In this document: positions 1 through 64,000 of the stretch, piece by piece
How the letters are laid out: each line of letters starts with the position of its first letter
Numbering within the stretch: the stretch's first letter is position 1
From: Macrostomum lignano
Lineage: Eukaryota
Reading direction: 5' to 3'
Length of the DNA stretch: 64,000 bases
Assembly: GCA_002269645.1 (NCBI GenBank)
Contig: NIVC01002482.1
Span: 1 to 64,000, forward strand
Notes under the pieces: generated by a model
What the model was told of the DNA's origin: nothing
Seen by the model: only the letters and a program-made list of their open reading frames with translations
Database searches by the model: none
Made by a program: the position numbers and the translations under genes

Positions 1-71
1 GAGAGCAGTCGAATGTCCAGCATGTTTTACGAGGGCTTGAGTTTTAATAAGCTTCATCGCAATCTTTTCAG

Positions 72-11787
<11,716 letters not shown>

Positions 11788-12442
11788 GTTCGCACTGAAC
11801 ATTCATCATAAATTATATATTTAGCCATATAAGTTACGCTTCTATTAAATACACAATGCGCCGCCACAAAGCTAGCCTTGAGCCATAAACCGCTTCTGCA
11901 TGCCGCCTTGCTGTGCTGCACTCTTCTGAACAAGTTGATTGCCAAAATATGCCTTAACCCCTAGACTGCTACTAGACTTTCTTTTTGACTGACCTTTTTT
12001 CGCTACTACCTACCATAGCACATAGCATCACTCTGCTCTAAGTTTTGTCCATAGGCAGCAGGCATCTTTCATTATAATGAGAGAGTATATTGTACTACAG
12101 GCACTTTGCCTAAGCTACACATAGAAATCTAGAACTTATATGGCTAAATTCCAAGAGTGAAGCACGGGGGTTTAGAACGTGAGGGTGAGCCACCACCATT
12201 GAATATTTTTTGTTTTCTAAAATTTTTGGGCGCTTAATAGAGCTGTGGCTCACTCAATTAGAAAGGGTTCAATGTACTCATGGAAAATGCTTTAAGAGCT
12301 TTAATGTAGCTCGTACTACTCAAAAGGCGCCGTTAACGGGCGCAAATCATTGGTATTAATATTGACATTATCATTGGTGTTAATATATTAATATACAAGC
12401 TAGAAACCGGCTAGAAAACATCTTTCTTACAAAAGCAGCAGC

Positions 12443-12474
<32 letters not shown>

Positions 12475-12959
12475 AAATACACAATACAGTATTACTGTAT
12501 TGTGCAAGTACCAATGCCTCCTTTTCTCCAACTACCCCGACGCCTGTTCCACTGCAAGGTGCAGCATTCCTCACAGCCTCATTATCCAGCGGCGCAGGTA
12601 GGGGGCACACACTTTACCTTTCCCTAACTTCTGATCGTTGGGGAAAAGCAGTTCGCTCGCGTACGCCAGCTTGAAATCGACTGGAAAGCATGTGGCTAGG
12701 AAATAAAAGGCGGAGAATCTTCACGACCCAGTACGTAGCTGGTAGGGTTTTCGCCGCAACTTCGGAAGCCCTCAGATCAACGGCGCGCAGATTGGCATGT
12801 CCAGCGGAGTCTCGGGCCGGTACTCTTACCGGACGCAGAGTAAGCAGCCGCGTGTTGTTACGCTTAAATGCCTGTTTGTACAACTGTTTTTGGTTTTATT
12901 TCGAGCCAGATAAGGTCTAAGGAGCAACCAGTCTAGCTGGGGAAATGGGCTCTAGTTTT

Positions 12960-13260
12960 ATCATGCCAGCTTGGCACACCCTGAGGACGGCGTGACAGGA
13001 TACAGACAGATTTTTGTTTAAGCTTGAATTCATTAGCAGATCTTAAATGGTTTTCATCTTTAAAAGGCCTAAAAAGTCTTTGATGTCAGCCAAAGTGTGG
13101 TGGGCTTTGAAACTATTAGATGTTTGAAGCTTTGGGAGCGACATCCTTTTCTAGGATGATGAGGCCTGGAAGTTGAAGTCGTCGACCGAGCAACAGGTCG
13201 CTTGGATGGACCAGGTCGGCGATACAGTGCCGCGTTGGTGACTCGCTCGTCGGTGCATCA
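12960..13260 (-). mobile_element. Degenerate non-LTR retrotransposon (RTE-like) 3' fragment
   Basis: Minus-strand frames give DERVTNAALYRR and, after a frameshift, RRLQLPGLII. These resemble the post-RT C-terminal motifs of RTE-clade LINEs (DxVxNxxLYxR...RRLxxAGHxxR). Boundaries approximate. Confidence 0.45.
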
Positions 13261-14400
13261 ACTTAATCAAAACAACGATTATAACATAAAACTTTTGTTG
13301 GCAACATTCCTAGTTTTCATCGTCATGGGCCATTTTAAACTAAATAAATTTGCTTAAAAATAGCACACGAATGTGTCGGACGAAGTCTTGAAAGTTTTCT
13401 AAAGCATGGTATCCACAGCATTGAAACTTGTGTCTTAATCCTTCTGAAGTAGTCTGTTGCACAATCTAAAGCTCCGCTGCTAGGCCACAGCTAAGCCCTT
13501 TCTGCACTTCTTCCCTCTCTTCGGTGTTTCACTGCATCGATATAGCAACGATCAGCTTCGGCCTGTCGTACTGCCCCTCTGATTCACCAACCTGTACGTG
13601 TTGCTGTAACTGTACACATGGACTGTACACCTGGGCCAAGCAAAATGGCAAGCGGTAGAAATTACGCAGAAACCTCCTCTGTCTGTGGGGCAAGGAAAAT
13701 TCCAGGATGGCTAAATCTAAAAATGATTCTAAACCCCGCCCTGCACCCCAGTAGTTTTCCTCCCAGGCTCCCCGTCCTTCTCTCGAAAGTCTGACCTGCA
13801 TTTTGGGGATGAGGGGCTGATGTTCCAGCTTTCCGAATGTTCCTCGACCATTTGCGCCGCTGCACCGCGAGACGAGACCCAATGGTGACTTGGCCCTGTC
13901 CCCGCCTGCCTGCCTGAACGACTTGCCTGAACGCAGTGAAAGGGAATGTGTTAGACGCTTAGAAGCATTTTCAGCGGGTCTGAGTGCACTTTGGCCCCAA
14001 ACTGCAGCTCTGACGCAGCTTTATCGCCTTCAGTATCGTATGTCGAAAAATTTCAATCAACAGCACACCTAGGATCAGTCAAACCGGGTGAGCTTTGCAA
14101 CTATCGAATATTCAGACAAAGGGCAGGCAGATTAATACTCTAGAAGGCTAAGGACGTCTTTCAACTGATACAGATGATCTGGTATCCGTGTTTCGTATCC
14201 TTGCGCTGCTCCATATTCTTGCATATTCTTTGCAGATAAAAATTAAGAAAAATAAAAGCAAACCACCCTTCAACTGACCCACAGCCACCGGGGATGACAA
14301 ATCCCGCTCCAGAAGCAGCCGCCTAGAATCTGCCTGTCTATCGCCGACCTCTTCTACCGCCACTTCCACCACGGTACTTCCGCGAGTCAGTCCGGTCGTC

Positions 14401-17400
14401 ATGGCAACAACTCAAGCCGGCAAGCTTGTGCAGGAGATTCACGACGAATTTCTGGTTTGCAAGATCTGCATGAGCCCGTTCAAGACGCCTAAGTGTCTGT
14501 CCTGTCTGCACACATTTTGCGAGGTCTGTATCGAGAACCATATCGCCTCCGAGGCGGCCTACAAGAAGTACTCAGACTATCGAGAGTTCACCTGTCCGCT
14601 GTGCCGGAAGCGGACTCAGCTGCCGGTCGGCGGCGCCAAGAAGCTGCCGGACAATTTCCTCATCTCCAACCTGTCCGACACGATGGACAGGCAGCAGAAG
14701 TCTGGCACGAGTTCGGCCAGCTGCGACATCTGCAAGATGGTCGGCCGGCGGGCCAAGGAGCAGGCCAGCAGCAAGTGCCTGGACTGCAACAAGCTGCTCT
14801 GCCGGGCCTGCGTTGAGCAGCACAAGGAGACAAAGGTGACACGCGACCATGCGATATTTGACGTCGAAACAGAGAAGGACATCATCTGCAAGGACCACCC
14901 GGATGAGGTCGTCCGCTTCTACTGCGAGCCATGCCAAGCCTGTGTGTGCATCATCTGCGCCTTCAACGAGCACAAAGAGCACGAGGTGTCCAACTTCAGC
15001 GAAGCGGTGGTCAAGTACAAGGCCGACATTGAAGCTGTGCTCGCTGACTGCAAGTCGAAGATTGGCGTCTACGAAAAGTACATGGAGCGAGTGAACAGCA
15101 CGGAGAGACAGATCACCGAGGCGGAGAAGAAAATTCGCGAGCTTGCGATCGAGTTTGTCGCTGATGTAAGAGCTTGTGCTAACTCGACATTGAAGCTGCA
15201 TGACCTTTCAGTAGCTCGTAATGTAAATGTTGCAATAATGCATATGAGGATGCAAATTTTCTCCACCTACTTTTACTCCTTGTATTCAATAGAAGCAAAC
15301 GACAAGTGATGACAGACCCAACCATAGACTTTGCATTCCAAGCCAGCCAATCAGTGCTTAGTAACTCATAATTTATCGTCACGTGATGCCTAGCAGAACC
15401 CCTCAGAGTCTGTCCCAGTCCAGCCAATCATTGCCGTCTCAATCGTTTCCCTCACTCCGTCAACAGATTCGTAATCGAGAGAAGCAGCTGATTGACGAGG
15501 TGCACAATCTGTACGGCAAGCAGACCATGGAGGTGATCGGTCGGAAGGCTGAACTGCAGTCGGCCCTGGAGACCTTGAAGAGCACCTGCGCTCTAACTGA
15601 GATTGTTCTGCAAGGCAAGGATATCGAGCTGCTGCTGCTGAAGCGCGAGGTTCAGGATAAACTTTCCTCCCTGTCCATGGCCATGCAAATAGACCTGCCC
15701 AAGACCATGAGCAAGGAGATTCGTTTCCTACCTGGCCACATCGAGCTGGGCTCCATACAGGACATGGACAAGCCAAATGCTAGCAAATTTCGGTCTTGCA
15801 TTATCTCCAATTCCAGGTACAAATGCCTGATTACTATTTTTTGATTTTACGTACATCAGTCTTACATGAGCTCATGTTGTGACCAAACAGCACACGAGCA
15901 GCTTATGGGATCTGTGTTAGAATGAGTAGCGCATTCAGATCTGCAGCTTTAAGGTTTCTTATTTTGCAGTTCCACAGCCTATAGGATTCTCGGTTTGCTG
16001 TTCAGAAATTATAATTACAACAAGTCGGTTTGCCAATCAAGGGAATCTTTCCTGATGTCAGCGGCTGTAGTGACTCGTTCTGACCTAACTTTACAAGTTT
16101 TTATATCTTATCCGGTGGAAAAATCTCTACAGTTTGATTGCACTGTGCAACTGCTGAAAATTAAATTAAAGATGGATTCAGATGCTAAACTGACAGGTTT
16201 ACGAAGTTGGCAGGGTTTTCTTTGTAAATAAACACAGGAACGAATTAGTCCTAGTATAGTAGCTAGAGCTGATGGTCTTCCCGAAAACTCTGTTACTCTG
16301 GTGACCCAAAGTTAAAGTAAATTGCTTGACATTTGTTTGGCTATTGTTTCAGTAGATTTTTAGTCGCTAAAGAACGCAAATAATCACTTTTGTTCCGCCA
16401 CTAATTCCTACTCGTAATTTGAGAAACCGTGCTTACTGCTTCTGATGTAACCACGCTCTGGTCGCGGGATAGGGCATGGGAACTTTTTCGAAAGTGCCTC
16501 CTATCCCGTGCACCCTCTGCACAGAGCTGTCGAGACTCGGCCAGGTCTCCGACCGGGCCTGGAGACTCCCGCTCTGCTGCACCCCTCCTGCTGCCTTGGT
16601 CCCGTCTCTCCTGCCGCCACACCTGCCTTTCCGGAGCCCCTACCCCTTTCTGTACCTCCCCCTCTACCCTATCTCTTCTGTTCCCGCCCTATTCTTCCTG
16701 TACTTTCTCTACCTCCTCCCTTTTTTTTGTCTCCCTCTGCACTCTTTTCCTGCGCTGTCCCCTCTTTCCCTGTGTCTACTTACAGTACTTTGTGTGCTCA
16801 CCGTCTCCCCATCCCCTCTCAAACTCCCAAACGGTGACGCAAGTCGTGTGACCCCTTCTCCCCCTCGGTGACTCATCGATGACTCATCCCCCTCTCTTGC
16901 GCAACCTTTTCTCACGCTATTGTTCTCCTTCCCAAATTTCTCATGTGACACCCACCCCACCTCCGCTTCTATTGTTCTCGTTTTTGCTTCTTTTGTTCTC
17001 TCGACCCCCACCAATTATCACATTTTCTCCGATTTTCTCTTTCTTTTGTTCTCGTTTTCGCACCTAATTATCACCTTTTCTCCAATGTTTACTTTTCCAT
17101 TGTTCTCAGTTTTCCCCAATTATCCCCGATTTCCAATTCCTTTGTTCTCGACCCCAGCCCTATTGTTCTCAATGTTTGCTTGCGCAACACTTTCGCGACC
17201 ACCCGCTGCGCCAATTATCCCCCCACCCCACCTCCGGATTGCGCAATTTCCCGATTTCTCATGTTGCTATGCCGGTCTCATGCTTCTCATCATGACTCAT
17301 TCTGACGTCATTCTGCCGGCAGCCAATCAGAGAGAGGGAGCCATGGTAACGACCTTGAGGAGGCGGCTGTGAGGTCTATAAAAGGAAGCGATTTCGGCAT

Positions 17401-20224
17401 GAGAATACTCAACTGAGTTTATCTCTGTTCCTCTCCTCGTCCTTCTTTGGACTTGCTGTCAGATTGAGTTCTGACCCATTCGTCTATAAGACGAATCCCT
17501 GCCGGCCCGCGGTCTGTTACCGCCAAGTTATCCTTAGCTCCCCAAGTGAGCTCGCCTATCGGCCAGCGGTCTGATACCGCCCAGCATCATCAGCATCGCC
17601 TGATCTACATCAGCGCCTCGTCGCTCCAGCGCATCGCCGCTTCACCGTCTGCCTGACTGCAGCCTACAGCCGCCCTCGGTCACTCCGTCTCTCTCTCTCT
17701 CTGTGCAGCTGCCGGTAAGTTCCTGCTACTAATTTGTGCTCTAATTGCCTTTGCTTATCCGGGGTTTGCCTATTTTCCATTGTCTGATTAGAGAGCTGAG
17801 CCAATTGTGATACCGTATCTTTTGCTGTATTTTACTCAATAGTGAAGCTGCCTAATTGCCTGCTTATTTGCCTATGGGCCTAATTATTAACTATTAACTA
17901 ACTTCATCATTATTCAATCTTTCACCATCATTTCACTCATGGCTTGCTAAGCCTTTCTCCCGGGGTGGCAAAGCATAAGGAAGTTTGGGTAAGCTAATGG
18001 CCTCTCCCCGTGCAAAGCCCGCCTGTGAGTGCGTGCTGCGGGGCCGCGCGTGCGTGCAGTAGAGGGATTAGCGAGTCTTGGCACAGAATGGCAGTAGGAA
18101 GGTTGCAACCCCATGCTAACGCGTCCCTTCGCCCTGAGCAATCTAAACTATAGACAGCACATGTTCGCCTCATACTACTCTTAGTAATCAAAGTCGCAAG
18201 TCAGCCTCGCTCACAGCCACAAAGGATCCCCTGCTGAGAAATCCTCCAGGATTGAGCCCAGAGTTCCCGATCATGCCCCAAGCAGAGTCCCTGTACTCGG
18301 CTGCATGCGTCTCCCCTGTTAGCCTAAATCCCCTGGTAACCAATCCAGGCGGGGCTCTAGCCTCGAGAGGTCTGGTAGAAAGATCCAGGTGCGCCAGGTC
18401 ACATAGAGTGGTGGCAGCCACTCGGTCATACCATGACCGAGTGACCAACTATTGCACCTTGGCTACAGGTGGGGTCCATGTGGGTCCTTGGCCCTCGGGT
18501 CACGAAGCGCTACCAAAGCTACTAATCATGTGGGCGGGACAGTCTGGTGCTGGAGGTCCGTCAGGTCATTGCCCGGTCATAGGCAGCCTACGGTCATTGC
18601 CCCCTCTAGCCATGCGTTCGTCTCTCTACGGAGCGGACAGGCGACAAGGGCGGTTACATCACTTCGCTTAAAAGTTTTGTTTTTAGCAAAGCACTGCGGG
18701 TTGTGGAAAACTTGAGCTTTTCAAAAACATACCCGTATTTTCGAAAAATTTTCCCACCTTTGAAATCAAACTGCAATTTCAGGCGTTCCAGGAATGAAAG
18801 GTAAAGTTTCCTTGATTTTGGTTTTGAGATGCATAGCCAGTTATGTGCAACAAAAGCAAACTCTTCATCTGCAACTTGGAACTTGGACCTAAGTTTCAAG
18901 TTCCTGAATTCTTCAATAAAGAAAAGATACATGTACCACAAATGTACTCCTGACAGCCGACTGAAAAAGAATGAGAAAAGTGGAAATTTTGTCTTATCAC
19001 TCGCTTGCTTGCTAAATGTGCCTTGCCTTTGTAATGTACTGCAGCCTGCTATTGCCGAGCGTGTGCACTAACACAACCGCAACACAAGTGGGAAGAACTT
19101 AGCGTTTAAAGGAGACGTGTAACAGCGAGTATGTAGTCAAAGTGGTGACAATTCTATGAAACTCACGCCCAAACAGCAAACTGGTATGCTGAAATAGATG
19201 CCAACAGTTGAGTCACTTGCTTGAGCTGATTGCCCCCGTGACTGTCTGATTTTACTTTAGCCATTACTTGAGTGCACAGGTCGCAAGCTGCATAGTCCCA
19301 CGGCGAGTCGCCACCTCCCGTAACCCGCCCGCAGCTTCTCCAGCCTGAACAGCATTGACACCGTTGGTCAGGAGGAGCAACCTGAGCTGCAGAGCACCGA
19401 GACTCAAACAGAACCGGTTGAGTTCCTGCTCGAGTCTGTTGACTTCACCCCGACCAGAGATGTTGGCCAGTTTTCCTCCGGGAGTTGCCCAGCAGCTGCT
19501 CAGATGGAGTCCGCATCGACTCAAACTGAGTTCGAGGCTCAATACCGCAGCGGTCGGGATCAACAGACGGCCACGGAGGAGCTGCAGATGGAGGAAAAGG
19601 CTGTGAACACCACTCGGTAGGGTTACTGACTGGCTGTTCTAAATTGCAGGAGGGATGCTAAATATTAGGTAGACTTTTGGGCGCCTCTGTCATCTTTCGG
19701 CCACTCGAAGCACAACAATTAAAAATATTAGGTTGAACTGCTTGAATATTCAAGCTGTAGTAAAGTAGGAAGTGGGGAGAGGAGGGGAGAGGAGAGAAGA
19801 GGAGAGGAGAGGAGAGGAGGGGAGAGGAGAGGAGATTAGAGGAGAGGAGGGGAGAGGAGAGGAAAGGAGAGGAGGGGAGAGGAGAGGAAAGGAGAGGAGG
19901 GGAGAGGAGAAGGGAGGGAAGAGGAGAGAGGGGAGAGAGGAGAGGAGTAGAGAGGAGAGAAGAGACACAAGCCCTGAGCGGGCCGGATTGCTATTGTGAA
20001 GTTTCAAAGGACCCGAGGGCCGGTTAGAGAGGCTTGGCAGGAAGCATGCGCCCCGCGGGCCCGAGCTTGCCGACCCTGAACTGAACACAGCGACTCTCTC
20101 CGTTTCGCACAATTATCACTTTTCCAATTACCCACTGGCAGCCCCAGCCGAGCGCAAGCAGGAGAAGGCGGCGAAGCTGGCAGGCGAAATCGACGAGCAG
20201 AAACAGTCAATGGCCAGCAACAGG

Positions 20225-20256
<32 letters not shown>

Positions 20257-20358
20257 GAGCAGCAATCTGGAGCTCAGAGTGGCTTCATGAGCCGACGGAG
20301 ACGCCGTATGCAGTACGGCATGAGCCTGGATGACGACATGGGCAGCAGTGCGTTATAG
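14401..20358 (+). CDS. TRIM (RBCC) E3 ligase, TRIM2/3/56-like N-terminus: C3HC4 RING, B-box1, B-box2, coiled coil, then disordered TQT-rich and polyQ tail; 537 aa
   Basis: Exons 14401-15165, 15467-15816, 19335-19616, 20142-20358 (TAG); phases 0, 2, 2 are all consistent, total 1614 nt. RING CKIC...CLHTFCEVC...CPLC; B-box1 CDIC...CLDC...LCRAC...H...H; B-box2 CKDH...FYCEPC...VCIIC...H..H. Exons 1-2 are high confidence; exons 3-4 are inferred from phase and splice signals. Confidence 0.88.
17290..17720 (+). promoter_or_regulatory. Putative Pol II promoter plus non-coding first exon (possibly LTR-derived) inside TRIM intron 2
   Basis: TGACTCA 17293-17299, TGACGTCA 17303-17310, CCAAT 17323-17327, TATAAAA 17377-17383, strong donor CCG|GTAAGT at 17715. 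Two more TGACTCA at 16869 and 16880. Confidence 0.5.
19775..19965. repeat. Purine-rich (AGAGG)n low-complexity tract
   Basis: Visible in sequence. Confidence 0.9.
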
Positions 20359-21246
20359 AGACAATTGATGACTAGAAACTTTATCCAAGACAATGGATTG
20401 GTGAAACTGTTACTGCGTATTAACTTTTAGCTAATAGTTTGTGCACGCCTTAATATATTAACCCGCTTCACTTCTCTAGCTAGTTCAATGTTGCTTTTTG
20501 GCTGACAAAAGCAAGACTTCATCAGTGTGGAAACGACAGATTCTATGTACCTAGATAGATGTATCACTCCAGCATTTGTCAATGTATTTAGCGGCCGTCA
20601 CCGATCGAAGGCCCCGAAAACCACGGGGTTAGGGCCACAGACACTATAGCTGCTGCTAATGTCTTGAGAGCAGCAGAAGCTATAGTCTATGGTCATACCT
20701 GGGGGGTTTTCGCGCTGCGCTGCGACCAAAAAGACGCTGGATTAGCCCTGTCTATGTACTTTAGAATGTGTGGTAGAAAAAAGCAACAAAAATGCGATGT
20801 TTATACACTTAATTCGATCTGATTCGGAAAACTTTATGGGCACTATACTAATCTGTTAACTTCAATATTTGAATAGCGCTCTTTTCAGGAAAACCAGCTG
20901 CATGATGCCACATTTTCGGGCCACATTTTTTAGCGGATGCAATCGCTTATTGATTTTTGATGCTCGCTGGGTGTGAAAAACAATAACTGCTATCTTCTTT
21001 AATAAATCCATGTTGCTAGCTAAAATAAGAAACTGAAAACGCCGACATTAGATCAAAATTCTTTAAAATAATTTAATCTGTTTCTATTGCTCATAATTAA
21101 TTAATTATGTGAAAGTACCCAGAACACCCTGTTTTTAATTTCCTGTATTTTTACTGCGAGTACTTCAGATTACTTTCTGGTTAGGAACTAGCAATAGATG
21201 TATGTGCTCAGCCTGTACTGGTGCACCTGGACTGTCTAGGCTAAAA

Positions 21247-21530
21247 GGGGGTTGTAGCCTATAGCGGCTAGAGCGTCGGACTCATGACTTGAAGGTCGGG
21301 GGTTCGATTCCCGATCCCACTGGAACTATTTGTGTCCTTGAGCAAGACACTTAATTTTACATTGCTTCAGTTCACCCAGCATTAGCTGGGGTAATTGAGG
21401 GTGTGTGGCGACCCCCCAGTCCTTGGACTGAACAGCCGTACGCAGCCTTCAGATGCGCGGTGCAATAGCTGCGGCTGAGCTGTCGGTTGCACAACTGGGG
21501 CGGTGTAATCAATTATCATTATTATATTAT
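21247..21530 (+). mobile_element. tRNA-derived CORE-like SINE, copy 2 (internal deletion)
   Basis: Same A/B boxes, CORE-like block and 3' body (ggcgaccccccagtccttggactgaacagccgtacgcagc) as copy 1. Confidence 0.85.
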
Positions 21531-22604
21531 TCAGATATTCAACTTTTTCCAAAATAAAAGAAGCAATACATGTAGAGCATGCAATGTATAACAAGAGTCG
21601 CTTTTTCAATCTTAGCATCGCGCTTTGAGTTCTCATTTTCTCTTCTCAACTCCTAGTAGACTATATTTCTGGATTTTTCTTCTTTATTTTGATTCTGATT
21701 TATGATTAACTACCTGTCACTTGACGCTAATGAGTCTGGAGAAGTTCTGATATCTTCTCCCAAATTTTGACAGTTTTTTACATTATTTTACAATTCTTTT
21801 TGCTAGTCTAGCTGTCACTTTGTAGTGCCAGGATGTCTGGTAGAGGCATTTTAGCCTAGCTTTTCCCCCTGTTTTTATGATTTATGACCTCACCTGTCAA
21901 AGGGTTTGAGAGGTGGCGCGGTGGAAAGGATTTCGGAGTCTGGAGCCAATCAGAATCGAGCTGCATGGTCATCTCGGGCTCGTCCAAACAAAAAATTCGA
22001 GACGCTTGTTATAACAAAAATCAGCCGCTGGAAGACCATTTAAAGGCGGCGGCCATCGAAGTTTATACGAAACTCAATCGAGTGGATCAGGCCTTTGGCT
22101 TGACCGTAATTCGAACATGAAATAAGCATGATATAAGGAAAGAGATTAAAGAGCAAAAAAGCAGCTTATTAATTTATAAATATTTCGATGAAAAGCAAGC
22201 GAATTGAAAAACTATTTACAACTAAAACATCAGGGTAACTTAATACTTTGTCTTTAGTCTCGCCTCTAGCAAGCTAGTAAGATAAGAATTCTAGTTTGTT
22301 AGTTGCCAGCGTTTCTTTTTAGATTTACTAGCGTAAAACTCGGATTTCGATATTTTGTCTACAGGCCAAATGTTTTAAAGTCATCCTTTTTGTGGTCTCA
22401 TCATAGCCTGGGGTTTTAAGTTTTCATTAAATTTTATAATTGTATTCATAAATTCATAATCATAATCATAATATAAATTAATATATTATAATAAATTATA
22501 TTCTATTACTAAGTTCTATCTATCATTTAAATTTTTATTTTGATCATATTCTTTTTGCTTATAGTACTTTCTTCCTATAAACATCCATATACTATACCTA
22601 TAGG

Positions 22605-22790
22605 CAGTAGCGCAACCAGAAATTTTTCAAGGGGGGGGGCAGATTCTGAGGGTAAAGTCCCGGGAGGGGGGGCGGCAGAGGGGTGGCTCTGTTTTTGGCG
22701 CTTGGTCCCCCCTTTGATTTTTTTTCAGTCCCCTACCTAAGGGGGGGGCGACCACCCCCCCCCCCCGCCCCCCCCCTGGTTGCGCCACTG
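22605..22790. mobile_element. Small hAT-type MITE with G/C homopolymer interior
   Basis: TIRs CAGTAGCGCAACCA / TGGTTGCGCCACTG (one mismatch); 8-bp TSD CCTATAGG at 22597-22604 and 22791-22798. Confidence 0.88.
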
Positions 22791-24066
22791 CCTATAGGGA
22801 CTAAATTAATAATCATGGTTGAGAATATGGCTTAAAAAATCCTTAAAAGGTTTATGACTGACTACAAAACTATAAAAATACTACCAAAAAGTTGATAGGC
22901 CTAACTAGTGCATTATTAATATAATACTTTGAAATTTATGACTGAATATATTTAAAGCCCAACTAAGTAATAAAAAAGAAAAAATATTTTGGACTAGCTT
23001 TTAACTTGCATGGAATTACCCTTTATATATTGGATAGCTTCAAGCTTTGAAAATGCATTTTATTCTTAGTCTTGCCTAAGTTATATCATAGAGATATATT
23101 ATCTTTGGACTCTAAATTCCAAATTGGCACCTGGTTTTTTCAAGATAGATATAGATATAATTTTATTTAGGTTTTTTTGCTATTTATATTTCATTTGAAG
23201 CATTAGCAGTTTTATCAATTTTGGGATTCTTCTGATTTTAAGACTATCTATCAATTGCCAAGTTTGAGTAATCTATAAATGTGCAGTCTGCAGACTTCTA
23301 CAATTTCTGTGGGTCAGAGGCTCAATAGTATAAAGGGTATGATAGAGACAGTAATTTAGTTGATTTTGAAAATCTTGACTCATGCCAGCTGGCATTCTGG
23401 TTTTTGATTTGGCATCCCCAATTTGGACCCAGCTTGTTGAAAACATTACTATGGCAAGAATCACTAAAGAGTCATAGAAACAACTGTCTAGTGAGTTTAG
23501 GGACTTTGGAGAATTAACTTTTTAATAACTTCAAACAACTGTAATGCGATGGAGAGGCAACTGTTGATTGAAAAGTGCATCACCAGAGTTGTAGAATTGT
23601 AAGAGTTGCAAGAGTTGTTGCGTTAGCGCTTAGATTTCTACTACCCCAGTAGGTGATTCATTAAGTGACGCATAGGCACTTTAGACGCAACTTAAGCTCA
23701 GTGACTCTACAGCCAATCTAGCATGGCCGCACAGTTGCAGACAATAAAATGCCTCAAATTGACTCTTGTGCGACTCTTTGATGACTTTCTGGCAACTTGT
23801 ACCGTGACATCTTGTTGTTTTTTTAGAGTCGTCTAGACTCGGGCGAAGCAAGTGATTGGTACCAGGTAGACACCCAGGTAGACACTACCTAGAAACGACG
23901 TGAACCTAGGTGTACCGAGGTGTGCCTACCTAGGTAGACACTAGGTAGAACAGTGTTCAAATGTTCTTATGTAACAACTTGAAAATCCAAAATGAGCTTG
24001 CAATCTTATTGTGTCTGCTGTCTCCTATTTTAAGCTAGTGTCCAACGAGCCAACACCGGAGTAACC

Positions 24067-25155
24067 ATGGCAACAATGGAGCCGCAGTCCAGCTTTGACC
24101 GTCAATCCCGCCAGCTGCTAGCAGCCGCCCTGGCTGGCCGCCGCGACCGCGTCGCCCTCCTGCTGGACACCGGGCGCGCCAGGGCTTCCTGCGCCGACCC
24201 GGAGGGCACCAGCCCGCTGATGCTGGCCGCCGCTGCTGGTGACGCTGCCATCGCGCGCGATCTGCTCCGCCGCGGCGCCCCCGTCAATCAGCGCCGGCGA
24301 AGCGGTGCCACGGCGCTTTTCTACGCCTGCCAGGCGGGCCGCGCCGACCTGGCCGAGTTGTTGCTAAGCAACGGCGCCGATCCCAGCCTGCCTGTCAGCG
24401 GTCGGCTCGGCGGCTCCCCGCTGATGGCGGCCGCTCAGAACGGCCACGCCGACTGCCTGCGGCTGCTGCTGTCGGCTGGGGCGCCCGTTGATTGGCGCGG
24501 TGCCGGCGCTGATGGCGCCACGGCGCTGCAGCTGGCCTGCTGGCACGACCGGCGCCAGTGCGCGCAGCTCCTGTTGGCGGCCGGCGCCAGGCCGCTACTG
24601 GCGCGCCGAGATGGCGCCACTCCGCTGTCGGCTGCTGCTCAGCAAGGCAGCGCCGACCTGTGCCGCGCCCTGCTGTCCGCGGCGCCAGAGTTTTCTAGCG
24701 CCGCCAGCCCCGCCGACTTGGCCGCCGTTGGCGCCGCCCTGCTCCGCGCCTGCCGCGCCGGCCACACGGAGGCGGTGCGCGCCATCCTGAATTGCGGCGG
24801 CCGGCCATTCCCAGCTGGCCACTTCGGCGCCAGCCTCCACGCGGCGGCGCTGTTCGGCCACTCGGACACGGCGGAGGTGTTGCTGGCGGCCGGCGCCAGC
24901 CCGGTGGCTCAGGACTCGTCCGGACGCCTGCCGGCCGACTGCGCCTTGGCCGGAGGACACTCGGAGCTGCACCAGCGCCTGCTGGGCCTGGAGACCAAGG
25001 CGTCCCTGTTGCAGCAGCGCGAGCAGCTGGACGGTCCCCGGCGACCGAGTGAGCTGTCGGCTTCGATGGCTGGCGGTGAGGTCGAATTCGCCTGCAACGA
25101 TTTGCCTGGCGAGCAGGGCTTCACAGACTTTGGAGACGACTGCGATTTGTGGTGA
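24067..25155 (+). CDS. Ankyrin-repeat protein (about 8-9 repeats, ANKRD29-like architecture), 362 aa, intronless ORF
   Basis: Repeated G-x-T/S-P/A-L-x-x-A motifs: GTSPLMLAAAAG, GATALFYACQAG, GGSPLMAAAQNGH, GATALQLAC, GATPLSAAAQQG, GASLHAAALFGH, GRLPADCA. Good Kozak context accATGG. Confidence 0.92.
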   Translation: MATMEPQSSFDRQSRQLLAAALAGRRDRVALLLDTGRARASCADPEGTSPLMLAAAAGDAAIARDLLRRGAPVNQRRRSGATALFYACQAGRADLAELLLSNGADPSLPVSGRLGGSPLMAAAQNGHADCLRLLLSAGAPVDWRGAGADGATALQLACWHDRRQCAQLLLAAGARPLLARRDGATPLSAAAQQGSADLCRALLSAAPEFSSAASPADLAAVGAALLRACRAGHTEAVRAILNCGGRPFPAGHFGASLHAAALFGHSDTAEVLLAAGASPVAQDSSGRLPADCALAGGHSELHQRLLGLETKASLLQQREQLDGPRRPSELSASMAGGEVEFACNDLPGEQGFTDFGDDCDLW

Positions 25156-25170
25156 CCTGCGCGCCGGAAT

Positions 25171-26250
25171 GGCACAAGCGCGCATAAAGCTCCATAATGA
25201 CACAAGCGCGCATAAAGCTCCGTAATGGCACAAGCGCGCATAAAGCTCCATAATGACACAAGCGCGCATAAAGCTCCGTAATGACACAAGCGCGCATAAA
25301 GCTCCATAATGACACAAGCGCGCATAAAGCTCCGTAATGACACAAGCGCGCATAAATCTCCGTAATGACACAAGCGCGCATAAAGCTCCATAATGACACA
25401 AGCGCGCATAAAGCTCCGTAATGGCACAAGCGCGCATAAATCTCCGTAATGACACAAGCGCGCATAAAGCTCCGTAATGACACAAGCGCGCATAAAGCTC
25501 CATAATGACACAAGCGCGCATAAAGCTCCGTAATGACACAAGCGCGCATAAATCTCCGTAATGACACAAGCGCGCATAAAGCTCCATAATGACACAAGCG
25601 CGCATAAAGCTCCATAATGACACAAGCGCGCATAAAGCTCCGTAATGACACAAGCGCGCATAAAGCTCCATAATGACACAAGCGCGCATAAAGCTCCGTA
25701 ATGACACAAGCGCGCATAAAGCTCCATAATGACACAAGCGCGCATAAATCTCCGTAATGACACAAGCGCGCATAAAGCTCCATAATGACACAAGCGCGCA
25801 TAAAGCTCCATAATGACACAAGCGCGCATAAAGCTCCGTAATGACACAAGCGCGCATAAAGCTCCATAATGACACAAGCGCGCATAAAGCTCCGTAATGA
25901 CACAAGCGCGCATAAAGCTCCATAATGACACAAGCGCGCATAAATCTCCGTAATGACACAAGCGCGCATAAAGCTCCATAATGACACAAGCGCGCATAAA
26001 GCTCCATAATGACACAAGCGCGCATAAAGCTCCGTAATGACACAAGCGCGCATAAAGCTCCATAATGACACAAGCGCGCATAAAGCTCCGTAATGACACA
26101 AGCGCGCATAAAGCTCCATAATGACACAAGCGCGCATAAAGCTCCGTAATGACACAAGCGCGCATAAAGCTCCATAATGACACAAGCGCGCATAAAGCTC
26201 CGTAATGACACAAGCGCGCATAAACCTCTGTAACAGCACAAGCGCGCACC
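25171..26250. repeat. 28-bp minisatellite (atgacacaagcgcgcataaagctccRta), about 38 copies
   Basis: Period of 28 measured (agcgcgc at 25681 and 25709). Source of the three long minus-strand ORFs. Confidence 0.97.
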
Positions 26251-27100
26251 AATATTTCAAGTCAATGTGATTGCAGTTTTCTACCTTATATAATTGACTC
26301 GTGGAAAGTTGCTCATCCTGCTTAAATCATGACTACCTTTATCTAATCTGTGCAATTTCGGCAAATATAAAAAATATATGCATTTTTTCTGCCATGTATA
26401 TATTTACAAAACTTTTCTAAGACCTCTACTTGTAGTAGCCAGCAAGAGATAATTCAATCCCATTGCGTTTTTTATTTTAAACTGCATGGTGAAATTCGGT
26501 GCTCAGGCTCAAGTCGCTGTCCTCACTTGACTGAAAAGTTAATTTCACAATTTTTCTTCAAAAATTAAGAAAGTTCACTGGTCATATTTAACTCCTGACT
26601 ATTTAGCAACATTTATTATTGCAGGAATTTCATATATTTTCCATGTTACACCGAAGTTATTGCTGTGGGAACGATACAACAGGTATATTTACGACAGGGC
26701 CAAAGCGCGTGAAAAGCACTAAAAAAGCATAAGAAATCAATATTTTACAAGGCTTTCATTTGCGGAAGCTCCTTTTGGAATTAAAGCGAAAATGTCAAAG
26801 GCTCTAAGGATTCCTTGCAGGTTGATCCCAATATTAAGGGATAGGTTTACGGCTATGTACAGCACGCCTGCAGTAAAAAGCTATTATAGGCATATTGGCT
26901 GATCCGGGTGTGTTAAAACCTCTCTTGAGTTTTGCTTCGTAAAAGGTTTTCAAGCTAAAATATTATCCGTAAATATTCCTGGACTCTTGTGCAAGCGCGG
27001 CTTCAAAAAGGCTATGATAAAATAGTATTAGGCTTTTACTCAGTTGCACTGTTGCGAGTCATCATTCCCACATTCATGGTTTGTGAACCTTTCGCTGAGA

Positions 27101-27432
27101 TGTGGAGGTGAGCAGCTGAGATCGTCAGGGTGTGGAGGTGAGCAGCTGAGATCGTCAGGGTGTGGAGGTGAGCAGCTGAGATCGTCAGGGTGTGGAGGTG
27201 AGCAGCTGAGATCGCCAGGGTGTGGAGGTGAGCAGCTGAGATCGCCAGGGTGTGGAGGTGAGCAGTTCAGATCGTCAGGGTATGGAGGTGAGCAGTTCAG
27301 ATCGTCAGGGTGTGGAGGTGAGCAGCTCAGATCGTCAGGGTGTGGAGGTGAGCAGCTGAGATCGTCAGGGTGTGGAGGTGAGCAGCTCAGATCGTCAGGG
27401 CGTGGAGGTGAGCAGCTCAGATCGTCAGGGTG
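27101..27432. repeat. 30-bp minisatellite (tgtggaggtgagcagctgagatcgtcaggg), about 11 copies
   Basis: Tandem units, 10-aa period in the ORF track. Confidence 0.95.
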
Positions 27433-27630
27433 TGTATTTGAGGTGACAAATTGACGAGTAACAAAATTTGAAAGCTGGGGGGATGAGAACGTCCGTCTTT
27501 ATGCCCGGGTGTCGGCTATATGGTTCAAGTCCAAGTGGCACAACCATACAAAGTAATTATTTTCTCTCGCCCCTGCACCCTTGCGGACTAGCGTGGCTTC
27601 GTTAGCGCATCTGACTGCTGCCACCTCGCT

Positions 27631-28510
27631 TCACTGAAGTGCGCACGACCGCTTCCGGTGCTTCTTGCTGGTCGTGCGCTTGCCACTGGCGCTGCACTCG
27701 GGCCAGAGCACGGACTTCACCGCCTCCTCGAACACCTGGATTGTTGGTGAAACAAGAGGTTCTGAGAAACACCAGAAAGCAGGGTTTAGCAAAAAAATTG
27801 ACGAGAATCGGACTTAGGATGGGGGAAAACAAGCAAGAGGATAATTAGGGACTCTACTTTATGAGCTTAAGTTGACAGGCCCTTTGGCCTTACTTGATGG
27901 CGGTGTGAAACGAGCTAGTCTCAAAACAGATTTGCAAAAACCAATTAGTTGCCATGCGAATTACCAGCGACACGTTGATCCCCTTGAGCGCCGAGCACTC
28001 GATGTACTTGACGGCGCCAATTTCGCGCGCCATATCGGCGGCCTCATCGCGCCCGATCGGGCAGTCGTTGTGCAGCGCCAGGTGCGCCGTGAACTCGGCG
28101 TCATCGCGCAGGTCGGCCTTGGTGCCGACTAGGAGCAGTGGGGCCTGCGGTGCGTGCTGCCTCAGCTCGGGGCTCCATTTGTCCAGCACGTTGGCAAACG
28201 ACGGCTTGTTGCCGACGCTGAAGCAGACGAGAAAGACGTCGGTTTCTGGGTAGGACAGCGGCCGCAGCTTGTCGTAGTCCTCTTGGCCGGCGCTGTCCCA
28301 CAGGCTGAGATGCACCTGGGCCCCGCACACCATCACGGCTGCGTCGTAGTTGTCGAACACCGTGGGTATGTAGTCAGTTGGGAAGACTCCGCGTGAGTAA
28401 GAGGACAGGAGGCAGGTCTTGCCGGCGCCTCCGTCGCCGACCACTACGCACTTGATGCGAGCCGGCAGGTGAGGGTGCAGGTGCTGCTGTTGATGCTGCT
28501 GCTGGGGCAT
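27631..28510 (-). CDS. Rho-family small GTPase (Rac/Cdc42-like), 216 aa
   Basis: Exons 28510-27965 and 27735-27631 (phase 0). P-loop GDGGAGKT, switch [10 protein letters not shown], switch [27 protein letters not shown], Rho insert, ECSA. Spliced C-terminus [10 protein letters not shown]...[11 protein letters not shown] gives a polybasic region plus CAAX. Confidence 0.95.
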
Positions 28511-28590
28511 TGCTGCGATCTAGGCTGTGCAGTGAGCCCCTGAAGGAGTGATGAAATGAATTAATTAATGGCTGAATGATTAAAGGGAGG

Positions 28591-28747
28591 GACGAACGAA
28601 CGAACGAACGAACGAACGAACGAACGAACGAACGAACGAACGAACGAACGAACGAACGAATGAACGAACGAACGAACGAACGAACGAATGAACGAACGAA
28701 CGAACGAACGAACGAACGAACGAACGAACGAACGAACGAACGAACGA

Positions 28748-28778
<31 letters not shown>

Positions 28779-28860
28779 AGCGAAGGAAGGAAGGAAGGAA
28801 GGATGGAAGGAAGGAAGGAAGGAAGGATGGAAGGGAGGAAGGAAGGGAAGGTTAGGAAGG
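28591..28860. repeat. (CGAA)n then (GGAA)n microsatellite
   Basis: Visible; lies about 80 bp upstream of the Rho ATG. Confidence 0.97.
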
Positions 28861-31734
28861 AATTTAGCCTTAGATTATCCTACCTCAACGAGTGGCTGGC
28901 TTGTGAGCACAGTAAATACGAGCTAATTATTATATCACTGCAGTGAGCTGACTGACAGGTTTCAAGCTTAAGAATGGCCTGGGCAACACGCAGCCAACTG
29001 TTGCGTCACTGCGTGTTTCAAAGTGCTGCTTTATCTTTCCGAGCTGACCGGGCTCGCTAGTTGGCATGTGACTGGGCGCACAAGTAGGTCGAGTATTGAA
29101 GAAGTAAACAGAGGGGGGCGGAGGAAAAGAGCGAGAGCAAAAGGCTTTGTGATAGCGTGAGTCACTATTTAAGCCAAAGCTATAGAAACGAGAACTGCGT
29201 TTTAAAAGCAAATTCTCACGTAATAGGCGCGAGTAGAGAGGAGGTGCTGTTAAATGCGTGGGGGGGGCACCTAGTTCTTATCGAGCTTAAATTATGGTCA
29301 CTTGATGGACTAGCTTTCCACCCTGTTTATTACTAGCCTCAGAGTTTAGCCATCGGGTTAAAGAAACAATTAAAAAGTTATGAACGATTCCAGGGTGTTC
29401 TGCTCCACACTGCTCTTATCCAATATGCTTATTTCGAGTTCCAAAAGAATTTAGAAACTTATTAAAGAAGTAGTCCTGACTTTCTACAAGTAATTAAACT
29501 GTGCCTTGGGGGTTGGCCCTCACGGCCACGGGTGTGAATCCCCCATGCAGACCACAAGCCTCAAGGCTAATTTTCGTACACAAACACCAGGTTTCAAAGA
29601 TTCGGCCTAGTTACTCCAGTACCGACACTGCTTAAGCGCATCATTTTCGCTGACCCGTCCAATCTTTTCAAATTTGGTGCGCGCATCCCTCCACAGCGCA
29701 TCCCGTGTCTAAGGCCAAAGATTTTTTTCTGTCTATGCAGCAGGGTTTCTTTCCGTGTATCTTCAACCCTGGGTCAGGTTTCACCTGTTTGTATACATTA
29801 AACGATTGAAGGCTCCAGGGGTGGCACTGCAGGAGAAATGCTAATGGATTGCTTTGGCAAAACAGTCAACTGGCGTAACCTGCACCTGCTTGTCTGATCT
29901 AGTGAACCCTCCTCTTGACCTTATACTAGGTGATTCTGAACCAGAATCTGAAGTAATATCTCTCTCCAAATCCTCATCTTCATACAATAAGTCTGACTGC
30001 CAAGTATTCAGTTTCTCTGCATCAAAACATTTTGATATCTATAGTCTGAAGCGAACTCCGGCCCGCGGGCAACATGCAGCCCGCGACGTCACTCTATCCG
30101 GCCCTCGGGTCTTTTGAAACTTCAGAATTATAGCAATCCGGCCCGCTCAAGGTTTGTGTCTCTTCTCATCTCTCCCCTTCTGTCTCTCTCCCCTCTCGAC
30201 TCATCTCCCTTCCTCTATCCTCTCCTTCCCCTCTCCTCTCCCCCTCTATCTCAAAATCAGCCTTCGATCTCTGGTCTAAAAGCGATGAAATTTCGTGTTG
30301 CTTTCGTAACTGTAACAAGGAAAATAAATTCAGCCTCAAAACCAAGTTGGCTTGACAATATTTTTAACCAAGATGTTAAAAAATACAACTTACCAATTTA
30401 GAAAAAAATTTAGCTTGTCGGATTCTAATCTAGCGATCAACTAGTTCTATTCTGGTAGCTTAAGCTATAGATAGCTGCGTTAATAGAGTGCTGATGAAGC
30501 TGGCTGGTCGAACTGAGAGACCATTGCCGCTCTGCCAGGCTCGTTAATGCCGATGATCGCTGAGAGAGGAAAGGGGAAGAGGGAGAGGAGACAGCGGAGC
30601 AACTAGCAGCTAAATGACAGTGCAGATTCCATGCCAGACAGCGGCCGAATCTTTATAATGCCTATCGTGCAGTATTGCGTATCTGCCTGCGCTCAGCCCG
30701 CCAACAGGCCAGCGGAACCAAAGCGCAAGCACTGCTTTCCTGACCCGCAGTGTACCGCTCTCTCCTCTCTGTAGCTGCAGCTGTCTCTGCATCGCCCCAG
30801 TTTGCTGCTGCCGCCTCCAGTTGGCTCCGGGAAACTGGAAAGAAGACCCAAAGCGGGCCGGGGTGGGTGCAAGGGTGGTGCGGGAGAGCCACGGAGGGGT
30901 CTGGCATCGGCTACACTGCACACGCACACACGCTCGGTCTCGCACACAACGGCGGCCCAGCCGGCCAAGGAGATCGATATAGCTAGAACATGGAATTTCA
31001 CTAAGTTTGACTTAGTGTTTGTTCAGTTGATAGTAATTAATACTTTCTAAATACACGCGAAGAACCCATGCCACCTTATAATGTAATAATGATAATAGGG
31101 CACGTTAGAAAGCCCTGACTTTCTAATCTTCAGGCATGTACGTCAAAAATCGTAAGGCAGATTTTTTGCTCCAATCTCCCTAGCCCTAGTATTAGAACAG
31201 GGGATGTTTCTCATTCCAGATTCTAGAACTCGAAATCATCATGGCCCAAGCACAACCCACAGCCGCGTCTGCAACTACCATCTGGCGTTGCATCTGCCCC
31301 CATCATTCTAGCTCTCTCCCCTGTCTGCATTTCCGCCTGCAGGACGGGGAATAGCGGGGGCAAACCCTCCAGATCAAAAAGAGCTTTGAAGCCCCAGCCG
31401 TCTGCAACCGTCCGCCATCTGTCTTGCGCAGCAGCTGTCTGTCTGTCCGTTTTAGTCGAGTCGCATTACACACTGCGCACTGGCCGAGCCAAACAGACCA
31501 GACGGGATCTGGTGCTCTTTATAAATATTCGCCAATTTATATTGCGTCGCAGGCTCAGCCGAATTGCGGACAAGTTCATCAGAAATGTTTTGGCACGATA
31601 TTACTTTTGTCAGTAGTAAGACACCATCAGTAGTAAGTGAGTTTTGGGTAGTAGTGAGCGTTTTTTAGATTGTGACGCTTGAAAATTTCTGCATCACAAG
31701 CTGTCTCAACTTCTCAGCTCCATCCATGCTGCCT

Positions 31735-32455
31735 CAGCTTCCCCCGTGCAGTCTCAGCTTCCTCCGTGATATCTCAGCTTCCCCCGTGCAGTCTCAGCTT
31801 CCTCCGTGATATTTCAGCTTCCTCCGTGATATCTCAGCTTCCTCCGTGATATCTCAGCTTCCTCCGTGATATTTCAGCTTCCTCCGTGATGTCTCAGCTT
31901 CCTCCGTGATATCTCAACTTCCTCCGTGATATCTCAGCTTCCATCGTGTTATCTCAGCTTCCTCCGTGTAGTCTCAGCTTCCTCCGTGATATCTCAGCTT
32001 CCTCCGTGATATCTCAGCTTCCTCCGTGATATCTCAGCTTCCATCGTGTTATCTCAGCTTCCTCCGTGATATCTCAGCTTCCTCCGTGATATCTCAGCTT
32101 CCTCCGTGGTATCTCAGCTTCCTCCGTGATATCTCAGCTTCCTCCGTGATATCTCAGCTTCCTCCGTGATATCTCAGCTTCCTCCGTGATATCTCAGCTT
32201 CCTCCGTGATATCTCAGCTTCCTCCGTGATATCTCAGCTTCCTCCGTGATATCTCAGCTTCCCCGTGTAGTCTCAGCTTCCCCCGTGTAGTCTCAGCTTC
32301 CCCCGTGTAGTCTCAGCTTCCCCCGTGATATCTCAGCTTCCATCGTGTTATCTCAGCTTCCTCCGTGTAGTCTCAGCTTCCTCCATGATATCTCAGCTTC
32401 CCCCATGTAGTCTCAGCTTCCCCCGTGTAGTGTCAGCGTCCCCCGTGTAGTCTCA
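31735..32455. repeat. 20-bp minisatellite (tctcagcttcctccgtgata), about 36 copies
   Basis: Tandem units visible in sequence. Confidence 0.96.
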
Positions 32456-33399
32456 GAATTCCCACACCCACACGGTGTCTCAGCATTCTTTACTGCCCTC
32501 ACTGCCCCAAATGTTTTCTTGCCCATCCAGTGGCCTTCACTTCATCAATCTCTACTGGCCGTCTAGCGAGCAGAAGGCCAATCTGCTCACCCGAAATGCA
32601 ACAGCTGCCCGACGACTTCACTACAGATCCCACGCCAAACTCAGCCTCCCAATTATACGAAGTATTTCGACTACTGCAATCCAATATTTCAAATTAATAT
32701 CTTGGGGCTGTTGGCTATGACAACTACACTTTAAGTATACTAGCAGAATTGTATTAATGAAATAGCTTAATGTCATCTGCTGACAAGATAATCCTTGCCC
32801 AGGTTGTTTGCACCCGAGTGGTATGCGACAATATTTATGTCAACAGTTTAGCCTGGAACTGAGAAAAATCAATTGGCCTTTTTCTCTAGTATATCTCTCC
32901 GGAATGAAATAGGCTATAAATTAATTATGCAATTATCGACTGCAATAACTCTATCGATTTTCCCTCGCAGCAGCTGCATGCTGACCATGCTTGGCTGGAG
33001 AAGACACGTTAGCGTGATTGATTAGCAATTCTATCAGCTCATCTGCAGCTTCTATCTATTTAGGAATGCTGTTCTTAGCAGCAGAGCTAGAAGTGCCTTT
33101 CAGAAGTGCACGATCAGAAGCTGAAGCTCCCAGGTAGCTATGAGGCGTTTCCGCCGCCTTCTATTGCTTTTACCGAGGCTCCTAGCGAGCTTAGGAGCAT
33201 CCAGAGCGGCAGAGCGCTACACTCAAGACAACTGCCGCCCAAAGAATACTGAGCTATTATTCTTTGGTGACTGGTTTGACTGATGAAGTTTGACTGGTGA
33301 AAAAAACTTAAACCCCAGTCTGGCTCAGTCCAGTGTCTATGGTATGTAACGCATTTTATTTAATGGCCGGGCCGTGAAATCAGCTAGTGCAGAACAGCG

Positions 33400-33790
33400 A
33401 AAAATTTAGAACAAGAGAAGAAAAATAACAAATTAAAAAGCCAATCAGTTCGTCCAACAGGACACAGAGCTTCAATAGAAAGTTCAGCTCACTTTTTGAC
33501 ATTTCGTCCACGTCGTTTAAAACCAGTAGAGCTGGACCACCGCCACCACCTGATTGACCATTCTGCCTTCCTTCTTGTTGTCGAGGGCGAGCTCTCTTCA
33601 ATCTCTCGCTGAACGTCTGCTTCTGTCAGTGTCTGGAATCGGCCCTTATTTTCACTTATATTATATTTAGAGCGCGCCAACTGTGACGCATTTTCTGGTT
33701 GTATCAGAAAGTCCAGTAAATCCGGAGAAACCTCCATACCTGGGGTCTCAAAATCGCCAGGATCGGAAGGTAAAGCGTCTTCCATGTCGA
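33400..33790 (-). mobile_element. Crypton/DUF3504-type (tyrosine-recombinase transposon) N-terminal relic, frameshifted
   Basis: Frame 1: RFQTLTEADVQREIEESSPSTTRRKAEWSIRWWRW. Shifted frame: LNDVDEMSKSELNFLLKLCV. Together they match the RF..L.E.E...L......T.R.T.W....F..W / ..M...ELN..L..F pattern of Crypton-derived and KCTD1/ZMYM-like proteins. No catalytic domain visible. Confidence 0.55.
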
Positions 33791-35196
33791 ATTGGACTTG
33801 CCAAAAATTACGATTACGAATTGATTAGCTGCTTGAGATTTGGGATCGCCTGGCTGAGTGACACTTAGGTTCAAATATAATAACACCCAAGATTTGCTGT
33901 CTATGGCGTAAAGAATGGCTTCGGACTGCGCCATTCTCAGCTATTCTATACGCCAAAGAAACAAATCTGGGGCTGTTATCTACTTCATCTTTGGAGCATT
34001 CAACTTAGTTTATTTTGCTCCCTTCGGATCTTGATTTCATTGTTTTATTATCGTATAGCAACTAGACATTAATCTTAGTCCATTTCGCAATATCGATCGG
34101 TCACTCATCTCTGTCCAAAACTTCCATCACTGATCTTTGTCCAGGTTCTTGGTTGCGGGCCGTCACCCTGCTCGTCTAGGGCCGTTTCATAGTGTCGCTA
34201 TCTTAGCTTCCAAGCTCATCTTGTTGCTGATTTATAGGTTGGGCCATAGACTTGGCGCAGCAGTTGTCTTGAGAGTAGCGTTCTGCCACTCTGGATTAAG
34301 TCAACTGCTCCCAAGTTCAAACTGACTGCAAAAAGCTATAATGTTGCTTTTATCAGCCAAGTTGATAGATGAGCCAACCGGTATTCCTAATACAAAGCGT
34401 TCGGTTGCTTTCGTTTTAAATCACTAAATTACATTTTTGTTATTCTAGCTGGTGGCACTCGCTATACACTGTTTTAGCAAATACTGATGGCACACTTATC
34501 AACCTAAAGACCCACCGTCAACTAGATGACCTCTGATGACCCACTTTTAAATACTGACTCACCTTGTCACTCAGTAAGCCACTTCAATACCTTGAAAACA
34601 TTACGCCTTGACTATACTTCAACGCCTTAAATGGGGTTGATAACAATGTCATTACTCAGAGGCCTCCAGATTGTTTTTTAAGATTTTTACCTGCAGCTGA
34701 TTAACTATTCAGCTGACGTCAGTTCTGAAATCTGTGAATAAAAGTGCTTGGAAACAAAAACAAAACACAGAAACGCAGAAAAACTGTGCATTTTCTTGGA
34801 ACCTACAAAGCGAAGGTTTGTCTGTCAAGCGTTTCTAGAGTTCACAGCTGCACAGGTAAGCCATGCACACGGCTCTCTCTGCAAACCATTGACGTCAGTT
34901 GTTTATATCTCTCTCTCTCTCTCTGTCATGCTTGAGGCAGTTATTAAACCGGCAAAGGTTGCTGTTATCTTATCGGACACACGAATGTATGCGGGCCGGA
35001 GTATCTCATATATCAGAGAGCCGTGTTGAGCAGAATATTCCAACCAAGATTGCGCCACAGTAGCCAGAGCAACAGTTATTTTCTTGCAAGGCTAATAATC
35101 CCAAACAGGAGTAATCTTCAAGGATTGATGCAAACCACTCTTCGCTTACTCAATCGACGCAGAAGCAGTGCAGACAACTGTAGAGTTCATTTGCAG

Positions 35197-35676
35197 CCGC
35201 AGCCGCCTGGTTATGAGCACACCTGCCTGTACCTGGCCCTCGGCCCGACCGATTGCGCCACAGTGCCCGACAGCGAGAAATATTTCTATTCTTACGTGTG
35301 CGAGGTGCCAGACCGGGGAGTCACCCTGGCCACCGTGGGCCCCCTGAGCCCATTCTTTGCCCAGCTCAGACGCCGGACCGACCCGAGGCGGTACCTGAGC
35401 TCGATCCGACTGGCCAAGAAATTCATCCGGCGATGCGGTCGGCGGCTGTTTCGACAGGCCGGTCGCGAATCTCCGCTGCCCACGCCGCTTGGCGCACTGG
35501 CGGCGGCATGCCCGGCCTTCGGCGCCGCACTGCGCGACGTCCTCGATGCGGCCGGACAACGGACGGCCCGAGGCGGCGGGGACCCGCGTCGGTTGCACAG
35601 CGTCTACCTGGTTGACGGCAACCTGCTGCGAGCCCGCGTGACCGACCGGCTTGGCCTGGCTGGCCTGGACTGCTAG
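35197..35676 (+). CDS. Probable terminal coding exon with a C-type-lectin-like C-terminal end, followed by a basic extension
   Basis: Acceptor catttgcag at 35196. GC-rich open frame PQPPGYEHTCLYL...DCATVPDSEKYFYSYVCE, resembling the QP..E.C....C.....Y.CE ending of CTLDs. Upstream exons not identified. Confidence 0.45.
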   Translation, partial: PQPPGYEHTCLYLALGPTDCATVPDSEKYFYSYVCEVPDRGVTLATVGPLSPFFAQLRRRTDPRRYLSSIRLAKKFIRRCGRRLFRQAGRESPLPTPLGALAAACPAFGAALRDVLDAAGQRTARGGGDPRRLHSVYLVDGNLLRARVTDRLGLAGLDC

Positions 35677-36849
35677 CCTGAGCTCGCGGGTCGAGTGACT
35701 AAAGAGTGATCGATGAATGACTAAAGAGTGACTATCAAATAAATGCTGGTTCTCAACTCTCTATTTACTGAATGACCTCGTATTTTGTATATTATTTTCA
35801 TTTCTGCATACTATAATCTAATTTACTGTTTAATATTCATGTAGATAATATGCGTTTCGGCATTTTCGCCAGAAGATTTCGTCCATTTGGTCGTCCCACA
35901 GTCGGTAAACTCTCCCCCGCTACCCCTTTCTTTGCAAACGAATTTTTGTTGCAACTCTTTCTTGCAAATAATAAAGGAGGCTAAGTATACAGCGTATACA
36001 ACAGGGGGCTGCATCCCATGCAGCTTTTTTCCTCTGTTGTATTCACTTCCTTTGGTTTCTTAGAATTTCATGCTTATCTCCGTACTTTTTTTTCAAGTCC
36101 TTTGTTTCCGAATGCTGCCTGGCGAGAGTTATCCCACGGAGACAGTCCTGTGGGAGCGCCAGCAGCAGGTTAGAGAGGGGGGGTGCAGGTTCGCTGATGT
36201 TTGCACATTGTTAGCCTTGCGGAGGGCCTCTCCAAACTATGCAGTTGCTGCTGCTGCTGCCCGCCCTTCTAGGCTTGACGAATTCAGCCAAATTTCTCTT
36301 CTAATTCGTCTGACTGGCAGCAGCAGCCTCAAGCCGGGACAAAGCGGCCTGAAAGACTGACAGGGCGTTGCCTCTGCTGCCAGTAATCAATGAGCAACGA
36401 GCAAAAGTAGCAATTTTAATGCTTTTACTGCAGCTTCGCGCTCAGAGTTGCGCTCAGCGGAGTTGCACAAAAATGCGACATCCCGGAGGCTAGAACTTAT
36501 CCTAAAGCCAAAGCTTAAGTCTTTCCGGTGGCAAGTTGACCCAGATGGGAGAAGGCTGAGCAAGCCTAAAATGGCGGGCACTGGGGATTTTGTGAGAGTA
36601 GTTTAGATGCAAAGCTCCCTTTGCTTCTTAGCACTCGAGATCGTAAGTTTCTTTCCGGTGATCGTGCCCTGCCTACCAACTGCGCTAACAAGTGAGATGA
36701 ATAATTATGAGCTTTATTTGAACTTGGCCCAGCCTCTCGCCTCTGCCGCAATAAACTGCTGCGACTGGAATACATTGAATTTTAACTAATACTGAGCTGA
36801 AAAGTGGGACAGAGGAACTTCTGGCGTATGCTTGCTTATGACTGGCGGA

Positions 36850-37255
36850 TTCTTGGTTGTGACTGACGGATTATTGTTTGGGACTGATGGATTGTTGGGA
36901 CTGACGGATTCTTGGTTGTGACTGACGGATTATTGTTTGGGACTGATGGATTGTTGGGACTGACGGATGCTTGGTTGGGACTGACGGATTATTGTTTGGA
37001 CTGACGGATTATTGTTTGGGACTGACAGGTTATTGTTTGGGACTGACAGGTTATTGTTTGGGACTGACAGGTTATTGTTTGGGACTGACAGGTTATTGTT
37101 TGGGACTGACAGGTTATTGTTTGGGACTGACAGGTTATTGTTTGGGACTGACAGGTTATTGTTTGGGACTGACGGATTATTGTTTGGGACTGACAGGTTA
37201 TTGTTTGGGATGACAGGTTATTGTTTGGTACTAACGGATGCTTGGTTGGGACTGA
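36850..37255. repeat. 21-bp minisatellite (gggactgacaggttattgttt)
   Basis: Tandem units, 7-aa period in the ORF track. Confidence 0.95.
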
Positions 37256-38443
37256 CTGGTTGGCAAGAGGGATGCTCACATCGCATCATTTGCGTTGATG
37301 ATTTATTGCAGCCATAACTGTGTATGCCGGGAGAATGCATTGGAAAATTTATTCAAGTTTTGTTATTGTTGCCTGCAACAGCCGATCAGTTCTGAGCCTG
37401 CACTAAAGAGTGAAACTCCGACTCCTTCACTAGCGGTTTCGTTAGTATTGAATTAAAAAAAATATGGCGCACGCTTAAAGCGCCCAGTTCATCGGAGCGT
37501 CCAGGCCAGAGTGAGACTAAGCTCAGAATTTGATCAGCATATTCGGGCAAAGCGCTCAGAAGTGAGGTGGCACGCAGCGTTTTGCAGCCGCATTCATCAT
37601 GCCTTGTCAAGTTTTGGCCCAAATACCGAAGACGGCGATAGAAGATGGATTTGTGCTTGAATGAAGGGGGGAGTAAAGGGGAAGAAAGGGAGATCGGCTT
37701 GCGGTTGAAGAACTTCAATCTGAAACTTTTCTCTCGCAGAACTTTTCTGAGCGAATTTATTTTTCTGCATGAATTTTCTTGGCTCTCAAAAATTTTGCCT
37801 TTTGTTTCCTACCTTATTTAGAAGTTTTATTATGAGAATAATGACTCAAGCCTGGACCTGCTCTGCTGTGCGGGAAAGGCAAGCTAATTTGTCTTTTAGT
37901 TTGCCTTTCCCATCAAATTTTTTCTGTTCGCAATGAGATAATTTTGTCGCTACTCCAAGTGTCTCTAAACTTGGCGACATTTGTCTCTCTTCTCTAGCTA
38001 GCAGGTAAACAGTGAGAGGGTCTTTTGTTTAAGAAGACTCAAGGCTGCAGCAAGAAATTGATGAGAACAAAACCCGAGGAGCTGCTGGAGTGGCAGCTGA
38101 CAAACTGCAGCTGCAGTTAGACTGAGTGTTTCTAAATACGGATATTTGCTCCAAAGAAAGTCTTGGCTAGTTATTTTTCACCAGCTGTTTTGGTGGTAGG
38201 GGAACCCAGGTATGTTGCTAGGAATGCTATGAGGAGTACCTGAGTGCGTGTCAGCCAGATTTTCACTCGCGGTTGATTGGCTTCTTGGCTCGCATGCTGA
38301 TTGGCTGGAAGCGATGCGGAGAAACAGGGGTTATCCGTACCATGTCAGTCTTCCCCCACCCGAAGGAACTTTAAGACACAGCTCTCTGTAGAGTCAAGAC
38401 TTCCAGTGAACCTGGTGGAAAGCGCAGCGAGAAGCTCTCAAAA

Positions 38444-39060
38444 ATGGTAAGAAACTCGCAATCGTGCAATAAGATTTGACATAGTGACCAGGGACTTTTT
38501 TGGTCTCGGCTAGGTTCCAATTGCAAATACCTATCGTTAACTTTCAGGTAAAGCTGGCTAAGATTCTCCTACTAATTGCCGCATCCTTGGTGGGTTTCGG
38601 TTTCGCCTGTGATAACTGCGACAAGCCATCGAATCAGGATGTAGACAAGCGAGCGAGCTACATCCGCATGGGCAAACGTCCCTTTGATGAAGCCGACAAG
38701 CGAGCGAGCTACATCCGCATGGGCAAACGTCCCTTTGATGAAGCCGACAAGCGAGCAAGCTACATCCGCATGGGCAAGCGTCCCTTTGATGAAGCCGACA
38801 AGCGAGCAAGCTACATCCGCATGGGCAAGCGAGCAAGCTACATCCGCATGGGCAAACGTCCCTTTGATGAAGCTGACAAGCGAGCGAGCTACATCCGCAT
38901 GGGCAAGCGTCCCTTTGATGAAGCCGACAAACGAGCAAGCTACATCCGCATGGGCAAGCGAGCAAGCTACATCCGCATGGGCAAACGTCCCTTTGATGAA
39001 GCCGACAAACGAGCGAGCTACATCCGCATGGGCAAGCGGTTTTTCAGCAATGATGACTGA
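38444..39060 (+). CDS. Neuropeptide precursor, 171 aa: signal peptide, 9x ASYIRM-amide, 6x PFDEAD spacers
   Basis: ATG-only coding exon 38444-38446 (ATG|gtaaga), then exon 38548-39060 (acceptor ctttcag). MVKLAKILLLIAASLVGFGFA signal peptide; each ASYIRMG is flanked by KR dibasic sites, with Gly as amide donor. Confidence 0.95.
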
Positions 39061-42000
39061 CTTTCAGTTTGAAAACACGCAGTCAAGCATTCTCAGTTGA
39101 TCAAACAGAAGTCACCCCAATTCGATTGTAACTTTCGCATGGCAAATTGAAACCGAGATGACACCCCAAGCATGAAAAGGAAATTCTGTACCAGAAAGTG
39201 TTACAATTTCCTGGAGACAGGCATTTCAACTCGCAAATATACAATGGCTCGTTAGTCCGTAAACCCAGAGCCGCAGGCAAAGCAGTTTTTACTTATATTT
39301 CCTTTCATTTCTTTCACCAGCAGCTTTTTACTGGTGCAGCGGAGGCGGTTTACTTTAAAAAAACTGTCTTAAAACCCGTTCACGAATCGCTACCCGAGGT
39401 CTAGCAGCAGTAAGTGAAGAAAAAACAGTCATCTACATGTAGCGGAGCTGTTGAGAAGCAGTTCAGAACAGAACCCGCCTCGGGCCGCTTCGTCATCGAC
39501 TATTGAGTACAGGAGTTGAAAGGCGACGCTTCGTGTAAGACGAATTCCAAACCGCGTCCTTGTCTTGCCCAGCGCGCCGACGGGAGGCCAGGGGAAAGCA
39601 GTCTGACAGAACAGAATCCTCTTCGGCGTGAAATACGATCCCTTTTTCGTCTGGCTTGGCCAGGCCGGATGCAAATTCTGAATAGCTCGTAGAAAAGAAG
39701 CGACTCCTGAAAACACTGTACAGCGGACAGAATTTAACGGCGTGGTTCGATTAGGCGCAGTAGTGCTTTAAGCTAAGCCAGAACGATGGTGCAAACAGTG
39801 GAGTCTGCTACAGTTAACCTCTGAACAGCATCTGCAACAGCTGCATGGTAACTAACTTCATGTCGAAAGTCCGTTTGCTGCAATCCCCTGCGTCATTTCA
39901 TTACATGCCGTCTCGCTGCCTCGAGTATGTTTTTCTCAGTACCTACCCGTCTTCAATGTCTACCTGCATGTCTTATTGTCTGTCCGTCTGCCCGTCCCTC
40001 TGTTTGTCTTTCCAGCCATTCAATTATTCGGTCGCTATGCTCCTTTCGTTTCTCCTCGGCCTGTCCGATTCATCTGAGTCGGCATAGCAGCTAGCGGGAA
40101 GGGGTCAGCTTCTCTGCGCCAATGCCTGGAAATGAACTAAAAATCGATAACTCTCCCCTGCAGACGAAGCAGAAATCGACTAGAAAGCTCCCTAAAAAAC
40201 GCTAGTCTGCTTAAATTTTCGATAATCAGCTAAAAATTGTTCACAAGGTCATCGCGCTTCAAAAATACGAGTTAATGAGCGAATAATATTTCAAGACCTG
40301 AAGCCGACGGCAGTTGCGTAAAAGTACAGAGTGAAACAGCAGCTCATCAAGGCAGTTTTGATTCTGGAAACGATTTGGATTTGGATTTGTTGGTGACTAA
40401 GCGTAAACAGGCTCAGCCAGCAGCTGACCTCCCTTGACCCATTGGGTCTGATGTAATGTTTGTCCGTTTTGTCTATGGTTGCGCGCACTTCTACTTGTAA
40501 AAGTGCACGTCGTATTTACCACAGTAATAGCGGTGGATATTCTCCAGCATGCACTGTCAGTAAGAACAAAGCAAAGTACACGGGGACACTTTGCCATTAG
40601 TCGTTGAGTATTTTGCTGCAGTTCCTTCCTTTAGCAACTAATTGGCTTGCAAATTAATTTAGTGGACTCAATTTATCGTACCTGCCTCCCGTGTGCCACT
40701 CAGGTATATTATTTCGTTCTATCTTGCCCACTTATGTTACTCGGTGAGTTTGGTGTCTATCATCTATTCGCTTCGATCTTAAGAATGACACGCGCAAACT
40801 TGTGTACGTGAGATCTTTAGGGTCCGATTACAGGATTACGAGGCTTTAACTAGAGAGCTCAATCTTTATAGTAGTAATATATATTAGATAATTGGGGATC
40901 GTTTGCTGTCCAGATTTGGCTGCTTATAAAGCAGAAATCAAGCAATAAGATCTTGACGAATAGCATTTTCAAAGGCTGATGCTTGTAATTTAACAGACCG
41001 CGTTCAACGATATTGCTTCAAGATATGGGCTGCCGATTGCATCAAAGCAAGCCATTTTTTCTTGTCTAAAATCATTCAGCATAGCATTCTAGTCTACAGT
41101 GCAAGCTAGCTGCCATAAGTCTGAACTGAATATAAAAAATACGAACAAGCTTTGAACTGAATTTCCTATCTTCCCTTTTGTCTCCGCGAGGTGTGGAACC
41201 TTGGTGATTATCGTGACTTGCACCTTCTGTGTCTCGCCATATTTATTGCCTCTATAGTTCTCGGCCGCAGTTCTCGCTTGTTGCTCTCTTGGTTTTGTAT
41301 TTTTGAGCTCCTGTGTTGTCTCTGCTGGTTTACGTTGTGTGTTGGTGTTGCTGTCTTCTCGCATGTCCTTTACGGTGTTGTGCCGCATTCGTCTTTCTAG
41401 TCTTTGAACTAACAATGCAAAAGCACACGGCACTGTCTGCATCCGACCGTGCATGCCCTTTGATAAATTTCTAAGGAAGCAAGCACCGTTCAAGCGTCTG
41501 AGCAGTGGCGAATGTATAAAAGAAACGTCTTGCCGAACTGCGATGCAATATACGAGTGGAGACTGACTCCTGTGCAAGTATATGGGAATTTAGACTTAAC
41601 AGGGAATTACACTATTTGTTGGTTCATCTTACAAGTTCTGATTGTAATTTCTCAGTAGTCCAAGGCTGAGATTGCGGCCCAAATTTTAAAACAGACGCCA
41701 AATACTCTCGACCTGACCAAGGGTCAAGCAACCTCCATCTCTGCGTGTTGGCAAACAGACGCGACTCCCTGGCTCAAATTACAATTACAATTGCGGCACG
41801 GTCGAATCGTGCTCAACACTTGGAGCTAGTCCAATTTCACCCAAAGTCACCGCCGCCTGGCAGGCTCTTGTACTCACAGTGTGACGTCATGCGATATCTC
41901 GAAGTCGGCGGCGCGCGTGTTAGGAATGCATGCAGCTTGATTAAAACAAACATAAAAGCAATTTAAATCCGGACCCAAAGGAGGCGCTGGAGTGCTGCAC

Positions 42001-44707
42001 TGACGGGTCGTGCTATTGATTGGCAGTAGCAGCGTGCGACGGGGTTCGTAGGTCTGAGTAGTTCTTAGTAAAGCCATGCAGAGATGCAGGACTCCGCACC
42101 TGCACCTGGATGTAGGGCGCGCTTTCAGAAAAAGCAAATAATAAAATCCGTCACTAAAGGCAGTATAGAAAACTGGAAACTTCTTAGGCATACATATATA
42201 CAACATGTAGGATTTTTGCATGGTAAGAAATTTTCAGTTTCTAGTACTTTAACTGACCATTCTCTCTGCACCTAAATGTACTAGACCGTCCGTTTTGCAA
42301 GGATGTCTTTTTGTCCGGAGTAGATTCACATGTACAGTATTTCTAGATAGAAGCTGTAAAAAATAGAAACAAGAAACACGCAAAATTCTCGCTTGTTCTA
42401 TTCCGCTATAAGCGGATGAAATTGCTAAAATTTAAATCTATGATTTGTTTTAAAGTATAATTTGATACTGGACAAAAAATTTTTTTCTCAACATCGTCAG
42501 ATCGTCAAATCCAGTCAGATCATGCAGTTTAGCAGATTTAAATACATTCGTACAGTATGGTTATGTATGGCCAGGTCACCAACCCTGTCCTTGCTGGATT
42601 TCGATTTCAATTATCAATCTGGATGGACATTCTAGACGGGGGGCGGGGGCCATGGCCAAGTGGGGGCATCATGGTACCTGGTCCGCCACTTTTAAAACGT
42701 TCCGACACCTGATCAGGGAAGGATTAGACTTTATTGTTTTATATAACATTTCTTTGCATTATTCGCCGTTATTGGGCGAAAAATATTTTGTTTGTTTCAA
42801 TGTTAATCATCTTAATTGCTTTACGTTTTTTACAGAATTTTATTTCATTTCCGCATTTAACTCGCTTTTTTACGCAAATGCACTGACTTAGCCTTAACTA
42901 CAGCACTCTGAGTATAAGAAGGCTTTATGCAGCTACAATTCCTTTTTCTTCGCAAAAATGGAACGCATGCAGTAGCTCAATCTAATTACAAGGAAAAAAA
43001 ACGCTTGAAAAGAAAAACAGCTTCTTACTAATTACCTCGGAGCTGGATTTGATTTTCAGAATTCAAATAAAACTATAAGAGCAACATGCCCCTGATCCAG
43101 AAGTACATGTATGGGCATTCGAGTTTTACTTTACTTTTCAATTCTCTTTTTGAAAGCTAACTTAATGCTATTTACTAAAAACTAAATACAGTATCTAAAT
43201 AATACATTGTACATGTACATGCATGTGTAATTGCTAAAAATCGAGCTAAATCTTTCCCATCAAAAGCAATTGCGCCAGATCAGAAATCCATAAACGTTTT
43301 ACAGGTATCAAAGATCTACATGTACGCGTACACCTGTACAAGAAACGACGCCTCCATGCTGTATTCCCTGATCAGAACTATATGCGTAAGAAGTAGTAGC
43401 CCCTACTTTTTTATTGGATGCTTCGCCAATGCGACACTGGGCTATTTTTGCGTTTACCTCCTCTACTCTCTACTTTGTCAGTAGAGGAATGCTAACACTC
43501 CACCCACACTTATTGTAAGCACTGGAAAAGTGCAGCTTACATCGCAGCGACCCTGCGACCTCTGTCGAGTCTCGACCGGGGCTGCCCGAGCAAATCAGCT
43601 CTAGACTGGTTAATTGGCCTCAAGGCCCAGGGGGGACAATAGCGAAGCTAAGTTTTGAGGGCCGCGCCAGCAGCCTGCGGGCGCGTGGCACAGAAGACTC
43701 GCAGCAAATGCTTTGGGGGGTTTGGGGGGAGAGAAACTGCCCTGCCATGCTCAAGCTATTTTTTGTTCTGCATTGTGTCTATGCGTTCTCGTTGAATATT
43801 AAATACACTGCCTTGAATAATATTCGGCACGGAGAATTCTGATATTTGAGCCTTACGCTCATGCCAGGGCCTTTTGGAGGCAAGTATGCTTGTAAGTCTC
43901 AAGCAGAAGATCTATAACAGGAAAAAACTTGGCTGTTAATTACAATAGGCAAGAGTTTTAACATTTGACAGCTACAGCTAGTATTATTTTTGGACCATGA
44001 TCTGCGATCGCTGGCCAGCAGCTAGAGTCGAACTTGGCTTTGGATTTTGTTCGCAGTTTTAAAATTGCCTTTAAATTCTATTTTTGTCTATTCTCTAAAA
44101 AACACCGTAAAGGCTCAGCCACTAATTCCCAACCCAAACTGAAGTACAAGGAAGTGAGAGAGAGAGAGAGAGATGTGCAAGTCGATCACACATAATGGGC
44201 CTCCCGGTCTTAATCATATGAAGAATGAAGAGCCTTACAGTGGTATAAGTGAACCTTAACAAAAAGCGTAATATCACCGGCGTCATCGCAGTAATAGAAT
44301 GGCAACAATTTAACTTATGAAAATATTTAGAAATCGAGGCTGGACTCGGGTCGACCCTTTCGGCAAATCATACATTCTGAGCACCATTGCTTTTGTCGTT
44401 TTGAAGTTTTGATAAGGCCAAACAGATAAATATAGTCTTGAATCTGAATGACTTTTTCTTACATATATTGTTTAAATTTCGATTGAAAATATAGATCGAA
44501 TATTTTTGATTCATAAAGTGTATAGAAAGCAAGTGGCAAGTGATAAGTCAAGCCCAAGGTAACAATAACAAATAATTCTAGCCTGCTAATGCTATAACAG
44601 TAACAGCAGCAGTAAAATGAAAGAAAGTTGTTTAAAGCTTACTCGCATTCTTCTAGTAATTTTCAATGTAATTTTCGTGGTAAGTAACAATTTTAACCTG
44701 TAACTTT

Positions 44708-44967
44708 GGGCCTTTTCATATTACCAATTCCAGAACCAGAATCGGTTCGGAATTCCAAGAAAAACAGCAGTATAACTATTAAACTCTGTTAATATTTGAC
44801 TGCCTTAACAGCCTCACTTTGCACGATTTTTTACTTTCTTCTTGGCGATTGTCATTCAATAATAAAAACTTTATAGCACGTATCTCCCTCTAATTATGGA
44901 GACAAAAAGTTATACTTCACAAATTGGTTCTGGTTCTGGAACCAGAACAAGTAATATGAAAAGGCCC
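44708..44967. mobile_element. MITE, possibly PIF/Harbinger-type
   Basis: Perfect 17-bp TIR GGGCCTTTTCATATTAC / GTAATATGAAAAGGCCC, subterminal ccagaaccag repeats, flanked by TTT on both sides (possible 3-bp TSD). Confidence 0.65.
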
Positions 44968-46395
44968 TTTAACTTGTCCTATACTATTCCTAGTGGCTGG
45001 GATTATTTAAAGGAGATCTAGTGGTAGTCATTAACTGATTAAATACTTTTTGGGTGTATTTTAATAATTTGTATACAAATTTAAGTTTTTGTTTATACTT
45101 TGACTTGTTATTTTGAAATGTTATTTTGCTGCTAAATAATTACATAAACACAAAAACTTATTTGTTTAAAAGGTTGTTTTTCTATTTTTCTTTAATTAAC
45201 AATTTTTAGCTATTTCTAGTCAATATGATAAATAAAAGTTCAAAATTATTATTTCCTTTTTTTGATTTTTTCTTTACAAAAACTTTGCAACACATTTATA
45301 GAGATTTTAGTGACTTAGGAACTGTTGCTAATTAAACAGTATTTTTATCTTCAATATAAATTTAAAATAAAAATAAATTTGTTTTAAAAAATTGATAAAT
45401 GCCTAATATTTGGTTATATTTATAATAGGCCTCCAGTTTTTATAACAATTTCTTAGAAAAAGTTGCATTTCAAAAAATGTACTACTGTTGTTATACTATG
45501 CAAATATTAAAAATATTTCTTATATGCAAAATATTCTAAATATTCTATGTATTAATACTTTGTTTTAAATACTAGGGAAATTTTACTATACATAGGAGTC
45601 AGCTGGGAGGAAAAATAAATAACCTTGTGAACCTTTTCTTGTACCATTGTTTCGAACATTGATCAAGCTTTAAATCAGCCTTGGGCTTGTGATCACTCAT
45701 GTTACTTATTTCAAGTAGTGGATAGTGACATAGGAGTTGCCCCAAGATTGGGAGTTCAGTCCGTTCTCAGAGAATGAGAAATCCTAGACTTAGGAGTCTA
45801 GTAACCCACCTTTAGAAGGCAGAATTCCTACCACAGGGTAGAGAAATCCAGGCTTAGAGTCTGAGAAACCTGCCTCAGGGCAGAATACCCAGCAAAGTGC
45901 ACTGTGACCCTCTGATCCCGGGAACACCCAGGACTGAGAATAATATCTTTAGAGGAGTATACGAATATGATAGACAGTGCCTAAAAGACCACTCAGGCCA
46001 GAAAGTACAATAGAAGTACAGATGCTACCAATAGAGGTACATACGCTACCAATAGAAGTACAGATGCTACCAATAGAAGTACATGCACTACTAGTAAAAG
46101 GCAAGTAATAACTAGCAATATTAACAAGAAGGAATAACCCCTGTAACAACTTTGGTGGCAGCTTTAGGACAGTCAATAATAGGAATTAGAAAAGTAGCCC
46201 TACAACAGCTAGTGGCTAACCGGTGGGATCATTCATAAAGACAGAAGAAACCCCCCACTACAACATATAAAAGTATAAATTCTTGTATAGTAAAATAATT
46301 TAATATAAATGAGCATAATTAAAAATGAAAGTATGTTTTTTATTTGCTTTAATATCATTGGTTTTAATTTGTTAAACCCTAACCTCTATTCATAG

Positions 46396-49300
46396 GTAAT
46401 TGGCAGTGGCCTGTGTGGTGCAGCAATCTATGTGGTGCTGGCTGAACCACCATTCAGCAAAGAGGTGCCAGCTATAGCCAAGTATGTGTGCATTGGCCTG
46501 CACGGCTGCCTTGGACTGGCTGGCCTGTTGGGAGTCTGCACTGCTGTCTGGCCTAAGAAATGCATGCTGGCAAGCTTTGTACCAATCATGATTGCCACCT
46601 ATGCCAGCCACCTGGCACTGGCCGCTTCCCTGATAGTCAATTCTGCTCTGGTAATGCAACTCCTCACTGATTTATTTGCATTTGTCTTTTCTGTCTATGC
46701 CTAGGGAAATAGCTGGGGACATTACCCAGTGGCTTCTTGCCGAGCTTTATTAACACTGCTCACAGGTGGAGTTGCTGAGATGGGAGATGCCAATGCTCAC
46801 AGGTGGAGTTGCTGAGATGCCAATGCTCACGGCTGGAGTTGCTGAGATGCCAATGCTCACGGCTGGAGTTGCTGAGATGCCAATGCTCACGGGTGGAGTT
46901 GCTGAGATGCCAATGCTCACGGCTGGAGTTGCTGAGATGCCAATGCTCACAGGTGGAGTTGCTGAGATGCCAATGCTCACGGCTGGAGTTGCTGAGATGC
47001 CAAGGCTCACAGGTGGAGTTGCTGAGATGCCAAGGCTCACGGGTGGAGTTGCTGAGATGCCAATGCTCACAGGTGGAGTTGCTGAGATGCCAATGCTCAC
47101 GGCTGGAGTTGCTGAGATGCCAAGGCTCACGGGTGAAGTTGCTGATGCCAAGGCTCACGGCTGGAGTTACTGCGATGCCAATGCTCACAGGTGGAGTTGC
47201 TGAGATGCCAATGCTCACGGCTGGAGTTGCTGAGATGCCAAGGCTCACGGCTGGAGTTACTGCGATGCCAAGGCTCACGGCTGGAGTTACTGCGATGCCA
47301 ATGCTCACGGGTGAAGTTGCTGATGCCAATGCTCACGGGTGAAGTTGCTGAGATGCCAAGGGTCAAAGGGGATGCTAGTATCTGACGTTAGAAAACTCCC
47401 TTCTACGGGTCATATTTTTTCTGGACAAATGTTTTTATTTAATTTAACACACAGAAAATACTACTGAACAGTGTAAGTAGCTTATTTCTATCATACTAAA
47501 AATACAAATTCAGGTTAAAGAGACGATTGGCGAGTCCTTCGATACCTGGCAGCGCAACTATCAGTATAGTAATGATGGCAATGCTGGCCTAATGGACATC
47601 CTTCACAAGCGGGTTGGTTCTGTTATTTCTTGTTTCTTATTCTGATTTCTGCACACGGGGTCAAAAGTTTGACAATCAAGAAAATCTCTTATTTTTCAGT
47701 TTTACTGCTGCGGCGGTCAGTCCTACAGGGACTACAGAGGGGCCGCAGGCGGCGATACCCTGCAGATTCCTTGGTCCTGCTGCAACTCAGAGAAGCTGGG
47801 CCCTACAGAGTGCGAGCCCAAGCCGTACTCGCTGCCGTTTGAGCTGGCCTATGATAGGGTGAGCATTAGCTTAAGGTGCTGTAGATGACATTGTCCCACA
47901 ACTGGCGCTGATTCTGCCTATTCCTCATCTGACTCCTGGGCACACAAGCGCGCCAATGCTGTACGCAGGCGCGCACTCGCTCCCACAGGGTGTACAGCAG
48001 CCCCCTGACTTTCTAATCGTAAGGCCATGTACACTCTGTGCCTTGGGGGTTGGCCCTCATGGTGTGAATCGCCACTTGTTGCTAATAGTAGATTTTTTAT
48101 CCAAAACCAGTGGCAATTGCTAAACTTCAAATGGGGTTGTAGACGCGAGCTTAAATAGTACATAAGCTCAGATGCGACATGGCTATCCTCAATCGCTTTA
48201 TTCCAAGGCTGCCGTTCCGTTGTCATGGAAACTACCTGGCGCGCGATCCGCATCGGCCTATTCGTTTCTGTTGGCCTGACAGCGCTGGAGGTGAATTAAT
48301 TCGCTACTGAGTTTTCCGATTTTTCTACTTATAGTAATGTGAAATGTTTTAGCGGTGTGTTTGATAGCCAAGTAAGGGCGGGTTGTAGCCTAGTGGTTTG
48401 ACTTAGAGCGTCGGACTCACGACGAGGTCGAGGGTTCGATTCGTGACCCACTCGGAACAATTTGTGTCCTTGAGCAAGACGCCTAACTCTGCATTGCTTC
48501 AGTTCACCCAGCTGTAAAATGGGTGCCAGCATTAGATGGGGTTAATTGAGGAAGTGTGGCGACCACCCAGTCCTTGGACTGAACAGCCGTACGCAGCCTT
48601 CAGATGCGCCGCGCAATAGCTACGGCTGAGCTGTCGGTTGCACATCTGGCCCAAATAGGGCAGATGTAATTAATTTATAATATTATTATCCATATCCAGG
48701 GACGACTTTAATTAGAACTGGTATCACATAATGAGCAACATTTCACGCTACTATATAATAAGTAGGCTAATTGGCAAAGCATATTTGAATAGTCTCTGCC
48801 AGTTCTCAGAACCTTAATAATTGTGGCTGTGGATTTTGTATCAGTTTTCTTGGTAAGTTTTTCTACTTTCAGTTCAGTAGTAAGGAAGCATGCGTAAGCT
48901 ATTTCACGACACGAAAGGTAGTTGAGAGTGACTTATAGGCATAATGTACATTTGCCAGCGCCACTGATAATGTACATGGCAGTCAGCATTTGGCTGAAAC
49001 ACCGAGAAAGGCAATTAAATGGAGGCGGGCGGGGTAGAGGTTTCGTGCGGCAAGACGCGGTCGGGGAATTCAACCGGGGGGAGTTAAGAGGGCCAATAAA
49101 TGAGTCTTTTTAATGTACATAGCAGCTTTAGATATAGAACACCGAGAAAGGCAATTAAATGGAGGCGGGCAGGGTAGAGGTTTCGTGCGGCAAGACGCGG
49201 TCGGAGGGGTTCAGCTGGGGGAGGTGTAAGAGGGCTAATAAAACGACTTTTGCCCTAAAGTACGAATATTAAAGGTTTAGTTAGTTTACATGATTTAGTT

Positions 49301-49637
49301 TGCACGGGGGTCTTTGAGCCCTGCCGCAAATAAAGGCGACAGAAATCAACTGTTATCATACATTCACCCTTTTAATTTGGATTGCTTTAAAAGCTTTTAA
49401 AAATCAGGATTTTGCTACATCTAATAGCGTATGATAAAGTGTAACAATTCAAGTACTGACAGATTGCCCGCCCCCCAATGACCGCGCCCGCAGCTGCTCA
49501 CAATAGTGATGTCGCTGTGCATTTGCTGCCTGTGCGGAGTCGGCGGCGGCCGGGCCGACAGGCGGCGGCGCAGCCAGTACTCAGCACTGCCGTTGCCCGA
49601 CGGATTTCCGGCTGGCGGCCAAGAGACCCGGCTTTGA
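46396..49637 (+). CDS. Tetraspanin (first TM1 exon not located)
   Basis: Exons 46396-46650 (end of TM1, TM2, TM3), 47514-47612, 47700-47858 (FYCCG...IPWSCC...C), about 48208-48290 (GC...TM4 start), 49494-49637 (LLTIVMSLCICCLC...YSAL...ETRL*). CCG, PxSCC and GC large-loop signature present. The 47858/48208 junction is one base out of phase. Confidence 0.88.
46765..47360. repeat. 30-bp minisatellite (gctcacggctggagttgctgagatgccaat) in tetraspanin intron
   Basis: Tandem units, 10-aa period in the ORF track. Confidence 0.95.
48376..48690 (+). mobile_element. tRNA-derived CORE-like SINE, copy 3
   Basis: Most complete copy: tgtgtccttgagcaagacgcctaactctgcattgcttcagttcacccagctgtaaaatgggtgcc; AT-rich tail. 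Confidence 0.85.
48998..49245. repeat. Two-copy direct repeat, period about 141 bp
   Basis: aacaccgagaaaggcaattaaatggaggcgggc.gggtagaggtttcgtgcggcaagacgcggtcgg occurs at about 48998 and 49139. Confidence 0.9.
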
Positions 49638-49789
49638 GGGCTGCAGCTGGCCTATTTCGGCTGAGTCTGTTAGGGGAACAACTGTTGCTGGGCCTGGCTG
49701 CTCTGAGACAAACTATAACAGTGGTTGAATTTATCATTTTCCAAATGGATAATCTGCGATATCTAAGGATCTAAGAAGTCTGAATGCTA

Positions 49790-50310
49790 CCGGGAAAAAC
49801 TGGAAACCTGGGCTACCGGGAAACCCTGTTAACCTGGGCTACCGGGAAAACCTGGGAACCTGGACTACCGGGAAACCCTGGGAATTTGGGCTACCGGGAA
49901 ACCCTGTTAACCTGGGCTACCGGGAAAACCTGGGAACCTCGACTACCGGGAAACCCTGGGAATTTGGGCTACCGGGAAACCCTGTTAACCTGGGCTACCG
50001 GGAAAACCTGGGAACCTGGACTACCGGGAAACCTGGGCTACCGGGAAACCCAGGGAACTTGGGCTACCAGGAAACCTGGGCTACCGGGAAACCCAGGGAA
50101 CTTGGGCTACCAGGAAAACCTGGGAACCTGGGCTACCAGGAAAACCTGGGAACCTGGGCTACCGGGAAAACCTGGGAACCTTGGCTACCGGGAAACCCTG
50201 GGAACCTGGGCTACCGGGAAACCCTGTTAACCTGGGCTACCAGAAAAACCTGGGAACCTGGGCTACCGGGAAAACCTGGGAACTTGGGCTACCTGGAAAC
50301 CTGAGCTACC
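49790..50310. repeat. Variable about 26-bp minisatellite (ctgggctaccgggaaaacctgggaac)
   Basis: Tandem units downstream of the tetraspanin stop codon. Confidence 0.92.
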
Positions 50311-50879
50311 TGGGTAGCCCGTAGGTAACTACCCAGTTAACTTTACTTCCAAACGTGTGGTTTTTTCAGATTACTTTTAACGCCTGCAAAAAGCAGTTAA
50401 CACCCCCCTATTTCAGTTGCTTAAATTTATTTTCTGCTGTAAATATGTCAATTATTTTTTCGTGTCAATTTTTAGGTTTTGCCATTTTACTCATTTTGCA
50501 TTCGTCATTGGATAGTGTTAGGAAATTGTTTCTATATTTTTAAGTTATGTTTTGTGAAAAATTTATCGAACTGCAGCTGGTGTATTTCAAATGCAAGCGT
50601 TTGTTATTACTTAATAAATGTTAAAATGATAGCTCCTGTTTTAATAAGCGCTTCATAATATGGCAATGTAAAGCCTGCATCCCGATTTTATCAAGCAACC
50701 CTCCTCATAAAAAGTCATTTTCTTGGACCTCTTCGTGGTTTTGTATTATCGATCCAACTGTGTTTGTAGTTTTTTGTGTGCTTTAAGTATCATCGTCTTT
50801 CTTTTCACTTCTGTCTGTGTTAGCGTCTATCTTCGTATCTGGCCTAAATGCTGTCTCCAATGGTGGCGCCTCTGTCTTC

Positions 50880-51517
50880 TAGATGGGCGCCCCTGTCTCC
50901 TAGATATAGGCGCCCCTGTCTCCTAGATATAGGCGCCCCTGTCTCCTAGATATAGGCGCCCCTGTCTCCTAGATATAGGCGCCCCTGTCTCCTAGATATA
51001 GGCGCCCCTGTCTCCTAGATATAGGCGCCCCTGTCTCCTAGATATAGGCGCCCCTGTCTCCTAGATATAGGCGCCCCTGTCTCCTAGATATAGGCGCCCC
51101 TGTCTCCTAGATATAGGCGCCCCTGTCTCCTAGATATAGGCGCCCCTGTCTCCTAGATATAGGCGCCCCTGTCTCCTAGATATAGGCGCCCCTGTCTCCT
51201 AGATATAGGCGCCCCTGTCTCCTAGATGGGTGCCCCTGTCTCCTAGATATAGGCGCCCCTGTCTCCTAGATGGGTGCCCCTGTCTCCTAGATATAGGTTC
51301 CCCTGTCTCCTAGATATAGGTGCCCCTGTCTCCTAGATATAGGCGCCCTTGTCTCCTAGATATAGGCGCCCCTGTCTCCTAGATATAGGTGCCCCTGTCT
51401 CCTAGATATAGGCGCCCTTGTCTCCTAGATATAGGCGCCCCTGTCTCCTAGATATAGGCGCCCCTGTCTCCTAGATATAGGCGCCCCTGTCTCCTAGATA
51501 TAGGCGCCCTGTCTCCT
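50880..51517. repeat. 23-bp minisatellite (atataggcgcccctgtctcctag), about 27 copies
   Basis: Period of 23 measured (gtctcc at 50941 and 50964). Confidence 0.97.
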
Positions 51518-52585
51518 TGGCAAAAGTTGGTCAGCTCCTGTCATTCGTCGAGCTTAGTCACCTTTTTTATGTATGGGCAATTGGGGGGGGGGTGCCCCCC
51601 CCCCTGAGTACGCCACTGGCTCTCTCCTACATCTCAGAACCTTGTCTGAAAAACCCTTGACATCAAACATTCTGCATGTCCCCACCTGTACCGCAATACT
51701 CTGCTGCATGTGCAAATTCGTTTTATATAGCTTTCAGTTTACTAATGATTGAGACGCCATATTTACCTGTCAACTGGCTTAAACTGGCTTTATCAGGCTT
51801 AAATCTAGTTCAAGATGTCGAGACTTTTCAAAGTATTTATTAAATCCACGCTTGCCTGCTTTGTTGTGCGTTTTTCTAGTTTTAGATTTGCTATACTCGT
51901 ATATAAAGTTCTGGTCAAATCCTCGATACTGCCTGCAATTCAATGCTCTATAATATTACACAGAACTACTATATATTTACTATTTCCTATGAATTGCAAT
52001 ACTAATTCTTCGTATAGACTAACTTCAGTAGTATTTTCGAGCGCGAAAGAACAAAATTGGACATATTTGTGCAATGTTATAAAATATAATTCACATCTTT
52101 ACCTACCATTAACTATATTTTATAAAGGTTTTGCCTTTGAATTTTGTTGAAATCCGGATTTATCATTCTCTGCTCTTATTGTTGTTAAACTTTAACCACG
52201 GCAGTGCAAATGTATTTATAGACCTGTTTATTAGCGGGCAAAGCCAAGGAGATCTTCAACCAAAAGACTATGCATAGCTTTGCAAGCCACGCATCCAAGA
52301 AACTCTATCCAGACTCTCGTTTTAGTTCTCCCTGGCAAAGACGCGGACTCGCTGTGTCTCGAGAATCCATGAAGTGTCTCTATTCTGCATTGTTTTCATT
52401 CTATTCAAAACTGCCTTACGGCCCTGTGCTGCGCCGCTGCGGATATGGCATTGCAACTCTTAGCCCGGATTTGAGAGGCCTTATCTAGGATATTCCATCG
52501 TCTATAAAGACAGCGTCAGTATTAGCTTATTACAGAATCCAGTATCTCCATATAAGCCTAAGGTCTAAAATCTGTTCTTGCAAAC

Positions 52586-54209
52586 ATGAAACCTCTGCTG
52601 CTGACTGCGCTCCTCTTGCTGGGCCTCGCGGCGGCCGCCTCCGCATTCGCCGCCTCACCTGCTGACGCTGAGGGCTCTGCAGCTACGGAGGAGATCGCCA
52701 ACGATCTTGAAAGCGTTGACAATCCCGACGAGCTGGAGAAGAGCGAGTACGCGCCCGTAAGCAATTATTTTTAGGGAAATACGCTAATACATGTTGTGTA
52801 TTCTTTTCTTGCTACTCTTCTTCAGTAGCCAATCTCCTATAGAATGCACACACGTGACTTACTACGAGCTAATTGTAAAACTAACAAAGTTGACGCTTCT
52901 GGATTTCTATTGAAGGAATCGGAGGAGGAGCTCGAAACCAAACGGAGTCCTGCTCCAGATCTAGAGCCAACCGCCAGCCGGCAGCGCAGAATCGAGAGTT
53001 CGAGTCGATCGCGCCGTACCCGGCGATTCCTTCAACGCATATTGGACGCCTCACCTGCTGCCGCTGAGGACTCTGCAGCTACGGAGGAGATCGGCAACGA
53101 CCTTGGCAGCGTCGATAAGCCCAATGAGCTGGAGGAGAGCGAGTACGCGCCCGTAAGTATGCGTGTTTAATACGCTATATACATGTACAAATATGAATTG
53201 TGAGCCTCCACATGTACAATAAGAGATTCACTTTAAAGTCTTGTCACGCTACTCTTCAGTAGTTGATTTCGATAGAATACACACACGAATTAGTATTGCA
53301 ATTTCAAGATTTCCACAATCGGAGCGCTTATTGTGTTTCTATTGAAGGAATCGGAGGAGCTCGAAGCCAAACGGAGTCCTGCTCCAGATCGAGAGCCGAC
53401 CGCCCGCCCGCAGCGGAGAGTGAAGTCGAGTAACTCGGCCGCCTCACCAGCTGCTCCCGTTGAGGATTCTGAAGCTACAGAGGAGATCGCCAACGAACTT
53501 GAAAGCGTCGACAATCCCGATGAGCTGGAGAAGAGCGAATACGCGCCCGTACGTATGCGTGTTTGAGTAGAGGTCGCACGGATTTTTGGGCAAATAAAAC
53601 ATGTACAAATGGGAATTGTGAGCTATACTTGTGTCCTATAAGAGATTCGCTTGAAATTCTTTTCTTGCTATTATATTAGAGGATAATCTTCTAGAATGCA
53701 CAAACGTTACTACTGTAAATGAAAGATTTCCACAATCGGAGCGCTTTTTTGTATTTCTATTGAAGGAATCGGAGGAGCTCGAAACCAAGCGGAGTCCTGC
53801 CCCAGATCGAGAGCCGACTGCCAGCCCGAAGCGCAGAGTGAGGTCGAGTCGCTTGCGCCGCATCCTGAGCTTCTTTCGACGCGCCAGCTGGAGAAGCCGC
53901 CGCGGTAGCGGCAGCAAGTCGACTGCAATGTCGGACTCCGCCGCCGAGTGGCGTCGCCGCCGCGGACGTCGCTTCCGTGGTCGGCTGATCCGCCGTCTGC
54001 GCAGTCTGGCAGACCTGCTGGACGGCCTGAACCGGACCACCGTCGGCTGCAGCACCGTCGACGAGAGCCAGCGCCGCAGTCTGGGCCGCTGGGCCCGCCG
54101 GCTGAAGCCCTTCCTGCTGCCGCGGAAGAACTCAACGGCTCCGATTGAGGCTGAGCCTCGGTCGCCCGAGGCAGTGGAAGAGGCTGTCAACGACGACAGC
54201 GCTGAGTAG
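52586..54209 (+). CDS. Orphan secreted precursor, 350 aa: signal peptide, then repeated acidic propeptide / KR / Arg-rich amphipathic modules
   Basis: Exons 52586-52756, 52916-53152, 53348-53548, 53766-54209, all phase 0. Introns share ends (...EYAP|gta...tttctattgaag|ESEE...). Hydrophobic leader MKPLLLTALLLLGLAAAASA; TATAAA at 52503. Confidence 0.85.
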
Positions 54210-54644
54210 GAGGTTTACTGAGTGCTCTGGTGACTTTTCTATCTAAAAATTACATGCCAGTTTCAACCTTCATCACATGGATATTGTTATAACGCTGCTA
54301 ACAGAAAACTATCGCTAAGCCCTACAGTTAATCAAATTAGTTAATATCAGTTTTCCTTTTACTATTATTATTCTGATACTTATTAGTGTACATGTATTTT
54401 GTACGCTTGTACACTGACCAAATCGCAAAACAAACATTACTGAGTGGATACAAATATACATGTTCTTCTTTGATAGTTGACACTCCTACTGGACTTTCTA
54501 ATATTAATAAACTTCAAGCATCTTTTATATAATAATTCCGAAGTTACCGAATCACAATGCTCCAGTATCCAAACTCTGTTAGGCACCACATGTAGTTGTT
54601 CATTATAAATACATGTGGGTAGTTTACACTGACTTAATGCATTT

Positions 54645-55570
54645 ATGTCACTTATCTAACCCTCTGATATGTCACTGATCTAACCCTCTGAAATGTCACT
54701 GATCTAACCCACTGATATGTCACTGATCTAACCCACTGATATGTCACTGATCTAACCCACTGATATGTCACTGATCTAACCCACTGATATGTCACTGATC
54801 TAACCCACTGATATGTCACTGATCTAACCATCTGATATGTCACTGATCTAACCCACTGATATATCACTGATCTAACCCACTGATATGTCACTGATTTAAC
54901 CCAATGGTGTCACTGACCTAACCCATGATGTCACTGATCTAACCCTCTGATATCACTAATCTAACCCATGATGCCACTAATCTACCCTCTGATATGTCAC
55001 TAATCTACCCTCTGATATGTCACTAATCTAACCCACTGAAATGTCACTGATCTAACCCACTGATATGTCACTGATCTAACCCTCTAATATGTCACTGATC
55101 TAACCCTCTGAAATGCTACTGATCTAACCCACTGAAATGTCACTGATCTAACCCACTGGTATGTCACTGATCTAACCCACTGATATGTCACTGATCTAAC
55201 CCACTGATATGTCACTGATCTAACCCTCTGAAATGTCACTGATCTAACCCACTGATATGTCACTGATCTAACCCACTGATATGTCACTGATCTAACCCAC
55301 TGATATGTCACTGATCTAACCCACTGATATGTCACTGATCTAACCATCTGATATGTCACTGATCTAACCCACTGATATATCACTGATCTAACCCACTGAT
55401 ATGTCACTGATTTAACCCAATGGTGTCACTGACCTAACCCATGATGTCACTGATCTAACCCTCTGATATGTCACTGATCTAACCCACTGGTGTCACTGAT
55501 TTAACCCACTGTGTCACTGATCTAACCCACTGATATGTCACTGATCTAACCCATGATGCTACTGATCGAA
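54645..55570. repeat. 24-bp minisatellite (gatatgtcactgatctaacccact) with a higher-order 516-bp duplication
   Basis: 8-aa period in the ORF track; an identical run of variant units begins at 54891 and at 55407 on the minus strand. Confidence 0.95.
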
Positions 55571-55959
55571 CATACTTAGAGAAGGTCTGAACCCCAACAA
55601 ATATCCGGCAAACACAGAAGTGAAAAATGAGCATCAATTATTTTAACAAAATTGTTAGTAATCTAGCCAGGCCGACCTGACAGTACAGGTACACACTCGT
55701 ATATTTATAAAACTGTTAGAAATAAAAACACATGGCACAAAGCTTACATTGATTATTAGACTGAGTCAAGCAAAAATAGTAAAATTGGTTAATATCCACA
55801 CTTCAAGTCAATTTTTATGTACAAAGACTGGAATTACAGGGTAAAAAACGAAGAACACTTTTTTATTGGGCAAAGGATTAAGGTTCTTAGCACCATGGGT
55901 AAAAATATAAGCCGAACAAATGACCCGCAAAATGCAACCTTGGATACGCAGTTGCCCCC

Positions 55960-56190
55960 TTAGATGTGTACTTTTACCTTTGATAAGCACTTTCTCCTCT
56001 TAGATATGTACTTTTCCTTTGGATAATAACTTTTTTCTCTTAGCTATGTACTTTCCCTTGTAAAAGCACTTTCTACCCTCAGATATGTACTTTTTCCTTG
56101 GATAAGCACTTTCTCCCCTCAGATATGTACTTTTTCCTTGGATAAGCACTGTCCTTCCTTACATATGTACTTTTCCATTGGATAAGCATT
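55960..56190. repeat. About 40-bp degenerate tandem repeat (gataagcactttctcccctcagatatgtactttttccttg)
   Basis: About 6 copies visible. Confidence 0.85.
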
Positions 56191-56214
56191 AGATACGCTA
56201 GATGTCCTCCTCCC

Positions 56215-57610
56215 CTAACGCCACGCATCCGTCGCGGCTGCAGTTGCCGACGCCGACTGTCGTCGGTCAAAACGCGGCGACGCCGGCGCGGTCTCCTCCT
56301 CTTCGGCGCTGTCTACGTCAGAATCGGCGCCGCTACCGCTGGCGCCAGACGCGGCGGATTGGTTCTCCTTAGCCGACTTGACCAATTGTCTGCCAGCGCC
56401 GCTTTGTTGGCGCCGGCGCGCCGGTGTAAAAAACTGATAGGCGTGCCTGTGGCACAGCAGCAGTTGGCGCTGGGAATGCCCGACGGCGCTAGTCGCTGGC
56501 GCCGATGTTGGCGCTGGAGCTGGCGTTATTGAAGATTTGCGACCTTTCGACTTCGGTCGAATGCTGGTCGCGACACTATCGTCCTCGTCGACATCGACAT
56601 CCAGGCCGCTGATGTCGAATGGGTCTCGGGGCGCTGCCGACTTCCTGCTGCCGCCGCCGGCGCCGCTTCTTTTCTGCTTTGGCGCCATTTTGCTCTGCTT
56701 CTTTTCCGCTTCTGGCTTCCTCGGCTGCCGCTTGGCGCCTGTGGAACATTGAGAAATCAAACGGAGGAAGGTCAGGCTCTGCAGGCTGGGCCGCTACCCC
56801 CCTCTGTACTGTAGGCTGGCCACCTACCCACCCCCTACTGTAGGCTGGGCACCTACCCACCCCCTACTGTAGGCTGGGCACCTACCCACCCCCTACTGTA
56901 GGCTGGGCACCTACCCACTCCCTACTGTAGGCTGGCCACCTACCCACCCCCTACTGTAGGCTGGCCACCTACCCACTCCCTACTGTAGGCTGGCCACCTA
57001 CCCACTCCCTACTGTAGGCTGGCCACCTACCCACCCCCTACTGTAGGCTGGGCACCTACCCACTCCCTACTGTAGGCTGGCCACCTACCCACCCCCTTAC
57101 TGTAGGCTGAGCAACTACCCGCCCCGTGTAGGTTAGGCACCTCTTCCCAATGTGTATTATGGCACGTCACTCACCTGAAGCCTTGTTCGACACCTGTGCT
57201 GCCTTTTTAACTCCATCAACTTTGGTGGCAGAACTCTTGGTGGCAGCATCCTTGGTAGCAGAACTCTTGGTGGCAGCATCCTTGGTAACAGAACTCTTGG
57301 TGGCAGCATCCTTGGTAACAGAACTCTTGGTGGCAGCATCCTTGGCAGCAGAACTCTTGGTGGCAGCACCCTTGGCAGCAGAGAACTTGGCAACAGGCGG
57401 AGCAGACTGCCTTCTGCGGTCCTGGGTAGCCAATCCAGGCAACGCAGCAATTGCCTGAACCGCAGCCTGCCGCCTTGATGGTGGTCGCCGGTTTTGCACA
57501 TCAGCCTTTGCTGCTAGAGGCGACGAAGCAGGCTTGGAAATGCCGCCATTGGCTGCTGAAATGCCCAGTCTGTTCTGAGCTGTCTGCTTTGCTTGGCGCT
57601 TTGGTGGAGC
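56215..57610 (-). CDS. Partial gene for a basic, low-complexity protein with a coding 10-aa repeat (AATKSSxxKD)n
   Basis: Open frame from about 57610 to 57175, donor TCAG|gtgagt, acceptor ttccacag| at 56738, phase 1 consistent; continues GAKRQPRKPEAEKKQ...DAWR* (56215). 5' end and identity unknown. Confidence 0.55.
56790..57130. repeat. 29-bp minisatellite (ctacccaccccctactgtaggctgggcac) filling the intron of the minus-strand gene
   Basis: Period of 29 measured (56821, 56850). Confidence 0.95.
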
Positions 57611-59524
57611 CAGCAGCCAGTGAAATGTATGACAAAATTTTATGGCATCGAATATGAAAGATTAATACATGCATAATTAACTTGAAATTAATAGCAAAAT
57701 TTTCCCATATCTATATCTGTAGCCATATCTACATTTTCTTGTAGTCTAATTCATATAATTCATATAATGAAGCTCATTCATTTCATACAACTTCTACATA
57801 ATAGTGTCTTAAGCAATAAATTTCTATCTAGGCAGTCTCAAAACTATATAATTTTGTTTTACTAAGATATTACTACGATTTACTAAGAATGCAAAGCAAT
57901 ATCTAAACATTTTGACAATTTAAGCCTTATTGCAAAACTTATCTTCTTGAAATGCTCTAATATATTATTATTAAATGTCTAATCAAAGTTCAAAAGCATA
58001 AAAACAACAATAATTAAAAAACAAGATTATTTTTGATAGATATAGCCACAGCAAGATAGCAAAACTTAGGAGACTATATAAAGGAAAAAAGATTAGAAAA
58101 TTACAAAAACAGTCCAATTTAATAATAGTCCCTTTGGTAAAAAATGATAACCATTTTTGGTAACAGCCACTTTAGTAACAAATTAGAATAACATTATATA
58201 TATATTAATTAATATCCTACAAAAATGCATTTAGAAAGAAAGCTTTTTAGAAATAAAAGACAAAAATAATTCAGACATGTTTTTGTATACTTTAAGAGAT
58301 TTAGATTGATGCAAAAAAACTATAAATGATAAACCTAAATACATGAGCTACTAGCAAGGAAAATAAACATTGTATCTGATTGGTTCCTTTCTATAAGCCT
58401 CTTTATAAAAATACTAAGCAAATATTCTTCTCTGCCTTAATTGTTTAGGAATATTGAAATTATTAGAATTATTTAAAATAAAATCTATTTTATCTTCTAG
58501 GTATTCTAGATACCATTGTCTCGTGGATATGCCAGCCATGCAGAACACCTTTTAACTGCTACAGAAGTTGTCCATGGTGTGTAGGCAGTAGTCAACTTTA
58601 TATGTATGGCCTAGAGGCATTGCAATAATAAAGGACCTTTTTGCAGTTGCATGCCAGTTGTTTTGGTAACAAATTGCTTTTGCAATAGACACACTATTCT
58701 TTTGGTGAAAAAAATTAAAGATTAGGTAAAAATATAATCATTTGAAACAAGAAGCATTTTATAATATCAGTTTGTAGTTATTTTATTATCATAGTTTAGA
58801 AGGCAACATGTATACTAGGATTTCTTGGCATACAAGAGTGCTTGCCATTATTCAGTATACATTAGTATACATCCTAGCATACATGACAGTGGAAAATTAT
58901 CAGCTTATATATTTCTATGACTATGACATAACTGCATATATTAGGATCACTTAATGTATATATGAAGCAACTTTATATAAAATATGCTATATACAATGTC
59001 ATCAACATGGAACAATTATGAATAATAATAAAACAATTTTAAACTGTATGCCCTAAAAATGTTTTTCTTATTTTTAGAAAATTAAAAAGTATTTCAAGTA
59101 TTTTTTTATTATTTTTTCTTAGTGCATGTTTCAAAAGTATATAATTTTTAAGTTTGTTATTTGCATGAATAATGAATTAAAAAATGAAAAAGGGTATAAC
59201 ATAGTATACATAATAAAAAATATTTTTTAGTCTCACCATACAAATATAGTCCCATATTCCCCTATTAGACCTGGTGTACACTAATACACAATCCAAACTA
59301 TGGTTTTGTTAAGATTGACAAACTTAAAAAAACTTTGTCAAAAGATTAATATATTAAAAAAAGAAAAACATAATACTTGTTAGGCCTAGTATTTGTTAGT
59401 TTGTTACATTATAAACATTGATATAAACTTGCTCAAACATGATGTACAAGTTTTCAACAAAAAGGGCTTCCATGAGATTATGGCCTTATATATAGGCCTT
59501 CTAAATATAACCTATAGGCCTATG

Positions 59525-60011
59525 AGGGATAGCGACGTTTGCCTGCAGGATGTTTGCCAGCCAACATTTGCCTGCAGGACATTTGCCAGCCGACATTTGC
59601 CAGCTGATGTTTGCCAGCCGACGTTTGCCAGTGGGACATTTGCCAGCCGACGTTTGCCTACAAGACGTTTGCCAGCCGACATTTGCTAGCCATTTGCCAG
59701 CAGGATGTTTGCTAGCTGACATTTGCCAGCTGACATTTGCCAGCCGACGTTTGCCTGCCAGAAGTTTGCCAGCCAAAATTTGCTAGCCAATATAAAGCCA
59801 GTCAGTGAAAAATTTGATACTGAAATATTCGCAGTTTAGCGGTTTGACAAAAATGGTTTTTACTCCAACTTTTTGACGGTTATTCGCATATATACAAGTT
59901 TATACAAGTTATACAAGTAAAAAAAACGTCCCGCTGGCAAACATGGGCTGACAACGTCCCACAGGCAAATGTTGGCTGGCAAACGTCCCGCAGGCAAACG
60001 TCGTGGACCCA
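59525..60011. mobile_element. Foldback-type non-autonomous DNA element with internal about 14-bp subterminal repeats (tttgccagccgac)
   Basis: 48-bp inverted repeat with 4 mismatches (59533-59580 vs 59956-60003); 7-bp direct repeat GCCTATG at 59518-59524 and 60012-60018. Confidence 0.7.
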
Positions 60012-60739
60012 GCCTATGGCTATATAGTGCAAATGGTGGTACAAATATGCCCACATTCATGCTATATGCCTATAATAGGTCTTATACAATATAATATAGA
60101 ATGTACCTGGTTCAAAGATAATTGAAAAAATCTTAAACTACATGCTTTATGCTCTTTACAAAAGAAAATAGGCCCAAAAAAGCTTATAATTATATAAAAA
60201 TCAATATAGGCCCTAGTGCTAAACTCATTTATATATAGGCCTATATATATAGGGGTAGGGCCTAAGTTTATTGTGGTTCTAGTTTGGTTAAGGCAAAGCC
60301 CACAACTGTATAATATTGTAACAATACTAGAGTCAAACAATCATATACACATATAGACAACTCATTTTAGTAGGTCAATATAGCTTATATGACTAGGCCT
60401 AGAGTAGAGTCTATGATCCCTGGACATTTCGGTGACAAGACGTTTCGGTGACAAATTTAGAAATTTGGTGACACGTTTTAAAAATGAAAGTTTATTAGTC
60501 TGAAAGATAATATACTCATGAACAACAGTTAATACTTACAACTCGTCATATTTTATTGTTTTGCGGTGATTTCGTCACTGACTTTGTTATATCTCTACAC
60601 TGAAATTTATTTCAATTTTTTATGATCAAGTTAATTGTAGATTTAGGCTAGGGCCTTATTGATTATTGACAAGTCAAGGAAATTTACGTCAAAAAGCATA
60701 ATATTTTTACGAGTATATTTAAACAGCTATTGTTACCTC

Positions 60740-60950
60740 TCTACAGTAGACAGTAGAGAGGAGAGATGTGGGGGGAAGAGTTGAGTGGAGAGATGAGAGA
60801 CGATAGATAAGAGAGTAGAGATGAGAGATGAAAAAGGAGTGGAGAGGTGAGAGATAGTAGGAGAGAAGAGAGAAGAGAGAAGCAAGAGGAGAGGGGAGAG
60901 AGAGGGGGAAGAAAGAGAAAGTAGATAGAAGAGAGAATAGAAGAGTACGA
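60740..60950. repeat. AG-rich low-complexity tract
   Basis: Visible in sequence. Confidence 0.85.
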
Positions 60951-63900
60951 GCGATGCTTCTTTGCAAGCAATGATTTTGCTTTAGAATGGTAGCAAACGC
61001 GCAACCAAATCATTGGTGCTTGCCATTCTAGAATTAGCATTGTTAGTAAATGCATGTAGATATTGAAATTCCAGTAAGCCCAATTGGTTCACTTAAAAAG
61101 CTTTACTGTTCTGCAACATTGAACCATCAAAGGTGCTAATATCGATCGAACAATGAAGAAAGATTAAATACTGGACTTGCCAATTTGCATGTAGCATACC
61201 AACAACGTTTAAGCAGGGACAAGTTGTCCATGCGTTTAAGCAAGTTCTGAAAAGCAAATTATACAGTTTGCTACTTATCTTTGCTACTGATCTACTTATC
61301 TTAGCTTAATTTGGCCTCGCGTCCCTTCCCTCGTCTTTCCTTTGACTTTCCTGGTCACTCTGGTCAGCAATCAGGCAATTATCGGTTAACCGAAGTGCGG
61401 AGCGAATGTATATGAAATTACTGTCAATCTCTCATTTCTCTCTAAGCTCTAACGTGACCCTTTCCGAACTCAGCGGGAATTCATCCTTATAAATACCTTT
61501 CCCATTAGACACGTGTTTCGCAAATTTCGCATGTTTTTCACACGTGTACAGTATTAAGCAACTTGCATCGATTCTCGCACAAACCAAAAAAGAGTAAAAT
61601 TGGAACAGCTACATCCCGCGGCCGGTGGAAAAATAGCTGATCGGGGCCACTGGCGACACTTGCCGCCATTGGCGGCAATTAACTCGATCCCTTGCATGGC
61701 GAGTGCCATACCACCAGCTGGAGGCCGACAGGAGGGCCCGCCCCGGGGGACAATCGTGGAAAGCCGCTGCTTTGCTTTCAAAGCTCATACCATATACATG
61801 TAAACCCGCCGTCGTCATAACGTGATCATAGCCATATAGTCATGATCATAGCATCATATCATCATACTCGTAGTCATGTCATGTAGTCATAGTGATCATA
61901 GTCAAATAGATCGTCATACCAAACCCCCTGTCCCCCGCGAAATAGTCGGGGGCCTTAACTTTTTAGTTTTTTTCCACCAAGTGTAACTGATCTTTCCAAA
62001 AGTCAAAACTTAAAGTCATTTCTCGCATGTGATGGGTTTCGAACTTCCGGCCTCCTTGTGGGGAAGCTTTCGGGCCTCAGATCTCAGAAATAAATCAATT
62101 AGAGTCCTGGCCCCCCACTCCTGTCAGATGGTCAGCCCCATGGTAGCTTGATCGTGTGGCGAGCAGTCTAGGTCCTATAGCTAAGAGAGGGACAGTGAGA
62201 GACGAGCAGGGAGAATTTTGAAAGTAGCTAATCCGCAGATCAACTAACTTGCTGCCACCAGCCCGTGCGCCCTGGCTCACCACACCGGGGCTCTCGAAAT
62301 CGGGCTTCCGACTAGAAGGGGCTTTGCACTTACCTGCCAACTAGTGTCTTTTTGCTGTCTATCTCGAAGTCATAGCCGATGAAAAGGGACACTGCTGGGA
62401 CTAGATCGCATTGGCCATGCAGGTACAGAGGGGACTCGTGCAGGGGATTCTTGCAGTGGCGAGACTATGGGGTAGCTACATGTACTATTCCATTGCTAAA
62501 TACGAAGAATTGTACTTTTGGCCTTCAACGCGCCAACTAGCCTCTCATAGCGCTGATGATAGACTAACTCGAACTTCAGAGACCGCATGATTCATTACCC
62601 GAGCCGCTTGGCGAACCTAGAGTGCACAAAGTACATCTCTGGCGCCGGTTTTGCACTATTGGCAATTTTGCTCATTGATTTGATAGATTGATCGACTGAG
62701 AACTGCCTTGCCATTGGTCCACTGTGACCGGCGCCTACTAGCTTAGCTACTCATCTGAGCCATCGGCGAACAAAGAAATAAAACCGATAAAAATAACTGT
62801 TAGATTTAACCTTCTCCTTAGATCACTTCACACTTCAGATTGAATTGGAGTTTAGACTACTAGCAGTATTATTGAATGACTTCTGCCTCAGCAACAGCAC
62901 TACTGAACAAAGTGAGCAAAAGTGTGCGCCTAATTCAGCTACTGAAACAGGGGACAGATAAGGAATCACCCAATCAAGCAAGTCTAGGCAGCCTCTCACC
63001 CAACCAATCAGAAACTCAACAGCCGGAGACCAGGTAATCCACAGCGACCGAATCGGCTTGATGCTTCGCAGCTGTAGACTCGGGATGATGCTGACACAAT
63101 CTTCGCAGATAGCTAGTGTTTTGATGGTTCATTCAATAAATTGAGTCTTCGCAGTAAGCGACTATTTTTCGGCTACTAGCCAACCGAACAAAACAACCAG
63201 CGTGCGCACTCTCTCTGGAGAGGCTGATAACTATATATTGCAATAATTTTAAATAAATGGGGTGGGTGCTGCTGAACATTATAAATGGGGGCTGGGGCTG
63301 AAACGTACGTATCAAAATCTCTGCTATGAAAGTTACGCGTAGGTGAATGAAAAGTACACTCGTACATGTAAGCCAACTCCTAAACATTCCCCCCTTCCTG
63401 ACAGAGCAATGTCAGCAACAAAGACCGGAAACACTGAACTTGAGTACCTAGTAACCGAACGGACAAACTATGACCATAGCAAAAAAAAACATACAACGCC
63501 TGGGAACAGCACGAGAAGCGTGAGGGCTCAAAAGAGCTCAAAAGCCAAACTGAAAAGATGTTTCGGCACCCGCCACCAAGACTCGCAAATGAAAACAATG
63601 AAAATGCGCAAGACCGCAAACTGAAATAAGTTACCACTAAACATAAAAAAATATAAAAATTTGCAACTCAGCTTAACTCGCAATTTTAATAAAGTCGAAA
63701 ATGGTTGACAGAAAAAACCCATCACCGTAACTTAACAGAAACTTCAAACAGCTCAAACTCAAAGGAAAAACAAATGCGCCAACTGCGCTCCAAAAAAATC
63801 TGATCCCAAAAAAAACCATGAACAAAAACAGACACAACCAATAATCAAAAAGGCAACGGCTTGAAAAGCCCAAAACTGGCAGAAAGCCTACTGAACGCAC

Positions 63901-64000
63901 ACGATACAGTACAAACAATTTGAAAACTCAGCGTAAACTCGGAAAAGTCCGGAAAAGAAAACAAACAGTTCTTAAGCAAATGATCAACTCCTCTCACTCG

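Follow-up and report, generated by a model that had tools for sequence, protein, structure and literature searches.

The arminins and periculins of Hydra are each made as one precursor in which a signal peptide is followed by a strongly anionic part and a strongly cationic C-terminal part (Arg-rich in arminin); they have no homologues outside the genus and have evolved rapidly by duplication (PMC10945409). The granins (chromogranin A/B and the secretogranins) are disordered proteins, acidic in composition, that belong to the regulated secretory pathway; they carry numerous dibasic sites, residues open to Tyr sulfation and Ser phosphorylation, and embedded Arg-rich peptides. Cationic granin fragments such as catestatin and secretolytin are Arg-rich and antimicrobial in vertebrates. 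The amphibian preprodermaseptin and magainin precursors combine a signal peptide and an acidic propiece with a KR site 5' of a more basic sequence, and those of magainin are also multi-copy. The melittin and apidaecin precursors of the honeybee carry, directly 3' of a basic site, X-Pro dipeptides that are removed stepwise by dipeptidyl peptidase.

In free-living flatworms, the effector molecules behind immunity of the innate kind, reproduction and adhesion are for the most part confined to particular lineages and uncharacterised. Here we describe the gene Mlig021339 of Macrostomum lignano, found in a window of 64,000 nucleotides (contig NIVC01002482.1, the whole stretch of DNA that was analysed), the product of which is a secreted, largely disordered block polyampholyte. 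At present it is one among many uncharacterised secreted orphans, and since transgenesis and RNAi are established in M. lignano it is directly testable. If its Arg-rich domain is a defence effector, it would provide the first antimicrobial-peptide family for Macrostomorpha and would show cleanly how a precursor can grow through half-exon/intron/half-exon duplication; if the protein is instead a glandular material or belongs to the seminal fluid, the way it is built as a block polyampholyte would bear on granule packing and coacervate biology. In our best reading, the product is a charge-neutralised secretory proprotein that may work in a manner resembling the bipartite taxon-restricted antimicrobial peptides of Hydra, or the granins.

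Gene structure, copies and internal duplication

Mlig021339 lies on the forward strand between the ATG at 52586 and the end of the stop codon at 54209, and splicing of its four phase-0 GT..AG exons yields a CDS of 1053 nt encoding 350 aa. By protein database comparison the conceptual product matches PAA57484.1 ("hypothetical protein BOX15_Mlig021339g2", Macrostomum lignano) with 100% identity over 100% of the length. The GenBank annotation of M. lignano was derived from RNA-seq by means of StringTie/TACO and TransDecoder (PMC5730564), and for this reason a spliced transcript exists; the four-exon model proposed in the first-pass annotation equals this RNA-seq-derived entry, and every gene element described there was found at the position given. 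Mlig021339 is a real gene that has been annotated before and is so far unstudied.

Exon 1 (52586–52756) encodes the signal peptide (52586–52651, residues 1–22) and the 5' half of acidic module 1 (ASPADAEGSAATEEIANDLESVDNPDELEKSEYAP). Exon 2 (52916–53152) continues with ESEEELETKR, followed by SPAPDLEPTASRQ-RR, the basic tail IESSSRSRRTRRFLQRILD and the 5' half of acidic module 2, and exon 3 (53348–53548) repeats this order with ESEELEAKR, SPAPDREPTARPQ-RR, a truncated tail (VKSSNSA) and the 5' half of acidic module 3. Exon 4 (53766–54209) comprises ESEELETKR, SPAPDREPTASP-KRR, the Arg-rich domain, the acidic C-terminal tail and the stop codon. The three introns, all in phase 0, have GTAAG or GTACG donors and a conserved acceptor ending in CTATTGAAG at the exon boundary. 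Intron 1 (52757–52915, 159 nt, GTAAGC...TTGAAG) can be aligned with introns 2 and 3, with many indels; intron 2 (53153–53347, 195 nt) holds an alternative upstream acceptor that older ParaSite models use and that adds ISTIGALIVFLLK, and intron 3 (53549–53765) is 217 nt long. The transcription unit is flanked by a TATAAA box, a putative core promoter located by motif scan at 52503–52508 on the forward strand about 80 bp 5' of the start codon, and by an AATAAA polyadenylation signal found in the same way at 54506–54511, about 300 nt 3' of the stop codon; inspection of the sequence between the TATAAA box and 52586 revealed no upstream ATG. An antisense ORF of 184 aa at 53636–54190 was rejected as a spurious by-product of the GC-rich Arg-codon region, as it spans intron 3 and lacks support. 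The neighbouring gene, at 56215–57586 on the minus strand, encodes a disordered Lys/Ser/Ala-rich product, and its visible ORF has no signal peptide, so that there is no sign of a gland-gene cluster here.

The first-pass annotation had called the protein an orphan, which the homology searches corroborated. A Pfam-A scan at E values up to 10 returned two noise matches only (SLX9 and BNIP2), a PDB sequence search gave no match, and a word-indexed search of 5.8 billion proteins recovered M. lignano entries only. An exhaustive HMMER (phmmer) scan of 1.84 billion representative proteins matched two sequences, P0002 and P0006, both of them old M. lignano models, and for the latter no contig placement was found. 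Older models carry the UniRef name "Retinitis pigmentosa 1-like 1"; as no match of that kind passes any threshold, the name was put down to Glu-rich low complexity and rejected. Judged by these comparisons Mlig021339 is a true orphan, restricted to its lineage. No paralogue was detected elsewhere in the window by tBLASTN. There are four near-identical homeologous copies in which synteny is kept (tetraspanin, then Mlig021339, then an uncharacterised gene), and five of the six coding differences among them, a number too small to measure selection, are non-synonymous. In one homeolog the change L237R falls on the putative hydrophobic face of the Arg-rich domain.

Self-BLASTN of the window aligned 52645–53445 with 53041–53864 at 72% identity over 877 columns (E = 2e-126). 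The repeat unit consists of half an exon, an intron and half an exon, measures about 400 bp and is present in three copies, introns included, at an offset of 396–419 bp, in agreement with the tandem duplication of about 420 bp that had been proposed. Three-way alignment and BLASTN place unit 1 at 52652–53047 (residues 23–101, spanning intron 1), unit 2 at 53048–53440 (residues 102–167, spanning intron 2, with the basic tail lost) and unit 3 at 53441–53882 (from residue 168, spanning intron 3), all on the forward strand. In unit 3 the homology to unit 1 reaches into the first of the Arg-rich helices. The basic region of exon 4 begins with a stretch, SSRLRRILSFFRRAS, whose DNA is homologous to that of the variable Arg-rich tail in unit 1, SSRSRRTRRFLQRIL, and therefore the ancestral unit already had a basic tail, which unit 2 lost. 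Between units the exons are free of indels and the introns are rich in them; dS is only 0.2–0.36, and dN/dS, at 0.33–0.71, corresponds to moderate purifying selection. The contrast noted earlier between conserved acidic blocks and diverging cargo in part reflects how recently the units were duplicated. Two rounds of unequal crossing-over between such units of about 400 bp would account for the three-module build.

Charge blocks and processing sites

The N-terminus, MKPLLLTALLLLGLAAAASAFA followed by AS, has a basic n-region, a hydrophobic core with a Kyte-Doolittle 10-residue mean reaching 2.7 and small residues at −3 and −1, and AlphaFold2 predicts a helix at residues 2–21. By inspection it is a textbook example of a classical signal peptide, as had been claimed from the outset. 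The mature protein has a net charge of −10, made up of three acidic modules of −15, −13 and −15 and an Arg-rich C-terminal domain of +24; it contains 68 Asp and Glu residues and 17 basic runs, and its fraction of charged residues is 0.38. As the first-pass annotation had it, the acidic and basic parts are strongly segregated; along the mature chain the segregation lies well above what chance would give (z = 7.9, 2000 shuffles). That annotation also listed three acidic blocks, a KR-SPAPD motif and four Arg-rich strings, every one of which is present verbatim.

Each acidic block has about 43 residues (43–50), is predicted to be disordered and contains one conserved copy of the motif E-Y-A-P-E-S-E-E, which carries all three Tyr residues of the protein. 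The invariant Tyr of this motif and its S-E-E site lie in contexts that match the consensus for tyrosylprotein sulfotransferase and Fam20C-type kinases, respectively. With three blocks of −13 to −15 each, it might be supposed that these blocks are the active products, anionic and possibly Tyr-sulfated or Ser-phosphorylated, and that the Arg-rich part is a storage counter-ion only; they would then serve as Ca2+-binding granin-like matrix peptides, or as a negatively charged releasing factor that detaches the Lys/Arg-rich adhesive protein Mlig-ap1. The adhesion model of M. lignano does predict a secreted, negatively charged releasing molecule, but the releasing vesicles have low protein density and contain PAS-positive polysaccharide, and the molecule is predicted to be "small" (PMC6410801). 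Cationic peptides block detachment of the animal (PMC6410801), and an equal positive charge secreted together with the blocks would for that reason counteract release. No tail-plate expression record for Mlig021339 was found in the searchable literature and supplements, and we consider a role of the acidic blocks as the active products very improbable.

After each acidic block comes KR, then a net-neutral Pro-rich 12–13-mer, SPAPD[LR]EPTA.., and then [QK]RR. The KR and [QK]RR sites are invariant in all three units, and the 12–13-mers are among the stretches best conserved between units. This order does not agree with the layout of magainin/dermaseptin, apidaecin and melittin precursors that had been proposed for the protein. 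Unlike in the amphibian precursors, KR is set apart from the cationic segment by the Pro-rich peptide and a second basic site, and the cationic segments are rich in Arg instead of Lys and contain many internal RR pairs. The family of conserved amphibian preproregions was not among the matches of the Pfam-A scan (E up to 10). Membership in the dermaseptin/brevinin type was rejected on the lack of a preproregion profile match and of any HMMER match outside Macrostomum, together with a KR site that does not adjoin a cationic peptide. The likeness to melittin and apidaecin lies in the S-P and A-P dipeptides directly 3' of the basic site. There are, however, only two X-Pro dipeptides, which lead into D-[LR]-E-P-T-A and not into a cationic peptide, and neither a repeated spacer of the EAEPEAEP type nor homology was found. 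Membership in this type was rejected as well, the cationic segment starting at least 13 residues after the dipeptides and past another basic site.

The Pro-rich peptides are the only short elements that have basic cleavage sites on both sides in every unit, and simulated cleavage releases three 12–13-mers between KR and [QK]RR. Together with their conservation, this is what would be expected if Mlig021339 were a multi-copy peptide-hormone or neuropeptide precursor with three products, SPAPD[LR]EPTA[SR][RP]Q and, in unit 3, SPAPDREPTASP, the acidic blocks and the Arg-rich tail being spacers. A genuine multi-copy precursor is present in the window at 38445–39060, 14 kb upstream; it contains ten copies of ASYIRMG in a classical KR-flanked arrangement, shows that KR processing occurs in this genome, and shares with Mlig021339 a signal peptide, repeated units, the KR grammar and acidic spacers. 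What is repeated there is one short peptide, identical from copy to copy, that has Gly as amidation donor and a spacer of 6 residues, whereas the repeat of Mlig021339 is mostly a long acidic block without amidation signal and is accompanied by a large non-repeated basic domain. In terms of what defines multi-copy amidated neuropeptides, three near-identical peptides between basic sites are found, but none of the three ends in the Gly needed for amidation, in contrast to ASYIRMG-KR; the only G-basic-basic motif of the product is inside an Arg run at residue 270. Moreover, the supposed spacers are three to eight times as long as the peptides and conserved too, the three peptides differ from one another, the units have a moderate dN/dS, and a helix-prone Arg-rich domain of 97 residues is left unexplained. 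None of the Mlig021339 peptide strings occurs in the searchable full text, the neuropeptide literature included. A neuropeptide or hormone precursor is on this evidence improbable.

The Arg-rich C-terminal domain

The Arg-rich C-terminal domain (53838–54128, forward strand) spans residues 228–324, 97 residues with a net charge of +24, and is followed by a short acidic tail at the C-terminus. In the AlphaFold2 model, which was computed from single-sequence input and is of low confidence (mean pLDDT 53), the only helices outside the signal peptide are predicted for the Arg-rich segments 87–101, 231–245, 260–295 and 303–320, with local pLDDT of about 70. The Arg-rich strings are 36–39% hydrophobic and 32–46% Arg, and the best 18-residue hydrophobic moments, 0.55–0.60, are at 271–293 and 303–320. 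The variable segments had been described as amphipathic; the helical hydrophobic moments of the four strings (0.38–0.68) do lie above those of shuffled controls, but weakly so (P = 0.05–0.19), and the long segment 260–295 is the sole one to reach P = 0.01. The idea that four separate cargo peptides are released could not be upheld. The cargo of unit 1 passes directly into acidic block 2, no basic site separating the two, and each of the four proposed peptides contains two to five internal dibasic pairs at which a KR convertase would be expected to shred it. Because the domain is full of RR pairs, exhaustive convertase action would destroy the cationic helices and not free them.

An N-x-T sequon (N292) and the single Cys of the protein (Cys298) are located between helices inside the domain, and a second sequon (N325) is in the acidic tail. 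The position of N292 and Cys298 suggests that the domain may act as one intact unit, glycosylated and possibly dimeric, and not as free peptides. These residues also fit a protein that is kept whole. This would be the case if the product were secreted by a gland, reproductive or otherwise (into the seminal fluid from the prostate, from a cement or shell gland, with rhabdites or mucus, or from the adhesive organs), as an intact or coarsely cleaved disordered polyampholyte that yields no discrete antimicrobial peptides. Its acidic and basic blocks would then drive self-coacervation and granule packing and give it material or partner-manipulating properties. High charge and block segregation are a signature of self-coacervating secreted proteins such as the adhesives of sandcastle worms and mussels, and a charged fraction of 0.38 with strong segregation conforms to it. 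In M. lignano, in situ hybridisation identified 76 prostate-limited transcripts (Mlig-pro1-76), with a signal peptide in 38 of the 65 that are translatable, and many are unannotated (PMC5977470). Reproduction-related genes of Macrostomum are reported to evolve fast (PMC7336406), and the mostly non-synonymous differences between homeologs are as expected of such proteins. On the other hand, neither the gene ID nor an expression record, and hence no gland placement, was found for Mlig021339 in the searchable full text or supplements, the prostate screen using older MLRNA transcriptome IDs that its text and supplements do not map to Mlig021339, and the invariant KR and [QK]RR of every unit resemble processing sites. 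A gland secretion of this kind seems possible, if rather unlikely.

A proposed self-neutralised secretory proprotein

We tentatively favour a secretory proprotein that neutralises its own charge, is cut by convertase at KR and [QK]RR, and has a cationic part that acts outside the cell on polyanionic targets. The protein would enter the secretory pathway and, as a block polyampholyte that balances its own charge, be stored in granules of the gland or neurosecretory type. There the anionic modules would shield and compact the Arg-rich parts, much as the anionic propieces of cationic defence peptides do. Cutting by a convertase of the furin/PC type at the conserved sites would split anionic propieces and small Pro-rich peptides from the cationic C-terminal portion, which, once freed, would act extracellularly, most plausibly on microbial membranes or surfaces. 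Mlig021339 could in this way give rise to cationic, possibly antimicrobial, peptides. Counting against this proprotein reading are the weak amphipathicity, the abundance of RR pairs in the domain, the sequon N292 and Cys298 with their hint of one intact unit, the L237R change, the mostly non-synonymous homeolog differences and the low confidence of the AlphaFold2 model.

The antimicrobial polyprotein of the first-pass annotation agrees with the signal peptide, the segregation of acidic and basic parts and the helix-prone Arg-rich parts, but not with the Pro-rich 12–13-mer after KR, the internal dibasic sites and the marginal amphipathicity. It is unlikely, though conceivable, that Mlig021339 is the first modular host-defence polyprotein of a flatworm, genus-restricted, with duplicated anionic propieces neutralising an Arg-rich domain that is freed on secretion as one or more membrane-active antimicrobial peptides, convergent with Hydra arminins and vertebrate granin-derived antimicrobial peptides.

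In sequence, Mlig021339 has no similarity to arminin or periculin. The Hydra families have grown by whole-gene tandem duplication, whereas the duplication in Mlig021339 is internal, with three modules in one gene and homeologs as the only copies; periculins have Cys patterns, Mlig021339 a single Cys. Antimicrobial activity has been demonstrated for the Hydra peptides, to which Mlig021339 is likened by architecture. As regards the bipartite-charge, taxon-restricted host-defence class, which is architectural and does not imply homology, the signal peptide, the anionic region, the cationic C-terminal region and the orphan status are all present. Compared with the granins, the product has no Granin Pfam domain or homology (Pfam, HMMER) and no disulfide loop and is much smaller, and modular tandem repeats are not a granin feature. 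The functional definition of a granin does describe it: the product is an acidic secretory protein (net −10, Asp plus Glu 68) with acidic modules predicted to be disordered and with multiple dibasic sites among its 17 basic runs.

The four-exon gene and its internal repeat

The window comes from the nuclear genome of a free-living marine flatworm, and the region 52000–54800 was read using three conserved donors (GCGCCC before the junction, GTA(A/C)G after it) and acceptors ending in CTATTGAAG. This gave forward-strand exons at 52586–52756, 52916–53152, 53348–53548 and 53766–54209, separated by introns that are all in phase 0, and a CDS of 1053 nt encoding 350 residues. The conceptual product is identical to GenBank PAA57484.1, encoded on NIVC01002482.1 at record positions 52586–54209, window and record coordinates being the same. 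Because the splice exactly matches a protein deposited from an annotation that was not ab initio but built on an RNA-seq genome-guided transcriptome (STAR/StringTie/TACO, TBONE, TransDecoder; PMC5730564), there is indirect but good evidence for a four-exon mRNA. A TATAAA box (52503, +) and an AATAAA signal (54506, +) bracket the gene. Every detail observed in the first-pass annotation was confirmed, and all the peptide strings it quoted are present in the spliced product. GenBank already lists its product as a hypothetical protein, BOX15_Mlig021339g2, but the searchable literature has no description of it: neither the gene identifier nor any of six diagnostic peptide strings occurs in 8.3 million full texts, and the identifier does not occur in the supplements of eight M. 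lignano papers either.

Self-BLASTN of the window aligned 52645–53445 with 53041–53864 (72% identity over 877 columns, E = 2e-126). A three-way alignment bore out the earlier proposal that the repeat unit consists of a 3' half-exon, an intron and a 5' half-exon. The exonic parts of the units are 87–91% identical with zero indels; the introns can be aligned, yet are just 44–69% identical with gaps counted. Between units, dS is 0.20–0.36 and dN/dS 0.33–0.71 (Nei-Gojobori), values that point to fairly recent duplications and to moderate, not strong, constraint on the modules. In the three-way alignment, DNA-level homology links the unit-1 basic tail, SSRSRRTRRFLQRIL, with the start of the basic region in exon 4, SSRLRRILSFFRRAS; the ancestral unit therefore had such a tail, which unit 2 has lost. 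The ancestral gene thus encoded a signal peptide, an acidic block, KR, a Pro-rich peptide, RR and a basic tail, and was later triplicated internally.

Charge blocks and putative processing sites

By inspection, a signal peptide is recognisable at the N-terminus (MKPLLLTALLLLGLAAAASAFA, followed by AS): n, h and c regions can be told apart, positions -3 and -1 are both Ala, and AlphaFold2 predicts a helix over residues 2–21. The commonest residues are E (48), R (47), A (46) and S (45). The acidic blocks have net charges of -15, -13 and -15, the C-terminal domain (228–324) +24 and the last 26 residues -7, and the mature protein is at -10 overall. Charge segregation lies 7.9 standard deviations above that of shuffles, at a fraction of charged residues of 0.38; the protein is a block polyampholyte. 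The single-sequence AlphaFold2 model is of low confidence (mean pLDDT 53). It leaves the acidic modules disordered and places helices solely in the signal peptide and four Arg-rich segments, 87–101, 231–245, 260–295 and 303–320 (local pLDDT ~70). Of the two N-x-S/T sequons, N292 is located between the C-terminal helices, as is the only Cys (C298), and N325 comes after them. Each acidic module contains an S-E-E site, and all three Tyr (residues 55, 134 and 201; codons at 52748–52750, 53144–53146 and 53540–53542) fall in an invariant E-Y-A-P-E-S-E-E motif that spans each exon-intron junction. Such a context is similar to that of tyrosine-sulfation sites, and putative S-x-E secretory-kinase sites are adjacent.

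The first-pass annotation had equated this layout with frog and bee precursors that release cationic cargo peptides. The protein contains 17 runs of at least two basic residues, and in simulated cleavage only the acidic blocks and the 12–13-residue peptides SPAPDLEPTASRQ, SPAPDREPTARPQ and SPAPDREPTASP were bounded by basic sites in all three units. The proposed unit-1 cargo, RRTRRFLQRIL, continues directly into acidic block 2 without an intervening basic site. All four proposed cargo peptides hold 2–5 internal dibasic pairs each, and a KR-cutting convertase would probably reduce them to pieces of 1–7 residues. Magainin and dermaseptin precursors have KR directly before a Lys-rich peptide, and in melittin and apidaecin precursors the dipeptide run is contiguous with the mature peptide, whereas the target gene has neither arrangement. 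Its layout is therefore of neither type, and the earlier interpretation is supported in part: the account of an orphan secreted protein with tandemly duplicated modules holds, an antimicrobial function is putative, and the frog and bee equivalence fails on the features tested.

Helical hydrophobic moments were 0.38–0.68, against 0.20–0.52 for reference antimicrobial peptides in the same computation (Fauchere-Pliska scale), and were weakly above those of sequence shuffles (P = 0.05–0.19), only the long 260–295 segment reaching P = 0.011. The best 18-residue windows (0.55–0.60) lie at 271–293 and 303–320. The Arg-rich strings are 36–39% hydrophobic and 32–46% Arg, a composition compatible, as physico-chemistry and not as function, with membrane-active or cell-penetrating peptides.

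At a distance of 14 kb upstream, the window (38445–39060, +) contains a textbook multi-copy neuropeptide precursor. Its first exon is a single codon (ATG at 38445); after an intron, the next exon runs to 39060 and encodes the signal peptide VKLAKILLLIAASLVGFGFA and ten KR-ASYIRMG-KR copies (repeat array 38644–39038); PFDEAD spacers separate most copies and two pairs adjoin directly. The predicted product is ASYIRM-amide, similar in form to flatworm YIRFamide-type peptides; the literature that could be searched does not contain this peptide string. The precursor serves as an internal control for the form that KR-based processing takes in this genome: the repeated peptides are short and identical, a Gly is the amidation donor, and the acidic spacers are short. 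Of these features, the target gene shares the KR grammar alone.

Orphan status and candidate functions

The target protein has no Pfam family and no relative in the PDB, and both a word-indexed search of 5.8 billion proteins and an exhaustive phmmer scan of 1.84 billion representatives returned only M. lignano entries. "Orphan" is used here with respect to these collections, in which every relative is from M. lignano and which may or may not include the proteomes of other Macrostomum species. The two phmmer matches are older WormBase-ParaSite-era models of the same gene, one with a 13-residue insertion from an upstream intron-2 acceptor and the other with frameshifts. The older UniProt/WormBase-ParaSite models (P0002, P0005 and P0006) depart from the GenBank model, which is based on RNA-seq. 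In two of them, splicing to an acceptor 39 nt before exon 3 (53309–53347) adds ISTIGALIVFLLK; one has several frameshifts. Their name, "Retinitis pigmentosa 1-like 1", is misleading and evidently reflects Glu-rich low-complexity similarity.

No expression, peptidomic or functional record of the gene was retrieved, and the choice among mechanisms is therefore one of architecture. We tentatively prefer a charge-neutralised secretory proprotein, in which the anionic modules would mask the Arg-rich parts during storage, and cutting at the invariant KR/[QK]RR sites would free the cationic C-terminal portion to act on anionic surfaces or membranes. Granin-derived cationic peptides are one of the two nearest functional analogues of such a proprotein. 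The other is the group of Hydra antimicrobial peptides that are taxon-restricted and bipartite in charge (PMC10945409). It is nearly as likely that the polyampholyte is secreted intact by a gland, for example into prostate seminal fluid (PMC5977470). That the gene encodes a Pro-rich peptide-hormone precursor is less likely. A role for the anionic peptides, such as the predicted negatively charged releasing factor of the adhesive organs, is a long shot, and the reported protein-poor content of releasing vesicles (PMC6410801) argues against it. The gene would be best placed among lineage-restricted secreted bipartite-charge proproteins, and its value depends on publicly existing expression and peptidomic data.

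Homeologous copies and flanking sequence

Four homeologous copies (g1–g4) are 99–100% identical, as expected for the neopolyploid M. lignano genome. Synteny is kept on two other contigs, with a tetraspanin gene (PF00335; 44617–48279, +) upstream and an unrelated 311-residue gene without a Pfam domain (56215–57586, -) downstream. Judged from its visible ORF, the downstream gene encodes a product that is rich in Lys, Ser and Ala and looks disordered. Positions 52000–54900 were compared with the loci on NIVC01003771.1 and NIVC01004342.1 (L002, L003). Copy g2 differs from g3/g4 at 6 of 1053 exon positions, all in exons 3–4, and five differences are non-synonymous (T154I, S163P, L237R, P334S and D347Y), too few events to interpret. 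Divergence is very uneven: the 5' flank, exons 1–2 and intron 1 have 4 mismatches in ~1170 nt, and intron 3 and the 3' flank diverge by 5–8% plus indels, a pattern that may reflect gene conversion between homeologs or selection on exons.

Tandem Repeats Finder gave 41 rows for the window, which is dense in satellites and minisatellites, with arrays at 54644–55557, 50865–51517, 25164–26248, 10888–11645 and 7608–8423 and elsewhere. The gene is flanked upstream by a 23-mer array and downstream by a 24-mer array, TATGTCACTGATCTAACCCACTGA x39, which begins ~430 bp past the stop codon.
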